Origin: Planctomycetota bacterium
GTDB lineage: Bacteria > Planctomycetota > SZUA-567 > H5-PLA8
Reading direction: 5' to 3'
DNA length: 64,000 nt
Assembly (NCBI GenBank): GCA_038227875.1
Contig: JBBRPR010000029.1
Span: forward strand, 36,939-100,938
The position numbers and the translations under genes were made by a program. The notes below the pieces were generated by a model that was given only the letters and a program-made list of their open reading frames with translations, did not search any database and was not told the DNA's origin. Each line of letters opens with the position of its first letter. Within the stretch, counting starts at the first letter, position 1. Positions 1-64,000 of the stretch are shown here, piece by piece.

Positions 1-1
1 G

Positions 2-3000
2 CTGACTGCAGAGCCGCTGAAAGGACAGTTGCGTCTCCAGATTGCGGTGCGCGAAGGCGCCCCGTGGCCCGGGTTGCGCATTGCCGCGGCGGCGGTGCTG
101 AACGACGAAAACGTCCCTCTTAATAAGCTTCCCGCCCAAGTCCGCGCTGCCGCCGATCCGCTCGACACCTTGTTGATCCGCACGCTGCTCCAACAACCGC
201 TGGTCGATAACCTTTACGTGGTCGGCGCGCGCGATTTCGCGGCGCTGCTGGCGCTGCTCCGTAATCATTCACCGGCGTGCGCGTTGACGGAAGATGGCCG
301 CGTCGCGGAGCTCGAAATTCTATCCGACGCGCCCTCGTGGGATCTGCGCGTGACGAACGCCGTTTTTCCGCCGGCGCTTTCCGTGGCCGACGTCGCGCTC
401 GATGTCCGCCACTCGTTCCGTTGTCCGGAGACCGGCGACGTGCTCGGCGCGCCGCTCTACCGCGGCGCAAGCTATTGGACGTTCGCCCGCGTCATCACGC
501 CCGCGCCTGAACGTCCGGCCGATGCGAAGCTCCGCGAATTGTTTGACACCGATCCGCAAGTTCAGGCGCACATCACCGGACCGGACGCGTTTGAGCTGCT
601 CTTCCGAGCGCGCCTGGCAGCAAAGGCTGGAGAGTGCGCGCTGCGTCTTGACGACCCGTTGGTGCTCACGCGGATCGTTTTTGATGCGCTGAAAGAGCGC
701 ACGCGAATTTATTTCGATCACGTCGACCGGCTGGTCGTCGCGCGAGAACGCGTATTGCTCGACGGCAAAGTGCTCCCGAAAACAACCGCGGCAGATGGCA
801 GCGCGTGGCTGGTTCACGATAATCGCGCCTACCGGTTGCCAGACCAGCGCAGCGTGGAAACGGCCGACCGGGTGCTCGATGGCGACGAGATTCCGGCGTT
901 CGTCGATGCGGAGTTGGCGGAACTTAGAAAAACCGGCGCAGTGATCGATCCGCGCGTTGAAGCGGTGTATGTCTGCGACTCGGTCAAACCCAGCGTGGCG
1001 TTGAAGGCCGCGGAAAAAGACGACGTCGTGCAGGCTCAGTGGTTCTTCGAAGCCAGCGGCTCGCAGCGCGTCGCCGACGCCATTGCGCCGATTGAAATTC
1101 TCGCCGCCGCCGCGCAGGGCCAGAAGTACCTGCGCAAGGGCGATGCGTTCATCCGCGTCAACCGTGAGTCGGTGATGGAATGCAAGAAGAAGCTGCGCGA
1201 GGCCGGCATCGTCAACGAAGAGACCGAACTGCGCGGCGAACAGATTCCGGAGATGCTCTCCTGGGCCAAGGCCGCGCGCGCCGGCGAGATCACGCCGTGG
1301 AACATGTATGTCGCCGACGCCGTTGAAGGTTCGCACCACGTCAAAGATCAGCCCGCCAACGTACGTTTCAGCCTCGATGTGGAAGAAGAGCAGGACGGCG
1401 ACACGTGGTTCACCTTGAAGCCGACGTTCGAGCACGCCAACGAAGGACTGACGGAAGAAGAACTGCGAAAGCTCGTCCGCGAAGGCAAGAAGTGGTTCCG
1501 CAAAGGTAACCAGTGGGTCAAGGTCGACGCCGAAGCGCTGGAGAAGTTCGAACTCAACATCGAATCGGCCGGCGTGCAGCGCCGCCGCGGACGACGACGC
1601 CAGTTCTACTACCGCTTCCGCCCGGCCGCGCGCGACCGCGTCACGGAAATTTTCAGTCTCTCCGGCACGCTGCAGCACGCGCAGCGCTACGACGCATTTT
1701 TGGCGCAGTTGCGCAGCTTCGACAAGGTCCAGGAACTGTCGCTGCCCAAGGGTCTGACCATGACCCTGCGCCCGTACCAGAAGCAGGGCTACGAATGGCT
1801 CGCGTTTCTCGCCAGCTACGGCCTGAACGGAATTCTCGCCGACGACATGGGCCTGGGCAAAACCGCGCAGACCATCGCGCTGCTGACGCGCATGAAAGAA
1901 CAGTCCGGCCACGGCCCGAACCTGATCGTCACGCCGACGTCGCTGGCCGATAACTGGAAGAACGAAATCGCGAAATTCAGCCCCGGCTTGACCTCGATGA
2001 TCTACCGTGGCTCGCCGCAGCGCCGCGACCGCTTGCGTAAGGAACTCGAGACCGTTGACATCGTCCTCGGTACGTATGCGACCGTGCGCAACGACGCCTC
2101 GCTGCTACGCGAAGTTCAGTGGCGCTACGTGATCCTCGACGAAGCGCACTTCATCAAAAATTCTGCGGCGGCGACGACCAAGGCGATCAAGACCATTCCC
2201 GCGCGCCACCGGTTGGCGCTGACCGGCACGCCGATTCAGAATCGCCTGACGGAACTCTGGTCGCTCTTCGATTTCCTGATGCCGGAATTCCTCGGCCGGC
2301 AAATGCGCTTCCGCGAAAATTACGAAGACCCCATCGCCCGCATGCAATCCGGCCGCGCGGAAACCGCCGACGAACAGCAGAACGGCGAACACGCCATGGA
2401 GCGGCTTCGCGAACGCATCAAGCCGTTTGTGCTGCGCCGCCTGAAGACCGACGTCGCGCGCGATCTGCCGCCCAAGATCGAGAACGATATTTTCTGCTCG
2501 CTCTGTCCGGAACAGGTCTCGCTCTACCGCGGCTTCTCCGATTCCGACGAAGCGAAGACCGCCGTGAAGGAGTTGATCGAAAAGGGCGCCGACCATGCGC
2601 AGACGGCGATTCTCGCCGCGCTGACGTCGCTGCGCAAGATCTGCAATCACGCCGACTTGATGTACATGCCCAAGACCGGCGAGCGCCTGCGCGTTGAAAA
2701 GCCGCTGCCGGGTTACGAAACACGCTCCGGAAAACTCGAAGCCCTCGGCGAACTGCTCGAGCAGTGCCGCGAAGGCGGCCACCGCGCGCTGATTTTCTGT
2801 CAACTCACCAGCATGCTCGACATCCTCGGGCATTTCCTCGACGGCATGGGCCTGCAGTACCTGCGCCTGGACGGCGAAACGCCGGGCACCTCGCGCCAGG
2901 CGCTGGTGGAACGCTTCAACAAGGAAACGAATTTCAATGCGTTCCTGATTTCCACGCGCGCGGGCGGCACGGGTTTGAATCTCACCGGCGCCGACACGGT

Positions 3001-3295
3001 TATCTTCTACGATCACGATTGGAATCCAGCCAACGATCAGCAGGCGCAGGACCGCGCGTACCGCATCGGCCAGCTGAAGACCGTGAACGTCTACCGTTTG
3101 ATCTGCAAAGGCACGCTGGAAGAAAAAATTCTGCGCCGCCAGATGCTCAAGAAGATGCTCGCCAGCTCGATCGTCCAACACGACGTCGCCGGCATGAAAG
3201 CGCTGACGCGCGAAGAACTCGTCAGTCTCTTTACCTTCACCGAAGAGAAGGCCGCCGACAAGAACGCCGAAGCCAAAGCCGCCAGCACCGAGTAA
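2..3295 (+). CDS. SNF2-family (SWI2/SNF2) helicase/ATPase, 5' end lies upstream of the window
   Basis: Motifs ILADDMGLGKT, LDEAHFIKN, ALTGTPIQN, FVLRRLK, STRAGGTGLNL, QAQDRAYRIGQ; frame is open back to base 2. Confidence 0.93.
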   Translation: MTAEPLKGQLRLQIAVREGAPWPGLRIAAAAVLNDENVPLNKLPAQVRAAADPLDTLLIRTLLQQPLVDNLYVVGARDFAALLALLRNHSPACALTEDGRVAELEILSDAPSWDLRVTNAVFPPALSVADVALDVRHSFRCPETGDVLGAPLYRGASYWTFARVITPAPERPADAKLRELFDTDPQVQAHITGPDAFELLFRARLAAKAGECALRLDDPLVLTRIVFDALKERTRIYFDHVDRLVVARERVLLDGKVLPKTTAADGSAWLVHDNRAYRLPDQRSVETADRVLDGDEIPAFVDAELAELRKTGAVIDPRVEAVYVCDSVKPSVALKAAEKDDVVQAQWFFEASGSQRVADAIAPIEILAAAAQGQKYLRKGDAFIRVNRESVMECKKKLREAGIVNEETELRGEQIPEMLSWAKAARAGEITPWNMYVADAVEGSHHVKDQPANVRFSLDVEEEQDGDTWFTLKPTFEHANEGLTEEELRKLVREGKKWFRKGNQWVKVDAEALEKFELNIESAGVQRRRGRRRQFYYRFRPAARDRVTEIFSLSGTLQHAQRYDAFLAQLRSFDKVQELSLPKGLTMTLRPYQKQGYEWLAFLASYGLNGILADDMGLGKTAQTIALLTRMKEQSGHGPNLIVTPTSLADNWKNEIAKFSPGLTSMIYRGSPQRRDRLRKELETVDIVLGTYATVRNDASLLREVQWRYVILDEAHFIKNSAAATTKAIKTIPARHRLALTGTPIQNRLTELWSLFDFLMPEFLGRQMRFRENYEDPIARMQSGRAETADEQQNGEHAMERLRERIKPFVLRRLKTDVARDLPPKIENDIFCSLCPEQVSLYRGFSDSDEAKTAVKELIEKGADHAQTAILAALTSLRKICNHADLMYMPKTGERLRVEKPLPGYETRSGKLEALGELLEQCREGGHRALIFCQLTSMLDILGHFLDGMGLQYLRLDGETPGTSRQALVERFNKETNFNAFLISTRAGGTGLNLTGADTVIFYDHDWNPANDQQAQDRAYRIGQLKTVNVYRLICKGTLEEKILRRQMLKKMLASSIVQHDVAGMKALTREELVSLFTFTEEKAADKNAEAKAASTE

Positions 3296-5692
3296 CTACA
3301 CCGCGGCGGTGGCTTCTCGCGGCTTGGCCGGCGCAGCGAATGGCGGCAGCACGCCGGCGTTCAACGTGCCCAGCAGCTGCGTATTTTCGAAGTCCAGCGC
3401 CATCCGTGACGTCGATTTCTCGACGATGAATTTCATCTGCGAAACGGAAAGTCCGGTCAGCAGGAAAATGTCCGGTCCCTGCGTCGTGTCGGGATCGTCG
3501 TCCTGGAGTGAGCGGGCCAGCGTCTCGATGACATCGGCATCCGCGTCAGGCGCCAGGACAAAAAGCGCCGCGCTGTTGGCGCGCTTGTCGGCGCGCAACT
3601 TGGCGAAGGCGCTTTTCATTTCCTCTTCCAGCTTCTCGTAGGCAATCGCGTAGTCCGGCGTGCAGACGATGTTGTTCTGCTTGAATTTCGCCGGCCGCAG
3701 TGACATTTCCAGCAGGACCGACTTGATCGTCGCGGCCGTGCGCGGCCAGCTGAATTTCGCCGCCTGCACCAGGCCCGCGGTAATCATGCGCGTCCGGACT
3801 TCCGGCTTCTGAACTTTATCAATCGCTTTGATCACTTCGTCCGGATCGTCGCCGCCGATGTAGATCGGCGCTTCGCCGCCGACTTCGCGCAGCGAACTGT
3901 ACGGACAGCAGATCACCGGACAACCGGCAGCCATGGCTTCAGCCACGGGGAGACCGAAGCCTTCGTATTTCGACGGATACACGCAGGCGACGGCGCCGGA
4001 GTACGCGGCGACCATGTCGTCATCGTCGAGGCGGCGGCGGTGGACCTGCATACCTTCGACGCACGGCACAAACTCCGCCTCCAGCGGATTGGCGGAGCCG
4101 CAGATGACCAATTCGTAGTCTGTGCGGTTGGGCATTTTGCGCAGCGCTTCAAAGAAGACCGCGCCATTCTTGTAGCCGTGGCGATGGCCAACCCAGATCA
4201 GGTAGGGCTTTTTGATGCCGAACTTCGTCTTGAAGCGTTCGATCTCCTGTTCCGGGCGCGGCGCGAAGTGCGGCGAGACGCCGTTGTGCGCGACGGTGAT
4301 CGTCTTGGGATCGAGATCGGGGAAGAATTTCTTCACGTCCTTGGCCGTGTTATTCGAAACGCAGAGGAACGCCGACGCGTACTTCACGCCTTCGTGCTTT
4401 TCCTTCCACATCGGATCGGTCAAGTCTGCGCCGACCACTTCCGGGATCATGTCATGCATCATGAACACCGTCGGCGTGGTGAGCGGCGTGGTGTAATAGG
4501 TGGAAATGAAGGCCGCCGCATTCTCCTCGTCGCAAATGCGCTGCAGCATCGTGCGGTCGATCGGCAATCGCTTGTAGTCATGCCGCGGTATGGTTCGCGA
4601 GCGGATGCCGGGAATCGTCGGCCCGGTGCCGCCGCGGTTGAGGAACAGAATCGAGCTGCCGAATTCTTCCTTCGCCCAATGTTCCATCAGCGTGCGCCAG
4701 ACGCGCGCGATGCCGGTGTTGTAGTACTGAAAAAATACGCCGTCGACAATGATCGTGCCGGCCACCGGCGGCTGGAATTTGTGCGGCGCCTGCGGCTTGG
4801 GCGGCGCGAAGGACCACTCGCGGCGCATCAGCGGCACGACGCCGAGATTCTGGGCGGTATCGACCATCGTGTCGTCGCGCACCCATGGAAAGAAATCGCA
4901 GAGCATGACCGGGAAGACCGGCTGCGCCAGCAGCACCTTCCAGCGCCCCACCGCGCCGTGATAGGCGTAATATTGTTCCTTGAAGCGCAGCTGATTTTCC
5001 GTCACGTACGCGTAGTGCTGAAAAACCAGTCCGCGCGATTCGGTCTCGTAATGATTGAACGCGTTGGCGGCGACGTCGTGCCACACGCCTTCGCCATTCT
5101 GAGCCATCAGTCGCGGCGGCTCGTGAGCCAGCCAGAGATTGCCGGGACGGTAGCGCCAGGTGCGCAGCCATTCGAAATTCGGATTCTGCGAGTAACAATT
5201 GCGCGTCGAGATGACCAGATTTTCGCCAACGAAATAATCACACCAGTAAAACGCCGCGTTCTTGCTCGGATCGTCGAGGAACATCTGCCGCGCCGCGCTG
5301 AACTGCTCGGCGGTCCAGAGTTCATCGGAATCGATCTGCCAGAGCAGGCATTCGCAGGGAATATTGCCCAGAGGCGCGTTGACCATCTCGCGCTTGCCTT
5401 CCCAGAACTGCCCAGGAGGTTTGCGGTAGATGGAAACATTTCTTGGAAATTCGCGCGCGAGCTGATCGAGGTACTCCGCGGTGCCATCGTTGCTCAAACC
5501 ATTGTTGTGCGAGTCCGCCGGAACGCGCCCGCCACCGCCGACGCTCCACGCCGTATCGTGCTTCAACTCGGCCACGCCTTCAACGACGTGCCAGTGCCAC
5601 GGAAAGTCGAGCTTCTTGAGCACGTCGATGTGATAACGGATGAAAGGCTGACCATTAAGTACGATTGTGAAGAAATGAATGGGAAGATCCAT
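3296..5692 (-). CDS. Multidomain glycosyltransferase: N-terminal GT-A-like domain plus GT4 (group 1) domain
   Basis: YPSKYEGFGLPVAEAMAAGCPVI (GT4 EX7E motif); N-terminal WQIDSDE DxD-type motif. Confidence 0.88.
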   Translation of the reverse strand: MDLPIHFFTIVLNGQPFIRYHIDVLKKLDFPWHWHVVEGVAELKHDTAWSVGGGGRVPADSHNNGLSNDGTAEYLDQLAREFPRNVSIYRKPPGQFWEGKREMVNAPLGNIPCECLLWQIDSDELWTAEQFSAARQMFLDDPSKNAAFYWCDYFVGENLVISTRNCYSQNPNFEWLRTWRYRPGNLWLAHEPPRLMAQNGEGVWHDVAANAFNHYETESRGLVFQHYAYVTENQLRFKEQYYAYHGAVGRWKVLLAQPVFPVMLCDFFPWVRDDTMVDTAQNLGVVPLMRREWSFAPPKPQAPHKFQPPVAGTIIVDGVFFQYYNTGIARVWRTLMEHWAKEEFGSSILFLNRGGTGPTIPGIRSRTIPRHDYKRLPIDRTMLQRICDEENAAAFISTYYTTPLTTPTVFMMHDMIPEVVGADLTDPMWKEKHEGVKYASAFLCVSNNTAKDVKKFFPDLDPKTITVAHNGVSPHFAPRPEQEIERFKTKFGIKKPYLIWVGHRHGYKNGAVFFEALRKMPNRTDYELVICGSANPLEAEFVPCVEGMQVHRRRLDDDDMVAAYSGAVACVYPSKYEGFGLPVAEAMAAGCPVICCPYSSLREVGGEAPIYIGGDDPDEVIKAIDKVQKPEVRTRMITAGLVQAAKFSWPRTAATIKSVLLEMSLRPAKFKQNNIVCTPDYAIAYEKLEEEMKSAFAKLRADKRANSAALFVLAPDADADVIETLARSLQDDDPDTTQGPDIFLLTGLSVSQMKFIVEKSTSRMALDFENTQLLGTLNAGVLPPFAAPAKPREATAAV

Positions 5693-5813
5693 GGGTCGGC
5701 CTCGATTTGAAGCTGAATTGCGGAAAGTACCGACCGATGGAATGCAAAGAGTGTGCCTGAAAATAGGGTAGGTGAGGTTGTTGGCGGTGCAAATTTTGCC
5801 GCCGAGGAAACTC

Positions 5814-5843
5814 TTGGCTCTTATCTCACGAGCTTAGAGCCAA
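5814..5843 (-). terminator. Possible terminator hairpin after the HDOD gene
   Basis: TTGGCTCT...AGAGCCAA inverted repeat just past the stop codon. Confidence 0.35.
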
Positions 5844-5851
5844 CAGATGCC

Positions 5852-6940
5852 CTACAAACAACTGATCACCGTATTGATCCGCTTCGGCATATCCTTCGGC
5901 ATCTTCTTCATCGCTTCCATCAGATCGCAGGGAAGATTCAGGCGGTCGGTGACTTCCGGGCTGAAAATGTCGATCTCGTTGTCGTTGCCGCTGAAGCCGC
6001 CGAGCTTGGCGAACTGGTTGGCCAGGCAGGTGACGATGGTCAGATCGCGGATGTGCTTGGAGTACGACTTCAGCCGGTCGGCGCAATTGCCGTGGTGGTG
6101 AAGTTCGATGGCGCAGACCAGTGAGTCGGGAAGTCCCCAGTTCTTGGCCAGCACGGCGCCGAAGACCGTGTGACACGCGCCGAACAGCCGTTCTTCCTTG
6201 GCCAGCAGCGATTCGCCGAGCAGCGATGTCTGCGGGTTGATCAGGTCGGCGACTTTATCGGGATAGCACATACACATCACGATTTTGCCAATGTCGTGCA
6301 ACAGGCCGGCAGTGACGGCCTCCGAAGATTCCATGCGCGGCAGCCGCTGCGCCAGTTCGCGCGCGTACATGCTTGCGGCGATGGAATGAGCCCACAACGC
6401 ATCGGGATCCTGCTTGCTGGCTTTAACGCGATCCATCTGAATCATGCCCGAGACCGCGCCGCGCATGGCGATCGACTGCAGCAGATCGAAGCCAATCAGC
6501 ATCACGCCGGTCTTGACGCTGACGACGGTCTGGTCGGTGGCGTACAGCGCAGAATTTGCCACGCGCAACACGGAGGTGCTCAGTGACGGATCCAATTGCA
6601 CCAGTTCGCTGACGCGAGCTTCTGAAACGTTGGGCGAATGCAGGCAAGCCACGAGTTCGCTGATCACGGCGGGAAAGGCGGGGATTTCGCACGCGGCGTC
6701 AAGCACTGCGCGCATCACCTCCTGATCCATATCCTTAAGCAGGCGCGGCTGATAGCGCGACGAAGAAGAGGCCGGCATCGAGCCGACTTCTTCGGAAGCG
6801 ATGGAAACCACGGACAGGGGGTTTGATTTTAGGACAGTGTGGATGGAATCAGACGTATCCTTATGGCCCCCAAAGAAATGGAAGAAGGCGCGCAGCATAC
6901 CTCTGAGTTTCGAGATCCGTGTCGTGCGGAGCGTTTCCAT
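5852..6940 (-). CDS. HDOD domain signal-transduction protein
   Basis: IPAFP, DPSLSTSVLRVANSALY, WAHS, AGLLHDIGK, HTVFGAVLAKNWGLP...HH; ATG at 6940 with a purine-rich RBS. Confidence 0.9.
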   Translation of the reverse strand: METLRTTRISKLRGMLRAFFHFFGGHKDTSDSIHTVLKSNPLSVVSIASEEVGSMPASSSSRYQPRLLKDMDQEVMRAVLDAACEIPAFPAVISELVACLHSPNVSEARVSELVQLDPSLSTSVLRVANSALYATDQTVVSVKTGVMLIGFDLLQSIAMRGAVSGMIQMDRVKASKQDPDALWAHSIAASMYARELAQRLPRMESSEAVTAGLLHDIGKIVMCMCYPDKVADLINPQTSLLGESLLAKEERLFGACHTVFGAVLAKNWGLPDSLVCAIELHHHGNCADRLKSYSKHIRDLTIVTCLANQFAKLGGFSGNDNEIDIFSPEVTDRLNLPCDLMEAMKKMPKDMPKRINTVISCL

Positions 6941-6973
6941 GGTCTTTGATTCCCCCCGAATTTGCTGAGTAAC

Positions 6974-6990
6974 AGGCAAGGCGTTTGCCA
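6974..6990 (-). promoter_or_regulatory. Putative sigma54 (-24/-12) promoter of the HDOD gene
   Basis: Minus strand TGGCAAACGCCTTGCCT = GG-N10-GC, about 35 nt upstream of the start. Confidence 0.55.
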
Positions 6991-7072
6991 ATTGAATTAA
7001 CAACAGGGGCGTGTTTTGCCTTTTTCACCGGCAAAAGATGCAGCGCGATAAATGAGCTGTTGATTTTACTAC

Positions 7073-7099
7073 TTAACTCTTCCCAGCAGCTTCCGATGT
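7073..7099 (+). promoter_or_regulatory. Putative sigma28 (FliA) promoter of fliD
   Basis: TTAA-N15-TCCGATGT versus consensus TAAA-N15-GCCGATAA, 40 nt upstream of fliD. Confidence 0.45.
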
Positions 7100-7139
7100 G
7101 CAGGGTAGAGCGACAGTCGACAGTCGGGGAACTTAAGTC

Positions 7140-8618
7140 ATGGCAATTACAGCGAACACCACCGGGAATGCGAACGGATCTCCGATCACGTTCTCCAATC
7201 TCGCCTCCGGCCTCGATACCGCATCCATCGTTCAGAAACTCGTTCAGATCAAATCCGTTACGTTGAACAGCCTGAATACGAAGAAGACCGCGCTCACCGA
7301 TAAGCAAACCGCCTACAATACTCTTGCCGCCAAAATGGGAACGCTGCAGTCGGCAGCGGGATTTCTGGGCAAGAACACAACCTTCAAGAACTCCGTTGCT
7401 GCCAGTGTCGATCAAAGCAACGTGCTCTCGGCTACGGCTGCCTCCGGTTCATTGCTCGCCTCGTATAACGTCACGGTGTTGAACCGCAGCAGCGCCACGC
7501 GGCTGACCTCCGGCGCAGTGCTCAGCACCGGTTCAGGAATCGACACCACTGCGGCGCTGAATGGTGCGTCGGGACTGGCCGGTACGCTCAGCAGCGCGAC
7601 TGGCACGTTCACCATCAACGGCACCGCGATCAACTACGACGCCTCGAAGGACACGCTTACGGATATCGTGGCCCGCATCAATGGTTCTGGCGCGGGCGTC
7701 AATGCCATGTACGACAAGCTCGCCGACAAAATGATCCTGACCAATCGCACCAACGGCGCGACGCCCATCACCGTCGCTGACACCACTGGAACCCTGGGTG
7801 CGGCGTTGAACATGACCGTCTCCGGCGGCGCCAATGACGGCGTCAGTGTGGCCGGCGCAAATGCCAGGATCACCATCGACGGCATCAACAACGGCAATCC
7901 GATCCAGAGCAACGATGACTTGTTCACCGAAGCGGAGACTGGAATTCAGGGATTGTCCCTTACATTGAAGCAGGACACGGGCAGCACACACGTGACAGTT
8001 GGCGCGGATCCGGCCCCCATTGTCACCGCGGTGAACAGTTTTGTCACGGCGTACAACGATCTGCAGGACTTCATCGCCACGGAATCGGAATACGCCATCG
8101 GCAAGCCACAGCCCACTGACGGCTCCAAGAACACGGACGGTCATTTTGCCGGAGATCAGTCGGTGCAGGACCTGGGCTCGACCCTGCGCTCCATGGTCGC
8201 CAAGCAGTTCAATGGGTTGTCGGGACCCTTTTCCTATCTTTCCGGCGTCGGCATCAGCACCTCAGGAGTGGATCCCGATCTGACGGTCGATTCCACCAAG
8301 CTGACCAATGCACTCTCGACCAACCTCGCAGGCGTACAGAAGCTGTTCGCCGATCCCGCGGCGGGAACGTTCACCCGTTTGCAGACCTACGTTCAAAAGC
8401 AGGCCACGTTTCCGCAGGGCCTGATTCAGAGCAAGACCAACTCGCTCACTGATCAGATCAATCTTCTGGGCACATCGATCGACCGCGAAAAACAGAATGT
8501 GGATTCCTACAGCCAGACGATCACGCGGCAGTTCGCGACGATGGAGACGACCATCAGCGCGTACGGCTCCGGTTTGAACCAATTGCTCTCCACGCTTCCC
8601 AACGGGAAGTCGAACTAG
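7140..8618 (+). CDS. fliD: Flagellar filament cap protein FliD
   Basis: N-terminal SNLASGLDTASIVQKL, FVTAYN, C-terminal helix TITRQFATMETTIS; followed by fliS. Confidence 0.92.
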   Translation: MAITANTTGNANGSPITFSNLASGLDTASIVQKLVQIKSVTLNSLNTKKTALTDKQTAYNTLAAKMGTLQSAAGFLGKNTTFKNSVAASVDQSNVLSATAASGSLLASYNVTVLNRSSATRLTSGAVLSTGSGIDTTAALNGASGLAGTLSSATGTFTINGTAINYDASKDTLTDIVARINGSGAGVNAMYDKLADKMILTNRTNGATPITVADTTGTLGAALNMTVSGGANDGVSVAGANARITIDGINNGNPIQSNDDLFTEAETGIQGLSLTLKQDTGSTHVTVGADPAPIVTAVNSFVTAYNDLQDFIATESEYAIGKPQPTDGSKNTDGHFAGDQSVQDLGSTLRSMVAKQFNGLSGPFSYLSGVGISTSGVDPDLTVDSTKLTNALSTNLAGVQKLFADPAAGTFTRLQTYVQKQATFPQGLIQSKTNSLTDQINLLGTSIDREKQNVDSYSQTITRQFATMETTISAYGSGLNQLLSTLPNGKSN

Positions 8619-8635
8619 GATAAGAAAGGGGTTCG

Positions 8636-9073
8636 ATGATGAACCAGAACACGAACGAGTACATGGAACAGGAAGTCGCCAACGCCGATCCGGCCAAGCT
8701 CGTCGACCTGCTCTTTCAACGCGCGGTCCGCGATCTGGAACGGGCCTACGAGATGTGGCCGTCGCTGGCGCGCTCCGCGGAAGCCGTGCGCCTGGCGCTG
8801 CATGCGCAGGCGATCATCGGCGAACTGCAGTCCTGCCTGAATTTCAACGACGGCGGCGAACTGGCGGCGAACCTGGGACGCCTCTACGAATACATGCAGT
8901 TCCGCCTGACCCAGGCGCTGACCAATCACCGCCCCGAAGATGCGGAAGCCATCTCCGAAGTCTGCTCCCTGCTGGCCGGGTTGAGCAGCGCGTGGACGGA
9001 AATGTCCACCCGCGCGCGCGAAGAAGGCGCCAATGGGATGGGTCTGATGACGGGCGCTTCGCTGGTGGCGTAG
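8636..9073 (+). CDS. fliS: Flagellin export chaperone FliS
   Basis: YxEQEVANADPAKLVDLLF, AQAIIGELQSCLN..GGELAANLGRLYEYM, L..AW. Confidence 0.92.
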   Translation: MMNQNTNEYMEQEVANADPAKLVDLLFQRAVRDLERAYEMWPSLARSAEAVRLALHAQAIIGELQSCLNFNDGGELAANLGRLYEYMQFRLTQALTNHRPEDAEAISEVCSLLAGLSSAWTEMSTRAREEGANGMGLMTGASLVA

Positions 9074-9111
9074 TTGGAAACGTTGTACCGATCGTAGCGG
9101 AGGTTGACATT

Positions 9112-9426
9112 ATGGATTCGATGGACGAAATCCGGCTCACCGCCGAACAGCTCAAGCACCTGGCCAACGAAGCCCTGTGCGCGATCCGCGAACACAACGA
9201 GCTGGCGATCGACGAGATTCTCAAACTGCGCGAACCCCTGTTGGAAAGCGTCCGTGGCTTCGTTAACGATTTGCCGGAACTCGTTGCAGCCTGCCCGGCC
9301 ATTCACGAAGCCGCGTACTTGGAAGCCAGTGTCGCCGAAGCCGCGAAGCAGCGCCGCGACTCGCTTTATGCCGAATGGATGGACGTCCGCCAGCGTACAG
9401 CTCTGAAAAAGGCATATGACAATTAA
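9112..9426 (+). CDS. Small helical protein, FliT-like by position and size
   Basis: ATG 9112 after GGAGG; about 104 aa, all-helical, ends KKAYDN; third gene after fliD-fliS. Confidence 0.6.
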   Translation: MDSMDEIRLTAEQLKHLANEALCAIREHNELAIDEILKLREPLLESVRGFVNDLPELVAACPAIHEAAYLEASVAEAAKQRRDSLYAEWMDVRQRTALKKAYDN

Positions 9427-9483
9427 TAGTACGCGCGATGTGGTCCGCATTTTGCCCAATGTGTGAGTACGAGGGCAAGACCG

Positions 9484-10503
9484 ATGGCAATAAGCAAACT
9501 CTGCAGTGCAACCCCAGTCTCCACCCGGTTCCTCACGAGCGCGGTGTTGCTCGGCATGCTTCTGCCCGTGCTGAGCGGCTGTGTTGTTGATGAGCGCCTC
9601 GACCGTTCTGCTGCACAGGTTCCTCACCGCTTAAGCTGGTCGGAGAAATTCAAACGCATTCAAGACAGCAGCACGGCAATGATGAGTCCCAACATTCCCG
9701 TCAGCGATTCCAAGGACATCCTGGGCCTGATCGAAGAGATCGACCGGCGCACTACACGCGTCAAAACCGTGGGTGCGCGGCTGAAGGTCAAGATCACCAA
9801 CGACCTCGGCAAATCCATGAACCTTGACGCCAGCTACATCGGCGATTCTTCGGGCAACTTTCGCCTTCGTCTCACGGGAATCTTCGGCATTCTCGGCCTC
9901 GACATGGCGATGGCCGACGAACGCCTCGTCTGTTACCTGCCGACCCGCAAGACCGCGTTCGTGGTACCGGAACGAGAAATGAGCAACTGCGCTTCGGTCG
10001 AGTTGGGACTGATCTCCGAACTCGGCCGCGCGCGCGAATTGTTCTCGCCCCGTGCCTGGGCCGCCCGCGCCGACGCCCGCAAGATCACCGAAGACGAGCA
10101 CGGTCTGCAGGTGAATGTCATGAGCGTTAACAGCGCGTCCTCGAAATGCCTGCGGCGCATCCAGCTCAATCCCCTCGATCGCAACATTGCCTCCGAAGAC
10201 GTCTTCCGTCCCAGTGGTGATTTGTTGGGCCGCGCGGAGTACGTGAAATTTGTCTCGTATCAAAATCTGATCGAAGATCGGAAGAACAACCACGCCTCGG
10301 ACGAACTGCTGGAAACGCCGGTGGCGCAGTCGGTGCGACTGACCAGCGGCAACGGCAAGCTCACGCTGGAATTCGAAGTCGAATCGCTGCGCCTCAATGA
10401 TCCGATCAATCCGGCCGCGCTGGAGATCGACATCCCCTCCAAGATTCATGTCGAGACGCTGGCGGAGGCGCTGGCCTCTGGGCGCGGGTTGTTCGAGCCG
10501 TAA
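9484..10503 (+). CDS. Putative lipoprotein, LolA/LolB-like (DUF4292-like) beta fold
   Basis: Lipobox VLSGC; beta-strand pattern FRLRLTGIFG, CYLPTRKTAF, C-terminal LEIDIP. Confidence 0.6.
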   Translation: MAISKLCSATPVSTRFLTSAVLLGMLLPVLSGCVVDERLDRSAAQVPHRLSWSEKFKRIQDSSTAMMSPNIPVSDSKDILGLIEEIDRRTTRVKTVGARLKVKITNDLGKSMNLDASYIGDSSGNFRLRLTGIFGILGLDMAMADERLVCYLPTRKTAFVVPEREMSNCASVELGLISELGRARELFSPRAWAARADARKITEDEHGLQVNVMSVNSASSKCLRRIQLNPLDRNIASEDVFRPSGDLLGRAEYVKFVSYQNLIEDRKNNHASDELLETPVAQSVRLTSGNGKLTLEFEVESLRLNDPINPAALEIDIPSKIHVETLAEALASGRGLFEP

Positions 10504-10569
10504 ACTGCGGCATCTTGCTAATCGCCCGCCAATTCGCTACCTTATAAAGGGGCGGATGAAGGCGGGTGC

Positions 10570-11802
10570 ATGCGGCGCAAAGCTAAGACCAGAGTCCGAA
10601 TCGCAAAGTTGCCCGCCGACGGCGCGCCCGTGCGCGTGCTGGCGATCTCCGTTACTGGCGTGATGGGCGGCGCCGAACGTTCCTTCCTGGAAGTCCTGCG
10701 CGCGCTGCCGCGGGAGCGGATCGCGCCGGTCGCGTGTGTGCCGCCGGACAGTCCGCTCGACCGTCTCTGCGCCGCCGCTGAGATCCCGGTTGAGAGCGTT
10801 AACCTGCGCCGCTTCCGCCGTTCCACCAACCCGTTTGTCCTCGCCGGACAAGTCAAGGCGCTCTATCAGGGTTCGCGCGCCATCGTCGACATCTGCAAAG
10901 AGCAGAAGATCGATCTCATTCACGCCAACACCGACTCCGCGGCGTTCGTCGCGTGGGAGGTCTCGCGCATCACACAGCTTCCGTTCGTCTGGCATTGCCG
11001 CGATCTGGTGCCGATGCACGGTTTTGCGCGGATCTTGAGTAGCGCCGCGGCCGGCGTCGTGGCGATTTCGCGGGCGGTAGAGGCGCATCTCCTGAACGAA
11101 GGCGTCGCGCGCGAGAAACTCCACGTCATCGAAAACGGCATCGATCTGACCCGCATTCCCGAGCAGAGCAAGTGCGCCGAAATCCGCGCCAACCTGCGCG
11201 CGGAATTGAGGCTCGACGCCAACCGGCCCACCGTGCTCTGCGTCGGCTCCTACGCGCCGTGGAAACGACTCGAACAGTTTCTCGACATGCTCGCGCAGTT
11301 GCGCACGCAGGTGCCGGAGGTCATGGGCTTGCTCGTCGGCAGCGAAGGCGTCAGCAACAATCACGAATACGGCGAGGCGCTGATGGATCACGCCACGGCG
11401 GTGGGGCTTGATCCAACGGGGTTGCGCTTCCTGGGTGAACGCGACGACGTGCCGGCGCTGATGGCCGCGTCGGACCTGCTGGTCAGCTGCAGCGAGAACG
11501 AGCCCTTCGGGCGCGTGCTGGCGGAAGCCGGCGCCGCGGGATTGCCGGTGGTCTCGACGCGCTCGGGCGGCAAGGCGGAAATCGTCGACGACGGAACGAC
11601 CGGTTTTCTCACCGCGCAAGGCGACGTGCCGGAACTGACCGCGGCCTGTGCGCGGTTGTTGAAGGATGCGGCATTGCGGGAGAAGTTTGGCGCGGCGGCG
11701 CGCGAGCGCGTGGAAAAACTCTTCGACGTTCACCGCACGGCTGGAGAAGTGGCGCAGTTGTTTGAAACGATCACCGGCCGGCGCGAGGCCAGCCATGTTT
11801 GA
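10570..11802 (+). CDS. Glycosyltransferase family 4
   Basis: GGAERS, IHAN, VIENGID, SENEPFGRVLAEAGAAGLPVV. Confidence 0.92.
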   Translation: MRRKAKTRVRIAKLPADGAPVRVLAISVTGVMGGAERSFLEVLRALPRERIAPVACVPPDSPLDRLCAAAEIPVESVNLRRFRRSTNPFVLAGQVKALYQGSRAIVDICKEQKIDLIHANTDSAAFVAWEVSRITQLPFVWHCRDLVPMHGFARILSSAAAGVVAISRAVEAHLLNEGVAREKLHVIENGIDLTRIPEQSKCAEIRANLRAELRLDANRPTVLCVGSYAPWKRLEQFLDMLAQLRTQVPEVMGLLVGSEGVSNNHEYGEALMDHATAVGLDPTGLRFLGERDDVPALMAASDLLVSCSENEPFGRVLAEAGAAGLPVVSTRSGGKAEIVDDGTTGFLTAQGDVPELTAACARLLKDAALREKFGAAARERVEKLFDVHRTAGEVAQLFETITGRREASHV

Positions 11803-12103
11803 ACGTTTGGAATACGAAGAAGAAGGCGATCAGGTTCGGTCGAAACACACGTTAGTTGAAAATTATTCGGTGCTGCGCCGGCAGTATCTGCGGGCGCGCG
11901 AATACTGCGGGTACTCGCTTGATGAAATTATTAATTCCCGCGCAGCGCACCGTTACCTTTCTGAAATCTGGCTGTTGGGATGCATGGTCCGCAAGCCACA
12001 GAAGGCACAACAACTGCCCGAGCGCATCCGGATTGGTAATGTGATGCCGGTAGAGCCTTCGATGGCTGCCACGAAAAAGGGAAAGCTCGAACCCCGTCTT
12101 TAG
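11795..12103 (+). CDS. Small hypothetical protein
   Basis: ATG overlaps the GT4 3' end; 102 aa filling the gap before pilT. Confidence 0.6.
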   Translation: MFERLEYEEEGDQVRSKHTLVENYSVLRRQYLRAREYCGYSLDEIINSRAAHRYLSEIWLLGCMVRKPQKAQQLPERIRIGNVMPVEPSMAATKKGKLEPRL

Positions 12104-12147
12104 CGTGAATTGAGTGCACGCAAGGGCGGGCCGGGCGGAAAGTCACC

Positions 12148-13203
12148 ATGACCAGCGCCAGCAACGCCATCTTCCGCTACCTCGACGCGGCCATTTCCAA
12201 AGAGGCCAGCGACCTGATCTTCACCGTCGGTGTGCCGCCGTCCGTGCGCATCCACGGCAGCATCAGCCAGTTCGATGTCGCTCCGCTGACGATGGAAGAC
12301 ACGCAGAAGATTCTCTACAGCGTGCTCAACTCGCATCAGATTGCGCGCTTTGAAGAAGACAAAGAACTCGACTTCTCGATTCAGTATCAGAACAAGGCGC
12401 GCTTCCGCGGCAACGCGTTCCGGCAGAAGGGCGCAGTCGGCGCAGTCTTTCGCCTGATCTCATCGACGATTCCTACCCTGACCGATCTGGGGCTGCCGGG
12501 AGTGCTCGAAGAAGTCTGCACGCAGTCGCAGGGTCTCCTGCTGTTCACCGGGCCGACCGGGCATGGTAAATCGACCACGCAGGCGGCGATGGTCAACGTG
12601 ATCAACGAAAAGCGGCGCTGCCACATCATCACCGTCGAAGACCCGATCGAATTCCTCCACGTCTCGCAAAAGGCGATTATCGAACAGCGCGAAGTCGGCG
12701 ACGACACACACTCTTTTGCGTCGGCTTTGAAACACGTGCTGCGTCAAAATCCCGATGTCATCCAGATCGGCGAGTTGCGCGATCTGGAGAGCATGGCGGT
12801 GGCGCTGACGGCCGCGGAGACCGGACATCTGGTGATGGCGACGCTGCACACCAATTCCGCCGTGCAGGCCGTCGACCGCATCATCGACGTCTTTCCGCCG
12901 TACCAGCAGAACCAGATCCGGACACAGTTGAGCTTCTGCCTGACGGCGATTATTTCGCAGCGCCTGCTGCCGAAGGCCGATGGTCAGGGGCGCGTGCCGG
13001 CCGTGGAAATTCTGCGCAACCTGCCCAGCGTCGCCAACCTGATTCGCGAAGGCAAGACGCAGCAGATCGCCAGCATCATCGAAACGCACGCCAAGGTCGG
13101 CATGCAGACGATGGATTCGGTGTTGAAGGACATGTATCGCCGCGGCGTCATCACCCGCGACACGGCGATGAAGCACGTGACCAGCCCGCGTACGCTGGAC
13201 TAA
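12148..13203 (+). CDS. pilT: Type IV pilus retraction ATPase PilT/PilU family
   Basis: Walker A GPTGHGKSTT, Asp box TVEDPIE, Walker B DVIQIGELRD, His box TLHTNS, ANLIRE. Confidence 0.93.
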   Translation: MTSASNAIFRYLDAAISKEASDLIFTVGVPPSVRIHGSISQFDVAPLTMEDTQKILYSVLNSHQIARFEEDKELDFSIQYQNKARFRGNAFRQKGAVGAVFRLISSTIPTLTDLGLPGVLEEVCTQSQGLLLFTGPTGHGKSTTQAAMVNVINEKRRCHIITVEDPIEFLHVSQKAIIEQREVGDDTHSFASALKHVLRQNPDVIQIGELRDLESMAVALTAAETGHLVMATLHTNSAVQAVDRIIDVFPPYQQNQIRTQLSFCLTAIISQRLLPKADGQGRVPAVEILRNLPSVANLIREGKTQQIASIIETHAKVGMQTMDSVLKDMYRRGVITRDTAMKHVTSPRTLD

Positions 13204-13286
13204 GCGAGCGTGTGTTTAATAGCCACCATATTGCAAATTTGCAATATGGTGGGCGTCCCGCGCTACACAAGAATGGAGGTACGCGA

Positions 13287-14063
13287 ATGCCTGTGATTTA
13301 CTTTCTCGCGTCCTTGGCGTTTGTGGGTCTGGGCGTGTACGGCGGCATGTGCGCCTATTACCGCTGGACCGGCGGCGACCGTGGCTTTATCTGCTTCGAA
13401 CCGCTCTGGGGGATGTACTTCGGGCTGGCGCAGTTCTTTACACTGGCCGGCGCGGCGGCGGGATTTCACGCGCTGAACGGTAACGCATTTCTGGTGGAGC
13501 TGGCGCTCTTTCCCTTCGGCGTGGCGGGGACGGTGATGTGGGGCTTTGGCTTCGCGATGGAATCCGGCACGCGCTTCATGGAAGAATCGTCGAGCAAGGT
13601 CGTGCGCACGTTTGACCGCGGCGACGGCTTGATGACGCAGAGTAAGTTCGCCGAAGCCGAACAGGAATTCCGCACCGCGCGCGAGGAAGAGCCCGGAAAC
13701 ATGGAAGCGCTGATGCGCCTTAGCCGTGCGTTGGAAGGGCAGAAAAAGTACGAGATGGCCGCACAGGAACTGGCCAGCGCGCTGCGCGGCATCATCGACC
13801 AGCGCAACGACCCGGCGTTTGAGAAAGATCCATGGGAGCCGAAAGTGTTGCTGATCACCTACGCGCTCGGCGACTTGTATGCAGGAAAACTGTCGGACTC
13901 CGAACGCGCATTGCGACTCTACAAATCGACGCTGGAACTGCTCTTCGGCTACCGTGATGCCAACCCGCTGCGCGAACGCTTGAAGCGTCTCGAACGCGCC
14001 TCGGCGGAGCTGCCGGTCGATCCGGCGGAAGTCGTTCCGCATCGCGTCTCGCTGGACGACTGA
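13287..14063 (+). CDS. Membrane protein with C-terminal TPR repeats
   Basis: Three hydrophobic segments then TPR-like helices (AEAEQEFRTA..EPGNMEALMRLSRAL); GGAGG RBS before ATG 13287. Confidence 0.7.
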   Translation: MPVIYFLASLAFVGLGVYGGMCAYYRWTGGDRGFICFEPLWGMYFGLAQFFTLAGAAAGFHALNGNAFLVELALFPFGVAGTVMWGFGFAMESGTRFMEESSSKVVRTFDRGDGLMTQSKFAEAEQEFRTAREEEPGNMEALMRLSRALEGQKKYEMAAQELASALRGIIDQRNDPAFEKDPWEPKVLLITYALGDLYAGKLSDSERALRLYKSTLELLFGYRDANPLRERLKRLERASAELPVDPAEVVPHRVSLDD

Positions 14064-14089
14064 ATTTCTGCCACTTCTGTGGGGCGACT

Positions 14090-14467
14090 ATGACGCGCGT
14101 GATCGGTATGGTTTGGGTCACGACGCTGTTCATACTGCCAGCGTGTTCCACGTCACATGAAGTTGCCTGCAACGCAGCCCCAATTTCCTCAACAGCGGTC
14201 GATCCCACTAAACAACTGTATGGTGGAATGAGCGTTGCGGCGTTGGAGGTATTGCTCGGCAAGCCTGATACAGTGCGGCCATGGGGCAGAATGTCGGGAC
14301 CCGGAAGTAGCGACCCGGTCTTTGCCTGGAATTACACGCACATCAAAAATGAGTCCGGAGAATTCTTGCGCGTTGTCATTGTTGCGCGCCCGGGCGATAC
14401 CGTCTTTGAATTTTCATACGAGGTGGAGTCGTGGAACTTTGTCAACCTTAGCGACCAAGGTCGCTAG
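14090..14467 (+). CDS. Putative small lipoprotein (SmpA/BamE-like)
   Basis: LPAC lipobox-like; GMSxxxLEVLLGKPD...WNY pattern; lower GC than flanks. Confidence 0.55.
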   Translation: MTRVIGMVWVTTLFILPACSTSHEVACNAAPISSTAVDPTKQLYGGMSVAALEVLLGKPDTVRPWGRMSGPGSSDPVFAWNYTHIKNESGEFLRVVIVARPGDTVFEFSYEVESWNFVNLSDQGR

Positions 14468-14824
14468 GGTGATTTAATCTTGTTACAAATTTGAAACCGT
14501 AGTCTGCGGAGTGGTCAGGATAGGGACTACAGTCCCCATGTTGGCTTTTGACCACATGGCCAATTGGTACCTTCCGGAAAATTTTCCGGAGGGGCATTGC
14601 CATTCCTCCATATTCTTGTCCCGCCATTACCCCTGCCAAAGAAATAGTAGCAGGCGAATTCTTCGGCGGCGGCTTTCCCACATCTTCAGTGCTGTGTTAC
14701 CTCTGCTGCGAGTGGCTCACAGGTGCATGACTCGCCATCAACAGCGGCATTCGTGCTCACGCTAATTTCACAAGATTTCCGAACAAGCCGCGTGTTGGCG
14801 GGGACTTAGTTATAGGAGGCACTC

Positions 14825-15424
14825 GTGGCCACAACGACGTCGGCACAACACATCATGAGACAAGCGCGCGAAGATTCGCCGGATGGCGTGCCCCCGGAAT
14901 ATTGGGAATTGCTCAACCAATACCGCGCGGAACTGATCGCGCAGGCTGCCGGAATTCTCGGCAACGCCGCCGACGCTGAAGACGTGGTGCAGGAAACGTT
15001 CTTCGAAGCGCTGCGCCACACCGAACAGATGAACCACGCTGAATCGCTGGGCGCGTGGATGCGCAACGCCAACCGCTGCAACGCGCTCAACCGTCTGCGC
15101 TCGCGGACGCGCGACAAGAAAAAATCGGAGCGCCTGATTCGTCTCGAACCCGACGCCACGCACACCACCGGCGGCTTTAGCGCGCTGGAACTGCGCGAGT
15201 CCGTCGCCAAAGCACTGCAGAAACTTCCGTCGCATAAACGCGAAATCGTGCGGCTGCGCTACTGGGAGAATCTTTCGTACAAGGAAATCGCGCAGCGCCT
15301 GAAGCTGCCGCAGGGCACCGTGGGCCGGATTCTCTGCGAAGCGTCCTTGGAACTCTACGAAGCCATGCAATCGCATCTGGAACCTGGAACGCCGCCGGCC
15401 AACGCGCCGGACGAAGCGGTCTAA
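14825..15424 (+). CDS. ECF RNA polymerase sigma factor
   Basis: DAEDVVQETF, WM..ANRCNALN; region 4 LPSHKREIVRLRYWENLSYKEIAQRL. Confidence 0.92.
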   Translation: MATTTSAQHIMRQAREDSPDGVPPEYWELLNQYRAELIAQAAGILGNAADAEDVVQETFFEALRHTEQMNHAESLGAWMRNANRCNALNRLRSRTRDKKKSERLIRLEPDATHTTGGFSALELRESVAKALQKLPSHKREIVRLRYWENLSYKEIAQRLKLPQGTVGRILCEASLELYEAMQSHLEPGTPPANAPDEAV

Positions 15425-15440
15425 TCAAAGGGGAAACGCA

Positions 15441-17390
15441 ATGGTCTCGATCGACACCTGTGAAGCGGTCACCGAACTGATGGGACCGTATCTGGAAAAG
15501 GATCTGCCCGCGGCCGATCGCAGCAAGGTCGAGACGCATCTCAAGATCTGCGACGCATGCCGCGACAAGCTCCGTCGCTTTGGCGCCGTGCGCGGATTGC
15601 TGCAGTACACCTCACGACTGGACACCGGCAAAAACAACGTCGTCGAACCGCTCGAAGATCGCGGCGAGCTCGTGGGTGCGGCCCCGGGCAGCGGGATGCT
15701 CGGTCGCATGAGTGGCGCGCCGTGGTGGGCCGTTTCGCTGGCGCTCCACGTCCTCGTCATCTTGCTGGCCAGTCTGGTCTCGATGGCCATCGAACTGCCG
15801 AAGAATGATGACGCCGTGATCATGACCACCGAATTGCAGCAGCGCCCGGTGCTGACCAACGACGAGCAGGAAAAGCCCAAGCCTCCCGCGGAAACCGCGC
15901 TGCAGTCGAAGTCCGACACGCCGCCGACCGATCCGACCTCGCAGGAAGTGTCCAATATCGTCGTGCCGCCGGACATCCTGGCCAAGGCGGAACTCGGCGA
16001 CCATTTTGAAACCATTAATCTCGACCGACCCGACACGCACAGCGCGTTTGGCAACGAAGACGCGAAGATGTTTCACTCTGTCTCCGGCAACGATGACAAG
16101 CCCGGCGGCGGCGGGACGGGTGGGATGAGCATGGAAGACGTGGTCGGCGTCGGCGGCGCAGGCAGCGCGGGCACCGGCGGCGGCTGGGGCGGCGGAAATG
16201 GCACGGGCATTGGCGTGCAATCGGGCGCGGGGAAGGGGAGCTTCGGCAATCGCTCCGGCGGCGGACGCAAGCTGATGGTCAAGCGCCACGGCGGATCGGC
16301 CGCGACGGAAAGTGCCGTCGACAAGGCGCTGCGCTGGCTGGCGTACCATCAGGAAGCCGACGGCCACTGGGAAGTCGACAAATTCTTGAGCAACAAGGAA
16401 CTCCGCTACGGCGGCAGCGCATGGCTGAATTCCAAGTTCGTCCCCGGCGTGACCGGATTGGCGACGCTGGCCTTCCTCGGCGCCGGACATTCCACCCGCA
16501 TCGGCGCGTACAAGGACAACGTCAAGCGCGCCGTCGCCTGGATCATGTCGCAGCAGGGACCCGACGGCGATTACTCCTCGAAGTATCCCGGCAGCAAACT
16601 CGCGCAGTACTACGACCACTGCATCTGCACGCTGGCGCTGTGCGAAGCGCTGGCGATGAGCGGCCATATCGCGGAAAGCCCGGGCGACAAGAAATCCGAA
16701 CTGCAGGATTCGGTCGAGAAGGGCATCGCGCTGATCCTGAAGTGGCAGTCGCAGAATACCACCGGCGGCTGGACGTACTACGACCGCCAAGTCACCGATC
16801 CGACCGTGACCGGTTGGGCGGTGATGGCGCTGAAGTCGGCGAAGGTGGCTGGCATTCACGTTCCGGCCGATGCGATCTTGCGCGCCAAAGATGCGATCAA
16901 GAACGTCACCACACTCGACAAGGCCAAGGGCGATTACGGCGAGTCTGTCACCGGCTATCTCGACGCGGGCGCGAAGAACTTCGGCAGTAAAGGCTACGCC
17001 TGCACGGCCGCTGGCATGGTGATCAACCTGTTCCTCGGCGCGAACACGACCGACGACTACGTCGCCGGAGCCGCCGCCTTCATCACCGCCGACGACGGCC
17101 TGCCGCAGTACCTCTTCAAGCCGCAGGACCCGACGACCGATCATCAGAATCTTTACTACTGGTACTACGGCACGATGGGTACGTTCCAGGCCGGCGGCGA
17201 TTACTGGAAGAAGTGGAACGAAAAACTGAAAGCCGCGCTGGTCCCCAATCAGTGCAAAGACGGCGACAACGACGGCTCATGGGCTCCCGATGACGTCTGG
17301 GGTGCATGGGGCGGCCGCGTGTACTCGACGGCGCTGGGGTGTCTGTGCCTGGAGGTGTATTACCGGTATCAGAAGTTGAATGACAAGTGA
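15441..17390 (+). CDS. Zinc-finger anti-sigma fused via a TM helix and Gly-rich linker to a prenyltransferase/squalene-cyclase-like repeat (alpha/alpha barrel) domain
   Basis: HLKICDAC (HxxxCxxC); TM SLALHVLVILLASLV; QW-type repeats QEADGHW, QGPDGDY, QNTTGGW, GSW. Confidence 0.85.
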   Translation: MVSIDTCEAVTELMGPYLEKDLPAADRSKVETHLKICDACRDKLRRFGAVRGLLQYTSRLDTGKNNVVEPLEDRGELVGAAPGSGMLGRMSGAPWWAVSLALHVLVILLASLVSMAIELPKNDDAVIMTTELQQRPVLTNDEQEKPKPPAETALQSKSDTPPTDPTSQEVSNIVVPPDILAKAELGDHFETINLDRPDTHSAFGNEDAKMFHSVSGNDDKPGGGGTGGMSMEDVVGVGGAGSAGTGGGWGGGNGTGIGVQSGAGKGSFGNRSGGGRKLMVKRHGGSAATESAVDKALRWLAYHQEADGHWEVDKFLSNKELRYGGSAWLNSKFVPGVTGLATLAFLGAGHSTRIGAYKDNVKRAVAWIMSQQGPDGDYSSKYPGSKLAQYYDHCICTLALCEALAMSGHIAESPGDKKSELQDSVEKGIALILKWQSQNTTGGWTYYDRQVTDPTVTGWAVMALKSAKVAGIHVPADAILRAKDAIKNVTTLDKAKGDYGESVTGYLDAGAKNFGSKGYACTAAGMVINLFLGANTTDDYVAGAAAFITADDGLPQYLFKPQDPTTDHQNLYYWYYGTMGTFQAGGDYWKKWNEKLKAALVPNQCKDGDNDGSWAPDDVWGAWGGRVYSTALGCLCLEVYYRYQKLNDK

Positions 17391-17418
17391 AGCGCGCCGC
17401 GCGGCGCGCCATGGCGCG

Positions 17419-17527
17419 AGGGGTCAGGGGTCAGGGGTCAGAGGTGGGTGCATCTGCGGATGTGACGTTACTTTGAGCGCAATCGTTGTAAGAAGGCAGA
17501 AGGCAGAAGGCAGTAGCAGTAGGCAGT
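17419..17527. repeat. Short tandem heptamer repeats (AGGGGTC x3; AGGCAGW x5)
   Basis: AGGGGTC x3 at 17419-17439; AGGCAGA/AGGCAGT array at 17494-17527. Confidence 0.75.
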
Positions 17528-17651
17528 TTTTTCGAGATGGAGTGTCAAAAAAACGGACGGGCGAGATTTGGCCAGTTATCCTGACCGTGTTCTCGGAACC
17601 GTTTCAGAACTGATTGTGTGCGCCGACGAGGTTCTTGTTCGCTGGCGCTCA

Positions 17652-17680
17652 CCCATCCGAATTCTTCGAATTCGGATGGG
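17652..17680. repeat. Perfect 13-bp hairpin (REP-like or bidirectional terminator)
   Basis: CCCATCCGAATTC-TTC-GAATTCGGATGGG between convergent genes. Confidence 0.65.
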
Positions 17681-17778
17681 CCGCCCTCGCGGGTTACGGG
17701 TGCGTCATTTTGACTGACGGATTGCTCGACTCGCCGACAGGACTCCCAAGTGCCAAAAGCTACGAGCCAAGAGCCGCC

Positions 17779-20181
17779 CTACTCGTACGTCAGCTTGAAC
17801 AGGACGCGCAGGCCTCGGCAGGTAGGGCAGCGGAAGGTGATCGGGTGGCCGCCGGGGCCGGCGGTGGTCATGGTACCGGTGCCGGCGCATTCGTTGCAGC
17901 GTTCCTCAGTCACCTTCGAACTGAACAGTTTCTCGGCGGCGATGGCGCGCAGGATGGACAGTTGCGTGTCGGTGCTTTGGTTGGCGAACCAGACGTTCGG
18001 GTCGTCGCTGGTCTCCGGATTTTCAACCGGCTTCGCGTTGGCGTAGGGCTGCGCGTGGCTGTTGTGCGGACGCAGCGTGGTCAGCTCAGCGCTGTCAGAG
18101 AGCGGCAATTGTTTGACGCCGTCGCGCAGCCAGCCGCCTCTGCCATACGCGGCGTCGTGAATCGTGGCGTAGACCGGATCGGAGATGATGCGGCCTTCTT
18201 CGTAGCGGGCATCTTTGTTGGTGCGGCGGTCGAAGTAGTCGCGCACGTCCTTCTCGGCGATGCCCGTGCCGCGCAGCGTGCGGGCGATGGTGGTGACAAG
18301 CTGCGCTTTCAGGCCGTCGGGGCGGCGCGTGTCGCTGACGTAATCCTTCAGATCGTCGAACGTGAGCGGCACTTCGCGTACGCCGACACTCAAGTCCACG
18401 TCGTCGATGGAGACGACTTCGCGAGTCGGGATGGTCAGGTTCATTTCGCCGACTTTGAGGCTGACGATGCCGTAGCCGTCGCCAGGAATCAACGTGCCGC
18501 GGAAGATGTCGCCGTGCGACGTCGTGACCTGTTTGCCCGGCAGCGAGGGAACGATATTGCCCTTCGCGTCGACCTTGACGCGGCGGGCGAGCTGTTTCTG
18601 GATCAGGTCCAGCGCCACGGTGTACGACATCTGGATGACGCGCTTGCGGACTTCGGTTTTGCAGCCGGCTTCGATGCCCGCGCGCATCGCGTCCCAGCGG
18701 CTCTTGAATTCCGAATTAGGAAAGTTGCGGTCGAGCTTCTCGAGGCACTCCGCGGCGGCGAAGTAATCCCGGGTGAGATTCGCGCGCTGCATCCTTTCGA
18801 ACAGATCCAGCGTCTGCTGGCGCGCATGCGAGCGGATGATTTCCATTTTGAAATCGTGATTCGGGCCTTCGGTGCGCGGATCGATAATCTCGGCGCTCTT
18901 GAGCTGGTCGAGCGCTTCGAGATAAAGGCCGATCGTGGCGGCTTTGCGGGCGAGTTCCAGATGCGCGGCGGCATCGTCGCTGGCCGGCGGCTTGTCGCTT
19001 AGCCAGCGGTCGTAGACTTCGTGCCTCGTGTAGAAATCGCATTCGTAGCACGGGATCGCGTCCTCCGATTTGATGTCGGCGGCCGGGATCATCAGCAGAG
19101 GCGCGTTGGCGGTGCGGAAGGCGCGCTGGCCGTTGAAGTCGCGGTCGGGGAGCGGCAGGACGTCCATGGTTCTGCCGCTGGCCAGATGGAGCCGCGCGCC
19201 GGTAACCTTCTCGCCCCAGGCGGTGCGGCCGCCGCTCTCTTCAAGTCCGTATTGTTTCTTGATGCGCCGTCGCTCGCTGGACTCCAGTGTGTTCCAGCGT
19301 AACGCGACGACCTGGCCGGTGTCGGCGAGCTTGATCTTAAAATCGGTCTCCGTGGCCGGCAGGATCGCCTTGCCGATAATCGGCTCACCATTCACCACGA
19401 CGATGACATCGTCGGCAGACGCCACATTTTCAGGCTGCGCAATGGCCGCAGGCTCGACGGGCGGCGCGACCGGTGTGGGCGGAGGAACCACGGACGTGGA
19501 CGCAACCGGGGGGATCGAATCGGGAAGCTTCGGCGCTTCGACTTTGGGGTCTGGCGTAGTCGGAGGCGGCGGAGTGGTCGCGACGACCGGCGGCATATCG
19601 ACAGGAGCTTTCTCTGCGACCTCTGGGCGGATCGATGGCGTGGGGGTCGGAGCGACAGGCCCGCGCGACGGCGGAGCCTCGGCGTGAGTCAGCGGCGGAG
19701 CGGGCTTGATTCCGGCAGGAGGCGTTTTCGTTTCGAGCGGTTCTTCGCGCGGCGAGACGGATACCGCCACGGGCTGTGCGCTGCGTTTCATGCTGAAAAA
19801 CACCAGCACCGCCGCGCACGCGATCAGCGACGCGACCGTGCCGACCCACAATCTCACCACCCACGAGCGCAGGCGCTGATTTTCCGCGCGCCAGGCTTCG
19901 GGGATCGTGGCTTGCGCAGTCACCGAGGTTGCCGCTGCTTCTGTTGGTACGCTCACGGCGTCCGTGGCTGTGGTTGACGCACTGGCTGCGGCGGCTTCCA
20001 GATCGGGGCGGACGCGTCGCACGGTCTGAGCGCGGGATGACGTGATCTTGTGTTGAACGGTCGCGAAAATGTTGTCGAGCTGCGACGGCGTCGGATTGCC
20101 GCCATTTTCCAGCGTCTGGCGCAACACGTGGCCGAAGCGGTCGTGTTCAGGAATGATCGGTTCCGGTTCGTTCATGCCCAT
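17779..20181 (-). CDS. Large single-TM protein (putative anti-sigma) with Pro-rich linker, TPR-like helices and C-terminal CxxCxGxG zinc finger
   Basis: ATG 20181 after GAAGGAAGG; TM LWVGTVASLIACAAVLVFF; CNECAGTG...CPTCRG; directly follows an ECF sigma gene. Confidence 0.75.
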   Translation of the reverse strand: MGMNEPEPIIPEHDRFGHVLRQTLENGGNPTPSQLDNIFATVQHKITSSRAQTVRRVRPDLEAAAASASTTATDAVSVPTEAAATSVTAQATIPEAWRAENQRLRSWVVRLWVGTVASLIACAAVLVFFSMKRSAQPVAVSVSPREEPLETKTPPAGIKPAPPLTHAEAPPSRGPVAPTPTPSIRPEVAEKAPVDMPPVVATTPPPPTTPDPKVEAPKLPDSIPPVASTSVVPPPTPVAPPVEPAAIAQPENVASADDVIVVVNGEPIIGKAILPATETDFKIKLADTGQVVALRWNTLESSERRRIKKQYGLEESGGRTAWGEKVTGARLHLASGRTMDVLPLPDRDFNGQRAFRTANAPLLMIPAADIKSEDAIPCYECDFYTRHEVYDRWLSDKPPASDDAAAHLELARKAATIGLYLEALDQLKSAEIIDPRTEGPNHDFKMEIIRSHARQQTLDLFERMQRANLTRDYFAAAECLEKLDRNFPNSEFKSRWDAMRAGIEAGCKTEVRKRVIQMSYTVALDLIQKQLARRVKVDAKGNIVPSLPGKQVTTSHGDIFRGTLIPGDGYGIVSLKVGEMNLTIPTREVVSIDDVDLSVGVREVPLTFDDLKDYVSDTRRPDGLKAQLVTTIARTLRGTGIAEKDVRDYFDRRTNKDARYEEGRIISDPVYATIHDAAYGRGGWLRDGVKQLPLSDSAELTTLRPHNSHAQPYANAKPVENPETSDDPNVWFANQSTDTQLSILRAIAAEKLFSSKVTEERCNECAGTGTMTTAGPGGHPITFRCPTCRGLRVLFKLTYE

Positions 20182-20195
20182 GGACGTGCCTTCCT

Positions 20196-20828
20196 TCAAA
20201 TGCCGTGAATCATGCGGGCTTCCAACGCCTGCCGCAGCGCCTGACGCGCGCGGGCCAGGGCGGAGTTCACCGCGGTTTCGCTTTTGCCGGCTTTTTCCGC
20301 CAAGTCGCGGACCGAATAGCCGTGAATGTATTTGCCGATCAGCAGTTCCTGCGCGGAGGCTTCGAGTGCGCTGAGCACTTCGCCGATCAGGCGCCGCGCT
20401 TCCGGGGAGAGCGCGCCGGGACGTTCGGCCTGGTCTTCGCGGTCGCTGAGCATGCCGGCGATCCATTCGCGTTCACGCTTGTCGAGCTCCGAGAAGCGCA
20501 TTTCGAGCTGTCGTTTGCGGGAGCGGTAATGGTCGGCGATTTTTCTCCGTGCGACGCCGTAGAGCAGCGGTACTTCCTCTCCGTCATGTGGCCGGGGCTG
20601 CGCCCACATCGCCAGAAAAACATCCGCCACCAGTTCGCTGGAGATGACATCGTCCATGCCGGTCCGGAAATAGATGTAACGGTAGACGGCCGATGCGTGG
20701 GCACGGTAGAACTCATCAAACGCCAACATCGCCCACGGTATAGAGGGAGCCGGGCGGGCGGGCTGGGCGTTGGCGCCAGAAGCCATTGAGGCCATTAACG
20801 GGTTCTTCCTGATTCCAGCCTCTGTCAT
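20196..20828 (-). CDS. ECF RNA polymerase sigma factor (start uncertain)
   Basis: AFDEFYRAHASAVYRYIY, LYGVARRKIADHYR; region 4 YIHGYSVRDLAEKAGKSETAVNSALARAR. Confidence 0.88.
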   Translation of the reverse strand: MTEAGIRKNPLMASMASGANAQPARPAPSIPWAMLAFDEFYRAHASAVYRYIYFRTGMDDVISSELVADVFLAMWAQPRPHDGEEVPLLYGVARRKIADHYRSRKRQLEMRFSELDKREREWIAGMLSDREDQAERPGALSPEARRLIGEVLSALEASAQELLIGKYIHGYSVRDLAEKAGKSETAVNSALARARQALRQALEARMIHGI

Positions 20829-21022
20829 ACCTATACATTCGAGCGGAAGCAAAAAACTGTCGGCATAAATTAACAAAATCGAGAAGGAACTGCGCGATTC
20901 GCGTCCCAGCTGAAGTCGATTATTGCGTCAGGTGTTGTACCATTGTTGTAGATCCTGCAGCACAGAATGATATAAAAAGTATATTTTATCGCTATTTAAC
21001 GCGAAAAGCACAATGTGCATGT

Positions 21023-21038
21023 TGGCATGTTGTTTGTA
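21023..21038 (+). promoter_or_regulatory. Degenerate sigma54-type promoter of the HEAT-repeat gene
   Basis: TGGCATG-TTGT-TTGTA; matches TGGCAYG-N4-TTGC except the -12 C. Confidence 0.4.
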
Positions 21039-21073
21039 TTGTCCATTTCGTCGCATTCGAGAGGAACGGTCCC

Positions 21074-21547
21074 ATGTTTAACTCACACCACCCCGGCGTT
21101 TCGGCCCTGATAGATGCTGTCATCCATAACCAGGACGGTATCCGCTCATTTGCGATGCGTCGTCTGGTCAACGTTGGCGCGGAAGCCGTTCCCGCACTCA
21201 TTCATCTGCTCGGCGACCGCCGTCCGGAAATCCAGGAGAGTGCCGCGATCGTACTGACGACCATGGGGAAGGTAGTGATTCCGGATTTGATCGACGCGAT
21301 GAAGCACAGTAAAGACCGCAAGGTTTGCTGGGGTGCGGCGTGGGTGCTGGCGACGATTGGACCGGCCGCGCGCGCCGCGTTGCCGGAAGTCAAGATTCCC
21401 GGCCGGAGCGCTGAAGGCTCAACGGCGAGTTCGTCGGGCTCCAACACCGGCGTCTGGTCCGATGCCTGGCTGACGAAAGTTCGCGCAAAACTCGCCGACG
21501 CCAAACAAGAGGTCTCCTACTTCCTCGCCGCTGTCCAGCCGGCGTGA
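21074..21547 (+). CDS. HEAT-repeat protein
   Basis: AVPALIHLLGD..PEIQESAAIVL; VIPDLIDAM; AAWVLATIGPAARAALP. Confidence 0.8.
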   Translation: MFNSHHPGVSALIDAVIHNQDGIRSFAMRRLVNVGAEAVPALIHLLGDRRPEIQESAAIVLTTMGKVVIPDLIDAMKHSKDRKVCWGAAWVLATIGPAARAALPEVKIPGRSAEGSTASSSGSNTGVWSDAWLTKVRAKLADAKQEVSYFLAAVQPA

Positions 21548-21551
21548 CGGA

Positions 21552-21577
21552 ACCCTCCGGTAAATTTGCCGGAGGGT
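21552..21577 (+). terminator. Rho-independent terminator-like hairpin
   Basis: ACCCTCCGG-TAAATTTG-CCGGAGGGT just after the stop, followed by CGAATCC heptamer repeats. Confidence 0.65.
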
Positions 21578-21669
21578 CTTCGAATCCCGAATCCCATCTC
21601 CCATTTTTCATCATGTGAAGTCGCTGCTCTCGGATAAGCTTTTGTTAATTCAAAATCCGAGGTGACATT

Positions 21670-21825
21670 GTGCTGAACGAACACAAGCGACCTGAGTTTG
21701 AAGGCAAGGAGAAGACCTCCGAGCGAAAGATGGTGGAAGGCTGCCTGTTGCTCTTTTTGTTTACGGTGGTGATCGGCATCGGGTTGGTGATCCTGTTTTC
21801 GATGTGGTCGAAGATTTTCGGTTAG
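21670..21825 (+). CDS. 51-aa single-TM small protein (absent from the ORF track)
   Basis: GAGGTG RBS, GTG start; MLNEHKRPEFEGKEKTSERKMVEGCLLLFLFTVVIGIGLVILFSMWSKIFG. Confidence 0.55.
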   Translation: MLNEHKRPEFEGKEKTSERKMVEGCLLLFLFTVVIGIGLVILFSMWSKIFG

Positions 21826-21876
21826 GCGAGTCGGGTGGCAGTTCGGGGGTCGGGCCGGGGCGGGGGGAGTGCGTTC

Positions 21877-22482
21877 GTGGAAAGACCATCAGACAATGTC
21901 AGCCTGGGCATGATGGTCGGACTGCTGCTGGTCGTCGTGATCCTGCTGGTGGTGCTGACCCTGGCGATCATGTGGCTGAAGAAGAACTACGGCGGCGGCG
22001 CGGGCGAAGCTGAAGAATCCGAAAAGCCCGACGACCGTAAAGTGCTCGGCGACCTGGGCCGCATCAAGTCTGAAATCTCCCCCGAGGTCTTCAAAGCGCT
22101 GCAGCGCACGATCGTTTCCGGCGATGTCAGCAAGCTGGCAGTGGTCGCTTCGGCGATACAAGTCGCGCTGGAACGCGGGGGCGCACATCCCGGCTTCGGA
22201 AACCTGCTGCTGACGCTGGGGATTCTCGACGCCGGAGCCTGCGGCGAAGCCTATTTGCTCGGCGCACTGGAAATATACGAGAATAAATTCGGCCCGGATG
22301 ATCCCGAGACGGCCGTGACGCTGGCCGTCGTCGCGCGCAATCTGGCCAAGCAGAATTCCGCTCATGCCGAAGAAATGCTGATTCGGGCGCTGGAATTCTA
22401 TACCGCCAACGACCCCGACCACGGCGAAGTTCCGAAACTGCGCGCCGCCTACGAGACGCTGGCGCAGAAGAACGCTCAATAG
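21877..22482 (+). CDS. Membrane-anchored TPR protein
   Basis: N-terminal TM; kinesin-light-chain-type TPR ALEIYENKFGPDDPETAVTL. Confidence 0.7.
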   Translation: MERPSDNVSLGMMVGLLLVVVILLVVLTLAIMWLKKNYGGGAGEAEESEKPDDRKVLGDLGRIKSEISPEVFKALQRTIVSGDVSKLAVVASAIQVALERGGAHPGFGNLLLTLGILDAGACGEAYLLGALEIYENKFGPDDPETAVTLAVVARNLAKQNSAHAEEMLIRALEFYTANDPDHGEVPKLRAAYETLAQKNAQ

Positions 22483-22517
22483 CTCAATAGAAAGATTGAT
22501 TTGAAGCGGCTTGGTGT

Positions 22518-24440
22518 TCAGCGCGTCAGGCGTGCGACTTCGGCCAGAAGCATGTCCGGATCCACCGGCTTGGAGACGTGCGCCTGAAAACCCGACGCCA
22601 GCGCCCGTTGCCGATCTTCGACCCGTGAAAATGCAGTCAAGGCAATGGCCGGCATGGTGCCGCCGGCTTCACGTGAACGCGCGCGAATGAGGCGAATCAG
22701 GGCGTAGCCATCTTCATCCGGCATGCCGATGTCGCTGATCAGCACGCCCGGCTTGAACGTGTCGAGCACGTCCATGGCTTCCCGCACGGAATGAACCCCG
22801 GACGCGGTGGCACCGTGCTGTGTGAGGATGCTTTCGACCATCTCGCAGGTGTCGGGCTCGTCTTCGACGACGAGGATGCGCATGCCTGAAAGCACCGAGG
22901 CCCTGGCCGCGGCTCGCTGCAGATCGCGGCCGTGCGCGGCGGCGCGGAAATCGTGAAGGCCTGGAATCTGAACGAGGAACGTGGCGCCGCGGTTTTTTCC
23001 AGCGCTGTCCACCGAAACCGTTCCGCCGTGAAGTTCGACCAGATGGCGCACGATGGACAGGCCCAGGCCAAGACCCTTGTAGCGGCGCGTGGACGTCGTG
23101 TTCTCCTGGCGGAAGCGATCGAAGACATACGGCAGAAAATCCTGGTCGATGCCGATTCCGGTGTCGGTTACGGTGACGGCGGCGTTCTGGCCGAGGCGTT
23201 CGAGACTGACGGTGACACGTCCCCCGTGCGGCGTGAATTTGATGGCGTTGGTCAGCAGGTTGTAAATGATCTGGCGGAGCCGGTCGGGATCGCCAGAGAC
23301 GGGCGGACACGCGTCGCGGGCGATGCATTCGAGGTGGATGTCTTTGGATTCCGCCGAGAGCCGCACGGCCTCGAACGCGTTTTGCACCACGTCGCGAAAA
23401 TCGACGGGTCGCATTTCGAGAATCATTTTTCCGGAAATGATGCGCGAGACGTCGAGCAGGTCTTCGATCAGCTTGGCCTGCGAAACGGCGTTGTTCTCGA
23501 TGATCTCAAACGCGCGCAGTTGTTTGTCGGGCTCGAGTTTGTTAGTGCGGATCAGGCGGATCCAGCCCAGGATGGCCGTCAGCGGCGTGCGCAGCTCATG
23601 CGAGACGACCGCCAGGAATTCGTCCTTGGCGCGGTTGGCCGATTCGGCCTGCGCTTGCGCCTCCTGCGTGCGTTTGAGCATTTCCGTGCGCTGCTTTTCC
23701 GCCTGCCTGCCGGCGCTGACGTCGTGAAAGACCATGACGGCGCCCAGCGTCGCGCCGTCTGAAGTTTTGATGGGCGCGGCACTGTCTTCGATGGGAATTT
23801 CGCGGCCGTCGCGCGCGAGCAGCGAGGTGTGGCTGGCGGTGGTGACCGTCATGCCTTCCTTCAAGGCGGCGGCGATGGGATTGCGCGCCTGCATCCGCGA
23901 ATTTTCGTGAATGAGATTGCAGACGCTTTCCAGCGGATGCCCGGCGGCTTCGTCCATCTTCCAGCCGGTCATGCGCTCAGCGACCGGATTCAGAAACGTG
24001 ATGCAGCCGCCACGGTCGGTGGTAATCACCGCATCGCCGATGCTCGCCAGCGTGACGCGCAGCCATTCCTGCTGTTTGCGCAATTCCACTTCGGTGCGGT
24101 GGCGTTCGTTGAAGAGCATTCCAATCAGCACCGCGGCCAGGCAGAAGACGACGAGGTTGACGAGATCTTCCATGGGCGACCAGCCGACTTCGCGAAAGAT
24201 CACGAAGCGTACGCCGCCGGCCAGAAACGCCGCCAGCAGTGCAGGGCCCAGCCCGCCGTACCAGGCGCTGAACACCACGGCCATGGTGAAGACCGCAGTC
24301 GGTGAGTTTGACCACGGAAACAGGAGTACCGCCAACCCCATGGCCAGCACGACCGAAAGTGCCGCCAGACAATAGGCGATGAAGCTTTCCTGGCGTCCGC
24401 GGGGAGACATGATGGTGCTTCTCATATTTTCCTGCCCCAA
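22518..24440 (-). CDS. Hybrid sensor histidine kinase/response regulator (DUF4118-like TM sensor, PAS, HisKA, HATPase, REC)
   Basis: SHELRTPL, NLLTNAIKFT, DTGIGI, GLGLGL; REC VVEDE..LISDIGMP..KP. Confidence 0.95.
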   Translation of the reverse strand: MGQENMRSTIMSPRGRQESFIAYCLAALSVVLAMGLAVLLFPWSNSPTAVFTMAVVFSAWYGGLGPALLAAFLAGGVRFVIFREVGWSPMEDLVNLVVFCLAAVLIGMLFNERHRTEVELRKQQEWLRVTLASIGDAVITTDRGGCITFLNPVAERMTGWKMDEAAGHPLESVCNLIHENSRMQARNPIAAALKEGMTVTTASHTSLLARDGREIPIEDSAAPIKTSDGATLGAVMVFHDVSAGRQAEKQRTEMLKRTQEAQAQAESANRAKDEFLAVVSHELRTPLTAILGWIRLIRTNKLEPDKQLRAFEIIENNAVSQAKLIEDLLDVSRIISGKMILEMRPVDFRDVVQNAFEAVRLSAESKDIHLECIARDACPPVSGDPDRLRQIIYNLLTNAIKFTPHGGRVTVSLERLGQNAAVTVTDTGIGIDQDFLPYVFDRFRQENTTSTRRYKGLGLGLSIVRHLVELHGGTVSVDSAGKNRGATFLVQIPGLHDFRAAAHGRDLQRAAARASVLSGMRILVVEDEPDTCEMVESILTQHGATASGVHSVREAMDVLDTFKPGVLISDIGMPDEDGYALIRLIRARSREAGGTMPAIALTAFSRVEDRQRALASGFQAHVSKPVDPDMLLAEVARLTR

Positions 24441-24523
24441 TCACTTCGTTAGACGTGTGGGAGCGCCGGGACTTCAGCGCCTTGCAAAGAAATGAATTAT
24501 AAAAGGACGTGCGTTCGAGCGGA

Positions 24524-24697
24524 CTACTTGTTCCGGGGGGCGCGCTTGACGTTCTTGCGCGGGATCATGTCGCTGTGGCGGGGCGTTCGTGATTTAGGGA
24601 CCGGCTTGCCGGAGCTGCAATCGGCGCAGAGCTTCGGTTCGGAGATTTTCTGGAGCCGCATCAACGTGCCACATTTTTCACAATAGGTGATGGTCAT
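24524..24697 (-). CDS. Small basic zinc-ribbon protein
   Basis: CEKCG...LCADC followed by an Arg/Lys-rich tail; GGAG RBS. Confidence 0.65.
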   Translation of the reverse strand: MTITYCEKCGTLMRLQKISEPKLCADCSSGKPVPKSRTPRHSDMIPRKNVKRAPRNK

Positions 24698-24819
24698 GGC
24701 TGCAATCTCCATATATCAGGCTAATGGCAGCCGGATCAGCGTCAATTTCACATCCAATCTCGAACCGAATCGTGTACGATAATCAGCCAGAATTAGAGGC
24801 CTTGGGTAAGGAGTGCGAT

Positions 24820-25641
24820 TTGGGTATCTTGACCGTGTTGTTTTTCGGCGATGTGGTGGGCCGGCCCGGGCGCAATGCCCTGGCTCAAGCAGTTCCGGTG
24901 CTGAAGGAAAAGTACCAGGCGGATTTCGTGGTCGTCAACGGTGAGAACGCCGCCTCCGGCTCCGGGCTGACGCCGACGACTCTCAATAAGATTCTGACCA
25001 GCGGCGCCGACGTGGTCACCACCGGCGATCATATCTTCCGCAACAAGGAATACCCCGGCGTGATCCACGAACTGCGCGTCCTGCGCCCGGCCAACTATCC
25101 CAAGAGCGCCGACGGCAAAGGATGGGGGCTTTACACCACCAAGGACGGCACGCGCATCATTGTCATGAATCTGATGGGCCGCGTCTTCATGGAACCGCTG
25201 CGCTGTCCCTTTGAACTGGCCGACGACATTCTCACCACGGCCTCGAACCAGACGCGCATCATTCTGCTCGACATGCACGCTGAAGCGACCAGCGAAAAGA
25301 TCGCGATGGGCTGGCATCTCGACGGCAAGGTCTCAGCCATCGTGGGCACGCACACGCATGTTCAGACCGCCGACGAACGCATCCTTCCGGGCGGCACTGC
25401 GTACATTTCCGATCTCGGCATGACCGGCCCTTACGACGGCGTGCTGGGCCGAGAGAAAGTGCCGGTGCTCAAAAAATTGCGGACCGCCATGCCCGCGCAC
25501 TTCGACGTCGCGGAGAACGATGTAAAGGCCTGCGGCGTCGTGGTCAAGATCGACAAGGACACCGGCCGCGCCCAGTCGATTGAACGCTTCCAGATGCCGA
25601 TCGATCCGCGTACCGGAATGGACTACGGAGCGGGGCGCTAA
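24820..25641 (+). CDS. ymdB: YmdB-family metallophosphoesterase
   Basis: GDVVGRPGR, NGENAASG, TTGDH, RPANYP, DMHAEATSEK, GTHTHVQTAD; AAGGAG RBS with TTG start. Confidence 0.92.
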   Translation: MGILTVLFFGDVVGRPGRNALAQAVPVLKEKYQADFVVVNGENAASGSGLTPTTLNKILTSGADVVTTGDHIFRNKEYPGVIHELRVLRPANYPKSADGKGWGLYTTKDGTRIIVMNLMGRVFMEPLRCPFELADDILTTASNQTRIILLDMHAEATSEKIAMGWHLDGKVSAIVGTHTHVQTADERILPGGTAYISDLGMTGPYDGVLGREKVPVLKKLRTAMPAHFDVAENDVKACGVVVKIDKDTGRAQSIERFQMPIDPRTGMDYGAGR

Positions 25642-25644
25642 CCG

Positions 25645-26937
25645 ATGCCGCCGTTCCGCCGCGGACTGACCGACTACGGACTGACGCGCCCCGCGGCGCC
25701 GAAGATCGATCCGGCCACGGGCAAGCCCAAAGCATGGACTGTCACGCAGGTCACGCGGCTGATTAAAGACTGCATCGAGAAATCGATCGGCGCTGTGTGG
25801 GTCGAAGGCGAAATCTCAAACTTTAAATGGTATTCGTCCGGCCACTGTTATTTCACATTGAAAGACGATGGCGCGCAGTTGTCGTGTGTGCTGTGGCGCG
25901 CCACAGCCGAACGACTGGCTTTTATGCCCGAGGACGGCACGAAGGTGCTCGTGCAGGGCCGCGTTTCTGTCTACGAACCTCGCGGACAGTACCAGCTGGT
26001 CGTGGAGCGCATGGAGCCACTCGGCGCCGGCGCTCTGGCCGTGGCGTTCGAGCAGCTCAAGAAAAAGCTCGCCGCTGAAGGATTGTTCGACGAGGACCGC
26101 AAGCGCGAGATCCCGCGCTTTCCGGCGTGCATTGGCATCGTCACCAGCCCTACGGGCGCCGCGATTCAGGATTTGCTCAAAGTCATCTTCAACCGCTGGC
26201 CGGCCAACATCATCATTGCCGGCGTGCGGGTGCAAGGCGATGGCGCGGCCGCGGAAGTCGCCGCGGCGATCCGCCAGATGAACCGTCTCACCGGTGCGAA
26301 CCGGCCGGATGTGCTGATCGTCGGGCGTGGCGGCGGTTCGCTGGAGGATCTGTGGGCCTTCAATGAGGAAGTCGTGGCGCGCGCGCTTGCGGCATCCGAG
26401 ATTCCCACGATCAGCGCGGTGGGCCACGAAGTCGATTTCACGATCTCGGATTTCGTCGCCGATGTCCGCGCCGCGACGCCCAGCCACGCCGGCGAGATGG
26501 TCGTCCCGCTCTACGCGGAATTGCAGGAGCGTCTTGCAGGCCTGCGCGGCCTGCTTCCCGCTGCGTTGCTGCGCCGCGTCGACGTGGCTCGCGACCGGCT
26601 GGAGGCGATCGAGCAAAGTTACGCGTTGCGCCATCCAGAAGCGCGAATGGGGATGTTGCGTCAGCGGCTGGATGATCTCTCCGCGCGCCTGCTTCCCGCG
26701 GGCGAGCGCCGCATTGCCGCCGGCCGCGACGCGATGGCGCGGTACGCCGGCCGCCTGGAATCGCTCTCGCCGCTGAAAGTGCTGGAGCGCGGATTTTCGG
26801 TCACGACGCGGCCTGATGGCACGGTGATTCGAAAGATCGAGGACGTCAGCGCCGGGGAGCTCATTCGGACGCGTGTTGGTAATGGGACAATTCAATCTCG
26901 CGTCGAAGGGGTTCAGCCGGAGGGCGAGAGAAGCTAA
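25645..26937 (+). CDS. xseA: Exodeoxyribonuclease VII large subunit
   Basis: VWVEGEISN, SGHCYFTLKD, VTSPTGAAIQD, GRGGGSLEDLWAFNEE, SAVGHEVD, RAATPS. Confidence 0.96.
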   Translation: MPPFRRGLTDYGLTRPAAPKIDPATGKPKAWTVTQVTRLIKDCIEKSIGAVWVEGEISNFKWYSSGHCYFTLKDDGAQLSCVLWRATAERLAFMPEDGTKVLVQGRVSVYEPRGQYQLVVERMEPLGAGALAVAFEQLKKKLAAEGLFDEDRKREIPRFPACIGIVTSPTGAAIQDLLKVIFNRWPANIIIAGVRVQGDGAAAEVAAAIRQMNRLTGANRPDVLIVGRGGGSLEDLWAFNEEVVARALAASEIPTISAVGHEVDFTISDFVADVRAATPSHAGEMVVPLYAELQERLAGLRGLLPAALLRRVDVARDRLEAIEQSYALRHPEARMGMLRQRLDDLSARLLPAGERRIAAGRDAMARYAGRLESLSPLKVLERGFSVTTRPDGTVIRKIEDVSAGELIRTRVGNGTIQSRVEGVQPEGERS

Positions 26938-27073
26938 CTTCGGTATTCACATCGCATTGGGTCCCGCCTGCAAACATACAGCCTGACAATTACCACATCA
27001 TCTTCACAATCCGGTTGACCGCGCCTCGCTAGTCTGCGAATATGTCCGCCTTAATCATTATCAAAGAGCTTGG

Positions 27074-27778
27074 ATGCACATGAAAAAGAAGACCACGGAA
27101 CTTGATCAGCCTCTTCCGGCGACCAGCACCGAACGCGTCCTGGAATGGATTCAGCAGTACATTGAAGCGCGGAACTTGACGCCCGGCGACGCGCTGCCGA
27201 AGGAATTGGAGATCGCGCAGTCCGTGGGCGTAGCGCGTTCGTCGGTTCGTGAAGCGTTGACCGCGCTGAAAGCGCTGGGGATCATCACCTCGCGAAAGAA
27301 GGGCGGCATCCGGATCGTGCGCGAACCGGTGTTGCTGGGCATGCGCGAATACCTGACGGTGAAGTACAATTCGAAGGCCTGCTTCTTCGACGCGATGGAA
27401 TTCCGCGCGGTACTGGAAAGCGGCTTGGCGGAATTGATTTTCCGGCAAATCTCCCGCAAGGAAGTAGCGGCGCTGCGCAAGATTCTTGACGAGTTGAGCA
27501 CGTTGCCGGGATCAGCCGGCGTGTGGGACGCGGAGAAGCGTTTCCATACGATCCTGACATCCGCTTCGCGCAACAAGCTTGCGCAATTGCTCTGCGCGCT
27601 TTATCAGCCAGTGTTCGATACGATTCAGGACGTTGAGAACAAAGAATACACCTGCAAGGATTGGGTGCAGGAGCACACGCCCTTCGTGGAAGCGCTGGAG
27701 AAGAACGACAAGGATAGCTTCATGACCGTCGTCCGGAACCACACGCTTCCGTACGTGAGACTCACGCCCAAACGGTAA
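27074..27778 (+). CDS. GntR/FadR-family transcriptional regulator
   Basis: PGDALPKELEIAQSVGVARSSVREAL; FCD-like FHTIL..ASRN. Confidence 0.9.
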   Translation: MHMKKKTTELDQPLPATSTERVLEWIQQYIEARNLTPGDALPKELEIAQSVGVARSSVREALTALKALGIITSRKKGGIRIVREPVLLGMREYLTVKYNSKACFFDAMEFRAVLESGLAELIFRQISRKEVAALRKILDELSTLPGSAGVWDAEKRFHTILTSASRNKLAQLLCALYQPVFDTIQDVENKEYTCKDWVQEHTPFVEALEKNDKDSFMTVVRNHTLPYVRLTPKR

Positions 27779-27780
27779 GT

Positions 27781-27879
27781 AACAGAGTCATTGGTCATTT
27801 ACGGGGTGCGATAGACAGCCGATTGGACTGTCACAACGCTTTTCCTAAATGAAAATGACCGATGCCCAATGACTCTGTT
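27781..27879. repeat. 99-bp element with 14-bp terminal inverted repeats (nested hairpin)
   Basis: AACAGAGTCATTGG ... CCAATGACTCTGTT, with inner GGTCATTT/AAATGACC and GACAG/CTGTC pairs. Confidence 0.6.
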
Positions 27880-27884
27880 CAGCG

Positions 27885-28280
27885 TTAGCGGAGCGCGTTG
27901 AGTTCCTTGGCCGCGCTTTCCAGAGTCGCTACGGCTTCCTGCAGCACTGTCGCGATGCGAGCGGCGACCATCTTGTCGACGATGCCCTGAATTGCGCCGA
28001 GGCCCGAACCCGCCGCCTTCGTCGCCTTTGCCGGACGTCCGCGGCGCTTGGCGCCTGATGGCCGGCCCGGCTTGCCACGGCGTTTGCCGCGTGCCTTGAT
28101 CGCGCCGGACGCGCCGCTGCCGCGAATCATCTTCACGAGATACTGCTGACCGCCTTTATATCCGGCGTTTTCGGCGGCGCTGAGTGCCTCGCCCCACTGC
28201 TTGCCCTCTTTACGCGCATCCACCGCAGCCTGAATAATGGCAGCCTTGGTCTGGTCGTCGTACGGACTCGGTCGAGCCAT
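27885..28280 (-). CDS. Small basic protein with AT-hook-like GRP motifs (putative DNA-binding)
   Basis: KRRGKPGRPSGAKRRGRPAK; AGAGGGG RBS; amphipathic C-terminal helix. Confidence 0.75.
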   Translation of the reverse strand: MARPSPYDDQTKAAIIQAAVDARKEGKQWGEALSAAENAGYKGGQQYLVKMIRGSGASGAIKARGKRRGKPGRPSGAKRRGRPAKATKAAGSGLGAIQGIVDKMVAARIATVLQEAVATLESAAKELNALR

Positions 28281-28483
28281 GCGGAAAATCCCCTCTTAGC
28301 AATTTTGTTAAAGCCACATATACGGCGCAAGGGCGCGATTTATACGAGGGTGAACGGAGATTATCAACGCGAGAACAGCGCGGGCGTTGTAGCTGTTTTT
28401 AGATGCTGCCGGGCACTGCAAGCGATGAAGAGTTATTCCGTGTGAAAAATTTCAAAAAATATGCGCAGGAAGCCCTGCGAAAT

Positions 28484-28513
28484 TTGCATTGAATACTTTC
28501 AATAGCGTATAGT
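28484..28513 (+). promoter_or_regulatory. Putative sigma70 promoter with overlapping palindromic operator
   Basis: TTGCAT-N18-TATAGT; palindrome ATTGAA-TACT-TTCAAT at 28488-28503. Confidence 0.4.
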
Positions 28514-28555
28514 GATTTTGTCGCCGAAAAATCTTAGGAGGGCTTGAGAAAGTAG

Positions 28556-29344
28556 ATGTCAGAAGACGAATCCGCGGTTCTCTTCGTATCGTTGATTGTA
28601 TCCCTGATCCTGTGGTGCCGCTGGTATCTGGCGCTCGCCACGGTCTCGCAACTCGGCAACTCGCACGCTTCCCGCATCCCGCTTTTTCTCACGCCGTTGT
28701 TCTGTGCCGCGTTTTTGTTCGTGGTTTTACTGCTGTGGTCGGCGGCCGATGTTCGCACCAGCGCTGAGTACATTGCACTGTTCATGTTGTCCGGTGCGGC
28801 CACGGTGGGAATGACGCTCGTGCTGATGCCGCTGTTCGGCCTGAGCTGCAGAGACGACGCCGTTGACACACCCAATCGCGCGGCGCGCTGGGTTTCGTGC
28901 GCGGTGATGATTTCGACGACGCTGGTGTTCGCCTGCGCCAACATTGGCGAGGGCGAGACGATCTGGATGACGCTCCTTCCCGCCGCGCTGGGGTTGGCCA
29001 CGCTCGGTGCGCTTTGGATGGCGCTGGAGTGTACATGTCATTTCTCGGAAGCGATCGCGGTGGAGCGCGATTTCGACGCGGGGCTTCATCTCTCTGGTTT
29101 TCTGCTCGCCAACGGACTCCTTCTCGGCCGTGCGGTGGCTGGCGATTTTGTTTCGTGGGATGCGACATGCATTGATTTTGTCCGCCTGGGTTTTCCGTCA
29201 GTGCTGTTGGCTGGCGTAGTCGTTGGCATTGTCCGTGCGGCGAAAAGCCAATCCGCGTCCAAGCGCCCGGCATGGGCGCGGGGATTCACGCCGGTGGGAA
29301 TACAACTGATCGTCGCTCTGGTTTGGACGTGGATCACACGATGA
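28556..29344 (+). CDS. Polytopic membrane protein, DUF350-like duplicated repeat
   Basis: About 8 hydrophobic segments; repeats DDAVDTPNRAA / EAIAVERDFDAG resemble the DUF350 E-I-x3-N-x-A pattern. Confidence 0.65.
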   Translation: MSEDESAVLFVSLIVSLILWCRWYLALATVSQLGNSHASRIPLFLTPLFCAAFLFVVLLLWSAADVRTSAEYIALFMLSGAATVGMTLVLMPLFGLSCRDDAVDTPNRAARWVSCAVMISTTLVFACANIGEGETIWMTLLPAALGLATLGALWMALECTCHFSEAIAVERDFDAGLHLSGFLLANGLLLGRAVAGDFVSWDATCIDFVRLGFPSVLLAGVVVGIVRAAKSQSASKRPAWARGFTPVGIQLIVALVWTWITR

Positions 29345-30597
29345 ACATGCTTGCCACCACTTCCGTCGTTCCCCTTAGCGTCAGACCGTCGCTGGACGCC
29401 GTGGCCTTCGAACGGATCCGGCGGTCGCTGATGCTGAATCATTGCAAATGGGACTGCCAGGTCGGCGACGTCACGACACTGGCGCCGTTTCCGCTGGTGA
29501 TCACAGCTGACGATTGGAAATTCCTGGAGAACAGCGCGGAGCGTCTCACTGCGGAGCTCCTCGAAATCGAATCCGTGCTGCTCCGCGAACCGCGCTTGCA
29601 ACGCATGCTGAACCTGCCCGCGTCGGTAAGAGAAATCTTCGAGAACGCAGCGATTCCCGCCAGCCCCGCCGCGGCGCGAGTAATGCGCTTCGATTTTCAT
29701 TTCACGCCGACGGGATGGCAGATTTCCGAAGTGAACAGCGATGTGCCGGGCGGTTTTTCTGAGGCATCAAGCTTCACGGCGCTGATGGCACAGTCCTATG
29801 CCGGCCTGCGCGTCTGTGGCGATCCGATCTCGAACTGGGCAGACGCGCTGATCGTCAGCAGCGGCGGCACGCCCATCGCACTGCTGAGCGCGCCGGGATT
29901 CATGGAAGACCAGCAGATTCTCGCCTACCTGCGCCAGACGCTGGCTTCACGCGGGTGCGCGTCTTACTTGTGCGAACCGGCACAGTTGGTCTGGCGCAAT
30001 GGACGCGCGAGCTTGAATAGCAATTACTACGGCGGTCCGCTGGGCGCGATTGTGCGGTTTTACCAGGGCGAGTGGCTGGCGCAGTTGCCGGAGCGCAGCG
30101 GCTGGCGGCAGCTCTTCGCGGGTGCGACGACGCCGGTGGGCAATCCCGGTTCGGCGCTGCTCACGGAGAGCAAACGCTTGCCGCTGATCTTTGATCAACT
30201 CCCGATGGATGTTGATACGTCGGCCTGTCGTCAATTCTTTCCGGAGACGCATGACCCGCGGGACGTGAATTGGGAATTCGACCCCAATTGGCTGCTGAAG
30301 ACGGCCTTCTGCAACACCGGAGACACCGTGGCGATGAGAGAACTGCTTCCCGAATCGAAGTGGGCCGAAGTCGGGCGCGATGTCCGACGCGAACCTGACA
30401 CGTGGCTCGCGCAGCGGCGATTCGAGACCGTGGCCGTCGATTCGCCGCTCGGACTCATCTACCCCTGCATTGGCGTGTACACGATCAACGGTAAAGCGGC
30501 CGGCGTCTACGCTCGCATTGCGACGCAACCGGTGATCGATTTCTCCGCGATCGACACGGCGCTGCTGATCGAAGCCGAGGGCCCAACTATAGAATGA
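29341..30597 (+). CDS. Glutathionylspermidine-synthase-like ATP-grasp ligase
   Basis: RVMRFDF...EVNSDVPGG (R-x-D and E-x-N-x-D metal/ATP motifs), ESKRL, WLAQRRF; ATGA overlap with the upstream gene. Confidence 0.85.
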   Translation: MNMLATTSVVPLSVRPSLDAVAFERIRRSLMLNHCKWDCQVGDVTTLAPFPLVITADDWKFLENSAERLTAELLEIESVLLREPRLQRMLNLPASVREIFENAAIPASPAAARVMRFDFHFTPTGWQISEVNSDVPGGFSEASSFTALMAQSYAGLRVCGDPISNWADALIVSSGGTPIALLSAPGFMEDQQILAYLRQTLASRGCASYLCEPAQLVWRNGRASLNSNYYGGPLGAIVRFYQGEWLAQLPERSGWRQLFAGATTPVGNPGSALLTESKRLPLIFDQLPMDVDTSACRQFFPETHDPRDVNWEFDPNWLLKTAFCNTGDTVAMRELLPESKWAEVGRDVRREPDTWLAQRRFETVAVDSPLGLIYPCIGVYTINGKAAGVYARIATQPVIDFSAIDTALLIEAEGPTIE

Positions 30598-31394
30598 AGC
30601 GCGAGGAGATTTTCGAGGCGTGGGCGCCTCCGGGTCGTCCCTGGTCGAACTGGGTGAAGCCGGTTCTGTTCGCGAACATGGACATCAAAGCGCTCTGGTG
30701 TCGCCCGCAGCCGGAAGCCGCGCCTGAAGTGGCGCTGCCATGGTTGAATGGCGTGACCGCGCGCGCGGCGATCGTGGTCGATGTGCCATCCAGCATCGGC
30801 GTCGCGATCGGATTGAAACTCGCAGAACTCGGCTATCAGCCCGTGCCGCTTTACAACGCCGCGCCCGGTCCGACGGAACCCGTCAGCATCAACCCGGCGC
30901 TGGGAAGTGCGAGTTTGCCGGTGAGCATGGTCGATATGCATCCAGTTCTGGACGCATTGTGGTTCGGCGCGCAACGGTTGCAGCGCATCCATTTGCCGGT
31001 GGATTGCGCGCCCGTGTTTCTGCTCGATTCGCGCCGCCGGACGGGCGAGGGGTGCGCAGTTGCGGGTCGCTTCGACAACCGTTCGGTGAGCTTTCCGACG
31101 GATTTTCCGTCCGCGAATTTTCTGCAAGCGCAGCAGATTGGTCACGCCGTGCTGGTGCAATTTGATGGAGGCCAGCCGCAGAGCGATCTGGCGCACACGC
31201 TGTTGCGTTGGCAGGAAGGCGGCATTGCCATCTCGTCGGTTGCGCTGAATTCTCCGAGCGCGCCGACGCCGATTCGCGTCATCCAGCCGTCGTACTTTCG
31301 CTGGATCTGGTACCGGTTGCTCGCGACGTTTGGACTGCGGCGCCACGAGCTGGGTGGATTTGGCGGACTGATTCCGGACGCGTCGGCTGGTTAA
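30594..31394 (+). CDS. Hypothetical protein with C-terminal GGFGG..SAG tail
   Basis: Start lies at the ligase 3' end (translational coupling); well-formed 266-aa ORF. Confidence 0.75.
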   Translation: MKREEIFEAWAPPGRPWSNWVKPVLFANMDIKALWCRPQPEAAPEVALPWLNGVTARAAIVVDVPSSIGVAIGLKLAELGYQPVPLYNAAPGPTEPVSINPALGSASLPVSMVDMHPVLDALWFGAQRLQRIHLPVDCAPVFLLDSRRRTGEGCAVAGRFDNRSVSFPTDFPSANFLQAQQIGHAVLVQFDGGQPQSDLAHTLLRWQEGGIAISSVALNSPSAPTPIRVIQPSYFRWIWYRLLATFGLRRHELGGFGGLIPDASAG

Positions 31395-32080
31395 TAGTCG
31401 TCGCGGCTTTTTGGCCGGGCGCGTATCTGGCCTTTGGGTTGTTCGCGGATCGGGCGTCGCAGCGGCGCCCGGTCGGGGAGATTGTCGGGCGTTCCGTCCT
31501 GTGGCGTGATGATCTCGTCTTCATCCAGCGATGGCGTCGTGGAGATTGTCGCACGGCTGGGTGTGCGCTGGAATTCCTGGAGCTGCCGCGCGGCGAGAAC
31601 GTCGGCGATGACATACGTCAGCGCGGCGTCGTCGGCGCGCAGCAGTTCGGGATGGCGCACGACCACGCGCAGGACGAGGTTTCCCGACGAGCGCACGGAA
31701 ATATGGCCGGCGGGATCGTCGAGTACGCGTGGCGCTTTGCCGGCGGCGCGGACTCGTTCGCGCACGGCGGCGAGAAAATCCGGGCGCGCGACGTCGGCTT
31801 GAATGCGCGCGTGGACATCGTCGCCCGGGCGGCGCTGATTGGGACGCAGTGTGAACGCCGCTTCGAGAATCTCAAACCACGCGTCGATATTTTGCGGCGC
31901 TGCGACACTGGATTCAGGATCGAGAATTTTCAAATTCGCGACGCCCGCGAGAAGCTTCTTCTGGCCAACGCTTGATGAAAAATCGATCGTCAGCTTCGCC
32001 TGATCTCCGGAGCCGGAGACCACGCGGATTGTTCCAGCGCCAAAAACGGGATGAATGACTCGCAGTCCAGTTTTAAACAT
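31391..32080 (-). CDS. Protein with an N-terminal PcrA/UvrD Tudor-like domain and an unknown C-terminal domain
   Basis: GLRVIHPVFGAGTI..VSGSGDQAKLTIDF...GQKKL...ANL. Confidence 0.7.
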   Translation of the reverse strand: MFKTGLRVIHPVFGAGTIRVVSGSGDQAKLTIDFSSSVGQKKLLAGVANLKILDPESSVAAPQNIDAWFEILEAAFTLRPNQRRPGDDVHARIQADVARPDFLAAVRERVRAAGKAPRVLDDPAGHISVRSSGNLVLRVVVRHPELLRADDAALTYVIADVLAARQLQEFQRTPSRATISTTPSLDEDEIITPQDGTPDNLPDRAPLRRPIREQPKGQIRARPKSRDDY

Positions 32081-32225
32081 ACGTCAAAATACTCCAGAGA
32101 TTACACAGGCAGTTTCTTCCTCCTGATGCAAAACAAGATAGCCGCCCCTAACAGAAAATGACACACGACAACTTCCAGCGAAGGTCGTTGTTGCCGGAAG
32201 TGCTGCAATATGCGCGAAATTTTAG

Positions 32226-32241
32226 TGGCATAAGAGTTGCC
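32226..32241 (+). promoter_or_regulatory. Putative sigma54 promoter
   Basis: TGGCATAAGAGTTGCC = GG-N10-GC, about 30 nt upstream of GTG 32272. Confidence 0.6.
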
Positions 32242-32271
32242 GAATACCTACCGAAAGCGGAGGAGTCACGC

Positions 32272-32649
32272 GTGACACATGTGCCAACCATCATCGTGAT
32301 CGACGACCAGACGGGTTTGCAAAGCCTCTTGTGCCAGATCTTGCTCGACGCGGGCTACTCCGTTCGAGCTTCCGCGCAACGCTCGCTGGCACTACGGGTT
32401 CTGGAAGAAGGGCAACCGGCAATTGTGCTGATGGACTGGCGGCATGATGGCATGAGCGCGCGTCAATTCGTGGAAATTGTGCAGTCCAAATTCCCAGATG
32501 TGGAGTTTATCGTGACGACCACACACGAAGGTGTCGTGGATTCGGCCTCCGAGTTGGGCATCCGGCACGTCCTGCGGAAGCCGTTCCAGGTCGACAACCT
32601 GCTGGCAGTGGTGAACAACTGCGCGGCGGGAGTGGCCAAAGCTTTGTAG
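32272..32649 (+). CDS. Single-domain response regulator (receiver)
   Basis: IIVIDD, VLMDW, TT, LRKPF; GGAGGAG RBS. Confidence 0.85.
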   Translation: MTHVPTIIVIDDQTGLQSLLCQILLDAGYSVRASAQRSLALRVLEEGQPAIVLMDWRHDGMSARQFVEIVQSKFPDVEFIVTTTHEGVVDSASELGIRHVLRKPFQVDNLLAVVNNCAAGVAKAL

Positions 32650-32671
32650 TTGTGTTCGCAGTCCTCGAACG

Positions 32672-32704
32672 AAAACGGTGGGCGCATGACGCGCCCACCG
32701 TTTT
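32672..32704. terminator. Bidirectional intrinsic terminator
   Basis: AAAACGGTGGGCGC-ATGAC-GCGCCCACCGTTTT between convergent genes. Confidence 0.8.
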
Positions 32705-32743
32705 GTTTTCCAGACCACTGTGCCCAATTGCCCACCGTGCGAT

Positions 32744-33412
32744 TTACTTGCCCATGTTGTTGTCGGCCGGAGCGGGTTCGGCCGGCTTCGGCGCTTCGGC
32801 GGTTTTCGGCGCTTCAGCGGGCTTCGCGTCGGCGGCTTTCTCAGCCGGCGGCGGAGTGGCGGGCGCGGCGGCGTTCTCCTTGCCCTTGTCAGCGCGCTCG
32901 GCCATTTTCTTTTCACGTTCCTGCTTCTGGATATCCTTCAGCTTCGCAGTCTGCTCGGCGGTAAGCACGCCGTCGGCGTCTTTCAGCGCCGTCTGCAGCG
33001 CGTCGCCGCTCTTCTTGTCGGTCAGTTCGCGGATCTGCTTGTTGAGTTCCTTGGCCTTGTCCTTGTCGTCATTCTTGCGCGCGTCTTTCATCTGCGCGTG
33101 GAGCGACGCCAGCTCCGGATCGTTCTTTAACTTCTCGTTCTGCTCATCGACGACGGCCTTGAGTTTCAGCAGCTTCTCTTTCTGCTCGTCGGTCAGGTTG
33201 ATCTCCGCGCTTTTGGAGAGGGCAAGCTTGAACAGCGCCGCGTCTGTGCCGCCGGCCTTCTTGCCTTTGCCTTCCTTCTTGTCGGCCTTCGATTCGGCCT
33301 TGGTGGTGTCCGGCTTGGGAGCATCGGGCTTTTCGGCCTCGTCGGCGGCATAAGTCGAGCTGCAGGCCACCAGAGTTAAGAGTGTCAGTGTGGTAACGGG
33401 CCACAGGCGCAT
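32744..33412 (-). CDS. Exported Spy/CpxP-like (LTxxQ) protein
   Basis: Signal peptide; two LTxEQ motifs (NLTDEQKEKL, VLTAEQTAKL); Ala/Pro-rich tail. Confidence 0.7.
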   Translation of the reverse strand: MRLWPVTTLTLLTLVACSSTYAADEAEKPDAPKPDTTKAESKADKKEGKGKKAGGTDAALFKLALSKSAEINLTDEQKEKLLKLKAVVDEQNEKLKNDPELASLHAQMKDARKNDDKDKAKELNKQIRELTDKKSGDALQTALKDADGVLTAEQTAKLKDIQKQEREKKMAERADKGKENAAAPATPPPAEKAADAKPAEAPKTAEAPKPAEPAPADNNMGK

Positions 33413-33547
33413 GTCGTGTTCTCCTTCAGTATGAGGTAAAAGCCATCACGCACGATGTTCGATCGTGTTGTCCACGTCCATTATGCATACGTCAGACCGA
33501 AGGGCGCATGGAAATCCGCGGGTGTCCCATTTTGCGTCTGCGTCGAG

Positions 33548-35662
33548 TTACTTCGCATTGACCTTTTCCAGCACTTTGGCCACGTTCTCCTCGGGAATTC
33601 CCAGGTCCTTGAGCCGCTGGACCAGCGCCAATGCGCGCGGTTTGTCAGAGATGGACATGGCGATCCGGCCCAGTGCTTCGGCCTGCAGCAGCCGCAGACT
33701 GTAGTCGGTGGTGTTGGGCACGCGTTCGGCGCCCTGCAGATCTTCGAGAATCTCGGAGCTCATCCGGTCTTCATTTTGTTGCAGCCGGCGCAGTCCGCGG
33801 GCCGCGGCGGGCCACCACGCGTTGGGCCAGACCCGCATGCCTTCTGCCATGCATTCGTCGACGGTGTTGGCGTCGCAGACGCTTAACCACTGTACCCAAG
33901 TTGCAACCGACGGGGGAACCATGCCGCCGTTGGCCACTTCCCAGCTCTTGCGATAGTAGCCCAGCGCCTCCTTGTTGCGCTGATCGCTCTGACACAACTG
34001 GCCGAGAATCTGAAACGCGATGGAACGGACCATCGCTTTCGGTCGCTCGGTATGGTAACGCATCGTCTGCGAATCTTCGGCGGCGATCGCGGCGTGCAGT
34101 TCTTTTTCGCAGCGCTGTTTGGCGGATTGAACATCTTCGCCCGCTTGTTGCTCCATCATCACCACGCGGAACAATTCGACGGCGTGGTTCAGGCGCAGCA
34201 CGGCGTGATCAGGCGCGACCTCCGAGCTGCGAGCCCAGATCACCACAGGCGACTCAAAGCCGTCGGCCCAGTTGTACGTGACGTTGCTGAAATACAGGCA
34301 CAGGCCGAAGCCCAGTGCGATGGGTATGACGATCGTCGCCGGCACGCGGCCGGGAGAATTCTGCTGTGCGCGCGCGTAAAGTTTTGAAACAGCCCAGAGC
34401 ACCGCGCCGGCGAGCAGCACGGCGGCTCCGACGGTGGGCAGGTAGACGTTGCGTCCCGCCAGAAAGTCCGGGCGCGGCAGGAACGAATTCGACGGGATGA
34501 GAAAGATGTAGAACCAGACCAGCGCCAGCCAGACGGGTTTCTTGAAGCCGCGGACCGTGCCCCAGAGCAGCAGCAGCGCGTTGGCGAGGATTCCGATCCA
34601 GCAGGCCCAGACTTCCCAGCCGGGATAATTGGTTTCGAGCGTCAGGCGTCGGGCGAGCACTTCGTCGCCCAGCAGCATCAATAGGATGGGGCTTTGAATT
34701 TCGAACAGGTACGTCCAGCCCGCGCCCCCGGCAGTTTGAGCAAACAGTCCGCTGGCGCGGTCGCTGTTGCGGATGCCGATCCAGCCGATGATGACGATCA
34801 CAGCCGCAATGCCGGCGAACAGTCCAATGCGCGTGGGCTTGGGCCAGGCGCCGAACTTCCGCCAGATCAGCGGCGCGGTGGCGAGAACATATCCGGCCGG
34901 CGCGACGAGAAAATTTTCCTTCGAGCCAAACGCCATCAGCGCAAAGACCAGCGACCCCAGCAGCGCCGCTGCGCGCACGGCCAGGTGGCGGCGCGTCTCG
35001 AAAATGTACGTCCAGCAGAACAGTCCCGTGAGCGTAAATAGCGCGCCCATGCTGCCGTTGCGGGCGCTGACGTAACAGACCGGTTCAGCTGCCCACGGAT
35101 GGACCGCGAAAAAAAGCGCGGCGGCGCCGGGCAGAAAGCGCCAGATGCGCCAGGCGTCCGCGGAAGCTGGATCGTCCTCTGGCAGATAGAGTCGCAGCAA
35201 GTTCGAGAGCGCGAGGAAGAGCATCGCGATACAGCAGAGATGCAGGAATAGATTGACGCCATGCGCGATCGACGGCGACGGCGTGGGACCGAAAAATTTA
35301 CGCTCCAGGGCGAAGCTCAAATGCCAGAGGAAGCGGTCGGCGATCAGCGGCTTCTCGTAGCCGGGGATCACCAGCGTGGGCTGGCCGGGGCGTTCCAGCG
35401 AGGGCGGGGTATCGTGCCAGTGCCATGGCAGGAAGAGTTCCGGATGATCGATGCGTGGATCGAGCAACACGTAGTCGTTGTCGTCGTAAAACCAGCCGGC
35501 CGACAAGGACGGTTCGTACGCGACGAAAGCTGCGATCAGCGCCAGCAGCAACAGCGCCAGCGGCGGCCAGAATTGCGCCATGCCGCGATTGCGAGCGCCA
35601 GCCGATTCCGGTGCGGGAATGACTGTGGGAGCCTGCTTCTTTCGATCTTTGTCTTTGGCCAT
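33548..35662 (-). CDS. GT-C membrane glycosyltransferase, TMTC/PMT-like, with TPR-like C-terminus
   Basis: FYDD after TM1, HGVNLFLH, LFFAVHPWAAEPVCYVSAR, SKE, RNVYLP. Confidence 0.8.
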   Translation of the reverse strand: MAKDKDRKKQAPTVIPAPESAGARNRGMAQFWPPLALLLLALIAAFVAYEPSLSAGWFYDDNDYVLLDPRIDHPELFLPWHWHDTPPSLERPGQPTLVIPGYEKPLIADRFLWHLSFALERKFFGPTPSPSIAHGVNLFLHLCCIAMLFLALSNLLRLYLPEDDPASADAWRIWRFLPGAAALFFAVHPWAAEPVCYVSARNGSMGALFTLTGLFCWTYIFETRRHLAVRAAALLGSLVFALMAFGSKENFLVAPAGYVLATAPLIWRKFGAWPKPTRIGLFAGIAAVIVIIGWIGIRNSDRASGLFAQTAGGAGWTYLFEIQSPILLMLLGDEVLARRLTLETNYPGWEVWACWIGILANALLLLWGTVRGFKKPVWLALVWFYIFLIPSNSFLPRPDFLAGRNVYLPTVGAAVLLAGAVLWAVSKLYARAQQNSPGRVPATIVIPIALGFGLCLYFSNVTYNWADGFESPVVIWARSSEVAPDHAVLRLNHAVELFRVVMMEQQAGEDVQSAKQRCEKELHAAIAAEDSQTMRYHTERPKAMVRSIAFQILGQLCQSDQRNKEALGYYRKSWEVANGGMVPPSVATWVQWLSVCDANTVDECMAEGMRVWPNAWWPAAARGLRRLQQNEDRMSSEILEDLQGAERVPNTTDYSLRLLQAEALGRIAMSISDKPRALALVQRLKDLGIPEENVAKVLEKVNAK

Positions 35663-35839
35663 CGTCCGACCTGCTCGTTCCTACATGTGGTATGAAAAAG
35701 TGAAAGCACTACAGTAGCGAGATATTCCGAATGGAAAAGTTGATTACGCTCGCCACTCCAGCGATTGCGCTACGGGTTCCGGGCGGTTCTAATCCCAGTT
35801 CACAAAACTTCATAATCACTCCCGATCTGGAACCTGAAC

Positions 35840-36499
35840 ATGGAACGCAAAGCCGAACCGGAATTGATGGATCTGGACGAAGAAGTCGATGCCTACGTCC
35901 GCGGCGATTTTTCAGCCGTCAACCAGGCCTTTGCGGAGCGGCTGACGCAGATTTGCGGCGGCCTTCAGCAGGCGCGGGCCGTCGACCTGGGAACGGGGCC
36001 GGCCGACATTCCGATCCGCGTCTGGAAGTTGCGCCCAAACTGGCGCATCGTCGCCGTCGACGCCAGCGCTCCGATGCTCGCCAGCGGCCGGCCTGAAGTG
36101 GAGAAAGCCGGCGCCGCGCACGCGATCGAGCTGAAGCTCGCCGACGCCAAGGACACGAAACTTCCCGCCGCGTCGTTTGATGTGATTTTCTCGAACAGCA
36201 TTCTGCATCATGTCAGTTCTCCAGAATCGTTCTGGAAGGAAGTACGTCGATTGGTGAAACCCGGCGGCTTCATTTTTCTGCGCGATCTGGCGCGGCCGGA
36301 GTCGGAAGTTTGCGCCCGCGCGCTGGTGGAACAGCACGCCGGCAATGAGAACGCATTATTAAAGGAAGAGTTTTACCGCTCACTGCTATCGGCCTACACC
36401 GTCGAAGAAGTGAAGATGCAGCTCCGCGCCGCAGGATTGAGTGGGCTGACCGTGCAAATGTGTTCCGACCGGCACTTGGATGTATTTGGGAATGTTTGA
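35840..36499 (+). CDS. Class I SAM-dependent methyltransferase
   Basis: VDLGTGPAD, AVDAS..ML, FDVIFSNSILHH, LVKPGG. Confidence 0.92.
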   Translation: MERKAEPELMDLDEEVDAYVRGDFSAVNQAFAERLTQICGGLQQARAVDLGTGPADIPIRVWKLRPNWRIVAVDASAPMLASGRPEVEKAGAAHAIELKLADAKDTKLPAASFDVIFSNSILHHVSSPESFWKEVRRLVKPGGFIFLRDLARPESEVCARALVEQHAGNENALLKEEFYRSLLSAYTVEEVKMQLRAAGLSGLTVQMCSDRHLDVFGNV

Positions 36500-36538
36500 C
36501 ATAGCCAGGAGCCCGCGCCGCAGAAATAGGAGAATCGC

Positions 36539-37318
36539 ATGCCTGCCGTCCGCACCAATCCCATCCGCGCCGCGCTTAACGAAAAACGCCTGATCCGCGG
36601 ACCGTTTCAGATGTTCAACGATCCGGCCATAACCGAGATCATCATTGGTGGAGGCTTGGATTACGTACTCATCGATGCCGAGCATCGAGCGTTCGCGCCC
36701 GACACCATCGAGACACTGATTCGCGCCGCGCAAGGCGCCGGAGGCGGCGCGATGATTCGCGTCCCGACGCTCAACCGTGCGCACCTGCAGCACGCGCTCG
36801 ACGCCGGCGCCGATGCCGTGCTCGTCCCGCTGGTGAATTCGCGCCGCGAAGCCGAGGAGGCCGTCTCGTTCAGCCGTCTGCCGCCGCTGGGCACGCGTGG
36901 GTTTAACGGCGGCACGCGCGCCGGTAACTGGGGCGCACCGGACATGAAGGCCTACGTCGAACGTGTCAATCGCGAGATAGTGGTCGCGGTGCAGATCGAA
37001 ACACCCGCGGCGCTAGCCAACGTCGCAGAGATCGCGGCCACGCCGGGACTCGACCTGATTTACATCGGACCCTTCGATCTTTCGCATGGCATGGGAAAGG
37101 TCGGCCAACTGGACGATCCGGAAGTCCGCGGCGCCATCGAACGCATTTGCGCCGCCGCCCGTAAAGAGGGCAAAGCACTGGGCATTCTCGCGCCCACGCC
37201 TGAATTCGCGAAGTGGAGTTGCAGTTTGGGCCTGCAGCTGCTGACTTACCGTTCAGATATTCGCTATTTCAAACTGGCCACAGCGGCGGCCGTCGAAGAA
37301 CTCAAGTCGCTCGGTTAA
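36539..37318 (+). CDS. HpcH/HpaI aldolase family protein
   Basis: IDAEH, IRVP, LDAGA, PPLGTRG, QIET, IGPFDLS. Confidence 0.92.
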   Translation: MPAVRTNPIRAALNEKRLIRGPFQMFNDPAITEIIIGGGLDYVLIDAEHRAFAPDTIETLIRAAQGAGGGAMIRVPTLNRAHLQHALDAGADAVLVPLVNSRREAEEAVSFSRLPPLGTRGFNGGTRAGNWGAPDMKAYVERVNREIVVAVQIETPAALANVAEIAATPGLDLIYIGPFDLSHGMGKVGQLDDPEVRGAIERICAAARKEGKALGILAPTPEFAKWSCSLGLQLLTYRSDIRYFKLATAAAVEELKSLG

Positions 37319-37326
37319 TGCGACCG

Positions 37327-37908
37327 TTAATCGGGGACAGTGCGTTCCGAAACGCGTCGAATCAAGCGCTCGGCACGCGATTTCAGTTCGGGATCGCTGG
37401 ATTTCAGCAGCGGCGTCAGCATCGGGAGTATCTTGACGCCGCAGTCGATCACGGACTGCTCGGCCGCCTCGCGTTCCCGGGTATGATCGCTGGAGAGCGC
37501 CATGATCAGGTTGGTCATCTGCGCCTGTTCGATCGACTTGGCGTTCGGATCGGTCTCGGTCGGCACGGTGTAGCTCAGGTGCGGCAGCGGGACGTTGGTG
37601 TCGCTTAGCGGCTGAGTGAGTGACATGGTCAGGAGCACCACCGCGGCAATGGCGGCGACGCGGAATTGCGGCAGGCGCGCCAGTCTCAGGCTGCGGCCGT
37701 ACAGAGAATTGAGCTGCTCGCGCGAACGCTTTTCCGTTGCCTTGGCCGCCTGGCGTGATTCCTGCTTTTCTTCGTAGCCGGCGCTGAATTCGACGAGATG
37801 CCACACCCGGTCGGTCGAGCCACCGGGACGCAGGAGCGCGCGCAGTTGTGCTTCAGTCTCTTGGACTGACGGATCCTGCTCGGGGTTGGGAGGCGCTGCG
37901 GACATCAA
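37327..37908 (-). CDS. Putative anti-sigma factor: single TM plus HEAT-like C-terminus
   Basis: Follows an ECF sigma gene; TM VAAIAAVVLLTMSL; LSSD..REREAAEQ, SSDPELKSRA. Confidence 0.65.
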   Translation of the reverse strand: MMSAAPPNPEQDPSVQETEAQLRALLRPGGSTDRVWHLVEFSAGYEEKQESRQAAKATEKRSREQLNSLYGRSLRLARLPQFRVAAIAAVVLLTMSLTQPLSDTNVPLPHLSYTVPTETDPNAKSIEQAQMTNLIMALSSDHTREREAAEQSVIDCGVKILPMLTPLLKSSDPELKSRAERLIRRVSERTVPD

Positions 37909-37920
37909 CGTTTGCCTTTT

Positions 37921-38430
37921 CTAAACCCGGTTCTGACTGGCGGGGGCGCCGTTCAGAGCCTGCTGCATTTGAGCGATCGCGCGCGCGTGTCGTTTGAAGA
38001 CCGTCGTCAGCGGCAGATCGAGGAAATCGGAAATCTCCTGGAACGTCCAATCACCGTACACTCGCAGAATCAACACATCGCGTTCTTCGTCGGTCAGGCG
38101 GTTCATCGCGGTTTTGGCGGCTTCCGCCTGAAAAACATCGACGACGCTGGTCGTACTCCACGCGGTGCTGTTGCGCGCGATTTCCGCGTGCACGCGGGTA
38201 GCCACGGCATGATGACGCCGCGCGTTCAACGACAAGCGATCGGCAATCCGGTACAGGTATGCCTTGGGCGACGCGATCTCGATTCGCACGGCGTGCCGGT
38301 GAAAGGCAATGTAGACGTCGTGCAGGATGTCCTCAGCCAACGACGCATCCTTAAGACGGCCGCATAGAAATGCGAGCAACCCGTCTGCGTGTGCTTCGTA
38401 GAGCTTCGCCAGATCCTGCGTTGAATGCAA
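37921..38430 (-). CDS. ECF RNA polymerase sigma factor
   Basis: LAEDILHDVY, AYLYRIA, LTDEERDVLILRVYGDWTFQEIS..LDLPLTTV. Confidence 0.88.
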   Translation of the reverse strand: MHSTQDLAKLYEAHADGLLAFLCGRLKDASLAEDILHDVYIAFHRHAVRIEIASPKAYLYRIADRLSLNARRHHAVATRVHAEIARNSTAWSTTSVVDVFQAEAAKTAMNRLTDEERDVLILRVYGDWTFQEISDFLDLPLTTVFKRHARAIAQMQQALNGAPASQNRV

Positions 38431-38627
38431 AGCATGCCCTTCTGCTGAACTGCCGGTCGTGTTCCATTATAAAGGACAGCGCAACGCTCTTGTTTTTCCT
38501 CTTTTATCGAAGAATTTATGCTACTGGGAGTTGGACGTAACAGCACTCTTTAAAACTGCATAAACTGCGTCGACGAAGAGCTTTAATCCGGCTATCTTTT
38601 CGGGAAACAGGGAGGAGTCAGGAAAAA

Positions 38628-39512
38628 ATGTCCGAACAACTGCGTGTAGGCTGGATTGGTACGGGCGTCATGGGCGCACCAATGGCGGGGCATCTACTCG
38701 CCGCCGGTTTCCCCCTTACAGTGTTCAACCGGACGAAGTCTAAGACCGACGCGCTGGTCGCCAAAGGTGCCGCGTGGGCAGCCACGCCGGCGGGAGTGAC
38801 CGAGCGTTCCGATGTCGTCTTCAGCATCGTCGGGATGCCAGAAGACGTCCGCGAAACATATCTGGGCGCCAACGGCGTGCTCGCGGTACTCAAGAAGGGA
38901 CAGATCGCCGTCGACATGACGACCAGTCCGCCTTCGCTGGCCATCGAGATCGCCGAAGCCGCTCGCGCCAAGGGCGGGGTGGTGCTGGATGCGCCGGTTT
39001 CCGGGGGACAGGCCGGCGCCGAAGGCGCGCGGTTGAGCATCTTTGTTGGCGGCGACGCCGAGGCCCATCAGAAAGTGCTGCCTCTCTTTCAGAAGATGGG
39101 CAAAACCATCACCCATTTGGGCGCGGCCGGCAGCGGCCAGCATTGCAAGATGGTTAATCAGATCCTGATCGCCGGGGGCATGTTGGCGCTGGCCGAGTCA
39201 ATCACCTATGCAAAAAGCTGCGGCATTAAAGCCGACGCAGCGTTGGAAGCCGTCGCGCAAGGCGCGGCCGCCTCGTGGAGTCTGCAGAATCTCGGTCCGC
39301 GCATTTTGAAAGACGATTTCAAAGCGGGATTTTTCGTCGATCATTTTGTGAAGGACCTCGGTATTGCCCTGACCGAAGCCCGGCGCATGAAACTCGCCTT
39401 GCCGACTTTGGCTCTGGCCGAGCAGCTTTATGTGGCACTTCAGGCACAAGGCCACGGGCGTTTGGGAACACAGTCGATTACGAAAGTTTATGACAGCTTG
39501 GCGGGCCGGTGA
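38628..39512 (+). CDS. NAD(P)-dependent beta-hydroxyacid dehydrogenase (3-hydroxyisobutyrate dehydrogenase family)
   Basis: GWIGTGVMG, DAPVSGG, GSGQHCKMVNQ, FVKDLGIA. Confidence 0.93.
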   Translation: MSEQLRVGWIGTGVMGAPMAGHLLAAGFPLTVFNRTKSKTDALVAKGAAWAATPAGVTERSDVVFSIVGMPEDVRETYLGANGVLAVLKKGQIAVDMTTSPPSLAIEIAEAARAKGGVVLDAPVSGGQAGAEGARLSIFVGGDAEAHQKVLPLFQKMGKTITHLGAAGSGQHCKMVNQILIAGGMLALAESITYAKSCGIKADAALEAVAQGAAASWSLQNLGPRILKDDFKAGFFVDHFVKDLGIALTEARRMKLALPTLALAEQLYVALQAQGHGRLGTQSITKVYDSLAGR

Positions 39513-39906
39513 GGACTTATCTCGCCCACCAAGAGGCGAAGTCGCCAAGAACCGCAGTTTTGATTTTGGCAGTGAAGCCCGGGCGATTTCGCGCTTCTCA
39601 TTAATAGAGACGTTGAAAGGTTGCGAAATGGTATGTCCGAGCCGCCATTCCATTCCAAGTTCCGATTCACAACCCGATCGACTTCGCATTTTTGCCGAGA
39701 TTTGAGCGCTACGACCGCGTCGTTCGTACTATTTTAGTATAAAATCCCGCGCAAAAAGTGCCTAGTTGCAGGTGGCCTTGAAACGTCAATTTTAGAGCCG
39801 GAATTGCCGCAAGTCTCGTATGGGAAATGACTCTCGAGGTCAAAACGGCTCATGAGTGGGCGGCGATATAAATTGGCCTGCACTTGTAAATTAGGGTCAC
39901 CCTTAC

Positions 39907-39934
39907 TTGACAGGAATTTGAAAATTCATAAAGT
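39907..39934 (+). promoter_or_regulatory. Near-consensus sigma70 promoter with a palindrome in the spacer
   Basis: TTGACA-N16-TAAAGT; GAATTT-GA-AAATTC in the spacer. Confidence 0.55.
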
Positions 39935-40000
39935 TACCGCCTTAACCTTTGACGTGAACCCCCGTGTGCGCATTTTTGGCAAACGGTTGGAGAGCCTAGC

Positions 40001-41284
40001 ATGAAAGAAGAAAACGGGCCGCTCATTGCCCTTGTGGCGTTCATTATCCTGGCCATGATTTTCGGTGGCATGGCGTATTCAGATAAAAAGGCGCTCGATG
40101 GAGAGCGACCGGAAGACGCGCTGCAGAAGCAGATCGACGACAAAGTCGCCGGCATTGCGTCGCAGGAAGCCGAAGTCAAATCCAACGACTACAAGATCGC
40201 GCAATACCGCAAACAGATTCAGGAGCAGGTCGATCGCTACGATTTCTTCGCCGATTCGATGGACGACTTCACCGTCGAATATACGCGCCGCTTGAAGCTG
40301 AAGGAATCGGCTGACGCGTACGACAAGCAGGGCTCGGACCTGTCCGACAAAGTGAGCGCCAAGAAAGCCGCGACGCTGCAGGCGATCAACAAGGACACCA
40401 GCGAAATCCGCGAAAAGATGGAATCGGAAGTCTCCGAAAAGACCAAGGCGCGCGAAGCCGCCGTTGGCCGCCAGCGCCAGGTTGAAGAAGACATGACCGC
40501 TGAAGCCCGGCGGCACGTGCAGTCGAAGAATTACGAAATGACGCGCCTGGGCGATTCGAAACAGACCCTGGCCGATCTGACCCGCCGCGAAGTTGAACGC
40601 GCCAACGTGTTGACCGAAGCCGATGGTAAAGTGGTTTTCGCCGATGACGTTCATAACCTCATCGTGATCAACATCGGCACGGGCGCCGGCGTGAAAAATG
40701 GCTACCGCTTCGAAGTCTACGCCATGCGGCCGGGCAAGAAAAAAGTCTCCAAAGGTTATCTGGAAGTCGTCCGAGCCGATCCCAGCAAGTCGCAGTGCCG
40801 CTTCCTGAATCGGCCGATCCTGATGCCGAAGGACGCCTTCTCGGAATACGTTGCTCAGCAGCCGGAAGAAATCTTCAGCCCGTATCAGCAGTCGGGTCAG
40901 AAGGAAGCGACCGCCGCACCGTTGATGGGCACGCCTCGGCCGGTCGTTCTCGGGTACGATCCGAAGGATCCGATCGTCGAAGGCGACCTCGTACAGAATC
41001 CGCTGTTTGATCCAGGCAAGACCTACACCTTCTATATCGCCGGACTGAAGGATCTGGACCGCGACACCGGCAAGCAGAAGAGCGCCATCCGCTACCGCTG
41101 GACGGAAATCAAGGCGGTGGTCCAGGCCTACGGCGGCAAGGTGGTCAATGACGTGGACATCAACGTCAACTACATGATCGCGCAGAAGGATCCGACTTCC
41201 GACGATAAGTTCCAGAAGGGCGTCGAACTGGGTATTCCGGTGATTTACGAATGGGAGCTCTTCCGCTTCCTGGACAATAAGTAA
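40001..41284 (+). CDS. Membrane-anchored coiled-coil protein with beta-barrel (FlgT-C-like) and BRCT domains
   Basis: N-terminal TM; long heptad region; INIGTGAGVKNGYRFEVY...GDLVQNP; BRCT-like YGGKVVNDVDINVNYMIA..ELGIPVIYEWEL. Confidence 0.75.
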   Translation: MKEENGPLIALVAFIILAMIFGGMAYSDKKALDGERPEDALQKQIDDKVAGIASQEAEVKSNDYKIAQYRKQIQEQVDRYDFFADSMDDFTVEYTRRLKLKESADAYDKQGSDLSDKVSAKKAATLQAINKDTSEIREKMESEVSEKTKAREAAVGRQRQVEEDMTAEARRHVQSKNYEMTRLGDSKQTLADLTRREVERANVLTEADGKVVFADDVHNLIVINIGTGAGVKNGYRFEVYAMRPGKKKVSKGYLEVVRADPSKSQCRFLNRPILMPKDAFSEYVAQQPEEIFSPYQQSGQKEATAAPLMGTPRPVVLGYDPKDPIVEGDLVQNPLFDPGKTYTFYIAGLKDLDRDTGKQKSAIRYRWTEIKAVVQAYGGKVVNDVDINVNYMIAQKDPTSDDKFQKGVELGIPVIYEWELFRFLDNK

Positions 41285-41381
41285 GAGACGTACGGTCTTG
41301 AACAGGGGGCGGACGCGATTGTCCGCTTAGCTTTACCAGGCCACGCGGAAGCCGGACGGTCCGCAGAACGGGAAAAAATTC

Positions 41382-43163
41382 ATGTCGACCAAGCAGATCG
41401 TCATCTTCACCTTTATGATCATCTTCCTGGGTGTGATGCTGTTTGCGATCGGAGCCAAGTTCCATCTCAGCACGGAACTGGAAATCCGCAACAAGACCTT
41501 GGGCGTCCTGAAACTGCGCGAAAAGGAACTCGACGGTTACATCAACGGCGATGCGGCCCAGCCCGGCCAGAAGAAGATCATCACCGACCCGGAAACGGGC
41601 CTGGTCAAGAAGCTGAAGGACGCGCAATCGCTGGCCGACAACATGCAGAATTCGGCCGTGGATGGCCCCGATTCGCGCCGCGTACTCTATGAAGACATGC
41701 AGAAGGGTTTGGACGAAGCCTGGCCGAAAGCCGAAGGCACGTGGAAGAAGCTCTACGTGGATTGGGAACAGCAGAACAAGAACATCGCTTCCGCTGAAGA
41801 ACGCCTGGCCGCGCAGGTCAAGGAAAAGGCCTCCAAGGTGACAGAAGCCGCCGATGCGCTCACCAAGGCGCTTTCCGATGAAGATACCGCCCGCAAGAAG
41901 GCCACAGTGGAATTCAAGACCCATTCCGACGAACTGATCGAAGTCCGCAACGAAGAAGAAGAAGTGCTCAATAAGGTCACCGGTGTGACGCGCGAAATCC
42001 GCGCAGCCAAGAAGGTCTATCCGCAGGGCAAGGTCATCCACGCCAACGATGCGCTGAAGGTCGTCACGATCGACCTTGGCGGCAATCAGGGCGTGCGCCG
42101 CGGCATGATTTTCGACGTGTACTCAGGCGTGCACCAGACGCTGGTCAAGAAGGGCCGCATCGAACTGACGCAGGTCAGCGCCACCAGCTCCCTGTGCACT
42201 GTTCTTCCGCCCATTGTTGATCTGAAAGTCGATACGCAGACCGGCTGGGTCGCCACCGATCCGGCGATGCGCTACTCGATTTACTCCGCGTCCGGTCCCG
42301 ATGAAAATCAGGCGCAGGAGCTGATCAAGCCCAAGTCCAAGGCCGAACGCCTTGAAGCCATCCGTTTGGAAAAGATCCGCGCCGAAGAAGGTGAAGAAGC
42401 CGCCGAAAAGGCCGCGCAGGAAGGCCTCGCGCCGAGCGCGCCGGTGATCGACCTGGGCACGGGCTTCGTCTCCATCCGCCCCGGCGATTGGGTCAACAAC
42501 CCCGACTTCGTTCCGATTCTCTCGACACAAGCGTACCGGAAGAAGACCATCGACGAGCTGATCGCGATGTCCGACGTCAACACCTCGACGTTGACGTTCT
42601 TCTTCACCGATTCCGTCCCGCCCTACCGCAAGGAGTTCCTCAAGCGATTGTGCGAACGCAATCATTGCCGCTCGACGGACCTGATGAGCGCCGATGTGAA
42701 CTTTGTGGTTACCACCGCGCCGACGATGCGCGCGGACCTGCTGGACGAAGAGCTCAACCGCAAGGAAAACAAGGACAAGGATACGCCCACCATTCGCGCT
42801 CAGCGCAAGACGCTGGAAGCGGAGAAGGAAGGCGACAAGTATGGCGCTGGCCGCATCTCCGAAGACGAATTGGAAGCGTTCTTCGCCAAGCGCGAACGTA
42901 AGCTGGAACTGCTCCGCGGCAAAACCACGCAGCCCGGGCAGAGCGTCTTCTACATTGCCGGAGAAACCAAGGACCGCTCGGTGCCGCAGCTCACGCACTA
43001 CATCGAAGCCAATGGTGGCGTTGTTCTCTCGGAACTCACCGATAAGGTTGACTATGTTGTGGCTGGCGCCGGACTGGACAAGGCTTTCTTCGACAAGGTC
43101 AAGAAGCTGGGTCTGAAGCTGCTGCGCGAAGACGAACTGCCGAAGTTCTTCGGCCGGGAGTAA
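41382..43163 (+). CDS. Paralogous membrane-anchored coiled-coil protein with beta-barrel and two BRCT domains
   Basis: TM; IDLGGNQGVRRGMIFDVY...GDWVNNP; ADVNFVVT..RISEDEL; NGGVVLSELTDKVDYVVAG..KLGLKLLREDEL. Confidence 0.75.
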   Translation: MSTKQIVIFTFMIIFLGVMLFAIGAKFHLSTELEIRNKTLGVLKLREKELDGYINGDAAQPGQKKIITDPETGLVKKLKDAQSLADNMQNSAVDGPDSRRVLYEDMQKGLDEAWPKAEGTWKKLYVDWEQQNKNIASAEERLAAQVKEKASKVTEAADALTKALSDEDTARKKATVEFKTHSDELIEVRNEEEEVLNKVTGVTREIRAAKKVYPQGKVIHANDALKVVTIDLGGNQGVRRGMIFDVYSGVHQTLVKKGRIELTQVSATSSLCTVLPPIVDLKVDTQTGWVATDPAMRYSIYSASGPDENQAQELIKPKSKAERLEAIRLEKIRAEEGEEAAEKAAQEGLAPSAPVIDLGTGFVSIRPGDWVNNPDFVPILSTQAYRKKTIDELIAMSDVNTSTLTFFFTDSVPPYRKEFLKRLCERNHCRSTDLMSADVNFVVTTAPTMRADLLDEELNRKENKDKDTPTIRAQRKTLEAEKEGDKYGAGRISEDELEAFFAKRERKLELLRGKTTQPGQSVFYIAGETKDRSVPQLTHYIEANGGVVLSELTDKVDYVVAGAGLDKAFFDKVKKLGLKLLREDELPKFFGRE

Positions 43164-43270
43164 GTTGCGCTTCAAATTAAAAGGTGAACAATGGCCAGAG
43201 GCTTAAAAACCTCTGGCTTTTGTTTTTTTCGCGGTGTAGTCAGATTTGGGAAGTGTCCGGAGCCAACACA

Positions 43271-44188
43271 ATGCTGCTGGGACTGACTGAAAACTCAACT
43301 GCCAGGCTTTCCCGCGGCCCCGCCACGATTTTGCTCAGCGCCGTGCCTCCCGACGAGGCCGCCAAGTTGACGCCGCGTTTCAACACCTTGGTCGAGGCCT
43401 TCACCTCCGCCGGGATAAACGTTCGCGTCGTGCCCTCAATTTACGATCTCTACGATTACGATCCGGGCGTTCAGAGCATCCGCGAAGTGCTCGGCGATCT
43501 GATTTTCATCGGCTGGCACTATCCCCGTGCACTGAAGTGGATCCTTGCGCGCAACCACGTCGAAGTGAATGGCGCCGGCCGCAAGCTCCATTGCATTGAT
43601 GCGCGCGAACTGAAAGTCGAGGCGCTCTGCCTCCTGCTTAAGGACATCCTCGCCGGCAAAGCCAGTGCGCAGGTTGAGAAGCTTTCCGATGCGACCGGCA
43701 AGGGTCAAGACGCCGCGGAATTCACACCGCGTCAGCGTGGTGAGCAGGCCGAAAAGGAACTGGCCCCGCCTGAAAACGCGGCGCTCTCGCCCCGCTGGTA
43801 TCCGGTCATCGACTACGATCAGTGTACAAATTGCATGGAGTGCATGGACTTTTGCCTCTTCGGTGTCTACGGCGTGGACCATGCCGCGACGCTGCGCGTG
43901 TCACAACAAGATCAGTGCCGCCAGGATTGCCCGGCCTGTTCCCGCGTCTGCCCGGTGGGCGCGATCATGTTCCCGAAGTACGCGACCAATCAGTCCATCG
44001 CCGGCGCAGCGACTGGCGGCGACCGTGGTGAGGTGAAGCTCGACCTGTCTTCGATTTTCGGCAAACCCAAAGGCCGACACCAAGCGGCGCTCGAGCGCGA
44101 TCGCGAACTGATCAAGGCCGGCCGTAAGCCCGCCGGCGCCGAGACGGTTGAGAAGCTCGCCGACGCATTCGATAAGATGGAACTGTAA
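43271..44188 (+). CDS. 2[4Fe-4S] ferredoxin-domain protein
   Basis: CTNCMECMDFC and CRQDCPACSRVCP. Confidence 0.82.
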   Translation: MLLGLTENSTARLSRGPATILLSAVPPDEAAKLTPRFNTLVEAFTSAGINVRVVPSIYDLYDYDPGVQSIREVLGDLIFIGWHYPRALKWILARNHVEVNGAGRKLHCIDARELKVEALCLLLKDILAGKASAQVEKLSDATGKGQDAAEFTPRQRGEQAEKELAPPENAALSPRWYPVIDYDQCTNCMECMDFCLFGVYGVDHAATLRVSQQDQCRQDCPACSRVCPVGAIMFPKYATNQSIAGAATGGDRGEVKLDLSSIFGKPKGRHQAALERDRELIKAGRKPAGAETVEKLADAFDKMEL

Positions 44189-44220
44189 GATTTTGAAACA
44201 ACTTAGAATTGAAGCATTAG

Positions 44221-44250
44221 CCCTGCCGCCAATTGGCGGCAGGGTTCTTT
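44221..44250. terminator. Intrinsic terminator between convergent genes
   Basis: CCCTGCCGCC-AATT-GGCGGCAGGG followed by TTCTTT. Confidence 0.75.
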
Positions 44251-44252
44251 AT

Positions 44253-45773
44253 TTATTTCAACGCGGTAGCGTGAGCTTTCAGATCGGTCACTGCCGGGCC
44301 GTTGATCACCTTGCCCTTGGCGTCGAACCGTGAACCATGGCACGGGCAATCCCAGGTTTTCTCGGCGCTATTGAAGTGAACCACGCAGCCCATGTGCGGA
44401 CAGATCGCCGAGAGCGTATGAAGCGTGCCGTCCTCGTCGCGGTAAACGGCGCACTTGTCGCCATCGCAGGTGACGATTTTGCCTTCATCCGTATGGACTT
44501 CATCCGTGGATTTGGCTTCCGCTCCGCTCAGATTGTCTTTGATGAAAGCCGTGACCACGCAGGCGTTCTCGGTGACGAACTTGGCCGCGGAGGCCAATGG
44601 GTGAATGCGCGTAGCCGTGTAAAGTTTGTGCCATTCATTTTCCACGCCGCCAATCTCATCGAGTAAGAGCATGCCGGCGAGCGTGCCGAAGGTCAGGCCG
44701 TTTCCAGAAAAGCCAGTTGCCACATAAGTATTCTTCGACATTGAATTGCGCCCGATGTACGGGAGGCCGTCGGCCGGTTCGATGATCTGCCCCGACCAGC
44801 GGTAAAGAACATCCGAGATGCCCAGTCGTTCGCGCGCGTAACCTTCCAGCTTCTCAAAGCACGCGTTCGTATCGCTCTTCGTGCCGGTTTTGTGATCCTC
44901 GCCGCCGACGATGACGCAGTCGCCGCCGTTCTGATCCTTGCACGTCCGGATGTAGTGGTACGGATTGGCATTGTCCCAGAACAGCGCGCGTGTCAGGGGG
45001 CGGGGTATTTTCGCCGCGATGGCGTACGACCGATACGCTGCCACTTTCGTGTGGAGCATGATCCAATTGTTTACCGGGGTGTTGGCGGCCACTATTACGT
45101 TTTGCGCGGTGACGCGATGGCCGTCATCAGTGCTGACGACGCATGGAGTACCGTCTTTGACTTCCGAGACACGCGTGTGCTCAAACACTGAACATCCCGG
45201 CGCTTTGCTGAGAATTGTCGCAAGCTGCGCGACGTAGTTGTATGGCTGGAACTGAGCCTGTCCGGCAATCTTGAGTGCCTTAAGCGTGGGGAAGGGTAGG
45301 GGCGCGTCGTTTATCAGCGAGACGTCAGCGCCGAGCGTTTGAAGCGCTTCGGCCTCACTCTTGATATCCGCGACGCCGTCGAGATTGTCCGTGAACAAGT
45401 ACCCGTCGACCCGCGCGAAGCCGCAGTGCGTGAGATGGTACTCAGAGATCAGAAACTCGATCATGTCAATGGCCGCACGGGTCGAATGGCGTGCTGCCTT
45501 CGCGCCATCGAGACCGAAGTCGGAAATCAGTTTGTGGTAGCGGGTGTCCAGGATCTCAGTCAAGTGAGCCGTGGAATGACCGGTCTCGCCTCCGCCCACC
45601 TGTTCGTGTTCCAGAACGGCAACCGTCTTTCCTGCGCGCATCAAGAGGATGCCGGCGGTAATTCCCGCAATTCCGCCACCGACGATGGCGACATCAACGG
45701 TCGGGCTCTTGGTCAGGTTGGGAAAGGTGGGGTGATCACATCGTTCGCCCAGCCACATGGATTGAGTATTCAT
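44253..45773 (-). CDS. FAD-dependent oxidoreductase with C-terminal Rieske [2Fe-2S] domain (YhfW-like)
   Basis: IVGGGIAGI, GGEDHKTG, DGLPYIG, CPHMGC...WDCPCHGSRF. Confidence 0.93.
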   Translation of the reverse strand: MNTQSMWLGERCDHPTFPNLTKSPTVDVAIVGGGIAGITAGILLMRAGKTVAVLEHEQVGGGETGHSTAHLTEILDTRYHKLISDFGLDGAKAARHSTRAAIDMIEFLISEYHLTHCGFARVDGYLFTDNLDGVADIKSEAEALQTLGADVSLINDAPLPFPTLKALKIAGQAQFQPYNYVAQLATILSKAPGCSVFEHTRVSEVKDGTPCVVSTDDGHRVTAQNVIVAANTPVNNWIMLHTKVAAYRSYAIAAKIPRPLTRALFWDNANPYHYIRTCKDQNGGDCVIVGGEDHKTGTKSDTNACFEKLEGYARERLGISDVLYRWSGQIIEPADGLPYIGRNSMSKNTYVATGFSGNGLTFGTLAGMLLLDEIGGVENEWHKLYTATRIHPLASAAKFVTENACVVTAFIKDNLSGAEAKSTDEVHTDEGKIVTCDGDKCAVYRDEDGTLHTLSAICPHMGCVVHFNSAEKTWDCPCHGSRFDAKGKVINGPAVTDLKAHATALK

Positions 45774-46005
45774 AACGCCCTCTTCGTTCGCGAGTAAGTT
45801 CCAACACCGGCACTTTCGGAGTATTCGCGAAAGTCGCTCCAGTTCAGCTTCAAGCGAAATGATTTTTAGAATATGTCGTCGCGATGAAATTAAAGTCGAA
45901 GCAACCATACGATGTGCATGTCAGTTTTGATCTGCCCCCAACCGATTTTCGGAATTCTTCAGATCTGGCCAGGATTTGACTATAGCGAGAACTTGCACTT
46001 ATGGC

Positions 46006-46021
46006 TGGTCCGCGAATTGCT
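46006..46021 (+). promoter_or_regulatory. Putative sigma54 promoter
   Basis: TGGTCCGCGAATTGCT = GG-N10-GC upstream of the DUF883-like gene. Confidence 0.5.
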
Positions 46022-46085
46022 CTACGGCTGTTGTGGAGAATGTTTGCTTTCGCAAAATCAGTCCGTTTTTGAAAGGAATATCATA

Positions 46086-46313
46086 ATGGAAACCTTGGAA
46101 ACGAAAGAACCCTCAGTGAGCTGTGCGACGAACAAGGTCAAAGAGGGCGTACTTGAATTGAAGGATGCTGTGGCCGCGCAGACTACCGATGCCATCAACA
46201 CCTGTTGCGACGGCACTCGCGACTTGATCAAGAGCCGGCCGTACACCAGCGTACTGATCGCATTCGGCGTGGGCGCCCTGGTTGCCGCAGTGATTTTCGG
46301 TCGCCGCGATTAG
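46086..46313 (+). CDS. ElaB/YqjD (DUF883) family tail-anchored protein
   Basis: C-terminal IKSRPYTSVLIAFGVGALVAAVIFGRRD; AAGGA RBS. Confidence 0.8.
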   Translation: METLETKEPSVSCATNKVKEGVLELKDAVAAQTTDAINTCCDGTRDLIKSRPYTSVLIAFGVGALVAAVIFGRRD

Positions 46314-46361
46314 CGAAATCGAAAAGTCACTTCGACTCATTTGATCATCAAAGGGGTTCAT

Positions 46362-46802
46362 ATGCTCGATACCGAGACGTCCATTCCAAGAACTGCTCCT
46401 GCGCGGAGCGTACCTGAGAAGCTGCCCGACCCAACTTGGGCACGCCACATCACGGACAACGTGACCGATGGCTGGGCGAACATGATGACGATAGTTGATG
46501 CGCAGGTCAGCATCTGGTCGATGAAGTTTCTGCGCGTATTAATTTTGGCAGCGCTGGCGGTGCCATTGGGACTCGCTGGCGTGGCGCTCGTCATTTATGG
46601 CTTCACGCTGCTGGATCGTTGTCTGGATATCGTTCTCTCTGCACCAGGTTATGCGCCGTGGCTTTCGTCATTGGTTCGCGGCGGATTGTACTTCGGCGTG
46701 CCGTTTACGGGTCTTTTGATCACCCTGTTCGTGGCGGTGGGTGGGCCTTCTGAAAGCGACGACGAGGCCGGGATGGCCGGGACGGAGAATCCCCATGCTT
46801 AG
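46362..46802 (+). CDS. Two-TM membrane protein (YqjE/holin-3-like by position)
   Basis: Two hydrophobic segments; lies between DUF883-like and YqjK-like genes. Confidence 0.6.
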   Translation: MLDTETSIPRTAPARSVPEKLPDPTWARHITDNVTDGWANMMTIVDAQVSIWSMKFLRVLILAALAVPLGLAGVALVIYGFTLLDRCLDIVLSAPGYAPWLSSLVRGGLYFGVPFTGLLITLFVAVGGPSESDDEAGMAGTENPHA

Positions 46803-47460
46803 TTTTAACAGCAGACTGAAAAATGAAATCCGGCGCCGGGACGCCGCAATGCGCCGGCTTAAGAACAACGCTGGCACCATCGCGGATGCGGCCACAGGAG
46901 CCGTCGGTGAACTGAAAGGCCAGGTCAACGATCTGAAGGCCGAGTATGCGCCGTCGAAAATCGTCAACGGCATCAAACACAGCGTCAAAGACTTGAAAGA
47001 AGAGTACGATCCGAAAAAGGTCATCGTTAAGAATCCGTTGGGTGTTGTTGCAGGGGCAGTGGTGGCGGGATTCGTCTTCGTACCGGTATTGCGCACTATT
47101 GTTGGCTCTCGGCCTGTTGCGGCTCCAGCAGCTTCTACGTCCACTTCCAGAACCCTGACTTTTCCCACGCCCGGCCCGCATCATCTGGTCATTGAAGTAA
47201 AAGGCGCAACACCAGCAGCAGCTCAAAAGCCGCAACTGTCCTTAACCGAATTAGCGATGGAGGCCTTCGCGGCTTTCGGTGGCATGCAAGGACTGCTGGC
47301 CTACTTTTCTCCCCAGCCGGGTGTGAACTCCGTGATTAAACCGGTCAATAAAGCGGCCACTCCACCATCTGCCCCCGTCCAACCCGCAGAGGCGTCGGCC
47401 AGCGACATCTCCAGCGCCTCGATCAGCCGTCGCTTTGCCCCGCCGCCCTCAGAAAGTTAA
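46795..47460 (+). CDS. Hypothetical protein (YqjK/DUF3618-like by position)
   Basis: Overlaps the upstream gene; internal repeat DLKAEYAPSK/DLKEEYDPKK; NPLGVVAGAVVAGFV TM. Confidence 0.6.
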   Translation: MLSFNSRLKNEIRRRDAAMRRLKNNAGTIADAATGAVGELKGQVNDLKAEYAPSKIVNGIKHSVKDLKEEYDPKKVIVKNPLGVVAGAVVAGFVFVPVLRTIVGSRPVAAPAASTSTSRTLTFPTPGPHHLVIEVKGATPAAAQKPQLSLTELAMEAFAAFGGMQGLLAYFSPQPGVNSVIKPVNKAATPPSAPVQPAEASASDISSASISRRFAPPPSES

Positions 47461-47608
47461 TATCCGCACTTATATATATATCTTCAAAAACGACGGCGAA
47501 GTGCGCCGCCGTTTGCGCATGAATACAGTTGGAGTCGCAGACATTATTGCATTGGCTATTAGGCCAATGAAATCTGTGCTTCAAATGTTTAGTTAAGGAG
47601 TATTAGCG

Positions 47609-48004
47609 ATGAAAAAGCCAAATAGAAAGCATGGTCTCCGAGAAAAAGAGGCCAATGAAACTGGCAACGATCGATTAAATCCTGCCGTGGTTCCCGTGGT
47701 TCCAGGTGTGCTCACCACAGGATCGACTCCGGCGGATCTTAACGCGGATTTTGTTTCGTCGTCCGCGCCACTGGCTGAAAAGCCACCGGCGCCTCCCTCA
47801 AAATCGGTCGCGTCAGAGACTGATGATGAAGAGCTGCAGCAAGAAGGTGAACCGGGCGACGAAAGGACGGAATACTTTAATCCCTCCAGCCCACTGAACG
47901 AGAAGCCCAAAAAATCCGCTGCTGTCACATCCCGGTCTCAACCGGCGAATCGCAGGAATGACAATTCGTCGAAGAAATCTGACCAGAACGCCCGTCGGCC
48001 TTAG
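47609..48004 (+). CDS. Hydrophilic, probably disordered hypothetical protein
   Basis: AAGGAG RBS; low-complexity charged/Pro/Ser sequence; ends at a terminator. Confidence 0.55.
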   Translation: MKKPNRKHGLREKEANETGNDRLNPAVVPVVPGVLTTGSTPADLNADFVSSSAPLAEKPPAPPSKSVASETDDEELQQEGEPGDERTEYFNPSSPLNEKPKKSAAVTSRSQPANRRNDNSSKKSDQNARRP

Positions 48005-48040
48005 TAGAAGAACGTAGACTGTTCCAAGTTCAGAAAACGA

Positions 48041-48074
48041 AACGGGGAGAACTTCTTGCGAAGTTCTCCCCGTT
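48041..48074. terminator. Bidirectional intrinsic terminator
   Basis: AACGGGGAGAACTTC-TTGC-GAAGTTCTCCCCGTT. Confidence 0.8.
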
Positions 48075-48093
48075 CAACTTTGAGAATCGTTGC

Positions 48094-48363
48094 TTACTTC
48101 CGGGACGACAGGAACATTCCCAGCAGCACGCCAACGCCCGCCGCGATCAGGATCGACTTGAACGGCTGGTCGCGCACATACTGCTCGACGTTGTCTTGGA
48201 GCTGCTCGGCGTGCTTGGAACCCTTCTCATACAGATCCGCCGCGCTTTCGCGAAGCTGGTCGGCCTTTTCCGTGGCCTTATCGACGGCGCGATGGCCCAT
48301 TTCATTCGCGTTTTTGGTCAATTCTGCGGCGCGCGAGTTCACCTTGTCTGTAGCGATATCCAT
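48094..48363 (-). CDS. ElaB/YqjD (DUF883) family protein
   Basis: VEQYVRDQPFKSILIAAGVGVLLGMFLSSRK; GGAGGAG RBS. Confidence 0.88.
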   Translation of the reverse strand: MDIATDKVNSRAAELTKNANEMGHRAVDKATEKADQLRESAADLYEKGSKHAEQLQDNVEQYVRDQPFKSILIAAGVGVLLGMFLSSRK

Positions 48364-48422
48364 TTTTAGATCTCCTCCATGATGAGACGGCCACCGATTG
48401 CGACCGTTAACTTTTGAAACTC

Positions 48423-48438
48423 TGCAATGACCGTGCCG
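48423..48438 (-). promoter_or_regulatory. Putative sigma54 promoter
   Basis: Minus strand CGGCACG-GTCA-TTGCA, 60 nt upstream of the DUF883 start. Confidence 0.6.
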
Positions 48439-48558
48439 AACTCCAATTATTCCCAGGGAAGCGTATTTAAGGTGCAAATCACCTTGAATAATTGAGGCAT
48501 GAGCTTTGCATCTTCGCTTTTCACGCGGCGAAAATGGGTGTCGCGATACGCGAGGAAT

Positions 48559-50427
48559 ATGATGGAACGCCTTCCGGAACAGCACACTTCAAGACTCACA
48601 ACGCTGGTTACCATCGCTATTGCAGTACTGGGCCTCTACGCCGGTCATGAGGTACTGGTTCCGCTCGCGCTGGCGGTGCTTTTCAGCTTTCTGCTGGCGC
48701 CGATGGTTGTCCGGCTTCAGCGCTTTGTTGGTCGGGTCGCGGCGGTTTTGATTTCTGTGAGCCTTGCGGCGGTCATCCTGGGCTCAGTGGGATTTTTCGT
48801 CGGAAGTCAGCTGCGGGAGGTCGCCGGCAAACTTCCGGAGTACCGTGGCAACATTGAAAAGAAAGTAGTGGTCCTGCGCGGCGTATTCGGTGGCGCCGCA
48901 GAAGCCGTAAAAGATCTCAGCGCGGATTTGTCGGGCGCACCCCCCACTGAAAACGGAAAAACAACGCAGCCCGTGAAAGTCCAGACCGTCGATCAGCCCA
49001 ACAGCATCCAATTTGTGCAGTATCTGCTGGGGCCACTGCTGGGACCGTTGGAAACCACCGGCATCGTCTTCATCTTCGTGATTTTCATGCTGATCGAACG
49101 GGAGGCGCTGCGCGACCGCTTGTTGCGCCTCGTGGGCCAGCACGATCTCAACAAAACCACACAGGCGCTCGACGAGGTCGCCAGCCGCATCAGCCGATAT
49201 CTCGTTCTCCAATTTGTGGTGAACGTCGCTTACGGTCTGGGAATCACGCTGGGACTTTATCTGATCGGCGTACCTAATGCCCCGGTCTGGGGTGCCTTGG
49301 CGGCGTGCATGCGTTTCATTCCGTACATAGGTGCCTGGTTGTCGGCTGTGTTTCCGTTGACGCTCTCCATTGCCACGACGGAGGGCCTGCAGCCGCTCTA
49401 TGTTTTCCTTTTGTATTTGGGATTGGAATTGATCGTTCCGACGTTCATCGAACCGCTCTTGTACGGCGCGAGCACCGGCGTGTCAGCGCTGGCATTGCTC
49501 GTCTCGGCACTCTTCTGGAGTCTCCTTTGGGGTTTGCCGGGACTGTTTCTCTCCATGCCCATAACGGTCTGCCTGATGGTGGTCGGACGCTACGTGCCGC
49601 AATTGAAGTTTTTTGACATTCTCCTGGGCGACAAGCAGGTCCTGGAGACACGTCAGCGCTTTTATCAGCGTCTTCTGGCGATGAACATTGAGGAAGCTTC
49701 CGACGTCGTCGATGAGGAACTGAAAACACATACCCTCATCCAAGTCTTCGATGAAGTGTTCTTGCCGGCATTGGCGCTGGCGGAAATCGACCGGCATCTG
49801 GGCAGACTCGATGACCCTCACGACGTATTCATTCGGGAATCGATCATCGAAATTGCCGAAGACGTGATCGGCCGAGCGGGGCAATCGGGGTCCAACCTGC
49901 AGTTGGGTGTGCCCAGTGTTGCGATTCCGAATCTGGAGTCCATCGTGCTTTGCCTGCCTGCGCGCCATCGTGATGACAACATTGCCGCTGAACTGGCCGC
50001 ACAAATATTGCGCGCGCAAGGTGTGCCGGTACAGGAGGTAACTCCTGTGCTCTCGCCCCGCGATGCCGAATCGCACATCCCAGCCTCCGGCGCGGCGGAC
50101 ATCGTCTGCGTGCTCGCACTGCCCCCGGGCGCGCTGGCCCACGCGCGGTATCTGCATAAACGGATCCATCTCCGGAGTCCGCGCGCGAAGATTGTCGTCT
50201 GCGCGTGGGGCAATAAGCTGGGGAAAATGGAACTGCGCGAACGCCTGCGTTGCGCCCCCGACGATGCCATCGTCACCACGTTTGCCGATTTCTGCGCGGA
50301 GGTCCGGAAACTTCATCCAGAAGGGATCGCGCCGCCAGTGCTATCCGCAGCACCCGTGGAACTTGCGCCGACCGGGTCATCCGACGTGCCGGTGTCCATC
50401 GGATTGGTGCATGAAGTTCTCAAGTAG
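48559..50427 (+). CDS. AI-2E family transporter with C-terminal cytoplasmic extension
   Basis: VPLALAVLFSFLLAP, LRDRLLRL, RFIPYIG, IEPLLYG, WGLPGLFLSMPIT. Confidence 0.9.
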   Translation: MMERLPEQHTSRLTTLVTIAIAVLGLYAGHEVLVPLALAVLFSFLLAPMVVRLQRFVGRVAAVLISVSLAAVILGSVGFFVGSQLREVAGKLPEYRGNIEKKVVVLRGVFGGAAEAVKDLSADLSGAPPTENGKTTQPVKVQTVDQPNSIQFVQYLLGPLLGPLETTGIVFIFVIFMLIEREALRDRLLRLVGQHDLNKTTQALDEVASRISRYLVLQFVVNVAYGLGITLGLYLIGVPNAPVWGALAACMRFIPYIGAWLSAVFPLTLSIATTEGLQPLYVFLLYLGLELIVPTFIEPLLYGASTGVSALALLVSALFWSLLWGLPGLFLSMPITVCLMVVGRYVPQLKFFDILLGDKQVLETRQRFYQRLLAMNIEEASDVVDEELKTHTLIQVFDEVFLPALALAEIDRHLGRLDDPHDVFIRESIIEIAEDVIGRAGQSGSNLQLGVPSVAIPNLESIVLCLPARHRDDNIAAELAAQILRAQGVPVQEVTPVLSPRDAESHIPASGAADIVCVLALPPGALAHARYLHKRIHLRSPRAKIVVCAWGNKLGKMELRERLRCAPDDAIVTTFADFCAEVRKLHPEGIAPPVLSAAPVELAPTGSSDVPVSIGLVHEVLK

Positions 50428-50515
50428 GTCTGCGATGGTGGTTGCCATTGGCGCGCATCAAAGCTAAGTTCTCACGAGTGTAAGGATCGTCAGACCTGAG
50501 TTGAGGTGAGGCCGC

Positions 50516-51529
50516 ATGGAACTCGACATCGAGCAGCCCGAAGCGCTGGACCGCTGGTTGCACGAAACCGGCCGCGTCGGCCCTTCGGAGAAGTTGACGC
50601 TGCGCAATCTGGCCGGCGGCGTTTCCAACCGCACCGTGATGCTGGAAAGTGACGCGGGCAAAGCGTGGGTGCTGAAGCAGGCGCTGTCGAAATTGCGCGT
50701 TGCCGTCGATTGGTTCAGCGATCCGGCACGTATTGAACGCGAAGCACTGGGCATGCGCTGGCTGGCGAAACTCGCTCCCGAAGGCGCCATCACGGAGCTG
50801 ATTTTCGAGGACCCTGCCCATCATGTGCTAGCGATGGCCGCCGTGCCGCAGCCCCACGAAAATCTGAAGACGATTTATCTGGCCGGACGTACCGATCAGG
50901 ATCTGACGTGGCAATTCGGCGCCCTGCTCGGCACGATCCACCACCGCAGCTCGGACGAGCGCGCCGAACTGTCGCGAGCCTTCGCCGACCTTTCCTTTTT
51001 TGAATCGCTGCGCGTCGAGCCGTACTACAGTTACACGGCGGAGCAGGTCCCCGGTTCGGCGGCATTCATCCGTGCCTTGATTGCAGACATGCACGGCTGC
51101 CAATTGGCCCTCGTCCACGGCGACTATAGCCCCAAGAATGTCCTCGTCTACGAAGGCCATCTTGTGCTGCTTGATCACGAAGTGATCCACTTCGGCGACC
51201 CGGCGTTCGACGTGGGCTTCGCGCTCGCGCATCTCTTGAGCAAAGCGCATCACCTCCGCGCACACCGCAAGAATTTCGCTTCGGCCGCGCAAACATTCTG
51301 GACCGCCTATCGTGAAGCGCTGAGCCGCGTGCCCTGGGCCGATGAAATCGCCGGCCGCTGCGCCCGTCACACGCTCGCGTGCCTGCTCGCTCGCGTGAAA
51401 GGTCGTTCGACGCTCGAATACCTGACCGAGCCCGATCGCGCCGCACAAGCGAAAGCCGTCGTCGAGCTGATGAAGGCCGCGCCACCCAGCCCGGACGCAC
51501 TCATCCCCGCCTTCATTTCCAAACTTTAA
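50516..51529 (+). CDS. Aminoglycoside-phosphotransferase/methylthioribose-kinase-like small-molecule kinase
   Basis: LAGGVSN, VLKQAL, LVHGDYSPKN, LDHE..FGDPAFD. Confidence 0.88.
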   Translation: MELDIEQPEALDRWLHETGRVGPSEKLTLRNLAGGVSNRTVMLESDAGKAWVLKQALSKLRVAVDWFSDPARIEREALGMRWLAKLAPEGAITELIFEDPAHHVLAMAAVPQPHENLKTIYLAGRTDQDLTWQFGALLGTIHHRSSDERAELSRAFADLSFFESLRVEPYYSYTAEQVPGSAAFIRALIADMHGCQLALVHGDYSPKNVLVYEGHLVLLDHEVIHFGDPAFDVGFALAHLLSKAHHLRAHRKNFASAAQTFWTAYREALSRVPWADEIAGRCARHTLACLLARVKGRSTLEYLTEPDRAAQAKAVVELMKAAPPSPDALIPAFISKL

Positions 51530-51538
51530 GAATCCGTT

Positions 51539-51562
51539 CTTTGCGACTTAGCGGCTTTGCGT
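51539..51562. repeat. Octamer tandem repeat CTTWGCGN x3
   Basis: CTTTGCGA CTTAGCGG CTTTGCGT in the intergenic gap. Confidence 0.55.
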
Positions 51563-51596
51563 GAGAATAGAACCTGTAGCCCGAACCGGAGAACCA

Positions 51597-52871
51597 ATGC
51601 CCACGATCAAACGTCTGCATGCCATTGAGATCCTCGACAGCCGCGGCCGCCCTACCGTTCAGGCCACGTGCGAGCTGGCGGAAGGCATCAGCGCCACCGC
51701 CTCGGTGCCGTCCGGCGCCTCGCGCGGCGCCGCTGAAGCGCTGGAACTTCGCGACTGCGACGCCAGCCGCTACCGCGGGCTGGGTTGCCGCAAGGCCGTG
51801 GAGAACATCAAAACAGCGATCGCGGACACCGTGTGCGGAGTGGCCCTGGACTCCCAGACGCAACTCGACAACATGATGCTCGCGCGCGACGGCACCGTGA
51901 ACAAATCCAATCTCGGCGCCAACGCCATTCTCGCCGTCTCGATCGCTTTCGCGCGGGCGCACGCGGCGCTGTTGAAGCGCCCGCTCTACCAGCACTTCGC
52001 AGCGATGGCCACGCCAGGCGGCACCGCCAGGCAGCTGCCGCGCATGACAATCAACCTGTTCAGCGGCGGCAAGCACGCCGGCGGTCAGGTCGCGATTCAG
52101 GATGTGCTGATCATCCCCGCCGCCGCGACCACGATCGAAGAAGGCCTGGCGACAACGTACGCCGTGTATCAGGCGGCGGCGGAGCTTGGCATGAAGAAGT
52201 ACGGCGCGCGGGCGCTCACCGCCGACGAAGGCGGACTCGCCCCGCCGTTTCCGAACGCACAGACGATGCTCGACGATGCCGTGACCGCGATCGAGAACGC
52301 CGGCTTCAAGCCGGGCAAGGACGTCGTGATCGCCGTCGACGTCGCCAGCAGTCATTTCTACGAGGATGGCAAATACCACCTCGACGGCGCGGTGCTGGAC
52401 GGGAAGGGGATGGTCGACCGCCTGGCCAGCTGGGTGCGCCAGTACCCGATCGTCAGCGTCGAAGACGGTCTGGCGGAAGAAGACTGGGCGCACTGGCCGC
52501 TCCTGCGCGAGGCCATCGGCTCACGCGTGCTGGTGCTTGGCGACGATTTGCTCTGCACGAACGTCGGCCGCATATTGAAGGCGATCGAATTGAAAGCCGC
52601 TAACGCGCTGCTGTTGAAAGTAAATCAAATCGGTTCGCTCAGCGAAGCGCTGCAAGCCGGCCAGCGCGCGCAGGGCGCCGGATGGTCAGTCACGATCAGC
52701 GCCCGCAGCGGTGAGACGGAAGACGACTGGCTGGCGGACCTGGCCGTCGGCTGGTCGGGCACGCAGATCAAGGTCGGCTCCATCGCACACTCGGAGCGCC
52801 TGGCGAAATACAACCGCCTGCTGCAGATCGAAGCGGAGACGAAGTTGCCGGTGGCGAAGTGGCCGGGCTGA
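51597..52871 (+). CDS. eno: Enolase (phosphopyruvate hydratase) family protein, divergent paralog
   Basis: EILDSRGRPTV, PSGAS, GANAILAVS, DEGG, SVEDG, GDDL, LKVNQIG, RSGETED, AKYNRLL; but IQD for IQE and SARS for SHRS. Confidence 0.9.
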   Translation: MPTIKRLHAIEILDSRGRPTVQATCELAEGISATASVPSGASRGAAEALELRDCDASRYRGLGCRKAVENIKTAIADTVCGVALDSQTQLDNMMLARDGTVNKSNLGANAILAVSIAFARAHAALLKRPLYQHFAAMATPGGTARQLPRMTINLFSGGKHAGGQVAIQDVLIIPAAATTIEEGLATTYAVYQAAAELGMKKYGARALTADEGGLAPPFPNAQTMLDDAVTAIENAGFKPGKDVVIAVDVASSHFYEDGKYHLDGAVLDGKGMVDRLASWVRQYPIVSVEDGLAEEDWAHWPLLREAIGSRVLVLGDDLLCTNVGRILKAIELKAANALLLKVNQIGSLSEALQAGQRAQGAGWSVTISARSGETEDDWLADLAVGWSGTQIKVGSIAHSERLAKYNRLLQIEAETKLPVAKWPG

Positions 52872-52887
52872 ACGGATAGTTTTAGTT

Positions 52888-53634
52888 TTACTTCGTCGCC
52901 GATCGTGCCGGTGGGTTGATGAGAAAATCAAGCAGACGAGCGTTTTCGAAAAATTCCGGGACTTCCTTGTGCCCGACGCCAGGGACGACGAGCAATTCGG
53001 CCGTTCCGCCCAGTTCGCGGTAGCGGCGGACAAGTTCCGCGGAATTGTTCTCCAGAGGCACCACGTCATCGGAGTCGCCGTGGATGTGAAATACCGGCAC
53101 ATGCGCCGCGGCCAGGGCGCCTAGTCTTTCAACGGGATTGTGCTTCGATCGTTCCTGGATTATTCGCTCCGTCGGCAATCCGTACGCCTTCGAGATCGTC
53201 TCGAGGCGCGCGGGCCATAGGACATCGCAAACCGGATAGATTCCGGCAATGCTCCGCACACAGTCCGGATGATCAGCAGCCCAATTATAGTGGAACAGGC
53301 CTCCGCGGCTCTGGCCCAGCAGCCGAGCCTTCGCCTCCAGCTTGAACTCGCGTACGACCTGCGCATGGAAACGGGTGTAAAATTCCCGCCCGGCGGGACT
53401 GCCCCACGCCTCGCCCACATCGACGCCGCCGACAGCAATGCCGGCGTCGAGCACGCGGGTCAAGTACCAGGCATGCAGCGGCTTGGGAAGCGGATACGGA
53501 TTGCTGATAAATGAGGGCGCGTACCACAACCAGGGATTCCCCGGAGCTGGAATCGCCGGCAGGATCATGAACCCGCCGAAGGATCCGGGGACTTCGAAAT
53601 CCAGACGTCTGTGTCCGAAATTGTGCGATGTCAT
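52888..53634 (-). CDS. Alpha/beta hydrolase
   Basis: GQSRGG nucleophile elbow, HGDSDDVVP, GVGH. Confidence 0.85.
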   Translation of the reverse strand: MTSHNFGHRRLDFEVPGSFGGFMILPAIPAPGNPWLWYAPSFISNPYPLPKPLHAWYLTRVLDAGIAVGGVDVGEAWGSPAGREFYTRFHAQVVREFKLEAKARLLGQSRGGLFHYNWAADHPDCVRSIAGIYPVCDVLWPARLETISKAYGLPTERIIQERSKHNPVERLGALAAAHVPVFHIHGDSDDVVPLENNSAELVRRYRELGGTAELLVVPGVGHKEVPEFFENARLLDFLINPPARSATK

Positions 53635-53676
53635 CTGGCGCGCCTCTATAAGCCGGGAGCTACAGAAAGCCAGGGT

Positions 53677-54561
53677 TTACAGAATAATTTCCAGCCCCTC
53701 AAACGCCGCCGACACTTTCAGCCCCGTCTTCAGTCCTTCGCGCCGCGCATCGTTTTCGATGCGCGCGACGGCCCAGTCGTCGTGCAGCGGGTCGTGATGG
53801 GTCAGCATCAAATGTTTGACGTTGGCTTCCAGCGCTTCGGTGATGCCGTGCTTCCACGTGGAATGGCCCCAGCCCTTGCGTGACATGCCGCCGCGGCCGA
53901 GGTACTCGTCTTCCGTGTACTGCCCGTCGTAAAAAAGCACGTCGCCGTTGCGCGCCAGTTTCTGCAGGCGCGGGTTGGTCTTGTTCAGGTGCTCCGTGTC
54001 CGTCGCGTACACGAAGGTCTTTACAGCGCGTTCGGAATGTTCTTCGATGCGGTACCCGAAGCAGCCGCCGGGATGGTTCAGTGCGCCAGAAGTGATCGTC
54101 AGGCGGCTCTCCAAGCCTTCGAGAACGACTGAGGCGCCGTCGTCGATGTCGTTGAAGATCATCTTCGCCGGCATGTCGGAAAGCTGCACGGGAAAGTTCA
54201 AGCCTTCCTGCTGGCCACGCAACGCTCGCTCCAGCACCGAACCCATGAAGCCGGGCGTCTGGTTGATGTTCGGCCCGTAGAGCGTGAAAACATTGCCCGG
54301 CACAAAGCCCGGCACGAAAAACGGGAAGCCCTGGATGTGATCCCAATGCACGTGACTGAAGAAAAACGTCGCCTTCAGCGGCATTTCCCGGGCGAGATTC
54401 AAACCCAGCGTGCGCAAGCCCGAGCCTCCATCGAGAATCACGATCAGCCCCGGCACGCGCACGGAAACACAGGTGGTGTTGCCGCCGTAGCGGCTGGTGA
54501 CAAAATCAGGACTGCTGGGAGTAGGGATGCTTCCGCGAACGCCCCAAAAGTGAATCTTCAA
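53677..54561 (-). CDS. MBL-fold metallohydrolase (phosphodiesterase-like)
   Basis: FWGVRGSIP, YGGNTTC, SHVHWDHIQG, NHPG, TDTE, GWGHS, THHDP. Confidence 0.9.
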   Translation of the reverse strand: MKIHFWGVRGSIPTPSSPDFVTSRYGGNTTCVSVRVPGLIVILDGGSGLRTLGLNLAREMPLKATFFFSHVHWDHIQGFPFFVPGFVPGNVFTLYGPNINQTPGFMGSVLERALRGQQEGLNFPVQLSDMPAKMIFNDIDDGASVVLEGLESRLTITSGALNHPGGCFGYRIEEHSERAVKTFVYATDTEHLNKTNPRLQKLARNGDVLFYDGQYTEDEYLGRGGMSRKGWGHSTWKHGITEALEANVKHLMLTHHDPLHDDWAVARIENDARREGLKTGLKVSAAFEGLEIIL

Positions 54562-54616
54562 GCGCGAGCGACTCCTCTAGCAGTTGCGGTGCGGATGGAC
54601 TGACCTCACTGACTGC

Positions 54617-55750
54617 TCACTTCTCGTGGTAACCGTCGACGCGCTCGATGCTCTCGGGCTTCACTGCTCCGCCGCCTGAACCTCCGGAACGCGGATCGTT
54701 GACGTCAAGGGCGCGCACGCCGGGCTTCTCGAACGGGCTGTCGGCCTTGGCGTCCTCTTTCACCGGCGTCTGCAATTCCTGATAGACCAGCCGCACGTTT
54801 TCGCCCAGCCAGTCCTCGTAGCGCGTCCACGAGGAGTACTTCGGGAGCTTCACCGTCTGCATCGCCTGCTGCACGGTTTTGCCGGCCTTGATCGCGGCGG
54901 TCGTTTCGTTGACGAGGTCCTCGAGGAACTCGCGCTGCATCTTGATCGCATCCTTGCGCGCGACTTCGCCGTGGCCCGGGACAATCGTTTCGATGTCCCA
55001 CTTCTCCAGCGCTTTCAGCGTTTCGATCCAGTGACGAACGCTCTGCGTGCGGCTTTTGTAGTAGGGAATAAAGCGCGGCAGAATAATGTCGCCGGCGAAG
55101 AGCACCTTCTGCCCCGGCAGGTAGACGACCGCGTCGCCCGCTCCGACACAATCGCCGACCGTGATGAACTGCACTTTCACTTCCGGCGTGTCCAACGTGA
55201 GCGTCCCGTCGACGGCCAGCGTGGCCGGCGTGATCGCGTGCGTTTCAAGACCGGGAATCTTCCACTGATCGCGCAGCTCTTCACGCATGTCGCGGCCGAG
55301 CAGTTCCATCTGTTCCTTGGCGCGGCTGGAGGAAATCACGTCGGCTTTTTCGAAGACCTGGTTGCCGAACGTGTGGCTGGCGCGGAAGGTGGTGTTAAGT
55401 ACGTACAAAACCGGCGGCGCCTGCGTGCGCTGTTTTTCTTTGCGTTGAGCGTGGAAGTTGTCCCAGAAAATCTTGCTGCGGCTATTCGCTTCCGCCTGCA
55501 TTGCCGAGCCAATAGTCGGCGTCAGCGGCGGGTCGATTACGATCACGCCGATGCGCGTGCAGATGATTCCGCCGTTGGGCGCGCCCTGCTTGCCCTGGTA
55601 GACGTAAACCTGTGTGCGGCCTTCGGATCCACCCAGCGGCTGAACCACAAAGTCGCAACCAGCCAGCACGAAAAGCAGCACCGGAGCCAGCAGCGCCAAA
55701 CCCGCCTTGCGCCAACGTGGTGTTGAAGTTGTGGACGCGTTCAGTGTCAT
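54617..55750 (-). CDS. MBL-fold lipoprotein with degenerate metal-binding motif
   Basis: Lipobox VLAGC; NTTFRASHTFGN in place of NTHxHxDHxxGN; FAGD and PGHG retained. Confidence 0.8.
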   Translation of the reverse strand: MTLNASTTSTPRWRKAGLALLAPVLLFVLAGCDFVVQPLGGSEGRTQVYVYQGKQGAPNGGIICTRIGVIVIDPPLTPTIGSAMQAEANSRSKIFWDNFHAQRKEKQRTQAPPVLYVLNTTFRASHTFGNQVFEKADVISSSRAKEQMELLGRDMREELRDQWKIPGLETHAITPATLAVDGTLTLDTPEVKVQFITVGDCVGAGDAVVYLPGQKVLFAGDIILPRFIPYYKSRTQSVRHWIETLKALEKWDIETIVPGHGEVARKDAIKMQREFLEDLVNETTAAIKAGKTVQQAMQTVKLPKYSSWTRYEDWLGENVRLVYQELQTPVKEDAKADSPFEKPGVRALDVNDPRSGGSGGGAVKPESIERVDGYHEK

Positions 55751-55899
55751 GCTTGCTCTCGCTCTCGCAGTACGTCCGCCGTCCAAGGATGAGGTGCGTG
55801 AGTCTACGGGATAAAAGCGCCTTCCGCCAGTGCCATGCCCTATCTAGGGTGCCACGAATTCTGGTGACACGGATGCGGCGCATCGCAGCCAACACCCGT

Positions 55900-56280
55900 C
55901 TACTCTGACCCCTCCGCCGCCGGGCGGCCCGCCAGCTTGGCTTTCAATTCCTGAATCTCCTGATGCGTCGTGCGCCGGTCGAGATCCCACGGGATCACCT
56001 CGTCCCGGTACCAGCGCGCCGCCAACATCCGGTTGGTCGCGCCGAATCCCAGCGAGAGCAGAATCCAGATCCACGCATAACCGCGCATCCAATGCGAAAG
56101 CAGGAAAAGCACAAAGCCGAACGCCGCCGCCATGGAAACCGCCCCAGTCAGCAGCGCCGCCGTGGGCAGCTTCGGTTGCTGCTCGAATTCCAGCTTCCAA
56201 CGGTGCTCCAGCGCCGCGAGGCGTGCGGCGTCGGTGGCCGGATTGGAAGGGGCTGGGGGAGGCGCACTGGCTTGCATCAC
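55900..56280 (-). CDS. Small two-TM membrane protein
   Basis: Two hydrophobic segments flanked by charged helices; GAGGTG RBS. Confidence 0.65.
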   Translation of the reverse strand: MMQASAPPPAPSNPATDAARLAALEHRWKLEFEQQPKLPTAALLTGAVSMAAAFGFVLFLLSHWMRGYAWIWILLSLGFGATNRMLAARWYRDEVIPWDLDRRTTHQEIQELKAKLAGRPAAEGSE

Positions 56281-56497
56281 CTCTTAATACCATAGAAACG
56301 CGAACAGGATCAGGATTTTTACCTCCCCCGTTTCCGCCCCGGCCTCGCAAACAAGGTAAAATCCCGTCCGTGCCGAACCTGGCTCCATCTCCCCTTTGCC
56401 TCACATGGACGCGCCGCCTTTGCAAACCGCCCCGACCACGATTTTTTCGGCGTGAGCAATCTGGCAATTGCCGAACGTCGGCGTATCATACAGGGCT

Positions 56498-57484
56498 ATG
56501 AGCATTTACGACCGTGGCTATATGAATGAAGACGAGTCCGGCGGCGGAGGCCGTTCGGCCGCTGGGACATTGATTTTCCTGAATATCGCCGTCTGGGTGG
56601 TGTGGCAGTTCGCCATGAGTAACAGCGAAGAGCCGACCGCGCTCTACACGTTCATGAGCGAAAATTTCATGTGCAGCTTCGACGGGGTGTTTCGCCACTT
56701 CCGTCTGCACACCTTGATCACCTCCGCATTTTCGCACCAGGACCTCAGCCACATTTTCTGGAACCTGCTCTTCTTCTGGTTCCTCGCCGATGAAGTTGAA
56801 CGCGTCTACGGAAAGCTGAATTTCTACTGGCTCTACATCTTTGGAGCCATCGCGGCATCGCTGGCGCATATTGGTTCGACCGGAATGAATCCCAACGGGC
56901 TGACCAGTATTCCCATGCTCGGCGCATCTGGTGCGATCATGGGGATTGCCGTCGTTGCGGCGATTTTCGATCCCAACCGCCCGGTGAATCTCTTCGGATT
57001 CATCACGCTGCCGTTGAAATGGCTGGTCGGTCTCTACGTGCTGATGGATCTCTACCACGCGATCAATTTGCACCGTGGCTTCAGCATGGGTGCGATTGCC
57101 TACGGCGCGCATCTCGGCGGCGCGCTGGGCGGCTACGTCTTCTGGCGGCTGGACCTGCGCGTCTTCCGCACCCGCGGCCGGATCGAAACGGGATTTCTGC
57201 AACGCTTCACGCGCTGGCTAAAGCGTCCGCGCACCGGCCGGGCCTCTTCGACTCCGCTGGACGACATCCCGCGCGAACTCCCCCGCGAACCCGTGGCGCA
57301 GCGCGCCCCGACGCGCCTGGCCGCTGCGTCCAGCAGCCGGACGAGCGGACGGTCGCAAGTTGATGCTGCCACCTCCGCGCGCGTCGACGAGATTCTCGGC
57401 AAGATTTCGCGCGAAGGCATGAACGCGTTGACCGACGAAGAGCGCCGCTTCTTGCAGGAATCCAGCCAGAAGTATAAAAAGTAA
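56498..57484 (+). CDS. Rhomboid intramembrane serine protease with C-terminal DUF6576-like helix pair
   Basis: FSH..HIFWN, GASG, AHLGG; tail VDEILGKISREGMNALTDEERRFL. Confidence 0.92.
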   Translation: MSIYDRGYMNEDESGGGGRSAAGTLIFLNIAVWVVWQFAMSNSEEPTALYTFMSENFMCSFDGVFRHFRLHTLITSAFSHQDLSHIFWNLLFFWFLADEVERVYGKLNFYWLYIFGAIAASLAHIGSTGMNPNGLTSIPMLGASGAIMGIAVVAAIFDPNRPVNLFGFITLPLKWLVGLYVLMDLYHAINLHRGFSMGAIAYGAHLGGALGGYVFWRLDLRVFRTRGRIETGFLQRFTRWLKRPRTGRASSTPLDDIPRELPREPVAQRAPTRLAAASSSRTSGRSQVDAATSARVDEILGKISREGMNALTDEERRFLQESSQKYKK

Positions 57485-57534
57485 ACCCACCGCACTTGCA
57501 TGTGCGCCATCCCGGGTTGGAGTTCCCCTCTAAA

Positions 57535-59253
57535 ATGCCAGATTCGCCGCTTCCGCAGGAACTCGCACGCAAAATCGAGCAGGCTCGCAACATTACCAAC
57601 CGTCCCCACACGGAACGCGTCGCCTCTCCGGCGTCCGTCGCCGAAACCGTCTACCAGCGCGCGCAGACGCAGGGCGACGCCGTCTACCTGACGTATCTGG
57701 CCGACGACGGTTCTGAACGGCGCTACACCTACGCGGATTTCTACACACGCATCCGCCGCGTCGCCGCGATGCTCTACGTCTTCGCCGGCGTGAAGCGCGG
57801 CGACCGCATCGCGACCGCCATGCACAACCACGATCAGGCCATCGTCATCACCTTCGCGGCCTGGCATCTCGGCGCGACGGTTGTGCCGTTGAATGTCGGC
57901 GAGGACGACAAGCGCCTGCCATACGTGCTCGAACATTCGCGCGTTAAAGCGCTCTTCGTCTTGAACGACTACGCCGCGCGCATGCGTCCGCTGGCGAAGG
58001 CGATTCCCGCGATCGAATTCGTTTTTCGCGTCGGGGGAGTTGCGGAAGATGGCGAGATCGCATTCGAGCAGTTCATTCCGCCCGTGGACGTGCCGCAATT
58101 CGCCAAACCCGACGACGTCCAGCCCGACGACGAGGCACTCATCGTCTACACCTCCGGCACGACTGGTGTACCGAAGGGCGTCGTGCTGACGCAGTACAAC
58201 CTGATCGCCGACGCCTACGCGATCACGCAGTGGCACGGCATGAATTCGAAAACGAAAATGATGTGCGTGCTGCCCGTCCACCACGTCAACGGCATGGAAG
58301 TGACACACGTGACGCCGATGTTCTTCGGCGGCAGCGTTCTGCTGACGAAGAAATTCAGCGCGCGGAATTTCTTCGCCACCATCGCCGCGCACGGCATTCA
58401 GATCGTCAGCGTGGTGCCAACGCTGCTGCAATTCCTGATCGAAGCCATGCCGCCGGATTTCGATGCGAAGAAATCCGTGCCGACGCTCCGCTACATCATC
58501 TGCGGTGCCGGCCCACTGACCGTCGACCTGGCCTCGCGTTTCGAAGACCGCTTCAAGATTCCCATCTGCCACGGTTATGGCCTGAGCGAGTCGACGTGCT
58601 ATTCGTGCTTCGTGCCGGTCGTCGATTCCGTCGATGAGCCCGGCCACCGCCAGTGGATCCGCGACTTCGGCTACCCGTCGATCGGCGTGCCCGTCGCCAC
58701 CAACGAGATGGCGATCCACGACGACCACGGCAACGCGCTCGGCGAAAACGTGAAGGGCGAGATCGTCATCCGCGGCCACAACATCATGCCCGGCTACTAC
58801 GACAATCTGAAAGCCAACGACGGCGCCTTCACCCACGGCTGGTTCCGTTCCGGCGACGAGGGTTTCTTCCGGCTTGGTGCCAAGGGCGAACCGTACTTTT
58901 TCATCTCCGGCCGCTTCAAAGAACTGATCATCCGCGGCGGCGTCAAGATCTCCCCGCTGGAAGTCGACGAGATCCTCAACCGCATCGACGGCGTGCAGGC
59001 CGCGATGGCCGTCGGTTTCGAGAACGTGACCTACGGCGAGGAAGTCGGCGCCTACGTGGTGATGAAACCCGGCGCCTCGCTCTGCGAGGAGACCGTGATC
59101 ACCGCCTGCCGCGGCAAACTCTCCTACCACGCGCTGCCCAAAGTCGTGATCTTCGGCGAAACATTCCCCGTCACGAGCACCGGAAAGTATCAGCGCAACA
59201 CGCTGAAGCCCCTCTTCGCAAAATTCAAAGACGCGCAATTCAGAGACAAGTGA
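57535..59253 (+). CDS. Class I adenylate-forming enzyme (acyl-CoA synthetase family)
   Basis: YTSGTTGVPKG, GYGLSES, GWFRSGD, GRFKELIIRGG, TGK. Confidence 0.93.
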   Translation: MPDSPLPQELARKIEQARNITNRPHTERVASPASVAETVYQRAQTQGDAVYLTYLADDGSERRYTYADFYTRIRRVAAMLYVFAGVKRGDRIATAMHNHDQAIVITFAAWHLGATVVPLNVGEDDKRLPYVLEHSRVKALFVLNDYAARMRPLAKAIPAIEFVFRVGGVAEDGEIAFEQFIPPVDVPQFAKPDDVQPDDEALIVYTSGTTGVPKGVVLTQYNLIADAYAITQWHGMNSKTKMMCVLPVHHVNGMEVTHVTPMFFGGSVLLTKKFSARNFFATIAAHGIQIVSVVPTLLQFLIEAMPPDFDAKKSVPTLRYIICGAGPLTVDLASRFEDRFKIPICHGYGLSESTCYSCFVPVVDSVDEPGHRQWIRDFGYPSIGVPVATNEMAIHDDHGNALGENVKGEIVIRGHNIMPGYYDNLKANDGAFTHGWFRSGDEGFFRLGAKGEPYFFISGRFKELIIRGGVKISPLEVDEILNRIDGVQAAMAVGFENVTYGEEVGAYVVMKPGASLCEETVITACRGKLSYHALPKVVIFGETFPVTSTGKYQRNTLKPLFAKFKDAQFRDK

Positions 59254-59262
59254 AACTTGAGT

Positions 59263-59289
59263 AGGCAGAAGGCAGTGGCAGTAGGCAGA
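59263..59289. repeat. AGGCAGW heptamer array (same family as 17494-17527)
   Basis: AGGCAGA AGGCAGT GGCAGT AGGCAGA. Confidence 0.7.
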
Positions 59290-59397
59290 AACCGAAGGCC
59301 CCAGTTTGCGCTCAAGTCCCACGCCCGGGTGCCACCCGTCATGTCGTTGAGACCGGTGTGTTTGACGCATCGCGTTTGCAATTTGGACCGAAGTTGT

Positions 59398-59432
59398 GTG
59401 CCACTGGTGGCTGGCAGTTAAACCACCAGTGC
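59398..59432. repeat. REP-like palindrome
   Basis: GTGC-CACTGGTGG-N12-CCACCAGTG-C between convergent genes. Confidence 0.55.
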
Positions 59433-59520
59433 GAACTCGCGGACGCGGGTTGCTGGTACGTGAGACGGCGTGGGATTCTATCTCAAACTAATGGCACCGC
59501 TTTACGCGACTGCCTTCTCG

Positions 59521-60429
59521 TCACTTCGGTTCCGAATACTTCTGCACCTTCTCGTCCACATCCTTATTGTTCGTCTCGATGTCCAGCTTCGAGGCGTCGT
59601 CGCGCTTCTTCTCGTCGCGGAATTCCGTGCCGCGGTGCGGGCCGGCCATGGCTTTGCGCACTTCCTTTTCCTCGGCCAGCCGCGTCGCCGGCAGCGCCGG
59701 CTTCACGACGTAATCGACCAGTTCCTGGCGGAACACTTCTTCGTTCATGAAGTACTTCGAACGGCGTACGAGTCCCACGTTCGGCGCGAACCAGTAGCGG
59801 AAGATTTCCTTCCGGTCGCGCGATTCCTGACGCGCCACCACGCAATCGTGGAACGGACCCTTCGGCGTCGAAACCGTTTCTGAGGCCGATTCGATCTCGT
59901 AGTAAAGATCCTGCCCGCCCGGCGCGGAGACGATCCACTTGTAGCCCGTGTGCGGCGGCAGGATCAGCAGGTAACTGCGTCCGCGCTGGCTCTGAAATCC
60001 AACATAGCCGCTCTTTTTCGACCAGACCTGTTCGGCTGTGTCATAAAGCGCGCGGTACGTGAGGTCATCGACCGACGCGCGCAATTCCAGCGCGACGCGG
60101 CGCGCCACTGCTGGTCGTTCGGATTTCGTCTCGGTCTTGCCCGTGCCATCCGGATCGATCACATCGGCCTTCGGCGCGACCTGCGAATCCGGATCGTCGC
60201 TCGCCTTGGCCTTGATGTCGTCGTCGATTGCCGCCGTGGTAACCGTCTGTCCCGCAGCCATGCGCTTCAGCAGCGGCCGGTCGAGCAGCCGGTACTCCCA
60301 ATGGTTGCCATCGCGGAGCGGAAAGTAATCGGTCTTCGGCACATCCTTCTCGCACCCGCCAATCACCGCCAGCAAGGCGAACAGGGAGAGCGCACTTAGC
60401 GTACGTTTTTTCGTGAGGTTCATGGTCAT
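59521..60429 (-). CDS. Putative lipoprotein
   Basis: Lipobox IGGC; DYFPLRDGNHWEY, ETVSTPKGPFHDC, YWFAPNVGLVR pattern. Confidence 0.75.
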   Translation of the reverse strand: MTMNLTKKRTLSALSLFALLAVIGGCEKDVPKTDYFPLRDGNHWEYRLLDRPLLKRMAAGQTVTTAAIDDDIKAKASDDPDSQVAPKADVIDPDGTGKTETKSERPAVARRVALELRASVDDLTYRALYDTAEQVWSKKSGYVGFQSQRGRSYLLILPPHTGYKWIVSAPGGQDLYYEIESASETVSTPKGPFHDCVVARQESRDRKEIFRYWFAPNVGLVRRSKYFMNEEVFRQELVDYVVKPALPATRLAEEKEVRKAMAGPHRGTEFRDEKKRDDASKLDIETNNKDVDEKVQKYSEPK

Positions 60430-60516
60430 GTTTTATCGGACGTTTGCAACCGAGTACACCACCAAAAATTCCCGCGCCTCAACCACGACTTGTGCGCCCA
60501 AACGCTTGCGGCCTTC

Positions 60517-60548
60517 AATTCAAAACTCAAAACTCAAAATTCAAAACT
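60517..60548. repeat. AAYTCAA heptamer tandem repeat x4.5
   Basis: AATTCAA AACTCAA AACTCAA AATTCAA AACT. Confidence 0.75.
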
Positions 60549-60580
60549 ACCTCAGCGCGCTCCACGCCGAGTAGCCGCCG

Positions 60581-60925
60581 CTATTTCGGCGCCACCGTAG
60601 TCAGAAAAACTGCCGCGCCGCCCGGTACGGCAACGACAATCCCTGCATCCAGCGCACCTTTTACTTCGCCCACAGGTTTGGGCAGTCCGTCGGCATCGGC
60701 GGGAGCGGATGAAGCCGTGTAATCGTAGCGCCAGAGGGAGACCTTTCCGCCCTCAGCGGCATGCAATTTCACCAGCGTCTCGGAGGCGTTGCGGTTGACG
60801 ATCACGAAGGTCCAGCCGGAAGTCTCGGGCGTCTCGCCCGGAAGTTTTGCGGCAATGGCGCGAATGTGTCGGGGCAATCCGGAAATCTGATAGGTCGTCG
60901 CGCCGGGACGGACGGTCCGAAAGGC
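60581..60925 (-). pseudogene. 3' remnant of a larger gene (glycoside-hydrolase C-terminal beta-sandwich-like)
   Basis: Frame reads FRTVRPGATTYQISGLPRHIRAIAAK...WTFVIVNR...VPGGAAVFLTT with no credible start or RBS. Confidence 0.5.
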
Positions 60926-61124
60926 TCTGCTGTCATCAAGCGGACAGTAGCGGACGCTAACGTACGTCTAATGTACGAGCAGAGGAACACAGAATCAGCA
61001 CAGGAAGTTGTTGGGGTTATGGGAATGGGGGCGGTTCGGTCGCCAACTTGACGATGCCTGCCTGCAAGTATCCAGTAACGTCGTCGTTTATAGAATATAG
61101 GGTTCCGATTTGATCGGGCGACAA

Positions 61125-61874
61125 ATGAAACGAGTCCTCTTGCTGGTCATCGCTTCGTTCTCCATAGTCTGCTGTCTTTTCTTATTTTTTAACCGCAATG
61201 CCCCGCCAACGTACGATATTGCCCTTCATCTCAATGGGGAACAGCTTGTTTGCGACGGCAACGCGGCAGGACTGGACTGGCGAGAAGTTTGGCGGAAAAA
61301 TCTCGACACTTTGATCAAGTCAGAAGGCGGCAAGCAAGGATCAATCCGAACACGGCGGCTGATTTTGAAATTGGACTCCGACCTGTCCTATGGCGTTTTT
61401 CAAGACTTGCTGATAGAAAGCTCGTCTCGCGGCTACATAAACTACGGCGTAACGCTCGGCATTTCTGACGCTGTGATTCTCTTTACCCTCTATCCCAACG
61501 CCCAGAGCCGTCCAGACGGAATTTATACGGCGCTCGAATTGTTGATAAATTCTAAAGGACACGGCAGCATTGACGAAAAATCATTTAAGACCGCCATTCA
61601 AGGGAATCCAATGTATCTCAAGATTGTTCCAGACGACGATGTCTCGATAATGCAAATTCTTCGGCCTATCGAACTACTGGCTCCAAAATCAGGGCAAGCC
61701 TTGGTCGAATTCTTGGCAACTCGTACGCGTTCCGAGCGGAACTGTGGGAAGAAAAGCGCGACATTTGTTTGGCAAACGCGGAATATTGAGATTAGGCATG
61801 GTAGCGAGATTGTCGTCGTACCGGACGAAATCTTGGAAAAGGCAGAAGTCGAAGAGTCGTCTCCAAAAAAATAG
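61125..61874 (+). CDS. Low-GC single-TM protein with ExbD/TolR-like domains
   Basis: N-terminal TM; LILKLDSDLSYGVFQDLL....RGY and LKIVPDDDVSIMQI resemble the ExbD periplasmic motif. Confidence 0.55.
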   Translation: MKRVLLLVIASFSIVCCLFLFFNRNAPPTYDIALHLNGEQLVCDGNAAGLDWREVWRKNLDTLIKSEGGKQGSIRTRRLILKLDSDLSYGVFQDLLIESSSRGYINYGVTLGISDAVILFTLYPNAQSRPDGIYTALELLINSKGHGSIDEKSFKTAIQGNPMYLKIVPDDDVSIMQILRPIELLAPKSGQALVEFLATRTRSERNCGKKSATFVWQTRNIEIRHGSEIVVVPDEILEKAEVEESSPKK

Positions 61875-61916
61875 GCTCCAATGAACTCGCTTTCTATGGC
61901 CCACAATCGCCCACCC

Positions 61917-62039
61917 ATGCGCCTCCTGCCGCTCCTCCTGCTCCTGCCCGCCGCATGGCTGCTCGCCGCCGAGCCGCAGTACCCGCTTTGGGACGGCTCC
62001 GAGTCCGTCGCCGACTACGCCAAGCGGGTCAACCTGCCT
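61917..62039 (+). pseudogene. 5' stump of a secreted protein gene (signal peptide plus YPLWDGSESVADYAKRVNL)
   Basis: GC-rich host-like codons stop abruptly at 62040, where the opposite-strand low-GC gene ends; from recall the motif resembles the N-terminus of formylglycine-generating-enzyme-domain proteins. Confidence 0.55.
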
Positions 62040-62040
62040 G

Positions 62041-62403
62041 TTACTTGCGCACTCTGCCCTCTCGCCACATTCTGTCCACCGATTGGCCGAGTCGCAATCC
62101 CTTTCTGGTTAGACAATACCCATCATTTTTCGCTCCGACCTCTTTGCCAGATCGCCGCCGCAAAATTCCGTCCGAAACCAGACGTGCCAACGCTTGCTCA
62201 GCGACAGTGGTCGTAATTGTAGGAAGAAACGGTTTGACGTACTCTGCAACGGGTTCTCCTACAACTTCCCTATAAAGTTCTGCGTCCGAATACCAATTAT
62301 TTTCACGGTAAGCAGTTATGACAATCAAAAACTCTGGGTGGGATACATGGCACTCCGCCATGATCCATGTTAGTTTCTCAAAAACAGCCTCGCCAAGAGT
62401 CAT
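62041..62403 (-). CDS. Low-GC hypothetical protein with winged-helix-like C-terminus
   Basis: EQALARLVSDGILRR...GYCLTRKG wHTH-like pattern. Confidence 0.55.
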   Translation of the reverse strand: MTLGEAVFEKLTWIMAECHVSHPEFLIVITAYRENNWYSDAELYREVVGEPVAEYVKPFLPTITTTVAEQALARLVSDGILRRRSGKEVGAKNDGYCLTRKGLRLGQSVDRMWREGRVRK

Positions 62404-62448
62404 GCTTTAAGAATATGCTTTGCCGTTACGATCGCAAGGGCGGTTCGC

Positions 62449-62790
62449 TCATGGCTTGCGGCCCTCGCGGCGGCGGATGAGGGACTCGGTAGCCAATGCT
62501 GAAACACCGAGAATTATCATCCAGCAACTGAAATTTAACCACAATTTGTAGTCAGAATAATCTGTTCCGTGCTCACTCAACAAAAATGAAAATGGCCAGC
62601 CACATTTTGCACTACATCTAGCAGTCAATCCCCATTTCTCGAAGGTGTAGCTGACCGAATTCTGATTTAGGTACATTATGGCCCCAGCGACAGTTACCAT
62701 CACTAACGCCGTCAGCAGATGGAACCTGAACCACGGGCGCTCCGGCTTCTCGCACAGCGGTCGCTCGCCTGTTATCGAGGAACTTGCCAT
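62449..62790 (-). CDS. Small two-TM protein with GC-rich termini and AT-rich core
   Basis: KPERPWFRFHLLTALVMV..AG (TM1), GWP, TM2, ESLIRRREGRKP. Confidence 0.7.
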   Translation of the reverse strand: MASSSITGERPLCEKPERPWFRFHLLTALVMVTVAGAIMYLNQNSVSYTFEKWGLTARCSAKCGWPFSFLLSEHGTDYSDYKLWLNFSCWMIILGVSALATESLIRRREGRKP

Positions 62791-63127
62791 GACCTGTCTC
62801 CGTACTTTGCCTGTTGCTGATGATTACGCCAACCCGCGCAACGTTGATCAGGTCACTTGAACAGTTGCCACTTCTCATCCACCGCCGCCATCCTACCGCC
62901 GCCCCGCCCCTCCGGCCATACAATCCCGGCGTCGGGAACAGCCGTTTGCGGGGCGTCTGGGCGGGTCGGGGGGCGAAAAGGGCGGTTCCGTAGGGGTTCG
63001 GCGGCTGGGGACGCAGGGGGACGATCAGGAAGCGATTCCTGCTCTACTGGACATCAACCTTTGCCCAATCTCCGCCGAGCCATTACCATGACCAAAGGAA
63101 TTGATAGCCATAAGACTGGATTGAGAC

Positions 63128-63350
63128 ATGCAATACGCAAAATGGGTATTCGGAGTTTTTGGATTGATTGTTTTTTGTCGGGGTCTTCGTTGGTAATTCT
63201 TTGGCCATTGCCGCATGGTTTCTACGGAGACGGAAATCATCAATGATCCCGCTGATTGGCGGTGCTTTCGGAGCAATCGGCGCATTGGTGATCCCAGTTC
63301 CCACTATTCAGGCATTATGGTGCTGCCGCCACTTATCGAACCCGGTACCA
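63128..63350 (+). pseudogene. Frameshifted small membrane protein gene
   Basis: MQYAKWVFGVFGLIV / FFVGVFVGNS...SMIPLIGGAFGAIGALVIPVPTIQALW / LPPLIEPGT continues across three frames, with shifts near the T-run 63171-63176 and near 63321. Confidence 0.5.
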
Positions 63351-63466
63351 GAGCCATTGAAGCCGCTAGTCCGTTGCGAAAAATACGAGGAACCGCCCAA
63401 GGACGCGCTCAGCGAACTTGGGCGAGTAATTGGCGGCGGATCGCAGTTAGGCGAAGGGAACACGTT

Positions 63467-63796
63467 ATGCAGGCGCTCACCAAAGAAGAGATTCAGAAAC
63501 TTCCTCGCTGTGATGTGGAGCTTGCCGGGATTGATTGGCAACCGGACATGCTACTCGTATTCACGCTCCTCTTACCTGATGGCATGCGCGCTCGTTTGCG
63601 TGGGACATTCGCACGTCACCTGAATATCCAGTTGGAGTTCGACGAGCGCAGTGGCGGCTACCCAATGACTTGGGATATAATCTATTCCAAGTTGCCAGAT
63701 AACGGCTGGCACATTCTGATGGACTTCGCAGGCAAAGGAGCAATCGAGTTCGACTGTTCCGAATTGCACTTTGAGTATGTCACGAACGCCGGCTAG
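63467..63796 (+). CDS. Small beta-rich hypothetical protein (polymorphic-toxin immunity-like)
   Basis: GAAGGGA RBS, 109 aa, acidic; ends GAIEFDCSELHF, reminiscent of Imm50-type proteins. Confidence 0.5.
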   Translation: MQALTKEEIQKLPRCDVELAGIDWQPDMLLVFTLLLPDGMRARLRGTFARHLNIQLEFDERSGGYPMTWDIIYSKLPDNGWHILMDFAGKGAIEFDCSELHFEYVTNAG

Positions 63797-63840
63797 GAAG
63801 CCGGAGATGCAGCGCCACTGGTGAATCTAATGGACGCCGA

Positions 63841-64000
63841 CTACGCCCGCTTTTCCTCTCGCCCCGGCTCCTCCCCCAGCACGATCTCCCCAAGCGCGTT
63901 CGCCACCGTCTTCAGCCGCTCGTTCCGCGCCCTGCCATACGTCACCAGCGTCAGCGTCGGGTTCTTGTGGCGCGCCAGCGACATCGCCTCTTTGACGCTC
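63841..64000 (-). CDS. Tyrosine recombinase/integrase, C-terminal end (gene continues beyond the window)
   Basis: Translates SVKEAMSLARHKNPTLTLVTYGRARNERLKTVANALGE..., i.e. the box II L-x-x-H...T..Y catalytic motif. Confidence 0.8.
   Translation of the reverse strand, partial: SVKEAMSLARHKNPTLTLVTYGRARNERLKTVANALGEIVLGEEPGREEKRA

Follow-up and report, generated by a model that had tools for sequence, protein, structure and literature searches.

A kinase gene and a divergent enolase paralogue paired across many phyla: a candidate route for phosphorylation and dehydration of a 2,3-dihydroxy acid

The kinase and enolase-paralogue genes

The window, i.e. the whole stretch of 64,000 nucleotides of Planctomycetota DNA that was analysed, contained a kinase gene followed by a gene for an enolase paralogue:

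50516-51529, + strand: kinase gene, open reading frame of 337 amino acids
51530-51596, + strand: spacer from the kinase stop codon to the likely enolase ATG, 67 nt
51561-52871, + strand: enolase-paralogue open reading frame in its longest form, 436 amino acids from a GTG
51597-52871, + strand: enolase-paralogue gene in its likely form, 424 amino acids from an ATG

The ATG at 51597 was taken as the start of the paralogue because it agrees with the form in the database and with where its homologues begin; the spacer shrinks to 31 nt if the in-frame GTG at 51561 is the start. Promoter and terminator sites predicted between 48200 and 53800 were no commoner than in shuffled sequences, and none fell between the two genes. 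Both co-directional frames were present as described in a first-pass annotation of this DNA, as was every motif that it had quoted from their translations.

The kinase matched the APH family (PF01636; E 1.7e-13, 51.3 bits against a gathering score of 23.2) alone in Pfam, and matched no glycerate-kinase family (PF02595, MOFRL). Its matches to the NCBIfam families for MTR kinase (TIGR01767, 42.4 bits, missing the equivalog cut-off of 275) and LxmK (NF038156, E 2.6e-10) were weak, and it retrieved only “phosphotransferase family protein” clusters from the ESM Atlas. The ATP-binding lysine (VLKQAL, K54), the catalytic loop (HGDYSPKN, D203 and N208) and the metal-binding DHE (D220 and E222) were intact, and the three motifs were invariant in an alignment of 37 sequences. 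The best Foldseek match of its AlphaFold2 model (pLDDT 96.3) was the MTR kinase 2pyw (query-normalised TM 0.83, 15% identity), the top matches being 2pyw, 2pul and 2olc (TM 0.75-0.83), so that the earlier label “MTR-kinase-like” holds at the level of the fold; macrolide, aminoglycoside, amicoumacin and corramycin kinases were also among the matches, together with LxmK (9dk3). Many arginines and lysines were invariant in the kinase and would suit an anionic substrate.

The paralogue showed both enolase domains (Enolase_N, PF03952, E 2e-46, residues 16-145; Enolase_C, PF00113, E 4e-84, residues 159-426), aligned over its whole length with enolases of known structure (E 6e-108) and scored 443.5-443.6 bits against NCBIfam TIGR01060, above the equivalog cut-off of 300. 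Having passed this cut-off, and carrying the source names “enolase” or “phosphopyruvate hydratase”, the protein is annotated as plain eno, as had been anticipated. The motifs VDVASS, SVEDG, GDDL, LKVNQ, DEGG and ARSGE were retained, with residues S42 (the metal-binding serine), H160, Q168, E211, D248, E289, D316, K341, R370, S371 and K392. This set covers the three metal carboxylates, the catalytic lysine, the DEGG glutamate, the Arg-Ser phosphate clamp and the second lysine; D248, E289, D316, K341, E211, R370, S371, K392 and the second-metal serine were invariant in the family (37 of 37 members). The altered motifs were IQD, SARS, SGG and HSER, and the changes with respect to canonical enolase were S156 (Asn), D169 (Glu), L171 (Met), H253 (Glu), A369 (His) and H398 (Arg).

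The altered signature and its distribution

Two residues of canonical enolase, the glutamate of the Q-E motif and the histidine of S-H-R-S-G-E, were both absent from the paralogue; they correspond to Glu168 and His373 of the yeast enzyme. The altered sequence SA-RSGE was found in all 120 of the closest database homologues (66-100% identical) and x-Q-D in 110, the other 10 having been missed by the regular expression, which does not imply a difference. Seventy-nine paralogues and 17 fusion proteins were then compared, position by position in one alignment, with 21 canonical enolases that these genomes also encode. The Q-E site was Asp in 79/79 paralogues and 17/17 fusions (Glu in 21/21 canonical enolases), the SHRSGE histidine site was Ala in 75/79 and 16/17 (His in 21/21), the asparagine site was Ser in 79/79 and 16/17 (Asn in 21/21), and a new histidine was present in 69/79 and 15/17 (Glu in 20/21). 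Two more changes thereby proved to be family-wide, one from Met to Leu at the second residue past the aspartate and one from Glu to His at the fifth residue past the first metal-ligand aspartate. The change of RSER to H/QSER was not family-wide, since most fused members retained RSER. In a FastTree phylogeny the 79 paralogues and 17 fusion domains were split from the 21 canonical enolases with an SH-like support of 100. The changes are a fixed signature, not drift.

The remodelled residues also bear on an alternative in which the kinase acts on the 3-hydroxyl of an acid with an anionic C2 group and the paralogue expels phosphate, not hydroxide, following the logic of the lanthipeptide kinase/lyase pair LxmK/LxmY. 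LxmK was among the weak family matches and the fold matches of the kinase, and the changes lie on the leaving-group side, where the new histidine could bind phosphate. The Arg-Ser clamp and the second-metal serine were nevertheless invariant, so the substrate would need two phosphates, and no second kinase was conserved near the pair (80 loci and 7 related Planctomycetota loci); moreover, phosphate expulsion is to our knowledge without precedent in the enolase family. We consider this alternative improbable.

Linkage, genomic background and neighbouring genes

The kinase gene lay directly upstream of the paralogue, on the same strand, at 57 of 80 loci. The 80 were the best among 388 relatives and came mostly from metagenome-assembled genomes, and related genomes among them are not independent counts; the lineages of the culturable Dictyobacter and Rubrobacter were among the carriers. 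Seven of the 23 loci lacking an upstream kinase had less than 310 nt of upstream sequence. Among 14 genomes without adjacency, the kinase was present elsewhere in 8 and was not found in 6 with the query used; in 4 of these 6, a D-2-hydroxyacid dehydrogenase adjoined the enolase instead, and the enolase can therefore apparently work without this kinase. In Actinomycetota, whose versions of the pair are divergent, an enolase was downstream of the kinase at 27 of 30 loci, with SARSGE or SGRSGE in 17 of the 27 (the other 10 were cut off or unmatched at the motif), and all 20 extended loci contained the pair.

At least 16 fusion proteins contained full-length kinase and enolase domains (15 in the order kinase-enolase, one in the order enolase-kinase), and all 16 carried the altered enolase signature. 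One further protein (P0195) that resembled a dehydrogenase-enolase fusion was rejected: it aligned to the dehydrogenase only as far as residue 222 and continued as Arg-rich sequence, probably a frameshift or gene-call artefact, and was therefore counted as adjacency only.

Presence and absence followed the same pattern. In a sample of 301 Planctomycetota genomes, the kinase was found in 16 and the paralogue (E<=1e-150) in 11, all of them among the 16, and in none of the 285 kinase-negative genomes; in 4 of the 5 kinase genomes without a paralogue at that threshold, a divergent SARSGE enolase was adjacent to the kinase. Pairwise distances of the kinases and the enolases were correlated (r 0.73, a value reached in 0 of 2000 permutations). 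Kinase and paralogue are thus co-inherited, and sometimes fused; the linkage, on whose conservation the first-pass proposal depended, holds across phyla and shows itself in the fusions and in presence and absence as well.

A second, canonical enolase, whose existence that proposal had made a point to check, was encoded in this genome on a different contig; it scored 707.5 bits against TIGR01060 (about 260 above the paralogue), carried QEF, SHRSGE, NGG and RTDR and was 41% identical to the paralogue. Of 40 carriers examined, all with the paralogue, 36 had a full canonical enolase and 4, with fragmented assemblies, had fragments of one, so the paralogue was never the sole enolase. The window's own genome also contained a class I glycerate kinase, and a PF02595 or MOFRL kinase was present in 38 of the 40 carriers, which ruled out the kinase as a non-orthologous displacement of glycerate kinase. 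The pair is additional to canonical enolase and classical glycerate kinase, and fills no gap.

Among 2884 open reading frames clustered from the 80 loci, only D-2-hydroxyacid dehydrogenases (12 loci) and SDRs (9 loci) recurred above lineage level. The dehydrogenase, whose nearest solved relatives were phosphoglycerate dehydrogenase and glyoxylate/hydroxypyruvate reductases, adjoined the pair or either gene alone, including in Actinomycetota; an orthologue was present in only 13 of the 40 carriers, and the best match in the window's own genome was 37-39% identical. IlvD/Edd sugar-acid dehydratases were also among the neighbours, and further enzymes were seen at a few loci:

loci L018 and L035: clusters of FAH hydrolase, MR/MLE dehydratase and SDR genes
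loci L016, L063 and L155: AP_endonuc_2 barrels (hydroxypyruvate-isomerase-like)
locus L152: HpcH aldolase
locus L083: beta-hydroxyacid dehydrogenase

A DUF1537 kinase gene was found downstream of the pair at one locus; this family is linked to four-carbon acid sugars, and nothing apart from this locus hinted directly at C4 acids. The AI-2E-type transporter, alpha/beta hydrolase and MBL-fold protein genes of the window recurred in none of 7 related Planctomycetota loci. Most loci had no conserved partner beyond the pair, and the context is therefore thin.

The main alternative draws on these neighbours. The kinase would be a fourth, non-homologous D-glycerate 2-kinase and the paralogue a dedicated 2-phosphoglycerate enolase, perhaps kinetically tuned, and the two would lead D-glycerate directly to PEP, whether it arose from hydroxypyruvate, from tartronate semialdehyde or by cleavage of sugar acids. 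The dehydrogenase (at 12 of the 80 loci, beside the unlinked kinase and in Actinomycetota), the hydroxypyruvate-isomerase-like barrels and the GarL-like aldolase are classic glycerate-node enzymes and therefore favour D-glycerate, and the beta-hydroxyacid dehydrogenase likewise speaks for this alternative. The paralogue, besides clearing the TIGR01060 cut-off, keeps all but two of the residues needed for the enolase reaction. The yeast His373Asn mutant reportedly retains part of its activity, and aspartate for glutamate together with alanine for histidine might still allow turnover of 2-phosphoglycerate. Against this, the carriers already possess a classical glycerate kinase in nearly all cases, the paralogue never stands as the only enolase, and a second, sometimes fused and signature-fixed enolase would be redundant since canonical enolase already handles 2-phosphoglycerate. 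On balance we regard this alternative as unlikely, while taking it seriously.

A CrcB fluoride channel gene was located downstream of the paralogue, past a convergent MFS gene, in 6 related loci. The pair could accordingly be read as a resistance cassette, with the paralogue as a spare enolase insensitive to fluoride or to an SF2312-like phosphonate and the APH-type kinase inactivating an antibiotic. The APH fold is common in antibiotic kinases, several of which appeared in the Foldseek results, and one study (PMC6651268) describes hydrogen bonds from Glu167 and His371 of human ENO2 to the 5'-hydroxyl of SF2312, an enolase inhibitor; by motif position we equated these two residues with the changed aspartate and alanine of the paralogue. 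The CrcB adjacency was, however, seen only in a single lineage and close relatives of it, and Rfam searches returned no match at E<=1 in positions 47500-54000 of the window, the fluoride riboswitch included, and none at gathering scores in 11 loci, among them 4 of the 6 with CrcB. In addition, the kinase was structurally closest to a sugar kinase rather than to a drug kinase, the neighbours were catabolic enzymes without biosynthetic clusters, and a drug kinase fused in both orders to a resistant target makes little sense. A role in resistance is highly improbable.

In Caldilineaceae, a MOFRL-type kinase gene and a very divergent enolase-like gene were adjacent (L093, 3995-5263 and 5305-6906). 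The enolase-like protein scored 304-316 bits and had lost the SHRSGE and QIKTG motifs.

A candidate route and its relation to known systems

The spread of the pair over many phyla points to an undescribed two-step route from a sugar-derived hydroxy acid to a phosphoenol compound. Weighing the evidence, we are evenly divided as to whether the pair forms a metabolic module apart from glycolysis, working through 2-phosphorylation and then dehydration of a 2,3-dihydroxy acid other than glycerate. In the first step, the kinase would transfer phosphate from ATP to the hydroxyl at C2 of a free 2,3-dihydroxy-carboxylic acid derived from sugar-acid breakdown; in some lineages the adjacent D-2-hydroxyacid dehydrogenase would supply this acid from a 2-oxo acid. 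In the second step, judging from the retained residues, the paralogue would bind the 2-phospho acid through its two-metal site, the Arg-Ser clamp and the Lys/Gln carboxylate contacts; the conserved lysine would take the C2 proton and the DEGG glutamate would expel the C3 hydroxyl, giving a phosphoenol-2-oxo acid that would enter central metabolism. The phosphorylated position, the reaction and the acid itself are all putative.

Since the family-wide remodelled residues face C3, we propose that the preferred substrate is a close relative of 2-phospho-D-glycerate and not 2-phospho-D-glycerate itself; the contact of the two equivalent ENO2 residues with the SF2312 hydroxyl agrees with this location. 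The smaller residues may, as first suggested, enlarge the pocket for a 2-phospho sugar acid that has a longer chain and a substituent at C3, and the candidate substrates are a C4 acid (such as erythronate, threonate or a 2,3-dihydroxybutanoate) or another C3-substituted glycerate. For the commonest additional neighbours, a C3 node of the glycerate type is no worse a fit than a tetronate or pentonate.

A bolder form of the proposal, held tentatively and with less than even confidence, is that the paralogue is the first enzyme of the enolase subgroup with a physiological substrate other than 2-phosphoglycerate and that the kinase, which has the MtnK fold, is a new 2-kinase of hydroxy acids, the two forming a widespread phosphorylate-and-dehydrate route from a C4 or C3-substituted acid to a PEP analogue. 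A literature search, mostly without full texts, returned no description of a kinase paired with a divergent enolase. The enolase family is credited with a single function, and automatic annotation names each member “phosphopyruvate hydratase”; if the proposal is right, the gene is systematically mis-annotated in hundreds of genomes from the environment (Planctomycetota, Chloroflexota, Verrucomicrobiota, Actinomycetota and others). The PEP analogue would be an energy-rich intermediate missing from current metabolic maps, and the route a missing last step in the breakdown of sugar acids by heterotrophs that abound in soil and water. The family would also constitute a natural experiment on the residues that determine the substrate of an enzyme ranking among the best studied.

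The pair may be compared with several known systems. MtnK (2pyw, 2olc) shares the KQAL..R, HGD....N and D-x-E motifs with the kinase, which is however only 15-17% identical and about 60-80 residues shorter; MtnK goes with methionine salvage, whereas the kinase described here goes with an enolase, and the neighbours that were scanned included no mtn gene. The classical glycerate kinases (PF02595 GlxK/GarK; MOFRL) have no homology to it but act at the same point of the pathway, following sugar-acid aldolases and the reductases of hydroxypyruvate or tartronate semialdehyde; some of these kinases form 2-phosphoglycerate, and none is known to need a dedicated enolase. Canonical enolase (EC 4.2.1.11) has the same two-domain architecture, metal ligands, catalytic Lys/Glu, phosphate clamp and carboxylate contacts, and the chemistry of the paralogue is most likely the same; the paralogue differs in forming its own clade, in its fixed residue changes and in being tied to a kinase. 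The Caldilineaceae pair is an independent pairing of a hydroxy-acid-type kinase gene with an enolase-family gene, in genomes that also contain a SARS-type enolase but with another kinase family than the APH-type kinase, and would be a second case of the same principle if the proposal holds. PhpH, the enolase homologue of phosphinothricin biosynthesis, is likewise an enolase-family protein, one that is reported to dehydrate a glycerate derivative other than 2-phosphoglycerate; its variation is on the phosphate side and it belongs to an antibiotic cluster, whereas the family described here varies on the C3 side and occurs in catabolic contexts.

Gene pair and host genome

The two genes and their immediate neighbours in the window are as follows:

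48499-50427, +, AI-2E-family transporter homologue, 642 aa, Pfam match to residues 35-360 only
50516-51529, +, APH phosphotransferase-family kinase, 337 aa (PF01636, E 1.7e-13)
51597-52871, +, enolase-family paralogue, 424 aa
52888-53634, convergent to the paralogue, alpha/beta hydrolase (next gene)

The kinase and paralogue ORFs are co-directional; a simple promoter/terminator scan gave no site between them, and no Rfam family, riboswitches included, matched the region of the pair. The start Met of the paralogue was set by an identical database protein and homologue N-termini (the ORF as called opens at a GTG, 51561). Adjacency of the transporter gene, whose product has about 280 C-terminal residues outside the Pfam match, was not kept in related genomes, and none of the window's other neighbours recurred in seven related Planctomycetota loci. 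At 44253-45908 (-), a 551-aa ORF was seen by eye, in translation, to combine an N-terminal GxGxxG dinucleotide-binding motif with a C-terminal Rieske-like CPHMGC...CPCHGSRF pair.

The canonical enolase that the first-pass annotation proposed to look for was present on another contig of the genome (assembly of 9.3 Mb in 176 contigs, 88% complete), with QEF, SHRSGE and NGG. It scored 707.5 bits on TIGR01060 vs. 443.6 for the paralogue, the two being 41% identical; the paralogue is 60-69% identical to its relatives in other phyla. All 40 examined genomes with the paralogue (carriers) encoded this type (403-455 bits). A complete canonical enolase (630 bits or more) accompanied it in 36, and partial or split canonical copies, in fragmented assemblies, in the remaining four. 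The window paralogue is not the cell's enolase; it is additional to the canonical copy.

The kinase shows the motifs of an intact enzyme: the VxKQAL Lys, the HGD(Y/F)SPKN loop and the D-H-E metal site were invariant in a 37-sequence alignment, as were many Arg and Lys residues. Matches to curated families were all weak (42 bits for MTR kinase, whose cut-off is 275; LxmK; Bud32). The AlphaFold2 model (pLDDT 96.3, pTM 0.93) best matched plant and Bacillus 5-methylthioribose kinases (TM 0.75-0.83, 15-17% identity), followed by PsiK, the lanthipeptide kinase LxmK and then various antibiotic and choline kinases. Because its closest structures are 5-methylthioribose kinases, the earlier label "MTR-kinase-like" holds as a description of the fold, but not as membership of the MtnK equivalog.

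Conservation of the pairing

The proposed linkage of kinase and paralogue was borne out across phyla, in fusions and in presence/absence counts. A kinase orthologue (44-62% identical) lay directly upstream on the same strand in 57 of 80 related loci, the best 80 of 388 relatives in one-genome-per-species contigs, mostly from metagenome-assembled genomes (Chloroflexota, Planctomycetota, Verrucomicrobiota, Truepera, Rubrobacter, Cyclobacteriaceae, Desulfobulbia-type and Myxococcales). Seven of the 23 unlinked loci have less than 310 nt of upstream sequence, which leaves 73 assessable loci, 57 of them linked. Among 14 genomes without adjacency, the kinase was encoded elsewhere in eight (54-61% identity) and was not found with the window's query in six. 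Three loci carried an inserted gene between the pair (L-numbers are related loci from other genomes), a SAM-methyltransferase in two Chloroflexota loci and a metallophosphoesterase in one (L010 1311-2081, L026 5295-5936, L028 5091-5897), which might add steps to the pathway or be insertions by chance.

Within the window's phylum (301 genomes), the kinase was found in 16 genomes and the paralogue (E<=1e-150, a threshold based on one model giving canonical enolases 406-480 bits vs. 687-787 for unfused paralogues) in 11, each of which has the kinase too; at this threshold no paralogue occurred in the 285 kinase-negative genomes, these figures being counts rather than probabilities since related genomes are non-independent. 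In four of the five remaining kinase genomes a divergent SARSGE enolase adjoins the kinase; in the fifth (G685) none lay within 3.5 kb of it. Kinase and paralogue pairwise distances were correlated (r 0.73, reached by none of 2000 permutations).

Kinase-family members occurred in 32 of 401 sampled Actinomycetota genomes, with an enolase directly downstream in 27 of the 30 loci returned. SARSGE or SGRSGE was read in 17 of these 27 enolases, the region being off the locus or the pattern unmatched in the other 10. All 20 extended actinobacterial loci had the pair, the stop codon of one gene often overlapping the start of the next, at 31-40% (kinase) and 42-48% (enolase) identity to the window's proteins. 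In one actinobacterial genome (L163) the paralogue downstream of the kinase is split in two ORFs (9347-10006 and 10147-10614, +), the result of either a frameshift (pseudogene) or misassembly.

Sixteen true fusions, each with a full-length kinase and a full-length enolase domain (15 kinase-enolase, one enolase-kinase), were found by searching for longer proteins; all bear the altered residue signature. A further candidate, P0195 (775 aa), was rejected as a 2-hydroxyacid-dehydrogenase-enolase fusion: the dehydrogenase alignment ends at residue 222, Arg-rich sequence fills the stretch up to the enolase domain, and the join is probably an artefact of a frameshift or of gene calling across two neighbouring genes.

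A full-text search of non-subscription literature returned no description of a kinase-coupled enolase paralogue. The folds are known and the chemistry probably is; it is the pairing, widespread and mis-annotated, that is probably new.

Residue signature and candidate substrate

Every enolase motif quoted in the first-pass annotation was found in the translation. Invariant in 37 family members (424-aa numbering) were the metal-binding Ser S42, H160, Q168, E211, D248, E289, D316, K341, R370/S371 and K392. Departures from the canonical sequence are S156 for Asn, D169 for Glu, A369 for His and H398 for Arg. Set against 21 canonical enolases of the same genomes, position 169 was Asp in 79/79 paralogues and 17/17 enolase domains of fusion proteins (Glu in 21/21 canonical), position 369 Ala in 75/79 and 16/17 (His in 21/21) and position 156 Ser in 79/79 and 16/17 (Asn in 21/21). 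Two further family-wide changes, absent from the first-pass annotation, are a Met-to-Leu replacement two positions past the signature Asp (78/79 and 17/17; Met in 21/21 canonical) and a Glu-to-His replacement five positions past the first metal-ligand Asp (69/79 and 15/17; Glu in 20/21). The claimed replacement of the Arg before SER, by His or Gln, applied to the unfused clade but not to most fusions. SA-RSGE was present in 120/120 among the closest database proteins. A FastTree phylogeny put all 79 paralogues and the 17 fusion domains in one group (SH-like branch support 100), the fusions mostly at its base and the 21 canonical enolases outside. The changes are a fixed signature rather than decay.

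By analogy with canonical enolases, the changed residues, of which D169 and A369 correspond to yeast Glu168 and His373, would sit at the contact site of the C3 hydroxyl. The retained residues suggest that the paralogue would still bind a 2-phospho-carboxylate on two metals, abstract the alpha proton and eliminate the beta substituent, and the 2-phospho acid would most obviously come from the kinase. In human ENO2, the equivalents Glu167 and His371 hydrogen-bond to the 5'-hydroxyl of the inhibitor SF2312 (PMC6651268). An alternative, beta-phosphorylation followed by phosphate elimination, would be analogous to LxmK/LxmY and seems improbable.

Little was conserved beyond the pair. The only widely recurrent partner was a D-isomer-specific 2-hydroxyacid dehydrogenase, whose nearest solved relatives are archaeal phosphoglycerate dehydrogenase and glyoxylate/hydroxypyruvate reductases. 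It is lineage-restricted (orthologue in 13 of 40 carriers), and an orthologue search of the window's genome gave no match closer than 39%. Other neighbours point to sugar-acid catabolism.

Genes neighbouring the kinase or paralogue in related loci
D-2-hydroxyacid dehydrogenase, upstream of kinase: L005, L014, L021, L030, L067
Same, directly upstream of enolase, kinase missing: L041, L048, L052, L061
Same, overlapping the start of an unlinked kinase: L087, L088
Same, downstream of enolase, with GntR/FCD regulator (actinobacterium): L151
FAH-family hydrolase, MR/MLE dehydratase and SDR or Zn-ADH, clustered around the pair: L018 (Truepera), L035 (Dictyobacter)
IlvD/Edd dehydratases: L026, L065, L075, L165, L166
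AP_endonuc_2 barrels: L016, L063, L155
HpcH aldolase and Ldh_2 dehydrogenase: L152
DUF1537 kinase (SBD_N/NBD_C) and aminotransferase: L010
Sugar MFS transporter: L043
Beta-hydroxyacid dehydrogenase: L083

The dehydrogenase, isomerase-like barrels and aldolase are classic glycerate-node enzymes and would suit a plain route from D-glycerate to PEP by kinase and paralogue. This is nevertheless rather unlikely: the window's genome already has a class I glycerate kinase, 38 of 40 carriers a class I or MOFRL kinase and every carrier a canonical enolase, complete or partial/split, so that 2-phosphoglycerate would need no private enolase. Because the pairing and signature still survived repeated fusion and sequence divergence to about 31% identity in the kinase and 42% in the enolase, we favour over this route, at about even odds of being right, a related 2,3-dihydroxy acid beyond the reach of the canonical enolase.

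Six loci (L014, L019, L020, L022, L024, L027), from a group of related Phototrophicaceae-type loci and one Anaerolineaceae locus, have a convergent MFS transporter downstream of the paralogue, then genes for CrcB (fluoride channel), BacA and LysM. The CrcB genes could suggest a spare enolase insensitive to a poison and accompanied by a drug kinase, which is very improbable: they are confined to one lineage, and no fluoride riboswitch backs them in the loci scanned (L014, L019, L020, L022). In the Desulfobulbia-type loci L057, L060 and L062 (about 4150-4925, +), a gene for YaaA (peroxide stress protein) immediately precedes the kinase gene in the same orientation.

Comparison with known enolases

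Five Caldilineaceae-type genomes encode yet another enolase-like protein, a third and very divergent one that scores 304-316 bits on TIGR01060 and has CDSRGEG in place of SHRSGE and GHLREG in place of QIKTG. Its gene adjoins a divergent gene of MOFRL type (glycerate-2-kinase-like), which makes a second and independent kinase/enolase-like pairing:

L093, 3995-5263 and 5305-6906, -, the two genes of this pairing (also G011:C20, G021:C24, G037:C18, G040:C41)

Mis-annotation of the paralogue, which had been predicted, was confirmed: it passes the NCBIfam cut-off and source annotations file it as a phosphopyruvate hydratase-type enolase. The SFLD description (PMC5467563) has enolase as the single family listed under the enolase subgroup. 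The paralogue should not be filed as a phosphopyruvate hydratase equivalog: it shares enolase-family architecture and most catalytic residues with the canonical enolase, but lacks two residues that are otherwise invariant and is not the sole enolase of its cell.

Follow-up and report, generated by a model that had tools for sequence, protein, structure and literature searches.

A probable array relic from a planctomycete family of predicted two-helix membrane proteins with conserved ends and variable cores

In Anaplasma msp2/p44, Neisseria pilE/pilS and Borrelia vls, conserved ends enclose a hypervariable centre, and this arrangement is maintained by gene conversion. Integron arrays contain co-oriented small ORFs with a conserved junction between them, include empty or partial units and vary in content. 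In diversity-generating retroelements, variation is limited to a defined region of a protein-coding gene that is conserved elsewhere. Polymorphic toxin systems carry tandem arrays of small and diverse genes, and Zhang et al. 2012 (PMC3482391) describe their diversification through recombination with standalone cassettes via conserved coding segments.

The gene analysed here lies in a 64,000-nucleotide stretch of planctomycete DNA (the window) and belongs to a family that shares some features with each of these systems. Like msp2/p44, pilE/pilS and vls, the family has many copies with conserved coding flanks around a hypervariable stretch that encodes an exposed region of a membrane protein or surface protein, and the flanks would act as recombination substrates. 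In contrast, the planctomycete units are complete, co-oriented and ATGA-coupled, with no single expression site or silent partial cassettes. The three systems are found in host-associated pathogens, whereas the planctomycete family is found in a free-living sediment bacterium. Its protein is a predicted two-helix inner-membrane hairpin. With integrons the family shares co-oriented small ORFs, a conserved junction and empty or partial units, but the junction is in-frame coding sequence rather than an attC hairpin, the units are paralogs of one family, and no tyrosine recombinase is present on any array contig. As in diversity-generating retroelements, a defined variable region lies in a conserved gene; however, the arrays have no reverse transcriptase nearby, and loop length ranges from about 35 residues to 110, which goes beyond substitutions at fixed positions. 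The immunity arrays of polymorphic toxin systems (PMC3482391) are also tandem arrays of small and very diverse genes, whereas the planctomycete units are all mutually homologous, have no adjacent toxin or immunity family and also occur as in-frame fusions.

The gene in the window and the stub behind it

The family member in the window is an ORF on the minus strand (62449..62790, stop included) that encodes 113 aa. A sequence-only reading of this DNA had pointed to GC-rich ends and an AT-rich core within the one ORF, and the measured GC content agrees with it: 0.70 at 62721-62770 and 0.725 at 62451-62490, versus 0.394 at 62501-62680. A GC content of 0.39 or less was found in just 0.25% of 155,198 sampled 180-nt windows of the genome, of which the mean GC is 0.596. 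The GC3 values of the N-terminal part, the core and the C-terminal part are 0.69, 0.44 and 0.62, thus the contrast is also seen at third codon positions.

Codons 1–13 (MASSSITGERPLC, 62752..62790) form a non-canonical N-terminal extension. The canonical family start ATG-AGC is CTG-TGC here (codons 12–13), and because the canonical ATG is lost, translation must begin 11 codons further upstream. The in-frame ATG of the ORF has GGAG 6 nt upstream, as read from the sequence. The following N-motif E-K-P-E-R-P-W-F-R-F-H-L-L-T-A (residues 14–28, 62707..62751) is GC-rich, would be cytoplasmic, and is conserved at the DNA level among the subfamily units, with a nucleotide identity of 0.67–0.74 versus 0.24–0.27 in the cores. 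The N-terminal region had also been read as a degenerate copy of the junction between units. This was correct for GAGAAGCCGGAGCGCCCGTGGTTC (E-K-P-E-R-P-W-F), which is homologous to canonical codons 3–10, but not for the similarity proposed further upstream. There, the summed score was 30 versus 29.1 ± 9.3 for shuffled sequences, and 421 of 1000 shuffles reached it in a test that is weak because of its free end gaps; six of the nine local alignments scored within the range of the shuffles.

Predicted transmembrane helix 1 (residues 25–42, 62665..62718) was placed by the AF2 model and the alignment and ends at the conserved N42. It is followed by a unit-specific variable loop of low GC content (residues 43–79, 62554..62664), which contains four short predicted strands and the invariant GWP (62593-62601). 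Predicted helix 2 (residues 80–110) lies within 62452..62553, and the conserved tail E-S-L-I-R-R-R-E-G-R-K-P occupies residues 102–113 (62452-62487). The tail codons, the ATGA stop/start overlap and the first codons of the next unit together make up a 30-nt family junction (62447..62476), which shows no mismatch to the family pattern and carries GAGG(G) 9–10 nt ahead of the next ATG. All these elements are on the minus strand.

The stop of the ORF overlaps, through ATGA, the start of an 8-codon stub on the same strand (62426..62452; MSEPPLRS, then TAA), as the sequence-only reading had described. The stub matches the family N-termini (MSEPP..., MSEKP...) over about five codons and then passes into unrelated low-GC DNA. 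The proposal that it is the beginning of a lost next unit, and the gene a relic of a tandem array, fits the family data given below. The position where the next array unit would be expected, downstream on the same strand, is taken by a low-GC gene for a 120-aa HxlR-like winged-helix protein (62041..62403, minus strand; PF01638, E 5.1e-05, 23.5 bits versus a cut-off of 20.8), which is not a family member. The window copy therefore does not stand in a tandem array, since there is no upstream unit and the downstream side consists of the stub and then the HTH gene. The gene lies in a low-GC mosaic region at the contig end, which is 1.2 kb upstream. No Rfam match at E ≤ 0.1 was found over 59500–64000, promoter and terminator counts in 61900–63300 were no higher than in shuffled sequences, and local repeats in 60900–64000 were short pairs at chance level.

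A lineage-restricted family and its arrays

In a search of the own genome, the window ORF matches the family profile A1 with an E value of 2.0e-28 over positions 3–116 of 116, and the iterated own-genome profile with 4.4e-32. The invariant and near-invariant set of the family comprises the R before W-F, H-L-x-T-A, the N at the end of helix 1, the loop G-W-P, the E at the end of helix 2 and the R-R-R tail; in alignments A1 and A3, R18, H24, L25, T27, A28, N42, G64, W65, P66, E102 and R106–108 are all kept in the window ORF. Each unit consists of a basic N-motif (R-x-WF-x-FHL-(L/S)-TA), helix 1, a variable loop with GWP, helix 2 and the tail E-x-L-I-RRRE-x-RKP. The unit model drawn earlier from the single copy (MSE.P..PWF.FHL.TA, loop, GWP, RRRE.RKP) agrees with this family consensus. 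The N-terminus is short and basic (K/R-R-W-F-x-F-H-L-S/L-T-A), and the loops have 35–110 residues and are wholly different between units except for the invariant G-W-P.

The AF2 model of the window protein (mean pLDDT 82.5) contains H25–42, E46–52, E55–63, E70–72, E76–78 and H80–110, that is, two predicted transmembrane helices flanking a short loop modelled as beta-rich. By the positive-inside rule, both ends of the unit would be cytoplasmic and the loop periplasmic. The window ORF has no Pfam-A family match and no PADLOC match, and its sole NCBIfam row is SecE (E 0.055, 13 bits versus a cut-off of 95). Ten relatives, including multi-unit forms, gave nothing above the curated cut-offs. Foldseek found no PDB match at E ≤ 0.001 for the one-unit or the two-unit model; claudin-type auxiliary subunits appeared for the two-unit model as weak rows only (E 0.14 and 1.6). 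The best VIA-align results were Z 6.4 (rmsd 2.2, 64 aligned) and Z 5.2–5.7 for the one-unit model, and Z 7.8, 7.3 and 6.8 for the two-unit model, in helical hairpins only. These Z scores are within the range of the tool for unrelated helical hairpins, and no fold was assigned from them. P2X and Mrs2/CorA-type pores, compared in the fold search only, have the same topology of helix, outside segment and helix, but the family units have no sequence relationship with them and no evidence for channel function.

A word-based search that started from the window protein yielded a single weak relative, with 31% identity over the whole protein as the best outside match, and no close relative of the window loop; the family was revealed by the profile search. 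In the own genome, 84 ORFs match the iterated profile (E ≤ 1e-3), in line with the earlier expectation of many paralogs. Matches were found in 14 of 16 other genomes of the same bacterial family (10–83 each) but in none of 14 genomes from the sampled other families of the order and class, and in a phylum-wide draw 4 of 151 genomes matched, the own genome counted. At E ≤ 1e-3, 4986 representative clusters (about 5000 clusters at 50% identity) match the family profile. Distant metagenome relatives keep the tail as protein (RRREARKP in P0004 and P0007, RRREGRKL in P0001), and other organisms carry in-frame fusions of 2–4 units, for example ...RRREARKT-MSEPDKPKRKFWQFHLST.... The family is a lineage-restricted, unannotated multigene family of small, predicted inner-membrane proteins. 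A description of it was not found in the literature searched, and it has no curated family or name.

In the subfamily of the window gene, the units are arranged head to tail, and the ATGA stop/start overlap makes the tail and the next N-terminus one conserved coding junction. Seven co-oriented units, joined by ATGA or by 1–2 nt gaps, are found at 101652–104558 of contig C28, and further ATGA-linked arrays on contigs C61, C77 and C24; tandem ATGA-linked arrays had been predicted from the window copy. All array units are complete genes, each with a start and a stop codon, and share a single orientation. The 30-nt junction occurs in 14 copies in the own genome (≤6 substitutions), the window copy included, and with 1–3 mismatches in three genomes of two other genera. 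It varies between genera and even between arrays: in a genome of a second genus (G015), six tandem units are joined by a different junction (RRRAARKGD, TGA, aat, ATG), and the tail has AAGGGGGA where the own-genome tail has GAGG(G), 8–10 nt before the next start. Units without a core are present on C24 (MRD-IRRREGRRP*) and C22 (N-motif joined to the tail), and stubs behind a junction on C22 (MSDKPKRTMA*), in the window and at the 3' end of a G015 array. Unrelated genes are attached to the junction on C28 and C77, and a unit may directly follow a housekeeping-type gene, such as a 941-aa ORF on C61. The junction arrays are often at contig ends (C28, C24, C77 and C22).

Conservation of unit ends and turnover of cores

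Near-identical ends with unrelated low-GC cores had been predicted, and the paralogs have conserved ends and unalignable cores of lower GC content. The same-codon fraction was scored at identical, degenerate amino acids among 12 junction-type units, with helix 2 as the internal control. It was 0.81 (398/491) versus 0.38 expected in the tail and 0.60 (298/495) versus 0.40 expected in the N-motif, but 0.34 (101/299) versus 0.38 expected in helix 2 of the same 12 genes; since the paralog pairs are non-independent, these fractions overstate the sample size. The three Arg codons of the tail are CGC in 34 of 36 cases. In contrast, the Gly codons of GWP are scrambled (GGA 4, GGC 4, GGT 2 and GGG 2). 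C28 units with unalignable cores share identical stretches of 39–45 nt.

The same mosaic was found in the second genus. The nucleotide identity among the six tandem G015 units is 0.92–0.95 over the first 90 nt versus 0–0.38 in the core. For 19 G015 units from 6 arrays, the same-codon fraction was 0.87/0.73 on the N-terminal side and 0.72/0.70 on the C-terminal side, versus 0.32 expected, and 20 G015 GWP motifs showed 11 Gly/Pro codon combinations. Ends of units from one genome share an identity of 0.78, regardless of whether the units belong to one array or to different ones; between genomes the value falls to 0.60. The mean GC3 of 31 own-genome units is 0.70 in the N-terminal part, 0.57 in the core and 0.62 in the C-terminal part, with an average of 0.726 for the long ORFs of the genome, and 5 of 6 G015 units follow the same GC trend. 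Two G015 cores that were searched in G015 and three congeners gave self-matches only.

Even divergence among paralogs, the pattern that the sequence-only reading had set against its own model, was found in one recent pair, C28a/C28b. In this sole clearly recent duplicate pair the divergence is about even (pN 0.125, 0.130 and 0.103; pS 0.38, 0.22 and 0.16), with a core dN/dS of about 0.5. This pair, the only recent one that can be aligned, points neither to a special process nor to positive selection in the loop.

Contigs from two sediment-metagenome runs of one study were also compared with the locus. Their depth at the junction is 104 versus about 12, and the loop has a single-copy depth of 13; the depth is raised at 62680–62813, and both conserved ends are raised. 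At least three metagenome contigs contain junction-to-junction duplicates, which derive from paralogs. No alternative join or rearrangement of the window locus was seen in the contigs of the two runs. A weak joint from 62038 to 62445 was observed in one metagenome contig (side 20).

These results show that the unit ends are conserved at the DNA level beyond the need of the protein and in a genome-specific way, and that the cores are saturated, length-variable, lower in GC content and unique. The excess of end codon identity, the scrambled GWP codons and the mosaic in the second genus suggest that the ends are much younger than the cores, through gene conversion or core exchange; the age of the cores would follow from their unalignability and from the two degenerate GWP codons. 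Because junction DNA is also found in other genera, the sequence itself may be under selection, which would account for part of its conservation.

Explanations for the mosaic and its possible role

The window gene probably comes from a family of two-helix membrane proteins whose ends recombine and whose cores turn over, and is now stranded, the copy itself being a relic of an array. It looks intact and stands alone, and may be the last survivor of its array. The ends would be kept alike by recombination between units, by gene conversion or by unequal crossing-over inside an array or from one array to another, or cores may instead be replaced through crossovers in the conserved ends. The same recombination would expand, contract and break arrays. 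Homogenised, recombining ends beside fast-turnover cores that drift to the mutational AT bias would fit the GC-rich ends and AT-richer cores. In the window, the downstream partner would have been cut after eight codons by unrelated low-GC DNA with an HTH gene, and the canonical start would have decayed, with the upstream ATG taking over. Recombination at the ends, as proposed in the sequence-only reading, is indirectly supported by the excess of end codon identity, the GWP scrambling, the genome-specific haplotypes and the core-less units and stubs, but the dedicated shuffling mechanism that it envisaged was not seen.

Ordinary birth and death of genes is an unlikely account of these data. Under it, units would duplicate in tandem, ends would be under purifying selection, loops would evolve fast, recombination would have no special role and the stub would be a deletion scar. 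Tail and N-motif are indeed conserved as protein in distant metagenome relatives, junction DNA is found with 1–3 mismatches in two other genera, C28a/C28b diverge uniformly, and the array contigs have no recombinase or reverse transcriptase. In two genera, an SD-like GAGG or AAGGGGGA also precedes the next start by 8–10 nt, and a ribosome-binding site within the tail that couples translation could constrain synonymous tail sites without recombination. However, selection on the protein or the ribosome-binding site leaves unexplained the codon identity of 0.73–0.87 over roughly 29 codons of N-block and helix 1 in the G015 units, and birth and death does not explain the identical 39–45 nt stretches in C28 units with unalignable cores, or the genome-specific end haplotypes (0.78 versus 0.60) beside scrambled GWP codons. 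If the ends date the duplications (5–8% divergence), point mutation could not have randomised cores with many length changes. That the window ORF is non-functional, either a pseudogene fragment in decay or an ORF that arose by chance in low-GC DNA gained by horizontal transfer, is highly improbable. It is a solo copy without its canonical start, next to a truncated unit, in a low-GC mosaic region at a contig end, and no RNA run was found to contain the stretch, which counts neither for nor against a pseudogene. However, no stop interrupts the reading frame along the whole unit, every invariant and near-invariant residue is retained, the profile E value is 2.0e-28, the in-frame ATG has GGAG 6 nt upstream and the AF2 model is confident.

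The mosaic architecture and the footprints of recombination would also be expected if the junction were a dedicated high-frequency recombination site that varies displayed loops, as in antigenic-variation or shufflon systems. Arrays at contig ends, which are expected for repeats and also for heterogeneous loci, and the junction-to-junction duplicates in at least three metagenome contigs point in the same direction. Such programmed cassette shuffling is nevertheless very unlikely: none of the 25 PF00589 matches in the genome lies on C22, C24, C28, C29, C61 or C77 (several of these arrays end at contig ends), so that no junction-array contig carries a site-specific recombinase, and the two RVT_1 matches (C83; C4:146449) are on other contigs or more than 45 kb away from the arrays, so that no reverse transcriptase is nearby. 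The genes are complete and co-oriented, neither a single expression site nor silent cassettes are present, different genera and even different arrays have different junctions, and the contigs of the two metagenome runs have no alternative join at the locus. It is also quite unlikely that the arrays are orphan immunity genes, encoding membrane immunity proteins against polymorphic toxins that act on the envelope, with the window copy as a leftover. The units are small, co-oriented, coupled and very diverse paralogs, some of them followed by unrelated small ORFs, the window gene lies within a low-GC mosaic region, and polymorphic toxin systems are described as recombining with standalone cassettes (PMC3482391). 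However, Pfam searches of the window and of array-linked ORFs revealed neither toxin domains nor secretion-system genes nor a known immunity family, none was found beside the 48 own-genome members examined, some of whose neighbours were scanned against Pfam, and neither a Pfam immunity family nor a PADLOC match was obtained; units are also fused in frame (2–4 repeats) and placed behind housekeeping-type genes (941-aa ORF, C61).

Under the preferred reading of recombining ends and renewed cores, the function could tentatively be that of a co-expressed repertoire of membrane-anchored periplasmic recognition loops, which might serve envelope protection or immunity (against toxins or phages) or self/non-self recognition. 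These loops would then share a scaffold made of the conserved helices and the cytoplasmic motifs. The neighbours of the 48 members differ from case to case, and no toxin, phage or partner gene recurs among them (some were Pfam-scanned), so the context does not support the proposed function. There is a slim chance that the family forms a true repertoire system, in which dozens of loops have cores continually exchanged or renewed through junction recombination from a large population pool, as an immune-like or kin-recognition surface code; the same improbable joint reading would place the junction under selection as a recombination handle, beyond protein or ribosome-binding site.

The family comprises about 5000 clusters with up to 83–84 copies per genome, is nearly confined to one planctomycete family and has no curated family. 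Its mosaic is the architecture of antigenic-variation and immunity-cassette systems, here in a free-living bacterium and with complete, coupled genes. For annotation, the family accounts for a class of very short ATGA-linked stubs, ORFs without a core and contig breaks in the genomes that carry it. Should the ends indeed recombine, the family would be a natural system for the partition of concerted evolution and diversification within a 350-bp gene, and for asking whether GC-biased conversion shapes bacterial genes at the 350-bp scale and which envelope-level conflicts planctomycetes face.

Family definition and range

The protein encoded by the window gene (113 residues, minus strand, 62449-62790) has no family in Pfam, NCBIfam or PADLOC. 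A protein search of the 9.34-Mb source assembly gave 61 matches at E ≤ 10, and an iterated profile collected 84 stop-to-stop ORFs at E ≤ 1e-3, which bears out the multiple paralogs expected by the sequence-only reading. The consensus of one unit was drawn from two alignments, one of 23 own-genome members and one of 66 members that also covers metagenome representatives. It starts with M-x(4-5)-(K/R)-R-x-W-F-(R/Q)-F-H-L-(L/S)-T-A (N-motif), followed by a hydrophobic helix ending in N (helix 1), a loop that varies greatly in length and sequence around an invariant G-W-P, and helix 2, which has N or D at its start and E at its end and leads into the tail x-L-I-R-R-R-E-x-R-K-P. The AlphaFold2 model of the window protein (66-row alignment, mean pLDDT 82.5) contains a helix at residues 25-42, four short strands and a helix at residues 80-110. 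By the positive-inside rule, which puts basic ends of membrane proteins in the cytoplasm, both unit ends would be cytoplasmic and the loop would face the periplasm. No match to the model was found by Foldseek at E ≤ 0.001, and fold searches returned generic helical hairpins only (best VIA-align Z 6.4).

Of 16 further genomes from the same taxonomic family, 14 matched the family profile, with 10-83 matches apiece; the remaining two are small assemblies (3.1 and 4.2 Mb). The profile matched none of 14 genomes drawn from other families in this order and class. In an even draw across the phylum, 4 of 151 genomes matched: the source genome, two of the same family and one elsewhere with a single hit. 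Among 1.84 billion representative proteins, 4986 clusters matched at E ≤ 1e-3 and 2523 at E ≤ 1e-10, and the nearest clusters were placed in Planctomycetota (Atlas). No curated protein family contains the units, source records give nothing beyond 'hypothetical protein', and a literature search, with subscription journals outside its coverage, found no published description.

Many of the representative relatives carry 2-4 units in one in-frame protein (e.g. ...RRREARKT-MSEPDKPKRKFWQFHLST...), including P0002, P0003, P0005 and about 90 of the 150 best representatives, and some of them read through the same junction that links separate genes (RRREARKT-MSEP...). Two-unit ORFs also occur on own-genome contigs C6, C8, C14, C28 (at 31902), C32, C48, C51 and C71. 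Since fused proteins and separate genes of the same repeat were both found, split and fused forms coexist, and the fusions suggest that units may act side by side in the membrane.

Arrays, junctions and the window gene

Tandem arrays with ATGA stop/start overlaps, another expectation of that reading, were found in the source genome; contig C28 carries seven co-oriented units up to the contig end, most of them joined by ATGA. The 30-nt junction occurs in 14 genome copies at ≤6 substitutions (seven on C28, two each on C24 and C77, one each on C61, C22 and in the window); 12 copies were found at ≤3 mismatches versus 0 for the reversed control, and the window copy has 0 mismatches. Past the last junction of arrays lie unrelated genes (C28:101386-101655 and C77:1118), next-unit stubs (C22, MSDKPKRTMA-stop, and the window) or core-less units (C24 and C22). 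In the core-less unit at C24:453-517 (locus L050), MRD-IRRREGRRP-stop, the two junctions are 35 nt apart. In the other (C22:~700-850, locus L049), the N-motif (..KRPWFQIHLST) is almost directly joined to the tail and a 10-codon stub follows. Similar junction-junction duplicates of 34-43 nt were present in at least three metagenome contigs. One unit of the C28 array (C28:102478-103020; L004:959-1501, minus strand) keeps the family start and helix 1, but GWP, helix 2 and tail are missing from the roughly 150 residues that follow; it has no Pfam family and is a hybrid of the N-module with a different body. On C61, the stop of a 918-941 aa ORF ending in ...GIQKP (26116-28872, plus strand), which looks like a glycosyltransferase from its sequence, forms an ATGA overlap with the leading unit of a two-unit array; ordinary genes can thus be coupled to arrays.

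The window gene was well supported as one surviving unit of an array: its junction is matched elsewhere, its stop overlaps (ATGA) a new start reading MSEPPLRS and then TAA (62426-62452, minus strand), and where a next unit would be expected there is low-GC DNA carrying an HxlR-like winged-helix gene (62041-62403, minus strand; Pfam scan). The GC contrast counted by hand agreed exactly with computed values of 0.70 (62721-62770), 0.725 (62451-62490) and 0.394 (62501-62680). AT content as high as that of 62501-62680 was reached in only 0.25% of 155,198 sampled 180-nt genome windows (genome GC 59.6%), and third-codon-position GC (GC3) was 0.69 at the N end, 0.44 in the core and 0.62 at the C end. 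The degenerate junction proposed within the gene's own N-terminus held in part: the E-K-P-E-R-P-W-F stretch shares homology with canonical codons 3-10 in the sister units, but similarity farther upstream was at shuffle level (421 of 1000 shuffles reached the summed score, a weak test). The canonical start ATG-AGC is CTG-TGC here, and no family unit lies upstream, where the contig ends 1.2 kb farther. The window gene is an ordinary, decayed solo member of the family.

The last 3 kb of the contig (61000-64000; 53% GC versus 60% in the rest of the window) appears to be a mosaic of unrelated small genes and fragments, namely a 254-aa membrane-anchored ORF, the HTH gene, the family relic and a 109-aa ORF. 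The last of these (63467-63796, plus strand) has no Pfam, NCBIfam or PADLOC family and is a real conserved gene next to the fast-evolving family member, judging by 10 metagenome homologs of equal length and 65-79% identity. An ORF at 61881-62216 (plus strand) has a GC-rich (67-78%), signal-peptide-like beginning, runs antisense through the HTH gene from about 62040 and looks like a secreted-protein gene truncated to its 5' end; within it, the segment 61914-62038 had raised metagenome depth (92 and 51) and matched a 2210-nt metagenome contig at 11 differences. A rhomboid-family intramembrane protease gene with a DUF6576 C-terminus (56468-57484, plus strand; PF01694, E 1.1e-22) lies 5 kb from the family member. 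At 60516-60551, a simple 7-mer repeat (four CAAAACT-type copies, variable flanks) had a depth of about 770-2240 versus about 12 in both metagenome runs, which looks like low-complexity cross-matching rather than a repeat family of this genome.

Ends versus cores

For 12 junction-type units, codon identity was compared at those alignment positions where the amino acid is identical and degenerate, with expectations from genome codon usage. The same-codon fraction was 0.81 in the ten-codon tail (398/491, expected 0.38), 0.60 in the N-motif (298/495, expected 0.40) and 0.51 in the rest of helix 1 (166/324, expected 0.39), versus 0.34 in helix 2, the internal control from the same genes (101/299, expected 0.38). 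Leaving out one recent duplicate changed little (0.83, 0.58, 0.49 and 0.29, respectively). The three tail arginines use CGC in 34 of 36 cases, and all four glycine codons occur at the invariant Gly of GWP (GGA 4, GGC 4, GGT 2, GGG 2). Paralog pairs are non-independent in these fractions, so the meaningful part is the contrast with helix 2 and GWP of the same genes. Anchored nucleotide identity in 11 units was 0.85-0.87 in the tail, 0.67-0.74 in the FHLLTAVLMM region and 0.24-0.27, the random level, in cores. The unit ends are conserved as DNA beyond protein need.

The same mosaic of conserved ends and divergent cores was found in a second genus with another junction. An array of G015, a species from another genus, has six units and a truncated seventh, joined by ...W-L-I-R-R-R-A-A-R-K-G-D, TGA, aat, ATG-GCG-ACG-GTT. 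Its units are 0.92-0.95 identical in their first 90 nt, against 0-0.38 in the middle and 0.52-0.71 close to the 3' end. Across 19 units of six G015 arrays, the same-codon fraction was 0.87 within and 0.73 between arrays for the N-block, and 0.72 and 0.70 for the C-block (expected 0.32 from the cores' own codon usage), and 20 GWP motifs used 11 different Gly/Pro codon combinations. For two G015 cores, searches of G015 and three congeners returned no relative. Among the best-scoring units, a non-random sample, pairs from one genome had an end identity of 0.78 (45 pairs from the same array, 200 from different arrays) and pairs from different genomes 0.60 (616 pairs); end haplotypes differ between G015 and G013, two species of one genus. 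Sequence comparison thus indicates, genome by genome, that unit ends share much more recent ancestry than cores.

Proposed recombination between units and possible role

This split would have arisen from recombination between units: gene conversion or unequal crossing-over may homogenise the ends, or crossovers within the conserved ends may replace the cores. Broken arrays, core-less units and stubs may be traces of the same process. Alternatively, a recent burst of duplications could have been followed by ordinary divergence. Even divergence, named by the sequence-only reading as refuting evidence, was seen in C28a/C28b, the only clearly recent pair (pN 0.125, 0.130 and 0.103; core dN/dS about 0.5). 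Under a duplication burst, cores would have had to diverge to random-level identity and change length many times with only 5-8% difference at the ends, and core divergence so far beyond that of the ends is impossible by ordinary point mutation. The C28a/C28b pair, the presence of the junction DNA (1-3 mismatches) in two other genera, represented by three genomes, and the two G015 cores that lack relatives speak against recombining ends or limit that reading. A G-rich Shine-Dalgarno-like motif lies 8-10 nt before the next start in both junction types, so translational coupling can explain part of the tail's synonymous conservation; it does not explain that of the N-block and helix 1.

Mean GC3 of 31 own-genome units was 0.70 at the N end, 0.57 in the core and 0.62 at the C end, versus 0.726 in long ORFs, and ends exceeded cores in five of six G015 units (0.61-0.83 versus 0.52-0.55). 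This pattern fits both recombining ends, with GC-biased conversion and codon usage at the genome norm, and fast-turnover cores drifting toward AT. In two metagenome runs of one study, depth at the two ends of the window gene was 104 and 23.5 versus about 12, and the core was single-copy (13); contigs from these runs showed no alternative arrangement of the locus. The recombination reading is further limited in that none of 25 tyrosine recombinase matches in the genome lay on the six array contigs and neither of two reverse transcriptase matches lay near arrays, several of which reach contig ends.

The msp2/p44, pil and vls multigene families have conserved flanks and hypervariable centres, which is also the pattern of these units. 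The arrays resemble the orphan cassette arrays of polymorphic toxin systems (PMC3482391). The tested defining features of integrons, DGRs and toxin-immunity loci were absent from the family and its arrays. Neighbours of 48 own-genome members were heterogeneous (a sulfate-activation-type enzyme, glycosyltransferase-like and multihaem ORFs, regulators), with no recurrent toxin, phage or partner gene among them. The family is unnamed and lineage-restricted, and its homogenised ends are set off from its unique cores with unusual clarity. Because many genes are co-oriented and coupled, and each combines the constant membrane scaffold with a unique exposed loop of its own, the leading suggestion for their role, offered tentatively, is that they may be expressed together as a repertoire of periplasmic recognition loops that serve protection or recognition at the envelope.
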